From the NCBI GenBank assembly GCA_964019335.1, contig OZ025687.1, positions 124,001 through 188,000 of the forward strand: a stretch of DNA of 64,000 nucleotides. Direction: 5' to 3'. The notes below the pieces were generated by a model, which saw only the letters and a list, made by a program, of their open reading frames with translations, had not been told where the DNA came from and searched no databases. The DNA comes from Diplonema japonicum (lineage: Eukaryota > Protista > Euglenozoa: Diplonemea). The position numbers and the translations under genes were made by a program. Positions 1-64,000 of the stretch are shown one piece after another (position 1 is the stretch's first letter; every line of letters starts with the position of its first letter).

Positions 1-67
1 AGGGTGTACTTTTTATGTCCGATTTTGGGGGGTCTTGTCGTGGGGGGTCCGTGGAGTAATGGCTGGG

Positions 68-1194
68 CTAAAAAGGGCAGCATTCAGCCCTATTTGGTGC
101 CCTGAACTCTAGGATTGAGGTCAGTCTGGAGACTTTTTGGCTGTGGGATGAAAAAAGCAACTTGTGAGTTTTTTTTCCAGCTGGGGTAGCATGCAAGGGT
201 AAAAAACACGTTTTGCATAAGGGGGTTTTGCAACAGGGGCACCACGTTTGCACCTTCTTCCCGCACCCAGGAACAGCACAGAGCACCCTCCTCACCTTCG
301 TTCCGTTCATCATGGTCCCGAAGGTGTGATTTAGGGTCAAATCGAGACGTTTTGGGTATTTCTGGATGAGGGAATCCTCATTGCTAGCGTGTTTGCGCTT
401 GGGGGTCGGTGACGGTGTTGTCGGGGTGTGTGCTATCGGTTTTTGGGGCATGGGGCATGGGGCATGGGGTATGGGTGAGAAGCTTGCCAACAAGTTCTTC
501 TTTGAAGCTCGGGAAGCCATAATTTTTGCCACATTCCCTGCTCTTCTTCCAGATTATGGAGGAGTTGGCAACACAGCTTTCCAGGACCCAATAAAAAACG
601 ACCTTGATGCCCACCGAGTTGTTTTTTCGTGGTGCCATGACTTTTATTGTTGTCGGGATAACACTGTCGTCAACAGACAACCACTTGCCAGGGGTCCGCA
701 CAGTCCTACACCGGTTGACAATGATGTCAAGAAACCTGCGCATGAGGTGCAGTTTCAGGCCTTCCAAATGTTTTCCAGGTTGTCAAAGGTGAGGTAGCGC
801 TGTATGTCAACGAATCGGTTTGCTCATTTTCTCGAAAGCCGGGATGCTTAAATTAGAATTTGTTGTCCAGTAGCTCTTCATGTTCGGTGCCGAGCGTAAA
901 CCCATTAACAGGACCAACCCAAGCCAAATTTTGTACTCTGGGATGGAAATATTCAGATTCCGCTGTTTTTTTGAATCGAAACGACCGGTTCGTGGAAGAA
1001 ACTATGAGCTCAAGTACCGCGTGTGCAAAAAAAAAGATTAAAAACACCCTCCTCATTGGCCGCTTCACTTAGAGGTGTTCTCCCACCCAAGCATCGTTTC
1101 CGGCCCCTCTTTGACCGCCTCATCGTCTTTTTCCCCTTTATCTGACCAGTCGGAGACTCACGTTTTCGCTGCTATTTTGACCATCTGATTTCAT
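68..1194 (-). pseudogene. piggyBac transposase pseudogene
   Basis: Fragments in several frames: NRFVDIQRYLTFDN, TPGKWLSVDDSVIP (first catalytic Asp), PRKNNSVGIK joined directly to the C-terminal FYWVLESCVANSSIIW...FKEELVGKLL, then a Cys-rich ribbon (CAVPGC..WCPCCKTPLCKTCFLPLH). Frameshifts and stops are present and the central DDD region is missing. The start coordinate is approximate. Confidence 0.85.
443..475 (+). repeat. (TGGGGCA)n 7-nt tandem repeat, G-quadruplex-prone
   Basis: tggggca tggggca tggggca tggggta tgggt, read directly. Confidence 0.9.
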
Positions 1195-1832
1195 TTTAAG
1201 CCAACCCTGCCGGTTTCAATTAAAACATAAATTTTAACGCAAAATATAGTTTCAAGACAAAATAAACCGCGCAACAATGTCATATTTTGAAGTCCAAGGG
1301 CCGTGTTCAAAAAAAAGTACTTAGCGAAAAAGCAAATTTTGAAATAAGGACAAAATGTCCGCGCGGGCCTTTAGGGGTTAAAAAAAAAAAAATCGGCTGA
1401 TTGTTTGTGCAAGCCGTTTTCACCTACAGTAGGGATAAACGGGCAAGCTGGTTTAAAAAACAAAAGCAAAAAAGAAGAAAAAAAAAAAAGATGTCTTTGA
1501 AGGGAACCTGCAGTATGTGACAGGATCGCCTTAAAAAAAAAAAAAAAAGAGACATTTACAAAAAAAAAGAAAACTCGATAAAATATCAGTGTGTATGAGG
1601 GCGCACACTTTTTTCTGCGCCAAGTGAATGTTGCTTCACCCACTTCTGTGGCTGCTAACCGTTTGGGTGCACCTACCCTGGCCACGTCAATTAACTTCTC
1701 GGAGACCTCTCCCTGAACGGCACTTTTGGTGATTCCCCCCTAAAAAAAAAGGTCCAGAGTTGATTTTTTTTTTTTTTTTTTTTTCCTCTTTTCCTTTTAT
1801 ATTATATATTTCTTTTATTTTTTTTTTTTTTT

Positions 1833-2122
1833 TTTATTTCACTCTTCTGAAACTATTTCACGTTCGGGGCTCATTACTTCACTGTGAAGTAATAGGGTTT
1901 CCGGGTTTATCAAGCTCCCAAAAGACTTCTGGTAAAATGCAAGCAGCAGAAACGAGGAGCGACTGGTAGGCATGACTGAGACCCTTTGTGACCCCTTGTT
2001 GCACCCCTTGTCACCTCTTTAACCCCCTCGTGGTGAAGTAATTTCAGAGTGTCGTGAAATAAAACCACTTACCTGCCTCGGGGTAATGGTAAAGTCATTA
2101 CTTGTCGGTAGTAAATAGCTAT
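1833..2122. mobile_element. Non-autonomous palindromic element, copy 1 (possibly Crypton-like or MITE)
   Basis: Imperfect inverted repeat tttatttcac..tctgaaa.tatttcac (1833-1861) versus gtgaagtaatttcaga..gtgaaataaa (2033-2063). Perfect internal palindrome attacttcac-t-gtgaagtaat (1873-1893). Confidence 0.5.
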
Positions 2123-2169
2123 TCTTTTCTTTTTTTTATTTTTTTTATTTTTCTTTCTTTTTTCCATTC

Positions 2170-2380
2170 CACCCATTGAAGTTACTTTAGGGGTTCATTA
2201 CTTAAACGTGAAGAAAAAAATGTCATTTCTTCACGGGCTTAGGTACTATGCCCCAGCAATTCAGAGTGTCGTGAAATAAACCACTTACCTACCGCCAAGG
2301 AATGACTCTGCTGTCCTCTCGGTTCCTGCGAGCGTGGGCTCCAAGGTTACGGTAAAGTTTCCTTGTTAGTAAATAGCTAC
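2170..2380. repeat. Degenerate second copy of the 1833-2122 element
   Basis: ttcagagtgtcgtgaaataaa(a)ccacttacct occurs at ~2043-2074 and ~2260-2290. Both copies continue with ggtaaagt and tagtaaatagcta. Confidence 0.7.
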
Positions 2381-2430
2381 TTTTTTTTTTTTTTTATTTA
2401 ACTCCAGCAAAGTCGTTAAATAAAACATCG

Positions 2431-2597
2431 TATTTGTATATAAGATTGATGATTTCACTTGTGGGCAGTTTTGACTCGTTAAACGTTATAGCACTCGCTT
2501 CGCTCGTGATATAACCGTCATCACAATTACCTCACTCGTCAAATCCACTGCCACCACGCGTGAGATCACAGGATTTTATATATTCACTAACAAATAA
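2431..2597. repeat. ~165-bp imperfect palindrome centred on gcactcgcttcgctcgtg
   Basis: Paired arms: tatttgt/acaaata, atataagat/attttatat, tgatttcacttgtgg/ccacgcgtgagatca, gcagt/actgc, tttgac/gtcaaa, gttata.cac/gtg.tataac. Confidence 0.75.
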
Positions 2598-2749
2598 ATA
2601 GTTATTTTTTTCTGTTTAAAACGTCACCTTTTGGGTGCCAAAGCTGCTGCTGAAAGAAGAAGAGGAAAGAAGAAGAAGAAAAAAAAAACAAAAAAAAAAC
2701 GAATTTTCAGTCCGAAATACGAAAGGACATCATCATTTTTTTTTTGAAT

Positions 2750-2781
<32 letters not shown>

Positions 2782-2859
2782 CTTTTTTTTTGATAAGAAG
2801 TTAACAAAAGGTTAACAACGGCATATCAAATACGAGAAATAGAATTAACTACAGGGGAA

Positions 2860-2920
2860 GGGTGGGAGAGGGAGACAGAGACGGAGAGAGAGAAGGAGAG
2901 GGAGAGAGAGAGAGAGAGAG
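2860..2920 (+). repeat. GA-rich microsatellite
   Basis: Imperfect (GA)n run. Confidence 0.8.
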
Positions 2921-3884
2921 GGGATAGAAACATCTCGTTTTCTTTCTTTTCTTTTTATTCGTTGTTTGGTCGTTGCTGGCTCTGGGTTAAAAAAGCACAA
3001 AGAGCAGTTGAAATAAAAAGGAAGGAAACAAATGTATAAAAATAGTAGTAAAAGGCGATATTTATAGCTGCCTCGCAAAGTACCGAAATTCGGAGGTGCA
3101 ACTGATATCACTGAACTTGTTTTAGGGTAAGGTAAGGTTTTTATTCCCCTATCCGACATCACCCTGTGCTGCTAAGGATGCTGTTGCACCTGAGACTTAG
3201 GCCCGAAGACCTTTGGTTCTGCTGTCCTTAAACAAAAAAACAAAAAAAAATTCAAAACTAGACATATGTTTTTCATTTTTCTTTTTTTTTTTTTACGTGC
3301 TTTAAATTCGGTCCCCTCAGTTTCTTAAATGCTTAAAGTTTGACCCCCCCCCCCCCCCCCAGGCCTACTCTGTCGGCGTGTGGCTGTACGTCCGCACAGA
3401 TCTACGCTGCAAAGCTAAAACATGACCTCAAAAAACTGGTGGATGATCGCGGACTTTGACCCGCTTGCTGCTCCTTCTGATGACTCTGAGGATGTGTGCA
3501 CAGAATAATGCAGGTACCGGTTCTGTCACAAATTGTGAATACGTCACATAGAAGTTCACAAAACCCCCCAAATAGCGGCAGAAAGTTGTTTTCCTTTTGG
3601 TATGTGAGTGGAATCTTCGGGTACAATTTACCCAGAAGTGTGTTTCTGAAAAACACGAATCTCAAACTTTTCTAGGGGCGGTGACCCCCCCCCCCCCCCC
3701 CCCCCCGGCTATGTTGGTAGGTAAACGGGATACGCCTTTCTTTCGTAAGGAAACGGCTGTGTATAAGACCCCCAAAACAAGGAAACGTTTCCGTTTCCTT
3801 ATTTGGCAACACGTTTACCTGCCAACATAACCGCTGCCCCGGCTTTGAGCACTCTGAAAAACTAAGGGGTGATTAACAATTTCA

Positions 3885-3917
<33 letters not shown>

Positions 3918-4065
3918 AGAAGAAGAAGAACACCTTGGGTAAAAAAAAACTGATTTGTTAGTTCTGACAGAACACATTGGTTCGTTGTTTCTATTTCTTT
4001 CTTTTTTTTTTTTCGCCCCTGACATATTGAAGGAAACGGAAGGGGACGGGGAGAAACATTTTTAA

Positions 4066-4777
4066 CCATCTACCAACGAGCGTCTTTATAGAGACGATTT
4101 GAAAAAAAATCTTTTGCGCAAAGGGCTTTCAGTGCAATAAGGCCCGGCTATTTCTCGCATCCGGGGTCCTGCGCGGAAAATATGAAAAATATAAACTAAA
4201 TGCTGCCCTAACTTAACAAGAAAAAGAAAAGAAGAAAAAAAAACGCTAGCCCAAATTTACCCTTAAAAATCACTTCAAAAAATGGCGCCCAGAAAGAGGC
4301 CAGAAGAGGACATGACGAGTGATGAAAGCACTGATGGCTCATCCCTAGTATGCAGTTTTGATACGGACAGTGATTCTGATACGAATTCGACCGATTCCGA
4401 GGTGATTGGACAACAAAGCCGGAGCGGTTGGAAGGCATCCGGTTTCGTGAAGATCGGCCGTCCTCGGGGTCAAAAAAGAAGTCCCCCAGCCCTGGGGCAC
4501 GTACGAACCGCGTCAAGAAGGCCTTAAATAGCTCATAGTATTAATTTTACAGTCGATTTTCTTTTGACTTGTTTTTCGTACCCCCTCTCGAGCACTTCAG
4601 GAACGATATTTTTGACAATGTTGTGGGGGTGGGCCCTGCTGTGGGCACCCTCTCTCTAGAATTGGGACATCTGGAGGCATTTCCGGGGCATACAGCCGGC
4701 GTTGCGCGAGAATAGTTTTTTTTTGAAATTTTGAAAAATTACCCCCTGGTGGGCAAAAATGGTCCGTTGGTAGATGG
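4066..4777 (+). mobile_element. piggyBac-type MITE or deletion derivative, 712 bp
   Basis: Perfect 13-bp TIRs CCATCTACCAACG / CGTTGGTAGATGG, each flanked by TTAA (4062-4065 and 4778-4781). Subterminal IR ctatttctcgc (4148-4158) / gcgagaatag (4706-4715). Internal 81-aa Ser/Asp-rich ORF (4282-4527) resembles a transposase N-terminus. Confidence 0.88.
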
Positions 4778-5245
4778 TTAAAAAAAATTCACTGCTGATA
4801 GGAAACGAAGTGGTTAGCAGCGGCCCACAAAAAAAAAAAAGAAAGTGGGGAGAGGCAGGCTGTTGTTTGCACGTGCCGGGGGGTAGAAACCCGGGAACCC
4901 GAAAAACACGTTGCCACAAAAAAAAAAATAAACGGTAAAAGGATCTAAATTTTTCCTTTTCCCAGAAAAGCTTTGTTTGTGCACAGCCAGGGTTAACCTG
5001 TAGAAGGATAAGCCCGACAATGCTACCATTACTCTTTTTAGCACTACAATTCATTAATAAATCAATATATTGTTTTTCTTGTTCATGCAAAAAAAAAAAA
5101 AAAAGAGGACGTGGAAACCAAATTCAAAAATAAAATAAGATAAAAGGCCATTTTACAGCCATTTTTACAAGGCAAGGACCTTCTTTGGGTAGTCTTACCA
5201 TTAATATTTTGTTCTCCTCAAAACACTTAAGCTCATCTAACCACC

Positions 5246-6403
5246 TCACAAAACCTCGAAAGAACATGGAACATCCTTTTGCAAAGTCGGTGTGGTGGGT
5301 GAGGCACTGCTCCAAGCACGGAGGATGACGGCGGCCTCGAAGACAAAAAAGCTGAGAAGAGAAAAAACACAAACACGCCACCAGTAAGCCTGCTCGGGCA
5401 CAGGGTCGACACGGGTCATAGTGTGGCGGGTGGACAGAATCCTGAGAGTTTCACGGAGCTTGTGAAGGTCCCCCACTTGAGGACGTGCAGGGGGTTCGAG
5501 AGTTGTACCCAGCAAGAAAGGCATTTTCGGCTTGCTCACATCTATCACGTGCACATGCCCACGGGTCCCTGCGAACAGCACGGTTCTACCGTGGTCCATG
5601 CGTACGTGCAGGGAGGTCACTGCCCCGCTTGTCTCGTAGCTAGCTGCCAGTGCAGGATGGTTCGCATCACGAACGTCCACAATGTGCACCGCATGCCTGT
5701 CCCCCACGTAGGCAGTACCCTTTGCAGCCTTCACAACATACGCTCCGCCGCCTGTGTTGAAGGCCCCCACCACACGGGGGTTCGCAGGGTCATGCACATC
5801 GACCACGCACATCCCGTCAAGCTCCGCAACATAGGCGTATCCCCCCACCACAGACACGTCGGAGGGGTTGCCAGGAGTCTCTAGCTCCGCCACTAGTACC
5901 GGTGAGGCAGTGTTTGTCACGTTCACTATGGTGAGCCCGTGCCCCCAGTCGGCAACGTAGGCTAGGTCGTGCTGTACAGCCACGCCCCACGACAGGCCGC
6001 GGAGGTGCCCCTTCGCACCTCCCAGGGACCCTACCATCTTTGCCGTTGCTGGATCCGTCGCATTGCATATTTGCAGCCCTTCCTCGCTTGTGAGGTACAC
6101 CATCCTCTTCCTTACAACGATCCCTTTCCCGCCACGTACACCCGGACACGTTCCAACCCTCACTAGGCTGCCTTCTGTTGTCTTTAGGATTTCAACCTTG
6201 TCTGTTTGCATCACGTACACCAAGCCCTCGTCCTCGTACACACTAAGAGGCCCCTCCTCCTCTGCAGGGTGACCGCCGCCCCTCAACGTCGGAAACCTCG
6301 TATTACTCACATCGATTATTTTGAGCCCATCTTTTTCAGCCACGTACAGCTGTCTGGCGTCCAGAAAGACTGACATAAGCAGCACAAGCATGGCTGTCTT
6401 CAT
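5246..6403 (-). CDS. LVIVD-repeat beta-propeller membrane or secreted protein
   Basis: 385-aa ORF with a signal peptide, repeated AYVAD..GL.IVDVS.P..P units and a C-terminal hydrophobic segment. Confidence 0.85.
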   Translation of the reverse strand: MKTAMLVLLMSVFLDARQLYVAEKDGLKIIDVSNTRFPTLRGGGHPAEEEGPLSVYEDEGLVYVMQTDKVEILKTTEGSLVRVGTCPGVRGGKGIVVRKRMVYLTSEEGLQICNATDPATAKMVGSLGGAKGHLRGLSWGVAVQHDLAYVADWGHGLTIVNVTNTASPVLVAELETPGNPSDVSVVGGYAYVAELDGMCVVDVHDPANPRVVGAFNTGGGAYVVKAAKGTAYVGDRHAVHIVDVRDANHPALAASYETSGAVTSLHVRMDHGRTVLFAGTRGHVHVIDVSKPKMPFLLGTTLEPPARPQVGDLHKLRETLRILSTRHTMTRVDPVPEQAYWWRVCVFSLLSFFVFEAAVILRAWSSASPTTPTLQKDVPCSFEVL

Positions 6404-6485
6404 TTTGTGTGTTTAGAGTAAGCTGTCAGTTTGTGGTGTCATGGATTGTGGCAAAGACTCAAAAAAGCACGGGTTACATTGCCTT

Positions 6486-7112
6486 CTACAGTGCGGGGTA
6501 CGGGTCTGCGATTCCTCTCTTTTTCCAGAAGCTCTCACCGTACTTGGCGTAGATCTCCTCACCTTTTTTGATGTTGCGCTTGGCCACCGCCTTGGCCGCG
6601 AGGTCTTTGGAGAGCTTTACGAAGGTGACATTGTGGCCACCAGGGACGAAGGTATCGTTGATATACCTGGCGATGGCAGACGAGTGGCGGGCGTCGACGT
6701 GCCACACGAAGTTGAAGCCCCCCATCACGTAGTCACGCTCGCCGTCTGTGCCTAGCCTGTTCACTTCGGCCAACGCCATCTTTTTGCCTCTGTAGACGCA
6801 CAAGAGCTCACCTTGCGCGAAATCTCTAGCTGCAAAAAGCCCTTTCCCTGCCCCTTCGATTTCTGAGTCTTTCACCACCAGACCCCCATCGTCGCCCTGC
6901 AGGTATATCAGCATCTCGTCGCGAGATGTCAGCCCCCTCTCATTCATCCATTTCTCAAGCACTCTCTCCACCACCTTCCCCTCACCGTCTGTCACCATCA
7001 GCCACACCTTTCCATGGTTCTGCTTTAGCGTGTCTTCAAACCTATTCCTCCGACGGAGGCAGCACAGCGTGACTACACCGAAACCCACGCCAGCAACCAG
7101 CGCAGCGCTCAT
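6486..7112 (-). CDS. SET-domain protein with N-terminal hydrophobic anchor
   Basis: 208 aa with GAGKGLFA, ARYINDT and IKKGEEIYAKYG SET motifs. Confidence 0.85.
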   Translation of the reverse strand: MSAALVAGVGFGVVTLCCLRRRNRFEDTLKQNHGKVWLMVTDGEGKVVERVLEKWMNERGLTSRDEMLIYLQGDDGGLVVKDSEIEGAGKGLFAARDFAQGELLCVYRGKKMALAEVNRLGTDGERDYVMGGFNFVWHVDARHSSAIARYINDTFVPGGHNVTFVKLSKDLAAKAVAKRNIKKGEEIYAKYGESFWKKRGIADPYPAL

Positions 7113-7161
7113 CTTACCTGGAGGCTACTTCTGCAGCAGGAGTTAATCACTGATATGTACA

Positions 7162-8680
7162 TCACGCGGCAGGCTCGTCGTCACACCCTACCACAACGAG
7201 AAGGGAGTCACGCACGGCATGGATCGAGGCCACGCTGATGGGGGCATTGCTGTCTAGGGGTGCTAAGACGGAGTGTGGCACCAGTGACGGTGAAGGGTTG
7301 GAGAGGGTGCTCTTTGCGGAGAGAGTGAGCTGCCCCCATGTGTACAGCACTCCTCCGTTGAGCGAGGCACTGAAGCTAATCCCCGAAACCACATCATCAG
7401 TGAACACCAGCTCATCATCAGCTGCTTCGTTGCCTTCCATCTGAATGTCGCAAGGCTGGGCACCCACTGTTCTCCCATCTTCAAGCACAATACCTACCCG
7501 GCCCCTCCCGTGTCCTTTCACTTCCCCATCTAAACCTCTCCATTTCACTTTCATCCCTAGCTCGAACTTCTTCTCTACATTTCGTGCATCGGTTGTGGTG
7601 TCCGGAGGCCGCACGGGCACGTCTTGCAATTCCTTGAATGCCTTCCCTTCTGTCAATCCGATTCCAAGCTGCCCTTTAGAGTTCAAACCACACGAGTACA
7701 CCCTACCAGAAGCTGCAAAGTGTGAAATGAGAACAGCATCCATACCGTCCAGCAACAGGCAGTGCCCCCACCCTATCGAAATCTTCGTGAACCGTGCTGT
7801 CGGTTCTACTGCCACCAAAGGCTTGCTGAACCTGGAGTGCACGTAGCTCTCGGGGGTTCCGTAGAGAGGGATATCTTTCTCAATAATCACCTCTGAAGGG
7901 TTCACCAGTTGCCGACGGCATTCCACCTGCATTGACATTCATTGATACCATTGCACCATACCTTCTCAGGGGTTCTGTGCCGCTTGCCGCTGGTGAGTGT
8001 CCCTTCACCACAACTCCATGCTGCGCCATCTGCTGTGATAAACATAGAGAGCAGGCCACCGGCCTCTACATTAACGGCCTGTGTTTTAGGTTCATCGGCA
8101 GATCAAGACAACATACCTCGTACGCAGAGAGTGCCATGAGGATGTGAAAACTTGTTTCGAACTGCGCTCCTCCCAATCCCAGCTGTCCTTCCACGCCCCG
8201 CCCACATACGTACACCCTGCCTCTCTCGCAGAGGAGCAAGGAGTGGTGCGACCCACACGCGGAGGAGGTGATCGGTGGGAGAGAAGCAGGCACCATCTTC
8301 GGAGTGCGCTGTGTCTGAAGCCCACCTAACCCAAGTTGCCCGTAGGTGTTCAAACCCCAGCTGTAAACCTTACCGTCGCTGCTAACCGCCATTGTGTGCC
8401 CACCCCCGCTGGCCACGTCCACCACGCCCTCCAGGGTCTGTATGATCATCGGCCTGTCGACCACGTCCGGTAAGCTGCCCTCCAAGCCAAGCCTCCCGTC
8501 CTTTGAGCTACCCCACACCATCACATGACCATCGTTCAACAGCACCACTGTGTGGGAGTCGCCGGACACCACTTTCACTACCATTTGGGCATAAGCCTCC
8601 AAAGAATCCACTGGCACAACGCCCCCATCTGCGCATTCCCTCAGCCCGATATCGCCGAATGCAAACACCTGCATGGGCAT
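7162..8680 (-). CDS. RCC1-repeat protein (3 introns)
   Basis: RCC1 motifs (SGDSHTVVL, VYSWGLNTYGQLGLG). GT-AG introns at 8079-8116, 7927-7961 and 7713-7745 restore the frame. Start ATG inferred at 8680, with CAG 7 nt upstream. Confidence 0.8.
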
Positions 8681-8727
8681 CGTGTACCTGTGTGCATAAT
8701 TGTTTTGATCCAAACGGTGAGAAGAGA

Positions 8728-11700
8728 CTACTGCTGTAATTTCGGCAGAACGACATTTGAGGCTGACCTCCTTGCCAGAGATGAAAACGCTTTCAGCATA
8801 TTCTGTGCGCGTGTAAGTAGTGCATAAGGTGCATACCTTAACCTGCGGCGGTGCTTTTGAGAGACGCTCTTGTCGAGACGCCGTCCGTTGGGCTGCAGTG
8901 GCCACCGGTAGGAGGTTAGAGGGGGTTACAGAAAGGGACATGGCGATAGACCTCAAGTCGGGTAGCTGCCGACGTGGAGCCTTCGGCTGGACTGGGACCA
9001 CAGGCATAGAAATGTCTGGGAATCCATCCATGCCTTGCACAGCTACCTTGGGTGAATCTTCGCTAGGCTTCCCTTCTTCTGTCTGTATTGTTGTTCCAAT
9101 GAAGGGCTCGAAGGACTGTTGCACCGAGAACTCGTCCCCGTCCTTTTGAGTGATTGGTGTAAGGAGTTCTCCATCCGTGTTGTCATTCTGACCAACGTCC
9201 AGTTGCGGCGGTCGCAAGCTTTCTTCTTGCTTTACTCTCGGCAAGAAGGACTTCCCAGAGATAGACGTATTTCCTTGCAATGTCTGCGCTGAGGTCTTTT
9301 CTCCATGTTCTTTCTCCAGTTCGTATTTGGGAGTGAAGAGTACGCTCTTCCGTGCAGTCGACACCTTCCGCGACAGCTTTCTTAGGAAAGACTTTTTCAC
9401 TCCATCGCTGCTTTTACTCTTTGCAGTAAGTCTCTCAATGACCGTCATTTCTGTAGCTCTTTCTTCCGCAGTACTTGAGTCTAGTCCCATGGGATTCTGG
9501 TCACTATATGCAGCTTTCTGTTCCTCGGTACCGGTGGTGCCTTGCCCTTGCCCAGTACTTATGCCCTGTCCCATAGATTTCGGTGCCGTCTGATTGCTTT
9601 GTGTATTCCTCTGGTTTTTGGCAGCCAAACTACTACGCGACCTAGTGGAGACTGGCGTGGAAGGCGACGATCGTCTGGAGCTTACCAAGGCATTCTTCGC
9701 ACCCTCTTTGCATTCTTGATCGTCTTCCGCTAAATCATCAACTTTAACGTTGAAAACTGCTTCTCTCAGGTGACTGACCTTGTTCCCAGTTGCGTTCTGT
9801 ATGATATTCATGTACTGCAGGAGCATTGCCTCGTCCTGGGCGATCACCTCCAAGATCCTGTACCCGCGCTGCGCGTCTACAGCTGACAAATTGTCTCCAT
9901 CCTTATCCTTGTTCACTACGTGGGGCTTCACGGGTGTCAGGAGGTAGGAGGGAACCTGCAATTCTGCACGCAGCTTGTTGCAAAACCTAAACACCACGTG
10001 ATGCAGTGCCAAAGACCTGCCTTCTACTTCTTTCAGCTTGCTTCTCAGAGCATTTTGTAGCTTTGCAATTTTGCTCGTCAATAAGTCCATAGCGTTGTTC
10101 TTAAGTGTCGATGGGGTTTTCGATGTCGATGATGCTGCCTGTGCTGCGTTGCCCGTCAGGGCTGAAGGACTGGGTGGCTCGCTAGTGTGCATATCAGCTG
10201 CTTGCGCTTCCGCGATCATGACCTTAGTTTCCAGCTCCTCTATTTCTTCCTCGAGAGACTTCTCCCTCTCATCACGTGCTTGCAGCTCAGCAATTAGATT
10301 CTCGTTGTGGCCCTTCAGGATGTCAAGTTCAATGTTGAGCTCCGAAATCCTCGCATTGCTCTCTCGTAAACTTTCTTCGTTACTTGTTAGCTTCAAGCCC
10401 AACAGCTTAGTTTCCTTTTCTTTTTCAAGGGCTTCCTCCATTTTCTCTTTCTCTTTCTCCTCATGCTCCTTGACAAGTTCCGGCTCTTTATCTGCTGTGG
10501 CAGTCTGCGCTGGGTTTTTGGGGCTTTCCGGCGGTGGCAGCAAGTCGTCGGTACAGCACGCAATGGAATTCACTTCTACTTTCACTGGCACAATACGCTT
10601 CTCTTCCGCTTGCACACCAATATCAACATGGTCTTTGTTAAGCTCCGTCTGCAGCAGCTCTGTGCATATGAGAACCTTCCTTGCAAGCTTTGCGCTGATG
10701 TTCCTGCAAGCATCCTGACAGGACTTAATATCCTTCCCGGTAGTTGGATGCTGCTCGTACCGCAAAACAGACTCAAACGCCAGTGTCTTGGCCTGCTCGT
10801 TCTGACTGAACGCGTTCTGCACAGCAACGTAAAAGGACTTCACAATCTGCATCACTGTGTTCGTGCTCTCGGGGAGTTTGATGTCCAACTTCGCAGGTGC
10901 AACGTGGCTCACAGTGCCCTCTGGCTCCTTGCTCGCGAAGGTCTCGTCATTGAGTTTCATGAAGCACTTTTCATATGATGCTAAGATGCCGCAGTACTTG
11001 TAGTAGTCGAGCCTACGCTTGTTGCGCACCTTGTGCAGCGTGCACTGTAGGCGAATGAGGTCCTTTGCCGATTGCTTGACGAGGTCCTTTGCATTGGTCT
11101 GTGGTGCCTTCTCGTCTTGCTCTCTTTCCTGTTCGAATGAGGCTTCGCACCCAAACACCTTGGAGTACAGGTATGCGCGTTCGCGCTTGAAGAATTCAAT
11201 GTCCTGGTACAGCGCCGCAACGTCGACCAGCTCCATTTTCTTTTCCTTTACTTGTAGCTCCTCCAGTTCTGTGCGCTGTATTTTCATCTTCTGGTTGAGG
11301 GCATTCTCTCGGTACTGCATCTGCTCGAAAAGCTCTTCCTTTTGCGCAAGCTCGTGCCGAAGCATTTCATTTTGGACGTCAGCACCGTTGGGCTCCAGAA
11401 CAAGCAGGTTGTCGGAGGTGTTGTGTGAGTTGCCCGGGTCGTTCAAAGAAAGCAATCTTGATTGGCGCTTCTTCGGCTGCTCCGAAGCGCTGCTTGTGTC
11501 TTGCTCCGTTTGTGTGTTTTTGCTGCGGTACGACTTCGTTGAGGACGTAACAGGGTCGTCCACGCACACCTTGTCTGGTGGCAGAACCACTTCGTTGTTA
11601 AGCACATTCTCGATCTCGCGCAAGTTAGCCGAAAACGGAAGCGGGTTAACAACAGGCGCCTCCTGAACATATACCACAGACCTTGGTACCACAAATGGTT

Positions 11701-11836
11701 CAAGCGCTACCACACCCGCCTCAACAGGCAGCTTACTCGCAATGCTTGATGCCCGGTCAAGCAGCGCCTTCAGTCGACCATCCAACTCACTCATTAGCAC
11801 ATGTTTATCCTGCCTAAAGCGTGAGGGAACAGACAT
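8728..11836 (-). CDS. Coiled-coil protein of unknown function (1 intron)
   Basis: Long Glu/Lys-rich ORF. Consensus intron 8803-8836 (GTATGC...CACAG) gives last exon NMLKAFSSLARRSASNVVLPKLQQ* ending at 8728. Confidence 0.7.
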
Positions 11837-11898
11837 TTGAAAACAACTGCGTTAAAAACTTCCTTCTATTGTTTTTTTTGAGGTACCTCAAAAAAGGT

Positions 11899-13214
11899 CT
11901 ATTTTGTCTGAGCGAGTTGCATCTGCAGCGCAGTAATCTGGCCGAGAAGCTCGTTTCGTTCCCTCGCGAACTTCGAGGACATCTCTTCACCCACGTCTTG
12001 CTCACGCATCCCGATTATGGTTTGCAGGGACAGGATCTCATTCTGCAGCCTGGTGATGTCCTTCTCGTAGTCGTAAAACAGATCGAACAGCGTGGCGTAG
12101 TCTGCGTCGTACACGCCTTGCATCTTACGCGCTGCAGCCATGGTGATTGCTGCGGTTTGATCCTTCACCTTAGGGGAGGCAGGGTCCACGTGCTCGGGAG
12201 CCATGCTTGCCTGCAGCTTTGCGTAGCGCACCTGAATGGCGTTGAAGTCAGCTTTCAGCCTTTCAATCATGTCGTCCTTTCTCTGCAGCTCAGGGGTGGC
12301 CTTTTGCGCATTCTTCAGGTCCTCCATAGCCTGTCGCAAGGCTCTCTCCGTGGCGTCATGATGCGCCTTGTCAGCAATATTCTGCGTTGCAAGTTGACGG
12401 AGATGCTCATTCTCGGCACGCAGTTGTGCCAACTCTTTGGTGAGACCTCCGCTGCCCTTTTGCGCTTCCCGAAGGGCTTTAATTTCTTCCTCTCTAGCAC
12501 GCAAGTCGCATTCAAGGCTGCTGACGACACTGTCGTGCTCACTCACCAAGTGATCCAGGGTACGCTTCTGGCTCGCCAACTCTGCTGTGGCAGCAAGGAG
12601 TTGCACTTTTAACGCTTCTAATTCTCGGTTAGCTCTCTCTGTCTGCTCTTCTGCTTCAGTGCATACGCTTTTGTAATACTCAATCTCTTCCGCTCTTCCG
12701 GGGCTCATAGGGCTGCATGGTTCAGAGTCTTCAGGGTCCTCAAGATCCTCCTCTTCATCGTCGTCGTCGTCACCGAAGTCCTCGTCTTCATCACGGGGTA
12801 CTGACAGTGTCGGCGACTGAGGCTGCGCATCCAAGACTTGCCTCTGCAAACCTTCGACCTCCTCTTGCAGGGCTTCGACCAAAGCTTCTAGTTCGGCGAT
12901 TCGGGCTGCGTCTAGTTCCTGCAGAACGTGAAAGGTTACGAGAGCTGTCATACCTTCTGCATTCGCATCTCTTCCTCCACCGCCTGGCGCTTGATGACCT
13001 CACGGTCCACAGCCTCTTCAGTTTCACGCACTTTTCTGACGAGTTGTGCCCTCACATCTTCAAACATCGCACATTGCCGGGACAGTGCCCGGTTCAGCTC
13101 GAGATCGGTGTTGTTCCTGAATTGTTAGTAGTAATAGATTCACATAGCAAAGACATACATCGTGAACATGCTCAAGTCCTTGAGCGCTGCCGTCCATTGT
13201 CCTGGAGGGTCCAT
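11899..13214 (-). CDS. Coiled-coil protein of unknown function (2 introns, 5' end uncertain)
   Basis: Introns 13117-13158 and 12919-12953 join MDPPGQW..., MFEDVRAQLV... and ELDAARIAELE... into one frame. Confidence 0.7.
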
Positions 13215-13574
13215 ATTGTTTCCTGCGTGCGGGTTGAGCATGAGGCAAAACGTGGCGAAACAATGAACAGCTCGTGTTAAGTTAGAACGGATGTGTCAAA
13301 GTGAGTATTCCCCACGCCCTCTATCGCTTCGTCGGTGGAAGGCGCCTTTATTTTTGTGTTCCCCAACTTCTGCTTCGTGTTTATGGGCTTTTTCTGCAAT
13401 TGATATGCTGCAAAAGGATGCCCAGCACATACCATAATCTTGAAATCTAACAGCGATGGGAGCATATTTACTGTCGTGTCGTGTAACTGCTTGTGTGGTC
13501 GGGTTTCTGAGCAGAAACGAACAACACAACAACAGTAGCTTCTTTGCTCTTTTTTTTTTTTAAATTTCTCCTAT

Positions 13575-14735
13575 TCACTTGGGCTTCATCTTTTTTCCTT
13601 TGCTTGAAGGCGCAACGTAGCCACCCTCTGTGCACATGGAGAGACCCCCGATTGGAGGTGCTGCGAGTGCGCCGACTTTTGTCCGTTTTCTCGGACGGCC
13701 TCCTGGTCTCGGAGCATCCTTCTCCCGCAGGACATGTTTTCCGCTAGAGATTTGTGAAATCACTGTACGAAGCTCCTCCATCTGCGTTGCTTTGAACAGC
13801 CTATCGTAAACGCCTATATGCGTGTCCCAGTGCTCAGCCAGCATGTAGTACAGATGTTTTCTTGGGATCGAAATGTGAGAGGGTGGCAGCTTCTTGCAAA
13901 TATCCAGGTATTCTTTCGCTAGCTGTAGCCCCGTAGGTGCCTCTCCTTCGTACAATGAAGCAGGGTTGTACAGAAGCCCTTCCCCGCTCATGCCGCCTAC
14001 GCAGCCTGTTCCCATGACATCCCTCAGATGCTCTGCGTTCTGTATCCCGCCGTTCCCCAATACGGGTATCGTGAACTGCCCTTCCTGCAGAACTGCCTTC
14101 ACGTGATCCCAGTCGGGTGCCTCGTAGCTGCGTTGTGTCAGCGTCCGTGCATGTACGCACACCATTGCAGCCCCCGCTTCCTGAAGTGACATCATATATT
14201 GCCTTGTCTCCTCTACAGTTTGCTTCCGGCGTATCTTGACGGTCACGGGGCAGGCTTGCTGCGATGATAATTCCCTGACGCATTCCAGGGCTGTCTCGTG
14301 GTCCATGAAGGCGCCGTAACACCCCCGCTTGGCGATGTCCTGCGGGCATCCCAGGTTGATGTCGATGGCAACGCACCTGTCACCAACCAGTGCAGCTGCA
14401 TTCACGATGTCTTCTTTCTTGCTTCCAGCGATCTGTGCAATCACCTTTTCCCCTTCTCGCACATCAAACACGGCTTTGTTGTAAGCCTCGTCCTCGACAA
14501 GCTTGCTGCTTAACATCATCGGCGTGTAGCACAGCTCTACACCATACCTCCTTACCAGCTCTCTGAAAGCGGCTTCTGATTGACTCACCAGCGGTGCTGC
14601 TACTTTAGTTGGTCGCCCCAACGCTCCCCACCACTGCCACCCCTTCGACACCTTATTCTCATTCTCCGTGCCCTTCACCTTCTTCGAAGCTTTGATGGGT
14701 GCGCGTTCTCCTGTAGATCGCTTGCGCTTCGTCAT
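13575..14735 (-). CDS. DUS1: tRNA-dihydrouridine synthase (DUS1-like)
   Basis: APLV, LCYTPM, DINLGCPQ (catalytic Cys), VTVKIR, VHART and NGGI motifs. Confidence 0.9.
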   Translation of the reverse strand: MTKRKRSTGERAPIKASKKVKGTENENKVSKGWQWWGALGRPTKVAAPLVSQSEAAFRELVRRYGVELCYTPMMLSSKLVEDEAYNKAVFDVREGEKVIAQIAGSKKEDIVNAAALVGDRCVAIDINLGCPQDIAKRGCYGAFMDHETALECVRELSSQQACPVTVKIRRKQTVEETRQYMMSLQEAGAAMVCVHARTLTQRSYEAPDWDHVKAVLQEGQFTIPVLGNGGIQNAEHLRDVMGTGCVGGMSGEGLLYNPASLYEGEAPTGLQLAKEYLDICKKLPPSHISIPRKHLYYMLAEHWDTHIGVYDRLFKATQMEELRTVISQISSGKHVLREKDAPRPGGRPRKRTKVGALAAPPIGGLSMCTEGGYVAPSSKGKKMKPK

Positions 14736-14811
14736 TTCTGATGAGTCTGAATGAGAAATAATATTAATAAAGGGTCCTAATCAATGAATAAGTACAAGGG
14801 AGATGCATAGG

Positions 14812-17514
14812 TCAGTCCCAGTCGGGTTCGGCACCTGGTGTTGTTGGAGAAGTGTCATGTTCGAGCACTGCTGCCCGTGTCTTCGGTGGTGGGGTGCTGT
14901 GGCGAGCGTTGCTTTCCTTCTGTGCCATCTCTTTTAGTGCTTTTTGGGCGGCGCGCTCCTCTCGTTTCCGGCGAGCTTCGAACGATTCGACTTCTTCTGC
15001 ATAATCCGCAAAAAAGGTCCCGAAGCAGACAAAAAAGGCGCACTGCGGGTATAAAATAAAAGCGTCGCCAACCCATTACATACCTCATCGAAAGACGCTT
15101 GGTCCTCACCGAAGTACCCGCACAGAGCTAAGAGCTGTTGCTGCACACACTGTGTTGCGTTAAGGTAGTGTATATAAAGTGGTGACATACATGAAACTCT
15201 TCCGATACAACTTCTACTTCCCGTTTGCATTTCTTGAGAGACTTCTCGGCAAAAGACGCAAACTCGTCACTGTGATGATAGGCATAGCATGCGAACATAC
15301 CCTTCTGTGGCCTCAATGGTTTGCAGTGTTTTCTCCATTGCCTTAACTCCAGTCTCGATCTCCTGCAGCTGGGTTGAAATCTGGCTGATGCTAACTACAG
15401 TGGCTGCGTCTGTGGCGGCCTGGGTGGGTTGGTGCAATAAAAAGTAAATGTTTGATGCGCGTACCTTGATGTCGCCCACTTCCAGCAGCTCTGGTCGTTC
15501 TTTGTGTGCCATCTCAACAAGAAACCTCAGCAGTGACACCTTGCTGTCACCAGATTTCACAGAGCGGAGCTTCACAAGGTTATCAACAGTGAACCCCTTG
15601 GCGTTGCCTTGGGATGTTCCGTGATTCAAAACGTTGCCCTGCGTGTCCTGACAAACAGTTTGAGGATACCATACCAACGTCAGTACTGTGGCCATGATGC
15701 ACCGTATCTTCTCGCTGTCCCTTATCAAAGTGCTGGCTGTGTTGATAGCAGATATGTTCTCCTTCACCTTAGCCACTAGACTGCCGAACTCAAGCACAAA
15801 CAGCCACGCTTCGATTCGCTTCTCTACTTTGGGAATGGTGGACATCTTAAGCACGAAAACTTCAGGTGGTCCTAGCGGTGTGCCCTTCTCCTGTGCTTCT
15901 TTTACCTTCCTGTACAATTGGTTGTCAAATTGTAATGCATGCATACTTCATTTCATCTTGGTGCGGCATCACGTTGTACAGTACCTCCAGTGCTTCGTCC
16001 GGCAGCACATCGCCATCCATCGAAAGCAGTGCATCTTTCACTGCTTCAGGTGTCATTTTAAGCCTGCTCAGCACGATGCCGATGTTCTGGGCACGCTTCG
16101 AGGACAGCACCTGCTCTTTCAGCTTGGTCTTGGCCTCTTTCTCCTTCATCCGTGTCACCTTCGACACGGTAAAAGTTTCTTGCAGCAGGCAATTGTTAAC
16201 TTTTAGGACTTCTACACCGGCATTGTCGCCCCAGAAGGTTCCTTCGCCGCACCTATTTTCGCGCACCTTGCCCCAATAGAAGCGTTTTAGCTTCATTCCC
16301 TGAGCTGGAGAAGTTCCCATCGGAGGGCGTGGCATACCCGGTGGAGGAGGCGGGGGTGGAGCACCAGGAGGCGGAGGCGGACCCCCACCTGGAAGAGGTG
16401 GAGGTGGAGGCGGACCCCCGCCTGGAGGAGGAGGAGGCGGAGGTGGAGCACCTGGAGGAAGAGGGGCACCTGGAGGTGGTGGAGGCGGAGGTGGCCGAGG
16501 CACACCTGGCGGCGGTGGAGGTGGTGGAGCTTTCCCTCCAGGTGGAGGGGGCGCAGGTGGTGGTGGTGGGGCTTTATTTGGTACTGGAGACAGTGTAGGA
16601 GCAGCTGCTGCTGCAAATGCAAGCATTTGCTGTTGTTGCTGCGTTGTCTCAAATACAGGCTCTGGCGGCCCGATGGTATCGCTCACGATGAATGAGTCTT
16701 CTGATTCGGATTCGGATGAAATATCTGTCCTGTCACCGCTGTTGCTGTCGGTGTTGGCCCAACCAGAGTTACTATCAGTCTCGATATCCGAAACATGATC
16801 CCCTCCCGATGGGTCGGTCTCCCTGACAACGGCGCCATCCCTGCGCACCCATTGAAGAACGAGGCGCGGTATCTCTTCGTTAGGATCGAGCATCTTGACA
16901 GGGAAGCCCAAGTCATTGACAAACACAACTGAATGGTTGCGCTTGCATCGCAGCTCGATACCTGTGACGGTGCACTCGTGAAGTAAGCCGTCTGCGAAAT
17001 CGTCCACCGTCTTGATGAACTTCCTTCTGTTGTCTTGCGGGATGAGGAAAGGGACGCCTCTCTCAAGTTTGAGCACGTCCGCGTTCTTCGTGCTGGGCTT
17101 AAAACCGGCCAAGATTGCGTCGATGGCCTCAAGAGCAGTGAGGCACCACCCAGGAGCCATGTGGGCGTCCAGTCCTCCTGAGGTCGACTTTCGCCGCACA
17201 GGGGTAGGCATCTTCAGACTACCCTTCGAGACTGGGATTTTGAACTCCACACTACCCAGGGTTACTTGAGCGTCTCCAAGCCTTACTAGCTTGTTCCCGT
17301 TAGCGGTATAATACAGCTTGTCCAACACCATAGCAGGAGGCTTTATGCCTATGAGCTTCGTTTTCGTGCTGTTTGCGTACAATTGCAAGGTCGTGTTGTT
17401 CCGCCACGCGTGGACCAGCTCCCTCTTGTCATCATTCCAGTAGGTTGATAAATCGACCGTGCCCTGGTCGTCTTTCCGTTTATTACGGACTAGTCGATCC
17501 CAGAGCGATGGCAT
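14812..17514 (-). CDS. Formin (FH1 poly-proline plus FH2), 6 introns
   Basis: Poly-Pro FH1. FH2 motifs KLKRFYW, KRAQNIGIVL, GNVLNHGT..GNAKGF and YFGED. Introns 15910-15946, 15639-15674, 15420-15464, 15270-15300, 15150-15190, 15043-15083. Stop TGA at 14812. Confidence 0.92.
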
Positions 17515-17630
17515 TCCATCTAATCCCTGCGTGAAATAATACGAACGGCAAGCAACAGTTTTCTTTAAAATAAGACAACAAATAATACATCTAAAAACTA
17601 AAAGGTTTTTCTAATCTAAGTCTTTTGACA

Positions 17631-20600
17631 CTATCCCATACTGTTTTGGAAAACTGTGCTCAATGGGTTCACTGGTTGGTGTGTTGGGCGGAACAGCGCG
17701 GAATCAGAGTTGGTGTTACTAGAAGGGAGGGACTCGGGTAAAGGATTTGAGGCCACCTCGTATTGTTTGTTTGTTGGCTTCTCAGAATCTTCTTCTTCAG
17801 GCACCTTCCTGCACTTCAAATGGTACACAAGCACACCTCCGAGTATACCCAGAAGCAGCACTCCGCTCACCACAACAGCCACCACAGCAACGGGGAAATC
17901 ATCGCTACCGTCGTTATTCTGCTCTTTAGCGACTGGTGCCTGCCCGCTGACAGGCACCACCACCACGGTGTTCCCCTCAGGTGTTTTGTAGCTGGATGAC
18001 GTTATACCCAACGCCTCCCTCGACGGTGTGTTCCGCAGCAAGCCTACAAGAGCATTGGTGAGGTACTCTGCTTGCTTCTGTCCGTCGTTGAACGCGAAAG
18101 TAAGCGTCGACCCCTCGTAGGACACAATGTTCAGCTGTGATTGGGCAATCCCCAAGCCCCCGAGGAGTCCCAAGACAAGCTGTTCCTGTGTGAGAGTCGA
18201 CGTCAACATGAAGGCGGTCTCCATGCGCTCCGATGTTATAGAGAGATGTCTCGTTGGGCTTGAAGCTCCTTCACTGTCTTCCAACCGGAATGTAGCATGC
18301 GCCGTACCCCAGATAGCTGGTTTCAGAGAGAAGACAAGCACACCGTCTGCGCCCATGACGGGTAGAGCTGAGAATATCTCAGAGCCGTCTGTTATATCAG
18401 AGCGTGCTATGACGCCTTGGTACACCTCGTTTGGGGGGCCTGGCTGTATCACCTTGCCGTACTTCCTCACTACATTCACGCTGCCCTGCGGCAATATTAC
18501 CGAACTAAACTCCGTCGTGAAAATGGGTGCGTCGTTCACACCCGTGACGCTGATATGAAGCGGCAAAGGTGTGCTCATGTTGCTGCCGCCGTGTGCAGTG
18601 CCTGCATTGTCGTAAAGCGTGACGCTGAGGTGCACTTCGCCAAACGCGTCGGGTAGAAGCTCGAAGGTCAAGTCCCCAGAAGGGGTAATGGCAGGCGGAA
18701 CGGCGAACCAGCTCCTCTGTCTAACATCGTCAAACAGCACTGTGAAGAACAGCACCTGTCCTTCCTCGTCAACAGGACCAGGCTTGATGTCGGTGGCCCA
18801 CCGTTGCACGAGATGCTCACCGGAGTCTTCTATGCTGGCGACCACCGGTCCCGGTGTAAACAATGGTGCATCGTTGACGGGCAAGACCCTCACCAGCAGC
18901 GACACCGCAGCCCACTTAGACGCGTCACTCACCTTGAAAGTAATGTTCGCCACACCGACCCTGTTGTCTGCAGGCTGCAGCACAAGCATCTTCCCTTCGA
19001 TGTAAGGCGGCCTCCCAAACAAATGTCCTTCTGTCGTTGTCACGCTGAGAACTACGTCGTCCGCAGTTTCGAAGCTGCCCCCACCTACTTCCACTATCAT
19101 GTCTTGGAATCTGTTCACGCCGCTGTCCTCAAACACGTCCACGATAGAGGCATTCAACGTCACCACAGGCGGTGAGTTGTAGGGTTCAATGTACACTTGC
19201 AAAACTGCGTGTTCTGAGGTATCAAAGCCACTGCCGCACTGTCCAGCACCACGTCCAGCGTTGTCACGAAGGATCACAGAAAACGTGAAGTTCCCCCATA
19301 AGTGCGGTAGTGCTTGGAATGTGAGATGACATGTCTCTGGGCTCAGAGAGGGTGGGGTGGAGAAGTAGGCACTGATGTTTGTTATCAATGGTCCTGCCGG
19401 GCTTCCTAACCGCCAGTCGTCCAATGTATCGATCTTGGTGAGGGAAACGACGAATTCAAGCCCTTGCGTGTCCTCACGTGGCCCAGCAGATACCCCACTG
19501 CACCAATTCCGGATTGTGTGCATCTCGTTGCACCCGGCAGAACAGTCGTCACATGCAGTCACACACGCCTCAGAGACCACCACAGGTGACTTGATGCTGT
19601 TGAACACTGGTCTGTCGTTCACAGGTAACACTTCAACTTCCAGTTCAGAGACTTGAAGTGCTTTCTTAGCCATGCTGTCCTCCAATGTGACCCTGAATTC
19701 ACAGACCCCCCACTTATCGCTATTTGTCTCAGCTTTGAAGGTCCCATTTGGGAACAGCTGAGGCGGTCTTTTGAATGCATTACAGATATCACCATTTGTG
19801 AGCTCCAAATCAAAAGACAGTCCTTGTGAGTCCTCCAAGTAGCCTGGTGATATCTGAGTGGCCCACTGTGACATGTGCAGACCTTCATCTTCGCAGATGA
19901 CGATCTTTCCACCTGGACGGTACTGAGGCGGGTCATTGATGCATGCCACTTGGATGACGAAGGGTTTCGTTACGGCGATCGGTTTGTCAGACGCATGAGG
20001 GGTAGAACCGCCGGAGTCACTGATGGTCACGGTGCCCTCCACGACGCCACACATTCCCCTCACGAGGTACAGCACAAGATCGTACGATTCCCCTAGCACT
20101 CCCGATATAGACGGTGTGCTCACAAGCTTTGCACTCCCAGAGATGATGCCCGTGTCTTTCACTGTCAGAATCGGAACAAGAAGCGTTTGCGGTGGTGCCA
20201 ACTCATCCAACCATTCCTGAGATGGCCCAGGCACAGCGTTGCTTATAAACCTCCTAAAGACCATTTCGACTGGTGATCCACTGCCTTGTATCTCCTGCAC
20301 CTCGATCTGCGATAGGATATAACTTGGTGGGTCATTGATCGGCCGCACCTCTATTGTCGTGCTTGAGCAATAGTTGTTTTCCCCTTGGTTTGCTGTCCCT
20401 CCGTTGTCGACAGCACAACATTCCAAAGTGGCAGTACCGAAGACCTCCGGTGCGACAATGAAGCTCAGCGAGGCGGTGTGCGTACCAAGACCGTTGTCAG
20501 TTGTGGATACATGCAGGTCAATGGTATCCAGCAGGAAGGCCCGTTCAGTTGGAGAACACGTCACCTGGGTGACTTGTGACTTTTCATCTTCTGGACCAGC

Positions 20601-23600
20601 TACGAGACCCGACAAAAAGATTGGCAGTTCATAACGTCCGCTATCTTCCCACACGCGGATGCCGTCTGGACTTGCGAACTTGAAAAACGGCGGATCGTTC
20701 ACAGGCGTGACGTCTATGATGAACTGAACAGGCAACGACTGTGCTTGGTGGGGAGGCGAGGACAGACCGCTGTCCGTGCATATTACATTCAGTGTGAACT
20801 GACCTGTCGTGTTCCCCTCTGTCCTGAACTGCAGGGCTGCCGTCTTACTATCCACACTTAAAGCTAGATGCGGCTGAATAGCAAAACCCTGTACCACAGA
20901 AGGACTAACAATACACGACACACTCTGCGTCTCGTCAGCATGGCCAGCACTGATATCGGAGACGAACCTGTCAATTATTACTAGAGGGCTGTCCTCCAGC
21001 ACAGTAATTACGTTGTTGTTCACCTTGAACGCAGGCGGTCTGTTAGCGTGCGCAATAAATATCTGCAGTGTCAGCCTTTTTGACGTGTCACACCCGCCCC
21101 TCTGCACTCCGCCATCGTCGGTGGCAGCCACTGTTAGTGTGACAGGCCCAGTGACGCCATCCTTTGGGTGCAGTACAATGCCTGTAGCTTCAAAATGTGG
21201 CTCTATCACAAAGTAGCTGGGCTTGCTGATTGACAGCACCTTGAACGACAGCACTTGGTGGTCCTCACGGGGCCCCGCAGAGGAAGACAGAATCACCGGC
21301 TCTGTGACGGCCCCGTTGTCGTAGATGTTCAGCTGCTGCGAAACAACCTCCAGTACAGGGCAATCGTTAACCGGGACAACAGTAAAGGGGAACGTCCTCA
21401 CGACACCGGCACCGGACGAGTCCACAAGCCTGCATGTACCCGTCGTCTCACCATATGCATCCTGCGCCACTTCAAACATCATGTCCCCTGTCGTGGAGTC
21501 CACGTTGAGAGATGTCCCTGCCTTTAGGAGCGTGGCGTCATCAAGGCGGCAACTGAACGTCAGGCTTTGGAAGGACTCCCCTGGCGTGCCTGCCGTGATC
21601 TGCCGTGCCCACTGAGGTACCCTCACAACATCGGGGGTGTCTTCCGTTGCTACAAGAGGCAGCGGCGAGATATCAAAGGCAGGTGGTTGGTTGGAGGTGA
21701 CCACTATCAGTGTTGAGTGTGTACTAGTGGTATCGTCACCGCCTCCATCATCTGTTGCCGTAATGACGAGAGTCTGCTGCATCGATCCTGCAGGGAAGAG
21801 ACCTGGCTTGAGCGCAAACTTTAAGAGACCTGAAGGTGCTATTGTTGGGAGCGTAGTGAACCAACTTGGGTCAGCAGGAGACACACTGTAGGTCACCTGC
21901 TGGGCTGCTTCGTTGGCAGGTCCCGGTGTTGAAGTGACGAAGCTGGGGAAGGTCAGTACTGGGCATTGTTCCTTATAGCACGCATCAACTACAACACTCA
22001 TCCGGGCCTGCAGCGTAGGAGGGTCGTTCACACTCACCACCGTCAATTTCACGCCCAGCGTTGGTGACCTGTTCCCCGCGCTGTCGATGGCCGTAATGCT
22101 CAATATAGTCTCTCCATGCGCATCAGGTGCTGTCTCGAAGATGAGTGTTCCAGACACAGGATCGATGCGGAGTGGCGTCGTCGCCGCAAATAGTGAGCCG
22201 TCACTTGCAGCAATTTCAAAGGCCACTGCTTGGTCCTCGTCAGGAGGCCCCCCACCGTACCTCCTGATGAGATTGTGCAGCTGCATCAAACCTTCATCCT
22301 CCAGGACAGAAACACTTGTGACAAGGTTCGTCTCTGTGCAAGTGCCGCCTTGTGTTCTACCAATGCAGATGCTAGTACTGGTGCTTCCCGAGCACATAAA
22401 CTCAGGCCGGACACACGATTCGTGGAGCTCAATAAAGGGGGGGTCATCGACGGGCAAGATGGTGATAGGGAAGGTGAGTGTGATGGTGTTGTTACCAGGA
22501 CACTGCCCAGTGCCGGTGCCGCCGTTGTCAGTGATGGTACATGTAACTGTTGCAACGCCGTTCTTGTCTGCAGCTGTCGTGAATACGAGATCGGCACTGA
22601 CGTCACCGTTGAGGATAAGCTGCGGCTGATCACTGAACAAGGAAGGGGCGGTGTTGAGACATCCAACAACGTCTACAGACTGCGTATTTGCTTCTCCCGC
22701 ACCAGGCGAAAGCCCCGTCAGCCACTGTGACCTGCGAACAGCTCCCACATCTTCATCAACAACCACAGCCTGGCCCAGCGTGGCCGTTGGTGGGTCGTTC
22801 GTACTGACTATAGTGATTGTAAATATCGTGTCTACTGTTTTTGCAACTGGTGTGCCGTTATCTGTCGCCCTCACGTACACCGTGGCAGTGCCAGATGCGT
22901 CAGGCTGCGGCTGGAACCGCAGAACCCCCATGGAGTCGATGCTTGGCTGCTCACTGAACAGCGCCGCCTGCTGTGTGGACACGTCAAACGTGACCTGCTG
23001 CGAGGCTTGTTCTTGCATGTCGCACACGGTACTTAGTTTAATGCTGCCCGCACAGATGTGGGTGGCCCATTGCATACCACCCACGTCTGCGTCCTCGCAC
23101 ACAGACACATCCCCACTCGCCACGAAAGAAGGATTGTCGTTACGTGGTGTCAAATTAATGCAGAACTGTTGTGCAACACTCGAGGCACCATGCAAATCGG
23201 TTGCAATGACGTCGTAGCAGCAGCCACCAGGCGGTGTTGTGGCGAAGGTATGTGGAATGAACCGCAGGTCGCCTGAAGGCAGGTCAATAACTGGCGGAAC
23301 ATCGAAAAGGGCAGCGCACTGAGGCGTTACAGGTACAACATTAATGCGCTCCACACGATCCCCGTTGTCGCAGCTGTCAAAAGGCTCCGCAAAAATGTCA
23401 GTGAGGAAACCAAGTCGTCGTTCTATAGTTCCCGTGCCCTCCGCTGCGGTCACCATGTTTGATGGCATGGTGAAGCCAGGTGGCGTGTTCTCGGGGTTAA
23501 CTGTGATAGAAAAGGTGTAAGGCACGCCAAGCGCATTCTCACCCATTTGTGATCCGGCAATAGCCCCTCCGTTGTCGATAGGCTGAACTGTGACCTCTAC

Positions 23601-24590
23601 AATGCCACACTTACCAGGAGCGAGGTTGAACGTGAGGTCTCTGCACGGCAGCTCCTCACCAGCGGGGACCGGAGCTATGGTGGGAGGTGTTGTGAAGAAG
23701 GTCGGATCAGATGTGGTGATGGCGAAGCTCACCTCTTGGTACGGCCACTCCATCCACCCGCCGTGGTCTATGTTGCATGCCCAATTGGGCACAGTTACCT
23801 GTGCACCCTCTGACGTCGTGACAGGCCCAAGCGGGCGGAAAGATGGCGGATCATTCACCGGTTCGATGTTGATGGCAAATATTTGCCGGTTGCATGGCGT
23901 GGGATTCCCGCCGAAGAGCTGCCTGTTGCACTGTTGGTTGCATGGCACGTTAAGCCCTTGGTTAACAGGCAACGCAGGGCAAGGGTTCACGTCCACTTGG
24001 CAGTGGCACGGTACGTTATTCAGTGGATACGCAATGCCGTCGTCTTCTAACCACACTTCGAAAAAGGCCAACCCCCATCTGTCTGGGTTGGTCTCGAAGG
24101 TTAGGGTGCCGTATCCTGTGTCCTTGCTGTCGGGATTACCTGCTGCATAACAAGGGATCAGAGGCAGCCCGTCGCAAAGGTTGGGATCAGGCCACAGGTT
24201 CCCCACAGCCATGCCCGGGTCCATGACATCAGCATCGCGCTTCTCTGTGCCCACAGGCCCCCTGTGGAAGAACTGCTGTGGGGCTGGGTCTGTGACCCTG
24301 TTCGGCGACCAGAAGGGGCTTGTGGGGTTTGCTGGGTCGGGTCTTGTAATGTTGATCAGTCTGAACTTGAACTCCAGTGTCTGCCCACCCCCGTTACAAT
24401 CGCTCACACCACATGCCCATTGCTCCACATAGTACGGGCCCCCGTCTTCAACGAACAGCCTGTCAGCAAAGTGCGGGATATTGTTGTTGTTCAGTGTGAA
24501 GGTCGGTGGATGGTTCCCTATGATGCCTCCCACTATGTGAGACTGGATTTCAAACCTGCATATCAGCACTGCCAGCGCCCAGAGTCCCAT
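17631..24590 (-). CDS. Large type I membrane protein with ~17 cadherin-like/Ig-like repeats
   Basis: ORF of ~2320 aa with no apparent intron. 17 linkers of the (V/I)NDPP/NDAP type, TM helix VAVVAVVVSGVLLLGILGGVLVY, short cytoplasmic tail. Start taken at MGLWALAVLI (the ORF is open to 24629). Confidence 0.88.
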   Translation of the reverse strand: MGLWALAVLICRFEIQSHIVGGIIGNHPPTFTLNNNNIPHFADRLFVEDGGPYYVEQWACGVSDCNGGGQTLEFKFRLINITRPDPANPTSPFWSPNRVTDPAPQQFFHRGPVGTEKRDADVMDPGMAVGNLWPDPNLCDGLPLIPCYAAGNPDSKDTGYGTLTFETNPDRWGLAFFEVWLEDDGIAYPLNNVPCHCQVDVNPCPALPVNQGLNVPCNQQCNRQLFGGNPTPCNRQIFAINIEPVNDPPSFRPLGPVTTSEGAQVTVPNWACNIDHGGWMEWPYQEVSFAITTSDPTFFTTPPTIAPVPAGEELPCRDLTFNLAPGKCGIVEVTVQPIDNGGAIAGSQMGENALGVPYTFSITVNPENTPPGFTMPSNMVTAAEGTGTIERRLGFLTDIFAEPFDSCDNGDRVERINVVPVTPQCAALFDVPPVIDLPSGDLRFIPHTFATTPPGGCCYDVIATDLHGASSVAQQFCINLTPRNDNPSFVASGDVSVCEDADVGGMQWATHICAGSIKLSTVCDMQEQASQQVTFDVSTQQAALFSEQPSIDSMGVLRFQPQPDASGTATVYVRATDNGTPVAKTVDTIFTITIVSTNDPPTATLGQAVVVDEDVGAVRRSQWLTGLSPGAGEANTQSVDVVGCLNTAPSLFSDQPQLILNGDVSADLVFTTAADKNGVATVTCTITDNGGTGTGQCPGNNTITLTFPITILPVDDPPFIELHESCVRPEFMCSGSTSTSICIGRTQGGTCTETNLVTSVSVLEDEGLMQLHNLIRRYGGGPPDEDQAVAFEIAASDGSLFAATTPLRIDPVSGTLIFETAPDAHGETILSITAIDSAGNRSPTLGVKLTVVSVNDPPTLQARMSVVVDACYKEQCPVLTFPSFVTSTPGPANEAAQQVTYSVSPADPSWFTTLPTIAPSGLLKFALKPGLFPAGSMQQTLVITATDDGGGDDTTSTHSTLIVVTSNQPPAFDISPLPLVATEDTPDVVRVPQWARQITAGTPGESFQSLTFSCRLDDATLLKAGTSLNVDSTTGDMMFEVAQDAYGETTGTCRLVDSSGAGVVRTFPFTVVPVNDCPVLEVVSQQLNIYDNGAVTEPVILSSSAGPREDHQVLSFKVLSISKPSYFVIEPHFEATGIVLHPKDGVTGPVTLTVAATDDGGVQRGGCDTSKRLTLQIFIAHANRPPAFKVNNNVITVLEDSPLVIIDRFVSDISAGHADETQSVSCIVSPSVVQGFAIQPHLALSVDSKTAALQFRTEGNTTGQFTLNVICTDSGLSSPPHQAQSLPVQFIIDVTPVNDPPFFKFASPDGIRVWEDSGRYELPIFLSGLVAGPEDEKSQVTQVTCSPTERAFLLDTIDLHVSTTDNGLGTHTASLSFIVAPEVFGTATLECCAVDNGGTANQGENNYCSSTTIEVRPINDPPSYILSQIEVQEIQGSGSPVEMVFRRFISNAVPGPSQEWLDELAPPQTLLVPILTVKDTGIISGSAKLVSTPSISGVLGESYDLVLYLVRGMCGVVEGTVTISDSGGSTPHASDKPIAVTKPFVIQVACINDPPQYRPGGKIVICEDEGLHMSQWATQISPGYLEDSQGLSFDLELTNGDICNAFKRPPQLFPNGTFKAETNSDKWGVCEFRVTLEDSMAKKALQVSELEVEVLPVNDRPVFNSIKSPVVVSEACVTACDDCSAGCNEMHTIRNWCSGVSAGPREDTQGLEFVVSLTKIDTLDDWRLGSPAGPLITNISAYFSTPPSLSPETCHLTFQALPHLWGNFTFSVILRDNAGRGAGQCGSGFDTSEHAVLQVYIEPYNSPPVVTLNASIVDVFEDSGVNRFQDMIVEVGGGSFETADDVVLSVTTTEGHLFGRPPYIEGKMLVLQPADNRVGVANITFKVSDASKWAAVSLLVRVLPVNDAPLFTPGPVVASIEDSGEHLVQRWATDIKPGPVDEEGQVLFFTVLFDDVRQRSWFAVPPAITPSGDLTFELLPDAFGEVHLSVTLYDNAGTAHGGSNMSTPLPLHISVTGVNDAPIFTTEFSSVILPQGSVNVVRKYGKVIQPGPPNEVYQGVIARSDITDGSEIFSALPVMGADGVLVFSLKPAIWGTAHATFRLEDSEGASSPTRHLSITSERMETAFMLTSTLTQEQLVLGLLGGLGIAQSQLNIVSYEGSTLTFAFNDGQKQAEYLTNALVGLLRNTPSREALGITSSSYKTPEGNTVVVVPVSGQAPVAKEQNNDGSDDFPVAVVAVVVSGVLLLGILGGVLVYHLKCRKVPEEEDSEKPTNKQYEVASNPLPESLPSSNTNSDSALFRPTHQPVNPLSTVFQNSMG

Positions 24591-24711
24591 CGCATGTTTG
24601 TTCCTGTGAAGTGTAAGACTGCAGTCCACAAGGCTGATAACGACGCGTGGATCAAAAGTACTAAAATGTAACGTTTACATGTAAGGATTCTAATGTTGTG
24701 TCCGCTTCGAG

Positions 24712-26472
24712 CTACGGGACAGGCCAAGCCCGCACTTGCACAACACCATGTGGATAGATGGTGCCAGATGAGCTCTGCACATCGAAGGGTGTATGGTTCA
24801 CCAAGGGCTTAGCTTGCGCCTTGTGCACTGGAAGGGTATCCACCGGCGGGCTCGGGGATCTGCACGGTGATACCATAGGGACACCACCACGGGTGCGCTT
24901 CACTCGTGCCTCGCCTCTTGTCCCAAGCACATTCAGCATCTCATCAAGGCTTTTTGGGTGTACCTTCCTCTCCTTTTTCTCACCACCAACATTCGTTCTC
25001 ATTGCCTCCCGCCACCTGCTCTCCTCCCCTTCGTAGTAGTGGTGGTGCACGTGGATCTCTTTCCGTTTGCCTTTCTTATGCTCTTTTCGTCGTGCTCTCC
25101 TTTCTTTGTCTTTTTCTTCATCCAACTCTTGCTTCAGCCTTGTGTTAGCTTCAAGCAAAGAGCGCACCAACTGCCGGTTGTTCGGAGGAGACTGCGACGG
25201 CGTGCGTTGTTGGTGCGGTAGGGGGAGGGAGATGGGGTGGTGGTAGTGCAGGTGTTTGGGCGACGGGGGCAGCGTGTGTTTTGGCTGCAAGTTGCCATCA
25301 GCTTCGTGCTGGGGCTGCAGGGGCCGGGGCTGGTATTGTTGATACTTCTGTTGCTGCTGCTGTTCATGGCGGCGGGGCTGGTTCACCTGAGGCGCCCGCT
25401 GCTGGGGAGAGTCTTGAAACTGTTGCTGTTGCTGTTGGGGCTGTTGCATTGGCTGATACTGCCTTTGCCTAGGAGACTGCAAACCCGAAGGAGATTGTGG
25501 CTGGGGCTCTGGCGAAATACTTTGACGCCTCCTGATGAGAGGGTGTGTCGGGCTATTTTGCGTTTGCTGCTGGGCGTTCTGGTACCGCCTTTGCTCCTGC
25601 TGTGTTTGTGTCTGCGACTCCTGATAGTTTGGGATCTCTACCCAATTGTACTCTGGTAATGAGTGTAGATGCGGCTGCTGCGGCTGCAGCTCGTAGTGCG
25701 GCTCTACCACTGGCTGCAGGGAGGGCTGTCGCGGCAGTTGTTCAGGATGAAGGTACCTCTGCTGAGAAGCTTGCATGGGCTGCTGAGTACGAGCAGTCGG
25801 GGCAGATTGCATTGGGGGCTGGGGCGAAGCCGCCAGGCGAGCTTTCAGTCTTGTAAGCTCACCTCGCAGCTTTTGATTGTTCATCTTCTCCCTCTGAATG
25901 TCTGCGTTGTTGCTAACTACCACCTTCTGGAGTGCACCACGGTTCTTTTTCCACCATAACGCCTCGAGCCATCTGAAGTAGTAGCTCCTTCTGAGTCGCT
26001 CTGAAGCGGCCTTAGCCATGCACTCTATTGCAGGGAGCTTAGCATTCCTGTTCCGGGTTTTCTTAGGAATGGGCAAACTTGCTGGTAAGGCGAGCTGATC
26101 AGCAGGTTCTGGACCGTACTTAGCAACGAGGGCACTGAGTAGGGTCTCCTCTCTTCCCGCATGAGCTTCGAGAAGTTCATCGACGTCAGAAAGTTTATCA
26201 GGCGCGAAGCAGGTGTACATATTGGTCAGCCTTCTGCGGTAGTCAAGGTCAGGTTTATGAGAATTCACGTCCATGTATGGCACTGGCTCCGGCCCGTGAA
26301 TCTTTACCAAAGCAGCAAACATCATCTCCTCACCCCCCTCAGCATCCTCGAGCATGTCATCTATTATCACAAGCTTGCTTGCGTCATAATGTTCATAAAA
26401 CCTCACGAGCCTCGCCCGGTACGCGTTCCCTTCACGAGCCCCGCTGCCCGACTTCCCCTTCCTTGGGTACAT
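24712..26472 (-). CDS. Hypothetical protein with two RL..FY..K..D.LL..G.EE.L..L..KYG repeats and a Gln/Pro-rich region
   Basis: 586-aa ORF. The repeat is shared with the gene at 36728-38308. Confidence 0.8.
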   Translation of the reverse strand: MYPRKGKSGSGAREGNAYRARLVRFYEHYDASKLVIIDDMLEDAEGGEEMMFAALVKIHGPEPVPYMDVNSHKPDLDYRRRLTNMYTCFAPDKLSDVDELLEAHAGREETLLSALVAKYGPEPADQLALPASLPIPKKTRNRNAKLPAIECMAKAASERLRRSYYFRWLEALWWKKNRGALQKVVVSNNADIQREKMNNQKLRGELTRLKARLAASPQPPMQSAPTARTQQPMQASQQRYLHPEQLPRQPSLQPVVEPHYELQPQQPHLHSLPEYNWVEIPNYQESQTQTQQEQRRYQNAQQQTQNSPTHPLIRRRQSISPEPQPQSPSGLQSPRQRQYQPMQQPQQQQQQFQDSPQQRAPQVNQPRRHEQQQQQKYQQYQPRPLQPQHEADGNLQPKHTLPPSPKHLHYHHPISLPLPHQQRTPSQSPPNNRQLVRSLLEANTRLKQELDEEKDKERRARRKEHKKGKRKEIHVHHHYYEGEESRWREAMRTNVGGEKKERKVHPKSLDEMLNVLGTRGEARVKRTRGGVPMVSPCRSPSPPVDTLPVHKAQAKPLVNHTPFDVQSSSGTIYPHGVVQVRAWPVP

Positions 26473-26540
26473 ATTTCATATAATACTGGTTTAGATTTGC
26501 GATGGCGTCTCAGAACTTCCAGTAACCACAAATAGGGCCT

Positions 26541-27543
26541 TTACTTGTTAATGCTGTACAAGCCACGGGAAAGGATGTCTTCCCGCACGCTGAATGCTAT
26601 AGTGATGACCCTCTCCATTGGAGACTCGGGTAAGTTGTTGAGAAGCTGTGATAGCGTTGTTCCCCCATTTTCTTCTTTCTTAACACACCTCTAATATGCC
26701 AATTCGCTCCAGTTCCATGAGGCGCTCCGAGTGGACCTGAAGCAAGGCGAGGCAGACACATATGTGAAGAGATTCCTGTTTTTTTTTTCCCTTTTCCAAC
26801 TGTCCTTTTTCATTGTTGTCCCATACCACTTGCGTCATATCTACTAAGTATAAGTCCCATAACCGCATCAGGTTGGCAGGGGGGAGCTGCTTTGATAGGA
26901 CGGTGGTGATCCACTCAAGGGCCCACTCATTGGGGTACACTTCCTCTGCCTCGAAGACCTGGTACAGGGCAGGTTGTGTGTGGCGGAAAAGCATGGAGAG
27001 GGTAGACACAGATTCACGGATAGAAGGGAAAACAGTGTCTTTTTGGTACAATGTATCCATGAAATTGGTGAGACTGTGGTAGGTATCGACAGGGTCAGGC
27101 ATGACCTGAAGGAATCGGTAGGCAATGCAGACCACGGCAGCGCACCAAGTGGATTCCATAGCGGGGCTGAGAGACTTGTGGATGGATGCGTGTCGGGAGC
27201 ACAGGTACACACGCAGGATGCCGCTTAGTGTGTTTCGCACATCTACATCGTATGCAGCATTCTGATACAGCTTTGTGAACTTCTTCATCAACTCTTTGTG
27301 CAGCCTGCCCCCGTCCCCCGAAAACCCTAACAGTAGCTGATACTCCTCTTCTTTCTTCCGCATTCTTGTCAGCTCCGCGCTCTTGTCCACCGTCGACACC
27401 TGCAGCAAATATTTCCACACCACCTTCCGCCTCTGCAAAGGAATCCCATACTTACTCGCCTCCCTCAATCTCTCCAAGTCCACAAGCATCTCGGCATCAA
27501 GCTCCTTCGTGAAGTCATCGTCGGCATGTTCGTTTGCCGCCAT
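26541..27543 (-). CDS. TBC/Rab-GAP-domain protein (2 introns)
   Basis: YGIP..RR..VWKYLL, WITTVLS..LP...MRLWDLYL. Introns 26776-26826 and 26646-26688. Stop at 26541. Confidence 0.8.
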
Positions 27544-27663
27544 CCCACCTATATGCGGTTGATACTGTGCAGGGCTTTGCCATCTACCTAAACATCTAAG
27601 AGAACGTAGGGGATCTATTGCCAAAAGTGTTGCTCTAGTTAATTACAAAATGGTGTCCGTTCG

Positions 27664-30300
27664 TCATGGGTACTGTGCCTTAGAGAACTGAAACCTTGGC
27701 CTGCTGAACACTTGGTCAGGTGCAGCAGGCAGCTGTGCTGGCCGGTATTGCTGAAGAGGTGGTGGCTGAGTTGCTTGTGCTTGTATGTGTGTCTGTGTCT
27801 TTGTTTCACGCCAGACATCTAAGATAGGTGCCCGCGCTGGCTCCACAAAAGACTGCTGCGACGGTTGCTGTGGCAACCCTCTGCTTGGAGAAGGTGACAG
27901 CCCTTCCGCTAACTTCTGCAGCGATGTCGGAGGGCTGGCCACGATGGAGCTATACGGTGCGGTGGTATGAGGGGACACCTTTTTGGGCGTTGGGTCGCCA
28001 GCAGACGTAAGGTTGTCGGGGGATAAGGACCACCTGCAAATAAAATTGAAGAAAATACACATAACATACTCCAAATCCTCATCTTTAGGGTGCGAGGGCG
28101 TCTGCATAGGACTCTCATCACCGGAGTCGGGGGCATAGTCGTGCTCCTCCGAAATGTTCTGCTCTTCATGCCGCCTCTGCGCCTCTGTGATGGCATCGAC
28201 AGCTGAACCCAGCACCTCGTCGATCTGCGACGAGAGGCTGTCTGCGTCATGTAGTGGATCGGTTGGAAGTTCCTCTGCCGGATGGTCAGGTGGCTGTGGT
28301 GACACCGGGCGGTAAACCTTTCCAGATGACCCAGTGAAAGCTGGTGCAGGAATCGAAGAAGAGCGAACGGAAACCGGCGCAACGCTAGCCGACAACACGG
28401 GCGACGGAACTGCAGGTCTTGCGTGAGGAGGTGGCGGCGGTGGCGGTGGTGTCTTCTTCTGCCTGCCTTGCTTGCTCCTTAGCCACGCAACCTCCCTGCG
28501 GTACGCATCGTCTGTTGTTTCCTTAACCTCAGCCACGGTACCCTCGTTCCACCAGCTCTCAAACGTATCGCCCTGCATCTTGAAAGGCTGCCTTTTGGAT
28601 CTTGGATCCACTGTGGGCACAACGCTCGGTTCCACCGCAGCCAGTTCCTGGAGGACATCGACCCATTTGCTTCCTTGCAAACATGAAACATCGCCCCCGG
28701 AAGCAAGTGATTTCTCTCTCGTCACGATCTGTGATATCAACTGCCCTATGGTGCCAGCCGTCCCGCTGCCGCTCTCAGGCTTGACCACTTTGTGCTTTGT
28801 CAGAACTTGTAGTATTTTAGCCAGGGCGAGGTTCCCCTTCGACTGGGGGGTGTTGCTTCTTGATGTGGGTGCGTGGGGCTCTGGTTGGTGCTCGTTCGTC
28901 TTCAGCATGTGAACTTCCCTCCGCAGCATAACTAGCTCGTCTTGGGCCTCAAGCCACTTCGAGTGGTGCACTTGGATCAAAGTGTCAAGCCGCGACTGCA
29001 GGCGGCGTGCAAGGTCTTTCGAGTCTTCCTGCGGAACGGTGCCTTTCCTGCTGCGTGTGATGCTGGACACCATCGACGCAGTTGCGAGCGATTCATGAAG
29101 CATATCATCTGAAGGGCACAGCATGCCCATTACCATCACCTTGGGCGGCGTGTATGCCTGACCTTCAGACATGACAGCCTGCATAACTCTTGTGAGCTTG
29201 CTGTCCCTCCATGGAATGAAAGCCTTCCCCGGGTCCGCAGAGGGGTCCATCGCCGCGATGGTACACAGCAGCTTCGTCACAGATGTGAGCGTCAAGCTGG
29301 CATGCTTTGAGTGCTCAGCAGCAGGCACCTCGATGAACGCAATCTGACCTTTGGTTACGGCACCATTCCTACAATCAGTCCTCTTCACAGTGACCGTGCA
29401 CACCGTGGCACCGTTGCTCTGCACGTTCTGTTGTGCCTTGAGCCAAAGCTTTGTAAAGTCCACGGGACACTCTACCTCGTGCTCACTAATACCCACCAGC
29501 TCCGGTTTATCCGGCACGGTCTCTCTAAGCCCAGGCGAAACGGAAGGGTCAAGCAGGTCCTCCAGCGTGTCTGTGACACGAAGGAAGGAAACGTACACCT
29601 TGATGTCGTAAATGCTGAGGTCGGCGATTCGTTTCAGCACGTCGGATAAGAAGGCGGGGACGACGCCGCCGTAGTGGGTAGAGGAGAGGCCCTTGGTGTC
29701 GGGGGTGGGGTGGGGGAGGGAGGTGGGTGGGGTGGGGACGGGGACGGCGAGGGGGTCGGGGATCTCTTGCGGAGACGCAAACAGCGCACATGTCTTACCA
29801 GAACGAGAGGGACCGACAAAAAGCACAGAAGCCGTGCCACCACCAAAAGCAAGGGGCACAGTCTCCATGCACAACGCGGTATTGACATCAGCCTGTGAAG
29901 CAGAGAAGCCGAAGACACTGTCTGCCGAGTGCCCCACTGGGTTCAGGGCGCCGTTCTGTCGCGTGGACGAAGCAATCCACACAGTGGAATCAACAGCGTC
30001 AGCCTTTATCCTGTCCGATTGCTTCTCTAGAGGCAGTGTGGGGCGGACACGGAACCCCGTCCAGATGCTGCTCCGCGGTTTGACAGTAGGCGTTGCAGTG
30101 GAAACGCTCACATTGCTGTCGTTCACTCTGCTCCCACAAAACGAGTTAACGGTTCCCCTCCTTAACATCCTATCCTTCCCATCACTCCCGCCACTCACTG
30201 AGGGTGTTCGTTTGCCTCTGCTCTTAGTGGAGGCCATGCTTGGAAGACTTTTCAACTCCCTTCCGTCTCTCTCCCAAGCGGGTACATTTCCTCTCCTCAT
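27664..30300 (-). CDS. Divergent kinesin motor-domain protein (1 intron)
   Basis: DSVFG, P-loop GPSRSGKT, VYVSFL, IPWRDSKLTRVMQ and ESLAT motifs. Start MRRGNV at 30300 (the upstream ORF extension is low-complexity spacer). Intron 28034-28069. Confidence 0.8.
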   Translation of the reverse strand: MRRGNVPAWERDGRELKSLPSMASTKSRGKRTPSVSGGSDGKDRMLRRGTVNSFCGSRVNDSNVSVSTATPTVKPRSSIWTGFRVRPTLPLEKQSDRIKADAVDSTVWIASSTRQNGALNPVGHSADSVFGFSASQADVNTALCMETVPLAFGGGTASVLFVGPSRSGKTCALFASPQEIPDPLAVPVPTPPTSLPHPTPDTKGLSSTHYGGVVPAFLSDVLKRIADLSIYDIKVYVSFLRVTDTLEDLLDPSVSPGLRETVPDKPELVGISEHEVECPVDFTKLWLKAQQNVQSNGATVCTVTVKRTDCRNGAVTKGQIAFIEVPAAEHSKHASLTLTSVTKLLCTIAAMDPSADPGKAFIPWRDSKLTRVMQAVMSEGQAYTPPKVMVMGMLCPSDDMLHESLATASMVSSITRSRKGTVPQEDSKDLARRLQSRLDTLIQVHHSKWLEAQDELVMLRREVHMLKTNEHQPEPHAPTSRSNTPQSKGNLALAKILQVLTKHKVVKPESGSGTAGTIGQLISQIVTREKSLASGGDVSCLQGSKWVDVLQELAAVEPSVVPTVDPRSKRQPFKMQGDTFESWWNEGTVAEVKETTDDAYRREVAWLRSKQGRQKKTPPPPPPPPHARPAVPSPVLSASVAPVSVRSSSIPAPAFTGSSGKVYRPVSPQPPDHPAEELPTDPLHDADSLSSQIDEVLGSAVDAITEAQRRHEEQNISEEHDYAPDSGDESPMQTPSHPKDEDLEYVMCIFFNFICRWSLSPDNLTSAGDPTPKKVSPHTTAPYSSIVASPPTSLQKLAEGLSPSPSRGLPQQPSQQSFVEPARAPILDVWRETKTQTHIQAQATQPPPLQQYRPAQLPAAPDQVFSRPRFQFSKAQYP

Positions 30301-30989
30301 TAGTACCCCCCTCCTTTTGTTGATGAATATGTAGGGAAAGATGAATGAATAGAAGAAGGAAAAGATAAACAAGGAAAAGAAAAAACACAACAAAGGATGA
30401 AAAGAGAAAAAAAGAAAAGAAATGAAATTTACGTAACGAAAAGAGCGATTTTTTTCCCCCTCTTTTTTCTTTGTGAAGGAAAAGCTTGTCCCATCGGAAA
30501 AAAAAAAAGAGAAAGACACCTTCTGCAGTGAGACTAAATAGAAATGAAAGAAAAATGAGGATAAGAGAAGAGAAATGAAAACGACACAATACACTTTCAC
30601 CTGAAAAGAAACTAGGGAAAGAAGTGACTGTATTTCTTATTTTACTCTATTTTTTTTAAAAAAAAAACTTTTTTTTCATGAGAGAAAAAAAAGAGGGAGG
30701 GGGGGAGTTTGTTCAAACAGAACGGGGGGCTGCAAAAAAAAAAAAAATTGTGCCATTTTTTTAAACAAGATTTAGAGAACGGATTTCTTTTTTTTTCATT
30801 TTTTTTTTCTTATCTTCCCTTTTTCTTTCCAAGTGGAGGATGAAGGGGGGGGAAGGGGGGAGGTACAGTTTCTGTTCACTTTTTTTATATCATTCTTTCT
30901 AATGTCACGCAAAATTCCCATATATTTCATGGTGGGGGGGAGAAATGTATTTTACACAACCAACCACAGCCAACAATTAAAACCACTTC

Positions 30990-33287
30990 TTAACCTCTCG
31001 ATCTGATAGATCTCATTGGGGGCGGAGGTACCACGCATAGAGAGCCACACAAGGTGCCACCACCTCGAAGGGGCGACAGATTTCGAGAAGGAGAAGCAGA
31101 CCTCCGGGCACGCGACTCTGAAGGCCGTTGCCCATATGCAGGAGGCGGAGATGATGAGTGGCGCGAGTAAGCAGAAGAGTTGCGATGTGAAGAAAAAGTG
31201 GTGTTATTCTTTTGCAAGGACTTGTACGTATACAGTACGTGAGAGGACCAAGAAGGCCGCACTACAACGGGCGGCTCGGAGTCAGGTTCCCACTCCATAC
31301 AACCAGGCGGCAACAGTGGCGCGTTGACCCTCATACTACACGCCAGCACAGACAGCACAGCACATGCAACAGACTTCCTCACGGCATCATCAACAACAGC
31401 ACCCTTCCCTATGTTCTGTCGTATGTCGTTCTGCCAGTCCTCAAACATTGAGTATCTCCGAGACATGAAGTCCATAGGCATCTTGACCGCAGGTATCTTC
31501 CGTGGTGACGGCGACGGCGACAATGCCTGCAGCCTTGACGATGCAGGGCTTGCGATGGGAGACGCTGGACGAGACGATTCAGGGCTCGTGTTTGTCTCGG
31601 AGCGTGGCGGCCCGGAGTCGATGTCCTCTGACCCAAGCATGCTGTTGTTTTATTTATTTATTTTATTATTATTTTTCTTTCTTTTCATACCTGTACTCTG
31701 AAAACTGTGACGTCGGTGATGTAGGTGACGCGAAGCCCGAATCCATTGAATGTCGCTTCCCTGCTCTGTGCACCATGAGGTGCCGTCTTCGAACAGACTG
31801 TGTTCGTTCCAATAATGTGGACCCCAAGGTGCCTGATGGAGCGTCGGACCCTGATCTTGCACTCGAATCCGCGCTGAAGGCAGGCTCCACTATTGTGGCC
31901 GCCTTCTTCCCCAACTTTTTCCGTCTAGATTTTGCTTTTCTTTGAACCATCTCGTTCCAGTGCTGTGCCTCCATGCGGATGATTTCGTTTCGCATTTTTG
32001 TTTCGTTTTCCGTCGTGGACCTCAGGAGCCTCGCGATGGCATCGAGCTTTGAAACATTCGCTATGCGCTGCCTCTTCAGGCGCTGCCACTCGCTGTCCTC
32101 GTCGGTCTGCATGGTGCTTCGTTGTACGAGATGCACATACCATGATCTTGTTCCGCGACGGTGTTTCGTCTTTCGTGAGAATGGAAATGACGCTTGACGA
32201 CTGTAAGGGAGTCATGCAACATGGTGTAGTGCAAGTGCATACCATAGCCTGCCATTCTCTTTCGTATTTCCGCTGCCGAGCCATCAGCTTGTCGAACTCT
32301 TCCCTCTGCTCTGCGAAAGCGATGCGGAGCTCCCCCTCTACGATTTTCCGTCTGTTGCTTTCCTCACGGCAGACCTGTACGGGTGGGTGATTTATTCACA
32401 AGGCATACCTGATCAAGGATACCACGCAGCTTCTCAAGCCTCTCTTGGTTCTGCCTGTCAAGTTCTCTCTGAATATTCTCAGCAATGCGGTTCATGCGCA
32501 CCTCCTCCATTGTGAAGGGGTCCTGTGCTTTGTTCCATTCGCCTTCCCACCATGATGGTCTTTCTCCATCTGCGGCGAGCGCCCGTCTCATTGCTCGGTC
32601 GATCTTTTCCGACTTCTGTCGTTTTATGGATAGCCTCTTCATCCCCTTTTCGTGAGCCTTGTCGGCAGCTTCCTTGTCGCGTGCTAACTGCAGTTTCAGT
32701 TCTTCTTTCGCTTCTTCTCTACGTTGCTCGACTTCTTCTATCTTTGCACGTTCTTCTTCAAGTCGAATCTGTCGCTTCTCCTCAAGGAGTGTCACAGGGT
32801 CCACGACGGTGTGCTCCTTCACATCTTCGCCGTCAAGCCCCATAAAGGCACACACATCAATGGGTAGTTCTTTTTCAGCTGCGTAAGGAGCGATGGTGTC
32901 GTGTTCTTCCACTTCAAGCGGCAGGACCTCGTCATAAAACGTGTCCAGGAACACGGTGGTGTGCTCCTCTTCCTTGCATTGTATCAGCAACTCATCTGTG
33001 TCTGTCTCCAGTCTGATGAATCTTGTGTCACTGTACTTGAAGATGCTTAACACACACGCATTTTCTATCATGTGTTGTACCTCTCTTGCCTCGTCGAAGA
33101 GGTAGAGCCCCTGATCCGTGAGCACCATGCTCCCCGTTTCCACGACATCATACGCTGTGTACATGTAGTCCACTTCCCCACTAAAGTGAAGTGTGTCGTC
33201 TCCCTGCTGCCTCGCGTGCTCCACGAACCCATCGTTCTCCCGGAAGTCCAAGTAATCTTTTTCCAAGTCGCTACATTCTAAGTCCAT
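30990..33287 (-). CDS. Hypothetical protein with PH-like N-terminus and coiled coil (4 introns)
   Basis: Introns 32375-32408, 32201-32242, 32107-32140 and 31642-31690 join four ORF pieces. Start MDLECS. The PH-like call is tentative (MVLTDQGLYLFD). Confidence 0.72.
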
Positions 33288-33535
33288 GCTAACCTGGCTT
33301 GTGTTTTGCAACAACGGTAAGTACTGTAAACTGAAAGGGACACTCGGGGGGGAAATGGAAACTTCTTTGTTTTCTTTTTTTTTTCCCCCCTCTTTTGCAC
33401 GTGTGGAGAAGCTTATAACTCGAAATTCTTCTTTTGTTTTTGCCAAACGTTCCCCCTCTTTTTTGGTAGGATCAAGCCTTAAAAAATATAAAAAAAATAA
33501 AAAATAAAAATAAAAAAGTCGAGATAGTGGTGAAC

Positions 33536-34948
33536 CTACAACGCCACCCGCCAAGCGTTCTGGATTAGAGTAGCTGTAGCATCATTAGACCTACGATGCC
33601 GGCCCTCAACAACAGGGGCTTTCATCTGCGGTATGAGAGGGGAGAAGATGAGGAGGAGATCTGCGTGCTGTGCTGCGGTGAACTCCAATGACCCGTCGAG
33701 GAACTTCGCATGCAGAAGAGAGTAAAGAGAATCGGCTGTGAGAGATGCCACCTCAAAGCTGTGAACCAACTTGCACATGAGAGCAGAGTCGAGATTATCG
33801 AGGTGCTTGTGTAACGCTTTCCGTGCACCTGTGAAAGCAGGCTGGATGTCTACTAAGGGGAATCTTGAAAACGCGAATAACGTGTCCACTATTTCATACG
33901 CCTCGAGGCTGTCTCCCCACCCGCTGCTTAGCTTGCGCAAGATGTCGTGTGCGCCCACCACTACAACATCTGCGAAATAACCTTTTTTAAAAACGATGGC
34001 AGCGGCTGTTATGTATAGGTAATACAAGTCAACAGGGAGGCTTTCTGTGTCGATCTCGCGGAAGATGTCGTGCGTGCTCAGCCCTGACATGCAAGCCTTC
34101 AGCAACGATGCAGCATCCCCCCGCATCACAAGGGACTCCTTGCGTCTTCGCTTTGAGTTCTCTAGGTTCAGTCTTTTTGTGTGCCAAGTAAACCAATTGA
34201 TTTGCTGCTCCTGCCAACCTTTGATGTTCCATTTGTCAAGGCGTTCTAGACAGTTTTCAGAAGGGACGTACTCGTACTTTGTCCATGCTGCCAAGACGGC
34301 AATAACCCCTACGGGGGGGGAGGTGAAGATGTATTGCTCGGAGCTGCGGAGGAAGTCGAGAAGGTCTTTTTTAGGATAGTCAGCTTTGCTTGCGGCTTCG
34401 AGGATGGCAAAGGAGTAGGAGCCCATGTCGCGGCTCACGGCAATGCTGAGCAACGCCTCAAAAGACGAGTGTATTGAATATTTTTTCGCGAGCTTTAGAT
34501 CGCTAGCAAAATTGCGAGGCGAGGTTTCGTAGGACAGCACGGCCTCTTCTTCAAAGAGCATGACTGCGCTTGCGGCAGTGTGGGGGCATTCCGTGGCCTC
34601 AAAGGTTTTTACAATCCACCTCCTGTCTATCGGGCTCATCTTCTTCATTCCCTCCCTCACCAGTTTCTTATAGACAGCATCCGTGTGTCTTTTCCCTTGT
34701 TTCACGTTGTGCCTTGTTATTACTCCCACGGCTTGAGCAAGAACTTCCAAGGGTAGATCTTCATAAAACCTGTGTAGTCCATCCGACAGCACTTCGAGTG
34801 TCTTTCTCCGCATTTCCCCTACCTTGCCCGGTTCGTAGACACAGATCTCTTTTACAAGCAGTATCGGCAGCTTTTTATCTACCATCGCCTCGTTCAGCCG
34901 GCGCAGCAGTTCCAGAGGGTTTCTTGCTTTTCTTGCCCATCGTTGCAT
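33536..34948 (-). CDS. Hypothetical alpha-helical repeat protein, possibly mitochondrial
   Basis: 470-aa ORF with an Arg-rich N-terminus (MQRWARKAR) and amphipathic helical repeats. Confidence 0.65.
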   Translation of the reverse strand: MQRWARKARNPLELLRRLNEAMVDKKLPILLVKEICVYEPGKVGEMRRKTLEVLSDGLHRFYEDLPLEVLAQAVGVITRHNVKQGKRHTDAVYKKLVREGMKKMSPIDRRWIVKTFEATECPHTAASAVMLFEEEAVLSYETSPRNFASDLKLAKKYSIHSSFEALLSIAVSRDMGSYSFAILEAASKADYPKKDLLDFLRSSEQYIFTSPPVGVIAVLAAWTKYEYVPSENCLERLDKWNIKGWQEQQINWFTWHTKRLNLENSKRRRKESLVMRGDAASLLKACMSGLSTHDIFREIDTESLPVDLYYLYITAAAIVFKKGYFADVVVVGAHDILRKLSSGWGDSLEAYEIVDTLFAFSRFPLVDIQPAFTGARKALHKHLDNLDSALMCKLVHSFEVASLTADSLYSLLHAKFLDGSLEFTAAQHADLLLIFSPLIPQMKAPVVEGRHRRSNDATATLIQNAWRVAL

Positions 34949-35045
34949 CGAGGACCCTTTTTTTTGTTGTTTGACAGGGGGGGATATATAAAAAAAAAGA
35001 AAAAAACAAAGGTACAGGCGAACAGACTAAAGGTAAGGACACACA

Positions 35046-35084
<39 letters not shown>

Positions 35085-35088
<4 letters not shown>

Positions 35089-36680
35089 ATGTTTGGGTAC
35101 AGAAGGAGAGGAGGTGCTGTTGGCTTGACAGACTTTTTTGAGTGGTGAGAGCTGGGGGAGGTCGAGTTGTTCGGAAGGCCCATGGCAGCATGGGCGGCGT
35201 CGAGTTGGGTTTGGAGAGAATTGATGGTGCTGTTAGGGGTGGTGGCAAGCTCGGAGATGCGCATCCTCAGCTGGTGGATGAGTTTGTCCTTCTCAACTGA
35301 TTTGCGCTGTTGCTCACCCACGAAGACATGTGTCTCGCCCATGCGGAGTGGCACCTGATTAAGCTCTTCCTGGAGTTCTTCTACCTTTTGCTTCAGGATG
35401 ACGTCGACACTCACCTCAGGAATGGCCACTGTGGGAGGGATCCCGTGCTGCTGCTGATGTACATTCAGTTGCGTCCGCACGTTATAGATCTCCTTGTCGA
35501 GTCCCCCATCGCAGACGTCCTTGTTGGCACGCAATGCATCCTTCTCGATATTAACCAGCATCGTGCCCAGCATGCTTGCAACTCGCCCGTCTGTTTCCTC
35601 TACCGATAAAGCCGCCACCTGGTTCATTGCTTCTCGCATTCGGCTGATCTGCCTTTGCGACTGTGACATCGCCTTCTCCGTCAGCTCCAGCAGCGACTCA
35701 CGTAGGGAATTTCCCACATCGTCTCGCGTCTGTTTTTTTTTTTTTTTTTCCCCCTTTATTATTTTCGAATCACATACATTTTCCCGATTCTTTAGGTATG
35801 CTAGTTGGTCGTTCATCTCCCTCACTTTGCTTCTCTCATCGTCAAGCTTTCTTTCCAGCGCGCGAATGTTTGTCACCTTCTGCGCCAGTTCTTCTTCTAA
35901 CCTACTAGCCGCGTCTGTTTGTGGGAAACTTTCTTTTTTTTTTTTTTTGCTTCTACCTGCTTTTTGCTGGCAGATCTTCATCTGTGCTTCAAGCTCCGCC
36001 ACGCTGTCCTTTTCGTTTTCTAGTGACCGCCATAGTTTTTCCCGTTCTTCAGTTTCTTTTTTGAGCTCTGTTTGAAGCACGCTGCAGCGTGTGCAGATGT
36101 GAGGAACCTGAGCCACCTGCACCTGGTCCAACGGTTTGTTCGATACGTTCTCCTTGAACTCCCTAACCTTGAAGCTTGGGTCCACGACCCACCCCTTTCC
36201 ACGGTTCTGCCAGATTCCCATCTCGTTCGGGTACCGCCCGTTGTGGATTTCCTGCGACATCGCCTGTGTGTGTGTGTGTGTGTTGTTCTTTGTTTGAGTA
36301 TAAAAAATTGCATACCCAGCCTTTGCTTTGCTCCATGACCTCTTCCTTCCCTATCATCCATCTGTCGCGGTGCCCGAGGTAAATCACTTTCGTGTTTCCT
36401 TCCTGCTTCCAACAGGGCATGTTGCGTACAAGCCTGCCTTCTACCAGGTTATATGTCCCACCAGGGCCATTTAAGGCAGGTGACTCTACAGAAAGGATCT
36501 TCGGCACATCGCCACCGGGCATAGCAGTGCAAGCCTATGGGTGGTTTTTATTCGACGCGAAAGAAAAAAAAAAAGATCGTGAAAAGAAAGAAAAAAGTTG
36601 GAGAGGGGACGAGACACCTGGTGGTCGGAAAGCACACTGAATGCATCGTCGGCAAGCATGGATGAGATGGTGGAAATCAT
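35085..36680 (-). CDS. Hypothetical protein with Trp-rich beta domain and coiled coil (2 introns)
   Basis: Introns 36535-36617 (83 nt) and 36264-36315 join three ORFs in frame. Confidence 0.7.
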
Positions 36681-36727
36681 GGTCTGTTAATGGTGATATT
36701 GAAAAAAAAAAAAAAAAAGTTTATTTT

Positions 36728-38308
36728 TTATAGTACCATGCGCCGTGTCGCAGAAGGTGCTGCATTCGGCTGTAAAAGTTGTGAAGCTACTGAATTGAGC
36801 TGTTCGGACGGGGTGAAGAACGACTGCCTTCTTGTTCTGTCGGCTGCGTCGACTTTTGCGCTTTCTTGTATCTCTCCCCACACCTCATTCTCTGTCTGAT
36901 GCACGGCTTCCCTCTTCTCATGTTCTTCTGTTTCCAGTTCCTTCCGCAGCTTTTCGTCTTCTTCCGCTCTCTTCCTCGACTCTTCATCTTCTTTTTCCTC
37001 CTGCTCTATCCTCTCCTTCTCCTCTGCCGCCTTCCTTTCCATCGCAATTCTGTTTTCCGCTTCGATTTTCTCTTCCTCCTCTGCTGCTTTCTTTTCCATT
37101 GCAATCCTCTCTTCGGCGGCCTTGTTTTCCGCATCGATTTTCTCATTCATCTCTTTCTTTTCCATCGCAAGCTTCTCTTCGGCGGCTTTTTTTTCCGCTT
37201 CGATTTTCTCTTCTTCCTCAGCTGCTTTTTTTTCCAACGCAATCCTCTCTTCAGCAGCCTTGTTCTCCGCTTCGAGTTTCTCTTTATCTTCCTCTTTCTC
37301 TATTGGATAGAGTCGTTCATCAAGGGTAAGCAGGTCGGGTTGCTGCGTGCCTTCTGCAGGTATTGTGCCTTGGAACCTAGGCATGCCTTGGGGCATCTCC
37401 TGTGGATAGTCAGGGTTTCTCCATGGAGGGAAGAGGACCTTAGCAGGTTCCAGTTTTTTGGCGGCAAGATGCTTTAAGTATTCGGGCTCATACGTCGAAT
37501 AAAGGTGCCTAACAAGGTCGGCGGGGGGGTAGGCCTCGAGGATCGTGTCGAGGATCACGAGCTTTTCGGGATCTTTCTCTTGGAAATACTCGAGAAGGGC
37601 AAAACGTATGTTCCAGTGACCTGGGTGGGAGGAGGACCACGTCGCTGCCGTGAGGTATTTTTCCGCGACGTAGAGCCTGTGTAGTGTGACGCGCAGGATT
37701 ATGGAAGACAAGGACCCCTTGTGCGATTCCATGATGGTGTCGATTTTGTCGAGCTTTTCCGGTTTGTGCCTTTTGTAGAATCTTGTAATCCACATTTTCA
37801 TCTCTGCTGTGAAATTGTCGTACTGCAGTTGGACCTCGTCGGTGGCGGCGGATTCCGCACCTTTGCAGGCGTCGAGAAAGGCTGGTATGTCATGCTTCAG
37901 CTGAGGAGCCTTCGCACTGTCGTATGTATGGTACAGATCAACGAGACGGAGCCACTGCGAGAAGTGTGTGGTCGAGTACCTGACGTCGAAAGCCGCGTAC
38001 ATCAGCGTGAAGTGGCCACCAGCGAGACGTGCGTCCTCTTCTTCCATGCTCCCTTTGTTCTCGCTGTGCCATGTTTGGAGGATGGTGTCGACGTCCTTCT
38101 CGATGTCAGGCCGCTCCCTTGTCAGATAATGCTTCAGACACCCCCTTGCATCCGACCACCCTACGCATAGAGGGAAGTTCCTCCCAAGTTCTTGAAGCAA
38201 CGCTGGTTCTCTACCATTGTACGCCTCAAGGATCTTGTCAATATTGCTTATCTGGTCTGGGTTCTGCCATGTATAAAACGCCACTAACGTTTCTCTATGA
38301 GGACTCAT
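36728..38308 (-). CDS. Hypothetical protein with repeated FY..P.K..ID.IL..Y domains and EK-rich tandem repeats
   Basis: 526-aa ORF with about five copies of the domain also seen at 24712-26472. Confidence 0.8.
   Translation of the reverse strand: MSPHRETLVAFYTWQNPDQISNIDKILEAYNGREPALLQELGRNFPLCVGWSDARGCLKHYLTRERPDIEKDVDTILQTWHSENKGSMEEEDARLAGGHFTLMYAAFDVRYSTTHFSQWLRLVDLYHTYDSAKAPQLKHDIPAFLDACKGAESAATDEVQLQYDNFTAEMKMWITRFYKRHKPEKLDKIDTIMESHKGSLSSIILRVTLHRLYVAEKYLTAATWSSSHPGHWNIRFALLEYFQEKDPEKLVILDTILEAYPPADLVRHLYSTYEPEYLKHLAAKKLEPAKVLFPPWRNPDYPQEMPQGMPRFQGTIPAEGTQQPDLLTLDERLYPIEKEEDKEKLEAENKAAEERIALEKKAAEEEEKIEAEKKAAEEKLAMEKKEMNEKIDAENKAAEERIAMEKKAAEEEEKIEAENRIAMERKAAEEKERIEQEEKEDEESRKRAEEDEKLRKELETEEHEKREAVHQTENEVWGEIQESAKVDAADRTRRQSFFTPSEQLNSVASQLLQPNAAPSATRRMVL
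37020..37290 (-). repeat. Coding minisatellite (EAENKAAEERIA.EKKAAEEEEKI)
   Basis: Imperfect tandem repeats visible in both DNA and protein. Confidence 0.8.
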
Positions 38309-38367
38309 GTGTACCTGAAGCGGGGTAAGGTGTTTTGTGTGATTGTGACGCGTGTGTTATGATACTC

Positions 38368-40149
38368 CTAAGCGCTCGAGGCATTCTCCTCGAGCTCCTT
38401 GTTTATGGGCTCCCTTGGTGCCTTTCGCTTCTTGCCTTTTTGAAGGCTGAAAAGATCGCTCGGTTCGTCCAGCACCCGTAGCAGGTACCCCTTAAATCTG
38501 TTTGTCCCCCACGTTTCAGTGAGCAGCTCAGAAAAGTCTGCTGCACAGTTCAGGTTTCTCAACATTTGCACCCTTCTCTTAGCACTGCGGGCTGCCTTGC
38601 TGATCACGTACCACAACTCATCGTTGGAAACCCCCTTTTCGCTGCACATGGCCATCACCACACCCCCTTGCGCCACCGCTGATATCGCGTTCCTGTAACG
38701 TGAGACGAGCTTGTCAAGATCTTGGAATTCAAGCTGCCTGTATGGGGGATGAAGAGACGGGAAAGCAACGCATACCTTCCATACACCCTGAGGAGGTCGG
38801 GGGGGGACACCACCACAATGTCGTAGGACCCCACCTCCACACCACGCGGCGCTGCCTGTTGTTCGGTTGATCTCGTGTCCGAAGGGTGCCATACCTGATC
38901 GCAACGCATCGTCTTCCAGTTCGCCTTCCCCTCCGTGTCGTTTAGTTTCAAGTTCTTCTCCGCCTTTTTTGGAAAAAAAAAAAATTATTTTGAAAATGAA
39001 TACAATCGATACCTGTATCAGTGCTTTGTTGCTTGAATCGTAGCCATGCACCATGGTGGCACCGCCGGCGAGGGCGTGTGCCATGAAGCCCCCCGTTTCG
39101 CAGTGTAAATCAAGCACCTTCTTACCTTTGGAAAGGGTTTTCAATAGGGATCTCGACGGTCGGTACACCATGGAGTTCGGGCCGCCCACGGGAACAGACG
39201 GCTTGCCCAGCATACTGTACTCAAGGGACACACCGTTCTCCCTGTAGATCAGGTTGTCGGCGGTACCTTCGATCCATTTGCTGATCTTCAAGATAGGATC
39301 CTCAAGGTGTATATTCTTGATTTGCAGATCGTCTGAGAGGAAGGACACAAGGGCGGAGAGCAGCGAGAAAGCCTCGGGGTAACACTTCACAAAGGCGGTT
39401 TCATTGACAATATCGACGTGAAGACCTGGCGTTCGATCGCCCTTTGAGTTCAGCAGGCGGAAGGCTGTTGTGTTTCTAGTGTCGACAAGCTCGGTTTTAT
39501 TTTGCATAGCGAGACGTATTCTGTTGTTCCAGAAGAGGTCATCTATCTTTGTTTCGCTCCCTGTCCACAGGAACGGGAAGACAGCTGTTGACAAGTTTGA
39601 CTCAGAAGCCCCTTGGTAGAGGCCGTAGCCTTGTAGCTCCTTTTCAGGTCCTGATCGGAGCTCCATAACGCTGCCTGGTTTGATAGATGTGTCGCGTGTG
39701 ATGGCACGGCCGTTACGGAGGTTCTCGAACGTTATAAAACTGTCGCCCATGTCCAATGTTTTTTTTGGGTTTGCTAGAATGGCCCAGGGGTACGATCCGT
39801 CGGGTGATGCAAGAGCGTGGGATCTTTCGAGGAGCCCTGGGGTGGTCATTCTCTTTTCGACGGCTGCTTCGGCTTCCCGATCGATGTGTGCGAACCGTTC
39901 TTCTGCCTCGAGCGCCATTCGTTTGGCCCGGGCTTCTCTTTGTGCAATGGTCTCGTTCTCTCTGCCTCTTTTGAATACATCCTTCATTGATCTGTCACTG
40001 GTGCCTTTGTGCACCAATGATTTTATCACTCCCCTCGCACGGTCGCCGGTTCTTTTGACACTCAAGTCGTATTCATCAGGATCGACAATCATTGTGGTTG
40101 CCCATCGCCTGCCCACCATTCGGGCGCATTGCTGTGGGTGTGCGAACAT
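38368..40149 (-). CDS. RlmI/RlmK-like SAM-dependent rRNA methyltransferase (3 introns), probably organellar
   Basis: FRLLNSKGDRTPGLHVD, KGKKVLDLHCETGGF...ALAGGA and YDIVVVSPP. Introns 38964-39012, 38856-38894, 38738-38775. Alternative start at 40119. Confidence 0.82.
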   Translation of the reverse strand: MFAHPQQCARMVGRRWATTMIVDPDEYDLSVKRTGDRARGVIKSLVHKGTSDRSMKDVFKRGRENETIAQREARAKRMALEAEERFAHIDREAEAAVEKRMTTPGLLERSHALASPDGSYPWAILANPKKTLDMGDSFITFENLRNGRAITRDTSIKPGSVMELRSGPEKELQGYGLYQGASESNLSTAVFPFLWTGSETKIDDLFWNNRIRLAMQNKTELVDTRNTTAFRLLNSKGDRTPGLHVDIVNETAFVKCYPEAFSLLSALVSFLSDDLQIKNIHLEDPILKISKWIEGTADNLIYRENGVSLEYSMLGKPSVPVGGPNSMVYRPSRSLLKTLSKGKKVLDLHCETGGFMAHALAGGATMVHGYDSSNKALIQVSIVFIFKIIFFFSKKGGEELETKRHGGEGELEDDALRSGMAPFGHEINRTTGSAAWCGGGVLRHCGGVPPRPPQGVWKVCVAFPSLHPPYRQLEFQDLDKLVSRYRNAISAVAQGGVVMAMCSEKGVSNDELWYVISKAARSAKRRVQMLRNLNCAADFSELLTETWGTNRFKGYLLRVLDEPSDLFSLQKGKKRKAPREPINKELEENASSA

Positions 40150-40528
40150 CAACAATTCACAGATGGCCTGGAGAGACGGGTTTTTGAAGTGAAAAAGAAG
40201 GGGGGGGGGGGGGAAATAGAGAAAATAATGTTGAAAATAGTTAAGCAAAGTATATTCTGTTTTTTTCTTTTTGTAACTTGAACTTTTTTGTCATACTGTA
40301 AAAAATCGCATAATTTTTTGTCAGGGAAGAAAAAGAAGGCTAAGGCTTCCTGTCCCGGAAAACTTGTGTTCTCTTTTTTTTTTTGGGTGTCCCTTTTCCT
40401 CCGAGGAAAAATCAAGAGAGTTTACAGTTTTTTTTTGTTTCTCCCTCTCCCCTGTGTCTTTTTTTCTTTTTTTGCTGCGAGCGGAAAAATCAGAAAAGCC
40501 AAAAAAAAAAAAAAAAAAAAAGGGAATG

Positions 40529-40613
40529 TATGAGTTAAAGGTGAAACGCCCCCTGAGAAAAAAAAAAGACAAAAAATATATGAGTTAAAGGAAGTCTCTG
40601 TGAGACGCCCCCT
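40529..40613. repeat. Short tandem duplication
   Basis: tatgagttaaagg...gtga(a/g)acgccccct occurs twice (~40529-40554 and ~40579-40613). Confidence 0.8.
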
Positions 40614-41136
40614 TGTTCTCATCTTCTACCTGCACCTATCCCCTTTCAGCAGCGGTTTCTCCTCCTTTGGTGGTCTTGCCGGCCTTCCCAGCCTGGCCGC
40701 TCTTTCTCTTCGTTCTCTTGCCCATTGTCCTTTCAACGCCTCTAGGTCATGCTTGGTCTTCGGTGATGCAAATATCGCCCTCCTGTTCCATCCGATCACC
40801 GCCTTTGTCCTCCCGATGGATCGTAGTGTGTGCACCCTTGTGCACGGCTCGTCAGAAGGCCCTCCTTCCTTTCACCTTCTTCAGTACCCTTCCTAGCTCC
40901 CATGTGTGCCAGATCTTCTTCATCAATCCATGCAATCTCCTCGCTTTCTGCTGTACTTCTGCGAGATCCCCCAGCTTCCCTCGCCGAACGGGGGCTGCCC
41001 TGCCGACTGGACCACCGCCAGTTGCCGCCCCTTCTTCGGGATGACCGTCGCATCCTTCCACCCGTTGTTCCGTTGCACCGGCTTCTGACCTCGCCGTTCG
41101 CGCCACCTGCACCCATGATGATGATGCTGCCTCCTT

Positions 41137-41248
41137 CTGGGGAGTTTGCTCCCCCCTCGGGAGGGGACCCAGGGCCACCACGTGGAGGTTCCCCAGCCAT
41201 CTTTGATTGCGATTATTTTGATTAATTCCAACCCAAATTACCGGCCCC
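41137..41248 (-). ncRNA. HDV-like self-cleaving ribozyme (predicted)
   Basis: Minus strand: P1 GGGGCC (41248-43)/GGCCCT (41176-71) with G-U at the cleavage site; P2 CTGGGGA (41196-90)/TCCCCAG (41143-37); P3 ACC/GGT; L3 TCCACGT; P1.1 CC/GG (41170-69); P4 TCCCCT-cccg-AGGGGG; J4/2 GAG-C-AAAC with candidate catalytic C at 41148. Confidence 0.8.
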
Positions 41249-42322
41249 TGAAAAAAAGTTTCAAAATTTTCTTTTGCAACTATTTTACACGCCCCCCCCC
41301 CCTTTTTTTCGTTCCCTTTCTTTTGGTTTGTCTCTGGTCTTTTAACCTTTAAAGCTGGGTGGAATTAAAAACAAAAAAAAGAAGGACAGCAACACGAACG
41401 TTTCACTCAGAATAGTTAAAATAGGACCTGAAGAATGCGAAGATGGAGGGAGTGGGAAAAAAAAACGAATGGAGAAAAAAAAAAAGAAAAAAATGGGAGA
41501 GAGAAACAATTCTGCCAAAAGCCATTTTTCTTTTTTTTTTTTTTTTTCTCGAGACTTGGTAACCTTCGCGAGAGAAGAGAGAAGAAACCGCAAAATGCGG
41601 GTTTTCAAATTCTCATCACACGACCAGAATTCACTTTGTTTCTCTCCCCCCCTGTTCCCTCGTTCCAACAGTTGAACCTCAGACGTCCCCCAAACTAAAG
41701 GGGGCTTTTCTCAGTTCAACTTGATGAAGAAGAATACACAATTTAAAAAAGAAAAACTGACACCCATAAACGTAGAGAATATTTTCTTTTTGAAAAAGTA
41801 GAGAGGGGCGAGGGAAGAACGCGCACCAAAAAAGAAACTACGTTAAAAATCACCCCCCCCCTTTTTTTATATAAACTTACCCACCATTATCTGTGGGTTA
41901 GAAGAGGGAACAACTGGCCGTTGTTTGCACGTGCCGGGCAAACCTGGAGAAGTTTGTAAACCCGAAACACGGTTGTCAACGTTTCCCCTTTTGTTTAGAC
42001 AAGTCAAAGACTCGTTCTTGCAAAAAGAATTGACACACACACACACTCACACATCAGCAGATATTGTCACACAAAAAAAAAAAAAAAAAAAAAAAAAAAA
42101 ACAGACGGTAATAAAATTGAACAACAAACCAAGACGCACCCCCCCCATTAAAATGAGGCAAAGTAATGTCGTAATAGGGAGAAGAACAAAAGGGAAAAAA
42201 AGAAAAAAAAAACAAAAAAAAAACTGAACCGAAGGAAGGGGAAGAAAGGAAAGAGAGGAATTTTTATAAGAAGGTGAAGAATAAGAAAGAAAGACTTTTT
42301 TTTTCCCCCTCCCCTGTTTATT

Positions 42323-42905
42323 TCACATAGGCCCCAGCATCGTGGCGACTCTCCGGACGGAGAGTGATCGAGCCAAGGGCTTAGGGAAAGGAACAGATGT
42401 GGGAACAGCATTGCGACAAGCGGTGGTGAAGGAAGCGGCAGGGGGAGAGGTGCGGTATGAGGAGGCCAAGGCGGTGTTTGAGGTAGTGGGAGGCATTCCT
42501 TTTTTTTTTTTTTTTTTTTTTTTTTTCCGTCTACTTTCCTTCATCCATACCTGATAGAAGACAATTTATTTCATCTATACGCTCAGCAGATGCAGGTGAA
42601 GTTGCCCTCGCTGGTAATGTAGCCAACCGAGCGTCCTCACACATAGCGGTGTTCAGTGCAGTGGGAGGCATTCCTGTGATAAAGAAAAAAAAAATTAACC
42701 CCTTCTTTTTTTTTTTGTGCACACCCGACAGCAAACAGTTCATCTCATCCACACTGCTACGCGCGTTGGCCTGCGGCACTCCTTCCGAAGAAACCGCTGT
42801 TCTCAAACTGCCCCCCTTCCCCCTGTGCAGCACATCGTTCACGTTATCTAAAGTGGGCGGTGCTCCTGTCATCAGGACAACCTGCTCCGCAAGGGTTATG
42901 TTCAT
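42323..42905 (-). CDS. Small hypothetical protein with duplicated DE(M/I)NCLLSGMPPT..NTA motif (2 introns)
   Basis: Start MNITLAEQ. Phase-1 introns 42674-42724 and 42499-42550 both interrupt the Gly codon of LLS-G-MPPT. Confidence 0.7.
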
Positions 42906-42987
42906 TTTTTTTTTTTTTTTTTTTTTTTTCGCCTGAGGGTTTTTGCATTCGTTTCGCAATGGATAGGGGAAAAAAAAGAAAATAAAA

Positions 42988-44079
42988 TCACATCTCATTG
43001 ATTTTCTGCGCCAGTTCCGTCACCCTCTTTATGACAGCCTCGCGGTGGTCCGGGTGCAGCAACGACCCGAACCTCTGCTGTATCTTGTCGGGGTGCCACA
43101 TGCTGAACAGCTGCCGCTTGTAATGGAGCAGAAGGCTAGGGGTCCGCACCACCTTTCCAGGAAGGGGGAACTTTCCTGAAGAGGTCAACACCGGCCACGG
43201 CATGTCTTCAAACACAATACAACGGGGTGGATTGTTTTTAAAGGCCGTGAAGACCTCGATGTGAGAAAGCTGGGGTTCCCCCGCTTTGTCTCCTTTGCTC
43301 GCCGGCTTCGACTTCGTTTTCCGCTGTTTTCTTGCGTCCCTCTCGCTGGACCATTCATGCACCTCTTTGTCAATGCGCATGCGGTGCATGCGCCCGAACT
43401 CCTCTGCCGAGATTGAGTCAACATCGCAGGTGCCGTTTTCACACCCATTGTCATTGTCATTGTCATTGTCGTCTAAATAGGAATAATACTCATCTGTGTC
43501 GATATTCATTTTTGCGAAACTCTTCTTTTGTAGCTCTTCCCGTGCGGTGATCATCACGTATGACATTAGAAACTTTCGGTTTGTGTAAGCCAAGGCGATT
43601 GGGGTCTGCCCCTCGCTGTTTACATCCCGTAAAGCTTTGCGGAGGGTATCCCCACCCAGTCGGAGCAAGGCTTCCAAGACATCCAACCCGTCACTGTTGA
43701 CGGCCATGTGGAGCACATTGTTTTGCTTTCTACCTCTGATGCTCGCTAGTCGTTGGACGGTTACCTCGCAAGCGGGTTCGACGTTCTTTGTGAACCACGA
43801 GGGTTTGTTCTCGGTGATGGCCTCAATGCAGTCTTCTATCCATCTTTTCACGAACAGCTCCCGTCTCTTCTCTTGTATCTTTTCGTGGGTGTTGCGCGGT
43901 TTGCTTTTGTTCTTCTTGTCTTTTTTGTGTTTTCTTTTTTTCCGCCGTCTTCTGTGCGATGAAGACGAAGATGACGAGGACACAGTGCTCTTCGACACTA
44001 CGCTGCTGCTGCTGTTCCCACAGCTGTCTTCCTCTCGGTTGGTATAACGCACAGTATCCTCTACATATTTTCTTTTCAT
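42988..44079 (-). CDS. Ankyrin-repeat protein, NF-kappa-B inhibitor-like 1 type
   Basis: Basic N-terminus, two ankyrin repeats (NNVLHMAV, NSEGQTPIALA), C-terminal FEDMPWP and WHPDKIQQRFG..L...REAVIKRVTELAQKIN as in NFKBIL1. Confidence 0.72.
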   Translation of the reverse strand: MKRKYVEDTVRYTNREEDSCGNSSSSVVSKSTVSSSSSSSSHRRRRKKRKHKKDKKNKSKPRNTHEKIQEKRRELFVKRWIEDCIEAITENKPSWFTKNVEPACEVTVQRLASIRGRKQNNVLHMAVNSDGLDVLEALLRLGGDTLRKALRDVNSEGQTPIALAYTNRKFLMSYVMITAREELQKKSFAKMNIDTDEYYSYLDDNDNDNDNGCENGTCDVDSISAEEFGRMHRMRIDKEVHEWSSERDARKQRKTKSKPASKGDKAGEPQLSHIEVFTAFKNNPPRCIVFEDMPWPVLTSSGKFPLPGKVVRTPSLLLHYKRQLFSMWHPDKIQQRFGSLLHPDHREAVIKRVTELAQKINEM

Positions 44080-44085
44080 GGAACT

Positions 44086-44117
<32 letters not shown>

Positions 44118-44655
44118 TAGATTTATCTCAACGGCCGTCTGGAAGGAAGAAAAACAAAAAAATAGAACGTTTGTTTTAAAAAGTTAGAAAAAGACAAAAA
44201 AAAAAAAAAAAAAACAACAAATGTAAAAGTTGGTCGTGCACCATGAAGATGGGATGCTTCGGTAATGCTATTCAGCGTGTTTATAGTGATTAAGAAAAAG
44301 AGAAAGAAAAAAAAAAAAGAGTCTTGTTCGCACGCGAGCGGGAAAAAAAGAAACAAAAAATGTTTCTATTTGCCCAGCACAGAGGGTGCATAAAGGCATT
44401 TTCTCTGTTTTTTTTCTTTTTTTTCTTTCTTTTTTGGAAAGATGAAAAATATCCGGGAAAAAAAAAAAAAAAGATCACAAAGGAAATGAAAGAAGAAGGA
44501 AGGGGTGACGTACTATAACAAGTAGCCGTAACCTTGTAAAAGTACCGTCAGATGAAGAGAAACAAGAAACAAACAAACAAGAAAACACGGGGTGACAGTT
44601 ATTTCTATTTTCTTTTCTCTTTTTTTTTTTTTTTTTCATTTCCTTCCTTTTCATT

Positions 44656-46650
44656 TCACTTCTCTTCCAGAACCGCAAAGTGAGAGCAGAACCCTGATTC
44701 GTTGTACGGAGTACCAGCTACGACGCTCTGCTGACCGTGCAAGATGAACCCCACACCCTGTGGCTGCACAGGGTCGTTAGGCTTGGGTGAGTTGACATTA
44801 GGGAGGTAAAGAGTAGCATTGGTAGTTGAAATCACACTAAAGATGACCTCCTGGACTCCCTGGAACCAGTTGTAAAATCCACCACCAAACAGCACAAATC
44901 CATTGCTGTTCTCCACAGTAATCCCGTAGGCAGTGGGCGGGACCTGCCAGTAAGGCGTTTCAGTTTGAGGGATGGCCATAAAGACATTGCTTGCACCGTG
45001 TATCAAAAACTGGAACTCGTAGCAGTGCTCGAAGGCGGCACCCACTAGGTACAAAGGCTCCTCCTTTGAGTTGACGCGCATCCCGTGCGGGGTTTTCACT
45101 GTAATCAGCGCTCCTGTGTCGATGTTGTGGTCAGCCACCCACCCCCACATGTTTTCGATGTACCCGCCCCCACTTGTTGTTACGTGAATCATTTCCTTCA
45201 CATCGTGGTACAGCCTGACATGGACATCCCATGCTGCCCCTCTCCCTGCACCCCATCTCAGCAGCAGCACGTTCGGTACATCCGCTTCTGCTGTTAAAAT
45301 TAACTTCACCAGCATCGTCTCGGCCAGCCTGTCGTTTGGTGTGCTGAGCATTGGTGTCGTGATGGGCCTCGTGAAGTGTGCGGACTTCGCAGCGCGTATC
45401 TCGCTCATCGAATCACCGATGAGCTTCGTGTCGCTCCTAAGATGCAGAGTGTTCGACACCAGGTAGCACCCGTAAGGAAGGAACACCTCGTCATGCTGGT
45501 CGATGGCTTTCTGCAACGCCGCCGTGTCATCTGCCTTGCAGTCGCCCTTCGCACCTGCCTGGTACACGTTGAACGGGCTGGTGAAGGCAGGCAACGGCCT
45601 GTTCTCCACAGGCACGTCTGGTCTCTGTGGAGTAAAGAAGCCACGCATGCCCGTCTCGCCGATGGCATGCCCCTCACGCCATGCCCTCACGTAAGCAGGC
45701 GCGGGCACTATGCTCTCGGAGCAGTTTGGCGTCATGTAGCACGCAGTGAGGTTTGCCACGCCTGAGGTCGCCACCCTTTCCAGCACAATGCTCCGCGACG
45801 CTGCAGGCCAGTGGAAGTCAGTCCATATCGCTGTCCCCACGTTCGTGAAGGAACTGTCTGCGACAACAAGGCCCCCTGCCGTGCCTTGGTACTGGATCCC
45901 TACGGGGCAGTTCGTCATCTCTAAACCAATGAAGGTGAAAACCCAGTTCCACAGTATCTGAATCCCAACGGACCTGCTGTTCATGACTTTCACGGACAGG
46001 AAGGTCCACTGCTGCGACCCATACACCAGGCCTATCCTCCCGCCATCAACGGTGACGTCGCTCATGAGCCCGCCGCTGCCGTTCTCGCAGAAGATGCCTC
46101 CTTCTGAATTACCTGCTTTGATGACAACGTTACGCAGCGAAGTGCCCTGCGACACTGCCCAGTGCACACCGAAGGCGCCCTCGTTGCCCGGCTCGGTCAT
46201 GTCTATAACGACATTGTTGAGCTGGTAGTAGAAGTCGTCAGTGTGCTGGCACCCATTGCACGAGGCAGGGCCCGCGACAACGTACTTCCTGGTGCCTGCA
46301 GGGACGGAGTTGGCCTTCAGCTTGAGGGTGGCAGGACAGGCCTGGTTCCCAGCAAGCATGGTATAGAAATAGAGCTGCAGCTGGTCGCTGACGAGATAGG
46401 TGCCAGGAGGAAGGTACACCTTGAGCTGCTGCTCGGTGGACCGGATGTCCTGCCTGCCCGAGATGAGGGCGGCAGTGATGGCAGCTGTGTCGTCATGAAC
46501 ACCGTCACCGACTGCACCGTAGTCCTTCACATTGCGCACCCACGGGCCTCGTTCCGTGCTGTCGTACCATGTCTCGCATGGGTCGCTGCTGCTGATGTTC
46601 AAGCCATGCACACAACACGCTAGCGACACAACGAAAGCAGCATGCTGCAT
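44656..46650 (-). CDS. Secreted GH55 beta-1,3-glucanase (laminarinase)
   Basis: Signal peptide, two beta-helix starts (RNVKDYGAVGDGVHDDTAAI and AGAKGDCKADDTAALQKAI), HWAVSQGTSL, GSQQWT, ENMWGWVADH, QTETPYWQ. Confidence 0.9.
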   Translation of the reverse strand: MQHAAFVVSLACCVHGLNISSSDPCETWYDSTERGPWVRNVKDYGAVGDGVHDDTAAITAALISGRQDIRSTEQQLKVYLPPGTYLVSDQLQLYFYTMLAGNQACPATLKLKANSVPAGTRKYVVAGPASCNGCQHTDDFYYQLNNVVIDMTEPGNEGAFGVHWAVSQGTSLRNVVIKAGNSEGGIFCENGSGGLMSDVTVDGGRIGLVYGSQQWTFLSVKVMNSRSVGIQILWNWVFTFIGLEMTNCPVGIQYQGTAGGLVVADSSFTNVGTAIWTDFHWPAASRSIVLERVATSGVANLTACYMTPNCSESIVPAPAYVRAWREGHAIGETGMRGFFTPQRPDVPVENRPLPAFTSPFNVYQAGAKGDCKADDTAALQKAIDQHDEVFLPYGCYLVSNTLHLRSDTKLIGDSMSEIRAAKSAHFTRPITTPMLSTPNDRLAETMLVKLILTAEADVPNVLLLRWGAGRGAAWDVHVRLYHDVKEMIHVTTSGGGYIENMWGWVADHNIDTGALITVKTPHGMRVNSKEEPLYLVGAAFEHCYEFQFLIHGASNVFMAIPQTETPYWQVPPTAYGITVENSNGFVLFGGGFYNWFQGVQEVIFSVISTTNATLYLPNVNSPKPNDPVQPQGVGFILHGQQSVVAGTPYNESGFCSHFAVLEEK

Positions 46651-46727
46651 CTTCCTGACTAGAAATGACGGAGAAAAAAAAAGGGGGGAAAGGGGAAAGA
46701 AGGGGAAAAATCTAAAAAATTCGGAAT

Positions 46728-47040
46728 CTACTGTGGGGCCAGCGGGTCGAGTTTGGTGACTCCTGTTTTACACTCCACCCATCTCAGAGTTGTTATCAGC
46801 ACATTCTCGAGCTCCTCAGGTGTTATGTTGTCGTAAATATCGGACGACAACAAGGCACCTGCTATCGATTGCTCCATTTCTTTTCGCTGTGAAAGGAATT
46901 CTTTCTTTGGAAAAAAAAAGGCGGCATACATTTGTGATATTGCTTGTGGCTGCATCCACACGAGTTTTTTCAGCATTATACCGAGTGGCCCTCTGCAAAG
47001 GGTTTCTGAGATACGCAACGCTAAGGCGTAAAACACGCAT
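46728..47040 (-). CDS. Small (~89 aa) hypothetical protein, possibly mitochondrial (1 intron)
   Basis: Intron 46887-46929 (GTATGC...TCACAG) joins MRVLRLSVAYLRNPLQRATRY...SNITN to RKEMEQ...DPLAPQ*. Confidence 0.6.
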
Positions 47041-47496
47041 TTTCTTTATGGCCCAGCTGGAATAGATGCGTGAGGGGGAGAAACCAGTATCTTTTATTTC
47101 TTTTTTTTTGAAAAAAAAATAATGGAATGAATGATGCCCACGTTTATCTCCTGTTTTTTTCTTTCAAAAACAAAACAAAAAAAAAAAAAAAAACGGAAAG
47201 GGGAGCGAGCCGGGGAGAGGAAGAAGAAGCTAGATGGACCTTTTTGGGGCAAAAAAAAACCCCCCCCCCTGGTTCTTGCAAAAAAAAAAACTTGTTTTTT
47301 TTTTTCTTTTTTTTTTCTCTTCCATCTTTTATTGTTGGATATTCTCTCTTTTTTTTTTTTTTTTAATCCATTGTATTTGACCTTCATCGAAGGTATTCTG
47401 AGGGAAATTCCCTTGGCATTTATCCTATTCTTTCCTTTTTCATTCTTCTTTTCTCTTCTCTATATTTTCATATCTCCAATATGTCTTATACTTTTC

Positions 47497-48582
47497 CTAT
47501 CGTATAGGCTGCCCTCTGGCCCACAAGGGCAGCATCATTAAGAGGGACCGCCGGTGCTCAAGATAAGCCGAAAAAAATTTGTAAGAGTAGAACATGGCGA
47601 GAAGCGCCAAAGCCACGTACCCGTAGCGCCACCTGTTTTTTTTTTTTTTTTTTTTTATCCAATTCCCATACTGTGAACCAGCGTGCACTGCGAAGTTCTC
47701 AGTGCACTGCATACGGCTGCGGTAGGGTTCCATGTAGCGAGGCCCGAAAAGGTTGGTCAAAAACTGTTTTTTTTTTCCTTTTTTTTTTTTTTTTTCCCCT
47801 TCCATACCGCCGGCGTGTCGTTAGGGATTTCCACCTTCAGAGACTCGGCACCTACCTTCCAGTCAATCGTCTTTGTGGGCACGATCCACTCGTACCTGTT
47901 GCACCCCGGGATCTTGAAGTGCTGATACGTGAAGTCAGGGTTGTACAGACAGGTCACCCCACCTATATCCTTCTTGGACCACAGCCAGATGTCCCCATGG
48001 CCCCCGGAAGAGTGCCGTATCTGCACCAGATGCCTTTCTGGGTGGTATACAACCTCTAAGTCTTTTGCATGGAAATCTCTCAGCTTTTTAACCAGCTCGG
48101 CTGCGTCAGGATCCTGCTCCGTGTCGTATTGCAGGTAGTAGTCTGTGTCCTGGTCCCACGGCATCAGCCCTTTGTACTTACGGACGACCACCAGAAGCGT
48201 CCCGTCGGCAAGAAACTTTTTTTTTTTTTAAAAACCTTTTTTATTCTTCTCCTCCCGAGCATACATGCGGGTGGTTGTTGTTCCACTCCTCAGTTTGCGT
48301 TGTCCAAAATCGTGTGTTTTCCCTTAAAATCCGGTAAGTTGCCACCATCTTCTCACTGGCGATGGGGCACTCGGATGCGTAATAGTGCTCAATTGCGATC
48401 GTCGCCACCAGAAAGCCTACTCCAAGAGAAGCTAAGGCCGCAATGAACCTCACCCTTGAGTACTTCTTGACAGCAAGTATCCATGCCAATAACAGGCATC
48501 CCGCTGCTCCCCCAATAAACACGTTGTTTTCCACCAGCCAAGACAAGCCTTCGCTGTTCAGATGATCAACAGGAATTCTCAT
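47497..48582 (-). CDS. LicD-family nucleotidyltransferase-fold membrane protein (3 introns)
   Basis: FLADGTLLVVVR..GLMPWDQDTD and IPN....LTNLFGPRYMEP motifs. Introns 48216-48264, 47764-47807, 47633-47671. Confidence 0.85.
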
Positions 48583-48816
48583 TTCTTTTTTCTTCTTTTG
48601 TTCTTTTCTTCCCCTCCTTTCACACCGCCTTTTCTCTTTTCTCTTTTGTGGAGGGAAGCATGGGGGGGGGGGGGGATCAAAGAAAGAAGAAAAACAAGAA
48701 CAATTCCCCCGAAAGACCCCAACAATAATATAAGGCAAGAAGTGGAAGGAGATAAACCGTGTAGGAGGGGGGCGGGGGGGGGAACAAACACTCATTTTTC
48801 TTCTTTTTTTTTATAT

Positions 48817-49556
48817 TCACGCAGCGAGCTGAAAAAAAGATTGTTTTAAATTTTCAGAAAAAGAAACACGCACAAACCTGTTCAAGGAAAAGTGCATTCC
48901 GCACCACAGTGTTCACAGCCTCGATCCCCTGCGGGCCCTGCATGGAAGAAAAAATAGTTCTTTTTTTTTAATTCTTCAACAAACCTTTGCGGTCTCGCTA
49001 GGGTCCCTTGTGAGGGGCTCCGTGAACGAGTCTGTTGCAGCGTCGTGTGTCCAGTTCACGGACTTTGCTAGTTCAATGACTTCTTCTCGGGGGATGCAGA
49101 GCATCTGCGCAGCCTCGGAGACAGGAATGGTGATGTAAACCGCACGCAAGAGGGTAAGGGTTTTTTCCCGTATCTCAGCTGTGATGAAGTGAGACAAAAA
49201 AGATTTTGCAACACACCTTGTAGTGCGACAACCAATGTAGTGAAGCTCCCCGCCCATGGGTGCTTGGCAAGTGCCTCATGAGCAGCAGGCATTTCCTCGT
49301 TCCACAGTGCTTTCACGATTTTCCACACGGCAGTCACATCAACGTCGCGTTGGAGGCTCTGGCTCAGCCTCTTGTACAAAAACCTAGCGCTGTTCAAATC
49401 CCCGCACACCAGGTAGGCCAGCATCCCTACCGCGTACACGGCCCCCGTGGCAGGCTTGTCATAATGCATCGAGTCGTGCTCTTCTATCTCCCGTGCCACC
49501 TTGTCCCAGCTCCCAAGCTCCACGTACTTGAACACTCGGATCTCCATGTCGCTCAT
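48817..49556 (-). CDS. CSN8: COP9 signalosome subunit 8
   Basis: DLNSARFLYKRL, VWKIVKALW, AVYITI, C-terminal LFLE. Introns 49179-49216, 48938-48984 and probably 48829-48877. Confidence 0.8.
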
Positions 49557-49651
49557 GTTCCCTCTGCCCCCTTTCTGGAAAAAAGTTAGTTTTTTTTTTA
49601 AAAAGAAATTGGAACAGGTTTCTTCCCGTCTTTACTTATATAACATAACAT

Positions 49652-51220
49652 CTAAGCCAACATCTGTGTCTGTGTGTTGTAATACGTGTCGTGCCGTTTC
49701 GTCGGAGGCGGCATGCCACGGCCTCTGCCGTAGGAACGCTTGTCCTGTATCTCGTGCAGCTTCTTTGCAAGGCCCCACCTGCGGACACCGTCGGTCCCGT
49801 GGGCAGCGAGGAAGGCGTCGAGGGTCATGGTGCGGCCGTCGACGTCGATGCGTTCCTCAGGGCCGAAGGCGATCTCGACGCTTGCTTCATCTATGGTGAT
49901 GTGGGAGAGCTCTTCAGAGGTCCAGACAGGGATACCGTTCACCTGTACCACTTTCCTCCCAAGGTACGAAGTCAGACGGTTGGTGTCTGCCGCTGACCCC
50001 AGCCGCATCCCCACCAGCACCATGCTCTGCAGTCGCAACCCGACATCGTCGCCGCGCTTTTTCTTCAAAGTGATCTCCGATGGGTCGGCAGGGGGGAAGA
50101 GTGCCGTGGGACCCAGCAGGTTCTTCTTTGTTTCTTGTTGCACATATTCTTTGACCTGTTCAGCGCTCGTGCCTTCCATCACTTGTGCATTTTCCAAGGG
50201 TACGTACTTGACGCCCTTTCCCTTCACGTAGACGGACAGCCCTGTGCCCCACGAGTCGACTACTTTCCCTGTCTCGCCATTCAGCTCCCTGCTGTCCTGT
50301 AATGAGTGGATCTCCACCAGTGTGTCTCTTGCCAGGCCGTTCACGGTGTACATGCCTGGTTCGTCAAAGCCTATCATCACGTTGCCCACAGACTTCCCTA
50401 GCTCCCTGTCGAAGTCGGCCTCTTGGAACACGGGTCTGTTCCCCACTGTTAGTATCGTGCGCCCGATGAAGCTGGCGAAGCCGGACCGCTCGGCGTTGCC
50501 GTCTGGGACGACACCGCTGAGGCATAGCTTGTTGTCGTGTGCCAGCGACGTGCTGACGATGCACCCGTGCTCGCGCTTCTTGCCGCGTAGCTGCAGCTCG
50601 TGTTCCTCGTATGCCACCGGCTTGGGCTTCGTCTTCATGGGCTGCATGAAGGCGTCGACTTCTTGTTTCTTTTTGAGGAGCTTTTTAGGAGGCGCGGTCT
50701 CGATCTTGTGGAGGTGTGTTCTGCACCGCCAGAACCCGCCGCCGACACAGAGTGCCACGCACAGCACGAAGACGATGACGATGATGGTGATGAGCGTTGT
50801 GTTTGACGATGAGGAGGAGGATGTCCCACAGACACCGGAGATGCAGATGGTGCCGCCTGTGATGCAAGGGGTATCGTCAGGTTTGGACATGTCACAAACA
50901 CCTGAGATTTGATTGCATTCGGCGGTGCGGCATTCCGTTTCGACACACTTAACACCTTCGCAGACTGGTGGGGGGGGTGGGGAGGTGTTGGGTGCTGGCG
51001 GTGGGTTGCAAATGCTCGTGGGGAACCAGCTCGTCCCCAAACATGTAGCGGTCGCCCTTCCGTCCGCGCAACTGAACGCGCACACCACCTGATCTCCAAC
51101 AATCCTTCCCACAACACATCCTGCCGTTTCGCTTGCAACACCGTTTGTCCTAAGCGCATCGAAAATACACACACTACTGCACTGGACCACCAGTGCCAGG
51201 GTCGTTGTCATCACTCGCAT
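49652..51220 (-). CDS. Single-pass membrane protein with Cys-rich ectodomain and PDZ-like cytoplasmic repeats
   Basis: Signal peptide, Cys-rich region, TM helix and two L..V...G.A.......GR.I..VNG.PV units. Confidence 0.75.
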   Translation of the reverse strand: MRVMTTTLALVVQCSSVCIFDALRTNGVASETAGCVVGRIVGDQVVCAFSCADGRATATCLGTSWFPTSICNPPPAPNTSPPPPPVCEGVKCVETECRTAECNQISGVCDMSKPDDTPCITGGTICISGVCGTSSSSSSNTTLITIIVIVFVLCVALCVGGGFWRCRTHLHKIETAPPKKLLKKKQEVDAFMQPMKTKPKPVAYEEHELQLRGKKREHGCIVSTSLAHDNKLCLSGVVPDGNAERSGFASFIGRTILTVGNRPVFQEADFDRELGKSVGNVMIGFDEPGMYTVNGLARDTLVEIHSLQDSRELNGETGKVVDSWGTGLSVYVKGKGVKYVPLENAQVMEGTSAEQVKEYVQQETKKNLLGPTALFPPADPSEITLKKKRGDDVGLRLQSMVLVGMRLGSAADTNRLTSYLGRKVVQVNGIPVWTSEELSHITIDEASVEIAFGPEERIDVDGRTMTLDAFLAAHGTDGVRRWGLAKKLHEIQDKRSYGRGRGMPPPTKRHDTYYNTQTQMLA

Positions 51221-52103
51221 GTCTTCTTTTTTTTTTTAAAGAATGGTGGCCAACTCCTGTAGTATATTTAAAAGAAAAAAGGTCGAGGAAAGAGGGGGGG
51301 GGGGGGGAAGTTTTAATAAGCCTTTTTATTTTTTTTTCTTTTTCTTCTTCTTCTTCAAGGAGCGAGTTTAAACAAATCAAAAAAAGGAGAAGGGGTGTGG
51401 AAAAAAAAAAAAAGAGGCGGTGGGTTAGCACAACAAGAGAGAGAAAAAAAGAAAAACAACAAAAAAATGTCTGGTGCAAGCTTTTTTCTTTTTTTTTTTT
51501 AAAATTTTCTTCACTATGATGGGGAACAGCGTTAGCGACGACAGACCAGATGGGAAAAAAAAATGAGGGTGTGGGGAATGCAAGGCGTGGCGAGGGAAAA
51601 GAAAAGAAGGCATCTACCACCGCGGCCCTAGCCCTGTATGCAAACTCTTCATTCTTTTTTACTTTCTTTCCTCTTCTTCTGTCCCTTTCTTTTTTTCTTT
51701 TTCTTTTTTCCCCTCTCCTTTCAACAAGAAAAAATATGGGGGAAAAAGAAACTTGTCATTTTCTTTTCTTTTTTTTTTGGTTTTTCGCTCGAGTAAGGGG
51801 CACAGAGAGAATGCAAGAAAGTAAAAAAGAGAACAAGAAAAGAAAAAAAAAAGAAAAAAAAAGAGACATTTAAGGGTACCTGCGGTATGTGGCAGGACGC
51901 CTGAAAAAAAGACAGCAAAACAAAAACAAAAAATGAAGATACATTCCTTACTCGGCACACAAAGAAAGGGAAAAAAAAAAAAAAAAAAAAGTGTACAAGT
52001 TTTTTTATTTTGAAAAAAAAAAAAAAAAAAAAAACACTGGGCGTGAACAAAAAAAAAAGGGGGGGTGAACCGAAGGGACAACCCCAAACACAACAAAAAA
52101 AAA

Positions 52104-53237
52104 CTACGGGAATCTGTGCAGGGAAATCTGACAGGTGTCGATAAGCGACTGCAGCGCAGCCTCCCCATGAATAGGCGGCGAGGACGACCGGGTACCTATG
52201 CATAGAATAGAAGCGGGCTGAGAGGAAGGTTGCGGCTCGGGCGTCAAAAAAACAGAAAACCGCGACAGCGAAGGGTAGATGTGCCCCAACGCCATACAAC
52301 ACAACGGGTCGTAAGGCACAGTAAGGTAGGGAAACTCTTCCAGAATACGGGTCTCGAGCACGGGAGTGGACGGGTCCCCCCTTAGAAGATTCTTCCGGTC
52401 CACCTTGTAAGCGTTGCGCAAGGTTTGCGTGGCCATGTCCGATTCCTCCCTCACAAACTCAACCAACGTTGTCAAAACAAGCTGCCTCAACGACCATGGG
52501 CTCAACGCCTCACTAGATTTATCAATCTCTGTGATGTGCTGAAGACCCAACGGGGCCTGGTACGCCGCATGCTTCCCCAGTAACACCATAGGGATCGATC
52601 GCTTCACGCATTTGTTGAAAACAATACCAGCTGCAATTATATCGCACCGTAGGTTGTAAGAAGCAGGATCCGGCTCCGCACCGATATTCTGCCCTTGTAT
52701 CAAAACAGCCTTTATCCTGTGCGTGCGGGAAATAGCAGCATCATCGAAGAATATTGCCAGGTCTGTTAGGGGGCCCAGGCATATAATGGTTGGATTCCGG
52801 CAGGTTGCCATCATCTCAGAGAATGTTGTGATGTTAGATCTTTCTTCGACATGTTTATCGGCGTCTGTCTCGGGAATCTTGTGCGTCATGGCGTTGTGGT
52901 TCGGGAAGGTGTCACCATTGAGTTTTGTTGGGAAGCCTTCCACAACCGGTACTTCGTTGCCTGGTAACAGCCGGTCGAGCAGATATCGTGCAACGGCAGC
53001 TCGTTTTGATGTATTTCCACCCGTGCACACGACACCTTTGATGACAAGCTCCTTCGTCCTTACCAGACCGCACAGGAATATCAGTGACACTGTGTCATCG
53101 ATGTCCTTTGCCACGTCCGTGATGACCACCACTTCCGGTACCTCCCGGACTTTTTTTTTCCGTTCTATCAACATTCTGCAACATTCAACCCCAACCAACC
53201 CAAGTATTCCCCCTCCTACACCTATCTTCCAATCCAT
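52104..53237 (-). CDS. Inosine/uridine-preferring nucleoside hydrolase family protein
   Basis: VVITDVAKDIDD, CLGPLTDLA, YNLRCDIIAA and YDPL motifs. Start MDWKIG with a hydrophobic N-terminus. Confidence 0.85.
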   Translation of the reverse strand: MDWKIGVGGGILGLVGVECCRMLIERKKKVREVPEVVVITDVAKDIDDTVSLIFLCGLVRTKELVIKGVVCTGGNTSKRAAVARYLLDRLLPGNEVPVVEGFPTKLNGDTFPNHNAMTHKIPETDADKHVEERSNITTFSEMMATCRNPTIICLGPLTDLAIFFDDAAISRTHRIKAVLIQGQNIGAEPDPASYNLRCDIIAAGIVFNKCVKRSIPMVLLGKHAAYQAPLGLQHITEIDKSSEALSPWSLRQLVLTTLVEFVREESDMATQTLRNAYKVDRKNLLRGDPSTPVLETRILEEFPYLTVPYDPLCCMALGHIYPSLSRFSVFLTPEPQPSSQPASILCIGTRSSSPPIHGEAALQSLIDTCQISLHRFP

Positions 53238-53635
53238 CGCACCCTCGCCCGCTTTCCCCACCTTTTTTTCTTTTTTTTTATAAAAGTTTTTTTTTTTTTG
53301 TATTGTGTAAACAGAGTATAGAGATATAAGATAGAAAAATGTGTAGGGGGGTAACATTCTTTTTAGCAACTTGAGACTTGTGATCTAAAAGGATGGTGAG
53401 CGTATGCAGATAGGGGGGGTTTTTTTTTTCTTTCATAAAAGAATCTTTGTTCTTTTTCTTTTGTATTTTTCTTTTTTTTTTTTTGGTACTGACAACGATC
53501 TAACAGGGAGGAGGGGAAGAAAAAAAAACATCACAATTTGTTGAACATCTAATAAAATAGGTATTAAAAAAAAAAGGGAAGGGGGGGGGTCAAAAAAAAT
53601 CTAAAGCTGAGTACATAAAAAAAAGAGGATCATTT

Positions 53636-56600
53636 TCAACGTCTCGGGGAAATAGTGTGGTCCTCAGGTGCCACGACACGGGCCTTTTTAGGCGTGGTCT
53701 TAGGGAGAGAACGAGGGGTGCGGGGGTCAAGCCCGTCATCTGAACCGTAGCAAGAGGCAAGGTCGCAGTCGGAGGTTCTGCTGGGGACCGGGGAGACTAG
53801 AGCGATACGTGGATCGGGTGACACAGGACAGTAGGCGCTTTGCTTCTTGATTGCGGAGTTAAGAGGTTGGCTGGAGGCATGGGGTCTTGCCTCTGGTGTA
53901 GCTGGCATATCAGACAAGGGTAGAGTTGTCCTCCTCAAGTGCTTGATGGTGCCGCTGATGTCCTCATCGTGTAGAATGCCAGCGCGGGTTCGTTCTTCAC
54001 TGCTTAGGCAGTTTGACACCAACCAGACTACCTGGCTCCTCATGCCTCCCAACGAAGCGCACACCCTCCCACAAGACTCTCTGCTCCCCTTGTTCTCACT
54101 CCCACTCCTTAGCAGCTCTTCCATCAGCCGCGAGGCTTCTTGGAAGGTCTCGAACACTGCCTTCTTGCATGCCCCTAGTTCCCTTATCAGAGGTTCCCTT
54201 GTCGCACAGATGAAGTCGAACCCTGCGTGCAGCGATCGGGCTCCGTCATCTAGCTGGTACAACCGTGTCATGTGCTCGCATGCCTTTGTCAACATGGTGC
54301 TCAGCAACGGGTCTGCTTCCATGTTCAGCCGCCATGTTAGACGCCCGATACCTTCCGTTGGCCTGTCGCTGTTAATTGCTTCTGGCAGCGCCATCAGCAT
54401 GTTGCACCTCAAGGTCATCTTCTGGTGTGTCTCCTGCAGGGCTGCAAGGTCCTCCTTTAGCACATCGCAGCGCTTCCTTTCTTCTGTGATGCTGTACTGT
54501 GATACATTCTCGAAGTTCTTCATTTCCGCAGTGAATCTCTCCTTCGTGCTGTGCATCTCCCGCTTGCATACTTCAAGCTCTTCCCTTAGCGACTGCACGA
54601 CGCCCCTCTCGGAATCCAACGTACTGTTGGTGTGCGACCACTCCATCTGCACACGTCGGAGCTCGTTCTTCAATGACTCGATTTCCTGAATGTTATGGGT
54701 GTTCGTGGCTTCCAGGTTTCCACTAGTCTTCATCAGCTCCTTCTTGAGGCCATCGATCTCTTGCATGCTGTGGTTGTTTGTCGCGTCCAAGTCGCCGAGC
54801 AGTTCCCTCTCACGCAGCTCGAACTTCTGCACTGTAAGATTCAGCTCCGAAGCCATTTCTTGTGCAGTCGTGTTAGAGGTGTGCAGCTCTTCTTTCAGTA
54901 CCTGACATTCTGTTACCTTGTCCTCGTACTTCTTCACTAATTGGTCTACCTCACCTTGGTCTGCCTGCAAGAGCCTCACCTGCTGCGCAAACACCTCATT
55001 AGAGTGCTTCGTCTGCCTGGCCTCCTGTTTCGTCTCCTCCAGCTGGTTGTATATCAGACTGAGCTCTTCATTCTTCTGAAGGATCTCAGCGGCGCGCATT
55101 TCCAGCGCATGCTTTAAGTCCCTTTCGTTGCCGGTTGCAATTCTTAAGTGATGCGCAAGGGCGCCATCGGAAGTAAGTCTCTCGAATGCTAGCAAGATGT
55201 CCATCCTGTTGAGCTCCTCCTTCGTGCTGTACAGATGCCTGAACGTCGCCTCCTCGTTGATGAAGTACTTGTGGAGATCTGCGTTGAGCAACCCCGAAGC
55301 GTCAAGCAGACGGTCTTTTTCGTGCATGGCTTCTTCCAGCTCTTGCTTGTACTTCTTCAGACGCTGTTGGTTGTGCTCCTCGGAAACTTCTCTCTCCTTG
55401 TCAGCTTCCTCAGACGACAGTGTCGCATCCCTGCGAGCCTGCCTGTATTGTTTTCTTGCGTTCGCCAACTGCTCCTCGAGCTCTGCCCGTGCCTGTCTCT
55501 CGCTGAGAATGTCTTCTTGCAATGCGTTCTCTTTAGACTCATGCAGCCTGTGTGCGTCTTGCAGACGTCGGGTTGCCGTCTCTTCCCTGACAGTGAGGGA
55601 CTCCAGTTCTGCGTTGCTCCTGTCAATCTCAACACGCAGCTTGTGCACAACCTCGTTGAGGGATGCCGTCACGCCATCGTTGTCTTTTGTCATCTGCTGG
55701 TGCAGCATGAGATCGTGATTCAGTTTCTGTGAAGTGTTGTTTATGTCAGGGGACATACTGTTTCCAGGGAACTGTAGGCCATCTCGTTCCTGTCGAGCTT
55801 ATCCTGCATCCCTCTCAGCTCCTTGCGCAATGCCTGTGTTGCTTAAAGATGCCGTAAGCAGGTACATACCGTTTCTTGCGCCAACGCTTCAGTTAAGCGC
55901 TCATTTGCCTCTTCCAGCTCCAGTCTGGCCCTCTCTTCGAGCTGGCGCAGTCTGCCTGCTTCGTTTCTGTCGCTGTTCCTGCTGTACTTGGCATCGTCCA
56001 CATCAAGGCTGGCTTGCATCAAGTTTTGCTTCAGAGAGTCCACGTCGTTCGTCAGTCGCTGCTCAAGGTTTACTTTATTGTCAACAACATACCTGCACTT
56101 CACTCGCCAGGGTGTGGTTGCTTTGCTTCGCTTCGTCGGCTTCTGATTTGATCGAGAGGTACTTCACCGATAGTCCCTCCAGCTCACCCGACCTAACCTC
56201 CAAGTCGTATGTTACTGTCTGTACCTCACGCTTTTTCTCTTCGTACTTCTCAACAGCATGTACAAGCTCTTTCTGAAGGTCGGACGCCATGTTCTCCGAC
56301 GCCACCAGGCGCTCCGTGACTTCCTCCTTGTTCTTCATTACGCCCTGAGTGATGTGAGTCGAATGTGAAGTAAGTCATACCTCAAGCTGCTGGCACACTG
56401 AACCCAGCTTGTCCTCTAGTTCCCTGATGACCTGACCCGCTTCCTGTACAGGTTACTTTCTAAAACGCAGGATACCTTGTTTTCAGCATTAGCCGCCTGG
56501 AGCATGCTTCGCAGCTGCTTGGCTTCCACGCTGGCTTCTTCGTAGCACTTGTGCACCTCGGTCAGTGCCTCCGCCTGCCCGCGCTCAGCAAGTGTCTGTG

Positions 56601-59600
56601 CATCGGACTCAGCACGCTGTTTGTCATATAACGGGTCGCACGACGCATACCAGCTTCAGCATCTCTTGGTCCATAACGGATAGCTCCATCCTGACGCGCT
56701 CCTCCTCCCTCTCGAGCTGTGCCCTCAAGGTCATGCACTCATTCTCTTTCGACTGTGTCAGTGGTTTCATTGGCATTGTGTGCATACCGTTGCATGGTCC
56801 TGGATCTTAGCTAGCGCCAGCTGTGTTGCAACGAGTTCGTCAGCGACGTTGTTTTGCTCGGTAGTCAAACAAGACACCTTGTCCTTCAGCTGCTTGATCT
56901 CGTCGGTGCTCTCGCGCAGGTTTTGAAAAGCTTCCTCGAGCTGTTGCTCCAGCGTGGCCTGAACCTCGTTTCTATCCTCGACGGCCTTGTCAAGCATATC
57001 CTTCAGGTCGTTGAGCTCCTGTACCACAGAGTTGTAGCGGTTCTTCTCCTCTTGCATGGCAGCGCTGTGACGGTTATTCGCTTCCTGTACGGCTGCGCTG
57101 TGGCGGTTCTGCACCTCTTGCAGTTCGGCCTTGTGGGCCTGAAGTTTGCGGTCGAGGTCCTTCGCGTGCTGTTCCTCCATCTTGCGTTGCTGCTGGCTGT
57201 GCTGGTCTTCCAACTGCCTCTTCTGACCCTGCAGCCTCTGCTCCGCCAATTGGCTTTCCGTCTTGAGCACTTCTTGCATGGCATCGAGCTGTCGTGACAG
57301 GTCACCGGCTTGCCTCTGGAACTCTTCCATCCTTTGCGTGGCAGCATTGCATCTTTCTTCCTCGACCTGCAGCCTCCTCTCCAGCTCTGCCCTCTCTTCA
57401 TCGGCAGCAGCCATTGCCTCGTTCCATGACCGTTCTGCAAGTTCACTTTCGTGTTGGAACCTTTGAGTCTCTTGCTGCAGCTTCTCGCGTGCCTCGTCAG
57501 CAATCTTCCTGGCCTCGTTCAGCATCCTCCCAGAAGCATCTGCTTCGGCAAGCGCTTCCTGCGCTGTTGTGCGCGCCCTTGTCAGCTGTATTATGGTTGC
57601 CTCTAGCTCGGTTTTCAGGTCCTCATTCTGCCTCTTTGTTGCGACCGATTTTGCTTCGCAAGTCTCGAGTTCTTGCTGCGCGAGCTCGGTCTGTCTCTTC
57701 GACTTAGCAAGCTGCTTGTGGAGAGAGTCCATCTCCGAGAGGGCATCGTCGCGAGCACGAAGAGCCCTTCTTAGCTCAGATCCGATCCTCATGATCTCCT
57801 CCTCGCCGCTGATCATCATGGTGTGCATCTGTGGCTGACTCTGCGCTGGAGGCACAATTACCCGCTGCGACGTGATGTGTGCGGGCGATGTGGGGGCAGC
57901 TGCCTGTGGCTGGCCAGGTATGTTTGCCGCGCTACGCAGCTGCTGTTGCAGCCTCTCAAGGTCACCCTTCAAAATATCGGCTTCGTGCTTGTACTTGCTT
58001 GCATCTGCTTTGGCGTTGACGTTCTCGAGTCGCATGTCTTCCGCTTCGCCTCTCGCCTGCTTGAAGTCATTGCGCACCCTCTCCAGCTCATTTCTGCAGT
58101 TCTCGATCTCGAGCTTCAGCCTGTCGTTTTCAGACCTCAGCTTCTCGCACTCGCTCTTGATATTCACATTGTCGCTCTTTACACCGACATTCTCCAGTCT
58201 CAGAGCCTCTGCTTCGCTTCTTACCTTGACAAGGTCACTGCGCAGCCTCTCCAGCTCGTTCTTGCCGCTCTCCGCCTCCAACCTCAGCCTATCACTTTCA
58301 GACCTCAGCTTTTCACTGTCTGCCTTTGCCCTGTCAATGTAGCTACGCATCTTCTGCACCTCGTCGAGCAACTCCTTATTTTCGTCCCTCAGCTTCTCCG
58401 CGTTGCTGTGCAGCCTGTTGTTGTCGCTCTTCATGCGGTCTGCCTCTAACTTCGCTGCATCGTTCTCCGCCTTCAGCTTTGCGGCCTCGGCCCTGAGCTT
58501 CTCGACCTCTGCCTTCCAGTTTGCTCCCTGTTCACGTTCCCGCTGGCATTCATACTTCGACGTCTCCAGCTGGTCGTAGAGGGACCTGTTCGTCTTCTCC
58601 AACTCGTGCACCTTCCCCATGGCATCGTCGTACAAGGCCTCCATTTCTTTCAGTCTGTCGAACGTGCGTTTCATCTTCGAGGCAGAACCTTCTAACTCTT
58701 CAAGCTTCTGCAGCGCCTGCTTCTTCTCCTCCTCAGTTTCAAGCCTTCTGCTTTCCGACCTTGCCAAGTCTCCACGCAGTCTTCGTAGCTCTTCCTCAGC
58801 ACCCCTTCTTTTCTCTTCCTCACCTTCTAGTCTTCTGTTTTCTTGCCGCTGACCCTCTGCCTTGAGCCTTCTTAGTTCTTCTTCCAGCAGCCTCGTGCGC
58901 TCTTCTGCCAGCTGATCTGCTTTGCGCGTTGCATTGATAAGGTCGTTCTTCATTTTCTCCTTCATGAGATCTATCTCGTTAGCGGCGTCCCCTTCAGCGC
59001 GGATGGCATTCTGAAGCTCGGAACGCAGCTTCCGGATCTCATCGTCCTTTGCAGTTGCGTCTTGCTTCACGCGTGCCAGCTCCACTTCCAGCCGCTCTGC
59101 AGTTTCGAGGTACATCTCGCTGCGCTTGCGTCCACGGCCCATGTCAGAAAGAGCGTGCTCTGCCTTGTCGAGGGCGTCCTCTAGCTCGAAGATCCGCTTT
59201 TTTGCTTTTCTGAGATCATCATTGGCCTTGCTCAGCTCACCAGCAAGCGAGCCCTCGTGGCCCGCACGTGCCCTGAGTGCGTCCATCTCCCTCTCAAGAA
59301 GGTCGGCTCTTTGCTGCTCAGCAGCGAGCTGTGTCTTGTAGCCATCGATCTTGTCCTCCTGATCTGCTAGCTTCGAGTTAGCAGAGTTGATATCATCCAA
59401 TGCGCTTGACAGCATTTCCTTGTGACGGCCGCGCAGGTCGTTCAGGTTTTTTCTCTCCTCAGCAAGCTTTGCTTTGAGGTCAGCGAGGAGGTCGTCGTTC
59501 ACAGAAGCACCGCTCAGCCTCCCTTTCGCTTCTTCGAGTAGTTTCTCGAGTTCATCGATCTTGCGTTGCTTGGCTTCCAGTTGCTTGCGAAGCGCGTCTA

Positions 59601-60015
59601 GTTCCTGGCTGTTGCCTGCGGGCTCAGGGTCGACGTAGCGACCTTTGTATGAGACGAAGCTCTCCTCTTGGGTGGTGTTGCGAAGCATGTCCATCTGTGC
59701 CTCGATAAACTCCAGCCTGTCTTTGATGTGGTCGTTCGTTGCTTCCTGCACTGGGGTCGTGGGGTGCATCAAGGAGATAGGCACCACTGCCTTCTCTACA
59801 ACCGTCTCGGTTGGTGGGTACACAACTGTGCCATGCGTCGCGCCATGCCACGCCCTCTGCCTGGGGGGGCTTATGTCTCGATCGAGAGGGGACCCCCTCG
59901 GCAGTGCAGGGAACAACCCAGACTGATGGGTCACAGGCGGTGGGAAGTCTAGCTGTCGGTCACCTGCCTTCGAGAGCAGGTGTCCCTGGTAGCTCGTCCG
60001 CGCTCTCGTGGGCAT
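53636..60015 (-). CDS. Very long coiled-coil protein (~2040 aa, 7 introns)
   Basis: Introns 56753-56787, 56617-56650, 56444-56475, 56345-56380, 56059-56092, 55834-55869 and 55727-55758 join the 1082-aa and 706-aa ORFs in one frame. Confidence 0.8.
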
Positions 60016-60234
60016 CTCGATCCTGGGATGTTTCTCAGTAGAAAAAAGGGAAAACCTTATAAAAAAATGGACTGGGGGGAAGGGAGGGCGTGGATCTTGT
60101 GGAGAAAGTTGTTAAATCGGTTAAAAAGAAAAGAAGAAGAATATACCAACCATCACCACACCATCCCCCCCAATTCTAATAACGAGGGGGGGGGGGGGAG
60201 TATTAAAAAAAACCGTATCATAACTGTATTTTCT

Positions 60235-63200
60235 TTAGTCTTCGACTTCTATGTCTTCGTCTATTTCATCGGGGTAGTCCTCAGGGGCGGCGGCGGGGTG
60301 GTGGGACTGGTTGGCGGCTTCCTGTTCCTTGTACTCGATGCCCATTGCGTTGTAAACAGCAAGGACAAGCTGAGACTCGAGATAGTAGGTGAGGATGATA
60401 TTTCTGTCTCTCATTCTTTCGATGAGCTGGTAGGCCTGTTCGTACTCCTGCCTTCCCGTGTAGAACTCGACGAGTAGGGCGTAGACGTCCCCTACTCTGA
60501 CGGCCCCTTCGATGTCCTCCACTTCAAGCAGCACTCTGCACACCTCCACCATCCTGCCGGGATCAGTTTTCACGATGTTCCTTGCTTCCACAAACTGATC
60601 CACGTAATTCATCTTCGTCTCGAGCTGACCCCTCTTCAGCTCTCTATTTTGAGCTTTACTCTTGTCCATAAACTTCAGCGAGTCCTGCAGGGCCCCGAGT
60701 GCCTTGTCGTAGTCTCTGAACTCATCAATGTAGACCTTAATGGTGTTAACAAAAAAAAAAAAAAAAAAAAAGCACACCTGTGCAATGGCATCGTAGAACC
60801 CTGACAGCGACTCATAAGCCCTCGCCTTGGTGTAGAATGTGATGATGTGCTTCGTGATCGTTGGGTCATTGTGCCAGTCACATGTTTGCAGGTAATGCGC
60901 AGCTAGGATGTAGATGTCCTTCTGCCGCGAGTGGTTCGTGAAGAAGATTATCTTATCGGTGTCGCCTGACTTCAGCAGGACTTTCATTCCCTTCACGCGG
61001 TCGCCGGCCTTGTGTTGCGAATGTTTGTTTCCTTTTCATTCCCCGCATACCTGTGTATATTTCTTGCAAGCAAGATGCCACGACTCTTGCAGCTTCGCTA
61101 CCTTTGCGATCTTCCTCAGCAACGACAGCCTCAAAGCCTCGTCGTCCTCATTCTCCGTCTTCGGGAGGGTCATTTCCTCGGCCATATCCTCCGTAAGTTG
61201 GACATTCCGGTCAAGGCACACCTGTAAGTTGTTTCAAAAGAACGTTTAATGTATACCTGCAGAGCTTCGGAGTAGCTTCTTGCTTGGATATACATGTGGA
61301 CAGCCTTCTCATGCTGCTCCTTATTCAGGAAGAACTCAGCGCACTGTATGAACACTTCGGGGTCGGCTTCTTTGTCAAGATCGTCGGCCAGCTTCTGCAA
61401 TGTGTCGAACAGCTCGCCACGGACGCAGAGGTTGATCGCCTTTGCCAACTCGCCGCCTTTTTTATACAGAATGACCGCCTTGTCCAGCATGCTCTGCTCC
61501 TCAAACCACTGTGCAGACTCGATGATGGTCGCCTGGTCGGCTTGAAGTGAGAGCTGCATGACCTCGCCCTCCATTTCGTTCCCACGTGCAATGCGGATAG
61601 CATTTTTGTACGCCTTTGCGAGACGGAAAAACTGCAACGCCTCCCTCATCTTACTCTGCTCCTCGTACTGCCTTGCGAGATGATACGCAGCAGCCTAGTT
61701 CATTATGTGTCATGCTGTGAAACATACCGAAGTGTCTTCTTTAGGGTTATCAGGGTTTGTGACAAGCTGCGTTGCAGAATCAAGTTCGCGAAGGTAGCAG
61801 TAAAGCCTGACTCGTGACAAGGTGTCATTCGCTTCTTTGTAGAAGTGCAGTGCTTGCTCGTATTGTCCATTTGCCTCGCAGTACTGCGCCCACCATAAGT
61901 ACACCTCCTTGTCGTTGCTGGCGCTGGTGTACTTCCCCAGTTCTTCCAGCATCCCTGCGCCGTATAGCATGCGTGGCACCTCGTACCCGTGACACCGTGC
62001 TGATTCGTACGACTTAATGGCGCTCTGGACATCGCCGAGCGACTCCAGATGTCGGGCGTGTGAGTAGTAGATAGTCCGTAGGTGGATCCTGTCCTTGTCC
62101 TCTGCTGTTTTGATGGCTTCGTCCCACCTCCCGCATGCCTGTGAGGTTTGATGGTATTGCGTGTTGTCGATGTATACCTGATGCATGATGTTCAGCAGGT
62201 CGTACCTCCCACACTTGATGTACAGCCTTTCTGCATCTTCGATGAGGCCGAGCTGCAGCGCCAACATTGCAATGTGTGCTTCCACCTCGGGCTCCTTCTT
62301 GGCTTCCCTTAAGGCACGTGCACCTTTCGCATCCTGCATGTTGCCAAGACAAACCTGTATGATGTGGGTGCGCTGTTTTTCTCACATACCTCAGCAACAT
62401 CAAGCCTGCCTGTCTTGACGCACATCTGCGCCATGTTCATCCACACATTCTCGTCTTTGATGAGCTTCACCGATCTATACGCCGCGTCCATGTCCCCGCA
62501 GGCGAGGTTGTACGAAAAGTCAAGCAGTGCTTCGCGCACCCTCGGGTCTGTGCAGTCAATGCCCTCGAAGTCACGCATCACCTTCGATATGATGTTGGAC
62601 GACAACTCGATGGAAGCCGAGCGTGACTTGCTGTAGAAGTAAAAGTTCGGTACAGAAAGCCCGATAAGCGCTGTCATGGTTTTGTCCAATGGGAACCTCT
62701 CTTGTAGTTTTACGCCCTTCGCAGAGGCGAACAGCGTCACCACTTCAATCTTGGACACCTCGGCATTCTCTTCCTCCTTCTCTGCCGCCTCACCGGTGTC
62801 CTGCTTCTTGTGCTTACCAGTCTCGCAGGCAAGGATCCGCGGTTCCGTCTCGTCCCAGCAGATGGTGTTCGGTGACCTGTTGAGTGTCGCGAAGTCGAAC
62901 GTCATAACCTTGTCGCGCTCCAGGTCGCAGATGAAGACCTTCGTAGCCATCATCTGTTAGGTATTTCATTAATTAATCACAGCATACCGATTGGCCGTGG
63001 GCGTCCGTTTGCTTCGCGAGCACAGCTACCTGACTACCGTTGCAGTTCACAGCAATGCTGTCTATGCTAAGGCTGCCAGGTTCCCAAAGTTGCTTTGGGT
63101 ATCCGTGTGCCTTGTCTTCGCCAGCCCTGCCTCCGATCCACCAGCAGCTTACATAACTCTTGCTAGTTGCGACCACAAGGAAGTCCCCGTTGACGTGTGT

Positions 63201-64000
63201 GTGTGTCGCGTCACCCTCGTGAGCCTTTATGGATAGGTGAGAGAGCTTCTGCAGCTGGTGGTTGTACAGCTCGATGCTGCTGATACCCCGCTCAGTGCGC
63301 GTGACAAGGATTTTGTCGGAGTGCAGGGCAACACCCGTGTTCTCGGTTTCGATGACACCCTGTGTGGTTAAATAAAGGAACGGCAACATACCACAGACAC
63401 CGCCTTGTTCATGTGCACGTGGAACACTTCTACCTCTTTGTTGTTCCACGCAGCGAAGTAGGAGCCTGCCAAGTCCACGCCCTTGACGCGGATCTGCGCT
63501 GTGGTAGTGAACACCTGGCGCTGGAGGATGTCCTCGTAGAGCACAAGGTTGGGGGTGAGCTGGATGACGGCTGCGCTGCGCCACAAACGGCGCTTGAGGG
63601 CGGTGCCGTGCAGGATGGAGATGGAGTCCGGAGCTGCGGCTGCTAAGAGGGACTCGCCAGGCCCCCATGTGATGTCGGGGACAGGATCGTCGAGGCGCAC
63701 TTCAGACAGTGAAACCCAGTCCTCCTCTGAGGTGGAAATCTGCCCGCCCGTGTACTGCCAAAACAGCACCTTCCCCCCTTTGGTCCCCCCCACGATGGTC
63801 CGCTTTGCGCTGTTGTACGATATCGAAAGGATCTTTTCTGCTCGCAGCTCTTGCTCGCCTTGCAGGATGTAGTTCTCGTTCGCATCGATGTTCCACACAC
63901 GAACCATGCTCTCGTGCGCGCACGTTGCCAGCAGGCCCTGCCCGATCCAGATCATCTGCGCGGAGGCGGTGTTCGCACCTTTGCCGAAGGATATTCTGAA
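60235..64000 (-). CDS. IFT140: Intraflagellar transport protein 140 (5'-partial, 8 introns in window)
   Basis: WD40 then TPR region: GDMDAAYRSVKLIK..VW.NMAQMCVKT.RLDVAEVCLGNM, HLACKKYTQAG, LLKSGDTDKIIFF, IDEFRDYDKALGAL. Introns 63360-63391, 62954-62987, 62355-62389, 62139-62177, 61695-61727, 61222-61256, 61009-61050, 60736-60777. Confidence 0.95.

What the first reader, a model, noticed from the sequence alone, without database searches (positions are those of the whole stretch)
41137..41248. Complete HDV-like ribozyme fold inside a polycistronic gene cluster
Seen: the minus strand reads A|GGGGCC-[46-nt J1/2]-CTGGGGA-ACC-TCCACGT-GGT-GGCCCT-GG-G-TCCCCT-CCCG-AGGGGG-GAG-C-AAAC-TCCCCAG. All five helices of the nested double pseudoknot pair in the right order: 6-bp P1 starting with a G-U wobble, perfect 7-bp P2, P3, P1.1 and P4. 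There is a C-A-A J4/2 for the catalytic cytosine. Known: HDV-like ribozymes mark the 5' ends of non-LTR retrotransposons (R2, trypanosomatid L1Tc/ingi 77-79-nt signature). The core ACCTCCACGTGGTGGCCCTGGGTCC resembles my recollection of the ingi/L1Tc core CACCTCAACGTGGTGCCAGGGTC. Inference: it faces the same way as every gene here, so it would be transcribed and could cut the polycistronic pre-mRNA ~1.1 kb upstream of the methyltransferase gene. I know of no description of such ribozymes in diplonemids, but I cannot search.
Basis: partly seen in the sequence, partly recalled or inferred. Interest (0 to 1): 0.9.

Follow-up and report, generated by a model that had tools for sequence, protein, structure and literature searches.

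The report
HDV-like ribozyme heading a diplonemid LINE
The motif is a real, complete HDV-like self-cleaving ribozyme fold, and it forms the first 112 bases of a truncated retrotransposon copy in Diplonema japonicum; this is a known arrangement in other organisms that I could not find reported for diplonemids.

Summary
My HDV descriptor hits only this site in the window and about 0.003 times per shuffled window.

The motif is not a free-standing element. Its predicted cleavage site, 5' of G41248, is the exact 5' end of a dispersed repeat with at least 32 copies and unrelated T-rich upstream flanks. Full-length copies are about 6.3 kb and carry one roughly 2030-aa ORF with an APE endonuclease and a reverse transcriptase, so they are non-LTR retrotransposons (LINEs). 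They have no poly(A) tail and sit in T-runs. The window copy is an internally deleted remnant of about 675 bp.

At least seven LINE/SINE-like families in this genome (most likely Diplonema japonicum) start with the same fold. They show compensatory changes in P1, P2, P3 and P4. L3 (UCCNNGN), the P1.1 GG and the J4/2 motif C-N-R-A are conserved.

Most likely the ribozyme cuts the element RNA out of polycistronic read-through transcripts, as in R2 and L1Tc. Cleavage itself is untested, because no raw RNA reads were available.

I class it as a new member of a known kind. I found no paper on diplonemid ribozymes. This scan had already noted the same system elsewhere in this genome (s1-866996).

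The parts
41137..41248 (-). Complete HDV-like ribozyme fold (112 nt). Predicted cleavage lies between A41249 and G41248.
   Evidence: Sequence read; descriptor parse; covariance model R1 scores it at 134.7 bits; covariation across families.
41243..41248 (-). P1 5' strand GGGGCC. It pairs with 41176-41171 (GGCCCT), and the first pair is G.U. It is also the first base of the repeat.
   Evidence: P1 position 5 takes the forms C-G, G-C, U.G, A-U and G.U in different families.
41197..41242 (-). 46-nt J1/2 insertion with a possible P1.2 helix (41237-41233 with 41206-41202).
   Evidence: 5 bp with one compensatory U-A to A-U change between families A and B. Peripheral J1/2 domains are known in other HDV-like ribozymes (PMC4908430, PMC3774820).
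41190..41196 (-). P2 5' strand CTGGGGA. It pairs with 41143-41137 (TCCCCAG).
   Evidence: All 7 P2 pairs show compensatory changes across families.
41177..41189 (-). P3 (ACC/GGT) enclosing L3 (TCCACGT). The two L3 Cs pair with G41170 and G41169 to form P1.1.
   Evidence: P3 changes from A-U to G-C in family F, and L3 keeps UCCNNGN in every family parsed.
41150..41167 (-). P4 hairpin (7 bp in this copy).
41144..41149 (-). J4/2 GCAAAC. The predicted catalytic cytosine is C41148.
   Evidence: This C is invariant in alignment A1, and the C-N-R-A motif is present in all parsed families.
41114..41116 (-). ATG of the LINE ORF (MGAGGANGEV...), 20 nt downstream of the ribozyme.
   Evidence: The same N-terminus is found in the D. 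japonicum transcriptome protein P0001.
40576..41248 (-). Internally deleted copy of a ~6.3-kb APE+RT LINE. It corresponds to element positions about 1-181, 762-882 and 5864-6280 of the full-length copy in L032.
   Evidence: BLAST of the window against L032; Pfam RVT_1 and Exo_endo_phos hits on the full-length ORF.
41250..41257 (-). Upstream flank: T7 then C, followed by A41249. This is target DNA, not element.
   Evidence: Homology among copies stops at the G+1 base, and the flanks differ between copies.
40527..40554 (-). A second, solo 3'-end fragment of the same LINE, followed by a T-run (40520-40499).

Best explanation
The 112-nt motif is an HDV-like self-cleaving ribozyme that forms the 5' end of a non-LTR retrotransposon in Diplonema japonicum. 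The elements have no poly(A) tail, insert into T-runs and mostly point the same way as the host genes, so they are transcribed as part of long polycistronic transcripts. The ribozyme folds into the nested double pseudoknot and cuts just 5' of G+1. This frees an element RNA whose first base is G+1. That RNA is translated from an ATG 20 nt downstream of the ribozyme and is used as the template for target-primed reverse transcription. This would explain why full-length genomic copies begin exactly at G+1. The window copy is a dead, internally deleted remnant whose ribozyme is still intact. It would probably still cleave the read-through transcript between 41249 and 41248. The fold, the boundary coincidence, the covariation, the LINE identity and evidence of expression are shown. 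Catalysis, co-transcription and the effect on host RNA are inferred.
For: (1) The fold is exactly as described. (2) The predicted cleavage site is the 5' boundary of the repeat in about 30 family A/B copies, whose upstream flanks are unrelated. The same holds for families C, D, E, F, H and I. (3) Full-length copies encode APE and RT in a single ORF of about 2030 aa. (4) Seven families share the fold with different helix sequences. In my parse, 8 of 17 P1/P2/P3/P1.1 positions show compensatory double changes. On the model-aligned alignment A3, P2/P3/P4 are 96.5% paired against 64.4% in shuffles, 14 of 18 pairs are compensatory and 0 of 500 shuffles reach the observed values. With the flanks shuffled, a parse that places P1 at the true boundary appears in 0-4 of 2000 trials per family. 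(5) L3 UCCNNGN, the GG of P1.1 and the J4/2 C-N-R-A motif are conserved. (6) Sub-threshold Rfam hits fall on the cores and are to HDV-like families: RF02682 at 26.8 bits and E=0.048, and RF01787. (7) The element is expressed: D. japonicum transcriptome ORFs match at 95-100% identity and start at the same ATG. (8) In a crude proxy test, 26 of 29 copies have the longest ORF of the 1.5-kb upstream flank on the element's sense strand (p=1.5e-5). (9) Core motifs occur 105, 33 and 18 times in the genome, against 0 for the reversed-pattern controls.
Against: There is no biochemical or RNA-end evidence. The only runs available were assembled contigs, which cannot show RNA 5' ends. No Rfam family reaches its gathering score. 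Nearest-neighbour folding favours a competing nested structure (-40 kcal/mol, z = -0.09 against shuffles). The nested parts of the HDV fold score about -24 kcal/mol, and P1 alone scores a further -8.6. J4/2 is 1-2 nt longer than the canonical C-N-R-A in most families. The 'all pairs canonical' result is partly circular, because the parser requires pairing. Alignment A3 was fitted to the model's structure.
Confidence: 0.85

Rival explanations
1. The conserved structure is a non-catalytic 5'-UTR module of the LINE, such as an internal promoter like Pr77, an IRES-like element or a binding site for the element's protein. In this reading it only resembles an HDV fold, and the 5' end is set by transcription initiation.
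For: The 5' boundary could equally be a transcription start. L1Tc's Pr77 acts as both promoter and ribozyme (PMC3185411). Thermodynamic folding does not favour the HDV fold.
Against: The features that are conserved are the ones needed for catalysis: the G.U pair at the cleavage site, L3 UCCNNGN, the 2-bp P1.1 and the C-N-R-A motif in J4/2. The helices meanwhile covary freely. A promoter or a protein-binding site would not be expected to preserve a double pseudoknot through compensatory change.
Confidence: 0.09
2. This particular copy has been co-opted by the host to process or down-regulate the neighbouring genes' transcript. This is the reader's idea of a cut in the pre-mRNA upstream of the 'methyltransferase' gene.
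For: The copy is in sense orientation in a spacer between minus-strand ORFs. Leishmania SIDER2 ribozyme-bearing elements in 3' UTRs have been linked to mRNA down-regulation (PMC4035085).
Against: It is one of more than 150 similar copies and is 95% identical to young full-length elements, which points to a recent insertion rather than a conserved host feature. It lies about 1.3 kb after the upstream ORF's stop codon and about 330 nt before the next ORF, a stretch that is probably discarded anyway by polyadenylation and trans-splicing (this step is inference).
Confidence: 0.05
3. The match is a chance occurrence of a permissive descriptor.
For: About 2.6 hits per genome are expected from shuffled sequence. 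In the metagenome scan with the 16-base core pattern, 79 of the 80 loci I could read lacked the rest of the fold, so those core matches look like chance.
Against: Only about 0.003 hits are expected per window. The site coincides with the repeat boundary, recurs in seven families and is supported by covariation.
Confidence: 0.01

Closest known systems
L1TcRz / Pr77 hallmark of the trypanosomatid L1Tc/ingi clade (PMC3185411, PMC4035085)
   Same: Both are HDV-like ribozymes occupying the very first nucleotides of an APE+RT LINE and its short derivatives, in a euglenozoan with polycistronic transcription. P3-L3-P3' is almost identical: ACCTCnACGTGGTG, 13 of 14 bases compared by eye with the L1Tco sequence returned.
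   Different: Here +1 is G with a G.U pair, where L1Tc has C. P1.1 has 2 bp, where L1Tc has 1. Most families carry a 40-56-nt J1/2 insertion. The elements have no poly(A) tail and no detectable RNase H domain. Promoter activity was not tested. Membership of the RT in the ingi clade is unresolved.
R2 retrotransposon HDV-like ribozyme (PMC3774820)
   Same: A 5'-terminal ribozyme releases the element RNA from a host co-transcript. J1/2 loops are long (up to 498 nt in silkmoths), the P1.1/P3/L3 core is conserved and the P1 stems covary.
   Different: R2 uses a restriction-enzyme-like endonuclease, inserts only into 28S rDNA and often cleaves upstream within 28S sequence. The diplonemid elements use an APE endonuclease, are dispersed in T-runs and have cleavage predicted at the element's own first base.
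Large HDV-like ribozymes with a J1/2 peripheral domain, drz-Agam-2 type (PMC4908430)
   Same: A structured insertion between P1 and P2 (the P1.2 helix). Family E has a clear ACAC.../GTGT... hairpin there, and families A and B have a weak 5-bp helix.
   Different: Whether the diplonemid J1/2 domains speed up cleavage is unknown. Family H does without one: its J1/2 is 3 nt and the whole ribozyme is 76 nt.
Genomic/antigenomic HDV ribozyme and Rfam HDV-like families (RF00094, RF02682, RF01787)
   Same: The same order of P1, P2, P3, P1.1 and P4; the U...G spacing in L3; the catalytic C followed by N-R-A. The HDV residue names used here come from my own knowledge.
   Different: Sequence divergence and the J1/2 insertion keep every copy below the Rfam gathering scores.

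Membership tests
HDV-like self-cleaving ribozymes | Nested double pseudoknot with the strand order P1-(J1/2)-P2-P3-L3-P3'-P1'-P1.1-P4-J4/2-P2' | tested here: met
   The same order is found in families A, B, C, D, E, F and H.
HDV-like self-cleaving ribozymes | Helices supported by compensatory base changes | tested here: met
   14 of 18 P2/P3/P4 pairs are compensatory and 0 of 500 shuffles reach the observed values. P1 position 5 takes five pair types. Caveat: both the alignment and the parse are structure-guided.
HDV-like self-cleaving ribozymes | Cleavage site immediately 5' of P1, with a G.U wobble as the first pair | tested here: met
   G+1.U is invariant in all families, and G+1 is the repeat's 5' boundary. 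This was tested at the sequence level only.
HDV-like self-cleaving ribozymes | Catalytic cytosine in J4/2 (C-N-R-A) and an L3 that supplies two Cs for P1.1 with a GG | tested here: met
   J4/2 carries 1-2 extra nucleotides in most families and is exactly CAAA in family F.
HDV-like self-cleaving ribozymes | [quoted passage not shown] | not testable with these tools
   Only contig-level runs were available.
HDV-like self-cleaving ribozymes | Match to a curated Rfam HDV-like covariance model at its gathering score | tested here: not met
   No hit at gathering score. No HDV-like family appears at the window locus even at E<=10. The best hit elsewhere is RF02682 at 26.8 bits against a cut-off of 44.
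APE-type non-LTR retrotransposon (LINE) | A single element encoding an APE endonuclease and a reverse transcriptase, dispersed copies, 5'-truncated or deleted derivatives, and no LTRs | tested here: met
ingi/L1Tc clade with Pr77 | APE + RT + RNase H, a poly(A) tail and the 77-nt Pr77 sequence (PMC12278014) | tested here: not met
   No RNase H hit in Pfam at E<=0.01. The 3' end is ...CTCATAT(AT)n followed by a T-run, with no poly(A). Only the P3-L3 core resembles Pr77. An RT phylogeny against ingi references could not be run.

The most novel reading that the evidence does not exclude
The ribozyme-headed LINE is ancestral to the diplonemid + kinetoplastid lineage. On this reading the near-identical P3-L3-P3' core of the D. 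japonicum elements and of L1Tc/ingi Pr77 is inherited rather than convergent. The pairing of a promoter-less, sense-oriented LINE with a 5' HDV-like ribozyme would then be an old adaptation to polycistronic transcription. A side effect would be more than 150 self-cleaving sites seeded into spacers and introns that can affect host RNA processing.
Probability: 0.3. Interest if true: 0.65.

Novelty: new member of a known kind. Interest (0 to 1): 0.5.

Why it matters
HDV-like ribozymes at LINE 5' ends are established in insects (R2 and others) and in trypanosomatids (L1Tc/ingi, SIDER). Showing them in several diplonemid LINE/SINE-like families extends the system to the sister group of the kinetoplastids, which is among the most abundant groups of marine protists. 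It also gives a clean natural covariation series, from 76 to 127 nt and with or without a J1/2 domain. It offers a mechanism by which tail-less elements that apparently rely on read-through transcription can obtain a defined 5' end in a genome transcribed polycistronically. Finally, it identifies more than 150 candidate self-cleavage sites that should be taken into account when annotating D. japonicum transcripts.

Tried and rejected
- **Rfam:** scans at gathering score and at E<=10 over the locus gave no HDV-like family. Only sub-threshold hits appeared on other families' cores.
- **Nested MFE folding:** uninformative for a pseudoknot (z = -0.09), and it favours a competing fold.
- **Sequencing runs:** all eight are Logan contigs. 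They show no RNA starts or ends, and the two runs guessed to be RNA do not cover the ribozyme.
- **Metagenome scan:** Of the 80 loci returned as sequence, one (L147) has a full fold, and it is unrelated to diplonemids.
- **The fetch from genomes:** I tested orientation on the existing 1.5-kb flanks instead.
- **RT clade placement:** the distant protein search returned mostly unnamed metagenome proteins, so the clade stays unresolved.
- **MAFFT multi-family alignment (A2):** it put P2' and P1' out of register in families F, H and E, so I did not use it for pair counting.
- **Family I/F core pattern:** I mis-specified it by one base and it returned nothing.
- **Trans-splice acceptor idea:** I considered that the upstream T-run plus A|G might define the 5' end by trans-splicing. 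I rejected this because the copies carry no spliced-leader sequence at their 5' ends (this is inference).

Full report
**Observation**

- P1 is GGGGCC paired with GGCCCT. The first pair is G.U.
- J1/2 is 46 nt long.
- P2 is CTGGGGA paired with TCCCCAG, a perfect 7 bp.
- P3 is ACC paired with GGT and encloses L3 (TCCACGT).
- The GG after P1' can pair with the two Cs of L3 to form P1.1.
- P4 is a 7-bp hairpin.
- J4/2 is GCAAAC, with the candidate catalytic C at 41148.

I wrote an HDV-like descriptor and ran it on both strands of the window. It finds only this locus. In 1500 dinucleotide-preserving shuffles of the window (192 Mb scanned) it found 4 hits. That is about 0.003 expected per window and about 2.6 per genome. 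A single hit is therefore unlikely at this locus, but on its own it would not be conclusive genome-wide.

**What the motif belongs to**

A DNA search of the window's own genome found at least 32 copies of the 131-nt region. When the copies are aligned with their flanks, homology begins exactly at the G that the fold predicts as +1. Upstream there are unrelated sequences, typically a T-run followed by zero to four A or C bases.

Downstream the repeat continues. Two full-length copies (L031, L032) are about 6.3 kb long and have one ORF of about 2030 aa. That ORF hits Pfam Exo_endo_phos (4e-12) and RVT_1 (2e-25). This is an APE-type non-LTR retrotransposon.

The 3' end reads ...CTTTAACTCATAT(AT)n and is followed by a T-run. 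There is no poly(A) tail.

The window copy retains element positions of about 1-181, 762-882 and 5864-6280. It is an internally deleted remnant of about 675 bp (41248-40576). A further solo 3' fragment lies just behind it.

The element's ATG (41116-41114) lies 20 nt after the ribozyme.

**Organism and expression**

- The RT region is 100% identical to a Trinity ORF from the EukProt Diplonema japonicum transcriptome. Several isoforms exist, and they start with the same MGAGGANGEV.
- The genome size (62.5 Mb, longest contig 1,191,308 bp) matches the published D. japonicum YPF1604 assembly (PMC13598402).
- Related LINE proteins occur in D. ambulator and D. papillatum at 33-52% identity.

**Other families and covariation**

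I built a covariance model from families A and B (R1). That model and a core-pattern search found further families in the genome.
- Families C, D, E, F and H parse into the same fold with different helix sequences.
- Examples of P1: GGGGGC/GCCCCT, GGGGTC/GGCCCT, GGGGGTT/AGCCCCT and GGGGACC/GGTTCCT.
- Examples of P2: CCGGCGC/GCGCCGG, GGCTGCC/GGCAGCT, GGTGGG/CCCACC and GTTTCC/GGAAAC.
- P3 is GCC/GGC in family F.
- Families G and I look similar but did not pass my parser.
- L3 stays UCCNNGN, P1.1 stays CC/GG and J4/2 stays G-C-N-R-A plus 0-2 nt.
- J1/2 ranges from 3 nt in family H (76 nt in total) to 56 nt in family F (127 nt in total).

The statistics are as follows.
- In my structural table, 8 of 17 P1/P2/P3/P1.1 positions carry compensatory double changes.
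- On the model-fitted alignment A3, P2/P3/P4 are 96.5% paired against 64.4% after shuffling. Fourteen of 18 pairs have changes on both sides, no shuffle in 500 reaches the observed values, and sliding the partner columns drops pairing to 38-48%.
- The parser requires pairing, so I ran a separate control. I kept each family's conserved anchor and shuffled its flanks. A complete parse with P1 at the independently known 5' boundary appeared in 0-4 of 2000 trials per family.
- In every family homology starts at G+1.
- Exact core motifs occur 105 times (H), 33 times (A/B/E) and 18 times (C/D) in the genome. The reversed-pattern controls gave none.

**Context and mechanism**

The flanking ORFs in the window are on the minus strand, like the element. 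For 26 of 29 family A/B copies the longest ORF in the 1.5-kb upstream flank lies on the element's sense strand (p=1.5e-5). This is a crude proxy for gene orientation.

The sense-strand T-runs at both ends point to a likely model. The elements insert into T-tracts in a fixed orientation, are transcribed by read-through within polycistronic units, and use the ribozyme to create their own 5' end. This is the role shown experimentally for R2 and L1Tc (PMC3774820, PMC3185411).

For the host, this copy would add a cleavage site in a spacer about 1.3 kb after one ORF and about 330 nt before the next. I have no evidence that this matters for the neighbouring genes. The 'methyltransferase' label for the downstream ORF rests only on sub-threshold Pfam hits.

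**Weak points**

- No cleavage data and no RNA-end data exist. The only runs served were assembled contigs.
- Rfam's HDV-like models do not reach their gathering scores. The best sub-threshold hits on two family cores are, however, HDV-F-prausnitzii and drz-agam-1, on the correct strand and at the correct position.
- Nearest-neighbour folding prefers a competing nested structure (-40 kcal/mol) over the nested parts of the HDV fold, so folding may be kinetically controlled.

**Comparison with known systems**

The closest known system is L1TcRz/Pr77 of the trypanosomatid ingi clade.
- The diplonemid ribozymes are more canonical than L1TcRz, with a G.U pair at +1 and a 2-bp P1.1.
- Most carry a J1/2 insertion. 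Such insertions are known from drz-Agam-2 and R2.
- The elements lack the poly(A) tail and the RNase H domain that define ingi.
- I could not place the RT phylogenetically.

I therefore file the motif as an HDV-like ribozyme by all features I could test at the sequence level, but not as a demonstrated member of the Pr77/ingi lineage.

**Novelty**

No paper in the searchable library combines diplonemids with self-cleaving or HDV-like ribozymes. Neither the D. papillatum genome paper nor the D. japonicum genome note mentions ribozymes.

Within this scan, another agent had already described the same tail-less, T-tract-inserting, ribozyme-headed LINE system on another piece of this genome (s1-866996). 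My analysis reached the same picture independently before I read that note.

Noticed in passing
L073:1-145 (= G000:C82:395031-395223): A full-length U2 snRNA copy (138.8 bits) ends 7 nt upstream of G+1 of a family D element, and this flank is not T-rich. It could be a template-jump chimera made when the RT reached the RNA's 5' end, or an ordinary insertion next to a U2 gene. Seven dispersed full-length U2 copies exist in the genome.
   Followed up: partly
L079, L080, L081, L092, L095, L098 (upstream flanks): Copies of families E, G and I sit directly behind the A-run of another repeat that ends ...CCATGGCGGCCCTGCATTGGTATTTTG(A)n. This is a different, poly(A)-tailed retroelement that seems to attract these insertions.
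   Followed up: no
L084-L087; genome-wide count: Family H is the most abundant ribozyme-headed repeat, with 105 exact core copies. Its ribozyme is compact (76 nt, J1/2 = 3 nt). The variants L088 and L101 have lost P4, J4/2 and P2' and are probably inactive.
   Followed up: partly
L032:1170-1350 (ORF residues about 400-450): The N-terminal, low-complexity part of the LINE ORF contains a run of about 50 threonine codons. Its length differs between the genomic copy and the transcriptome ORF.
   Followed up: no
window 41293-41339 and 41434-41527: Short segments just upstream of the element show very high contig depth and many loose ends in the runs, so they are other high-copy repeats. The stretch 41436-41571 is an A-run/T-run inverted repeat that draws spurious miRNA and RNase P hits from Rfam.
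   Followed up: no
window 44656-46650 (-): A 664-aa ORF with a strong pectate-lyase-like hit (PF12708, 1.8e-70). This fits the carbohydrate-degrading gene content reported for Diplonema.
   Followed up: no
L147:1253-1316 (+), metagenome contig Ga0126339_10073619: A compact 64-nt sequence passes the strict HDV descriptor (P1 GGCTGC/GCAGCT, L3 TCCTCGT). It is probably an unrelated HDV-like ribozyme from another eukaryote.
   Followed up: no
L068 (G000:C11:408016-408430): One family C copy has a short duplication of its first ~20 nt, so a second GGGGGCGGAA start follows the first.
   Followed up: no
J1/2 of families A-F (for example window 41200-41198): The J1/2 insertions of several families contain an ATG. 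In the window copy the ATG at 41200 opens a 134-aa ORF that is out of frame with the LINE ORF. Its significance is unknown.
   Followed up: no
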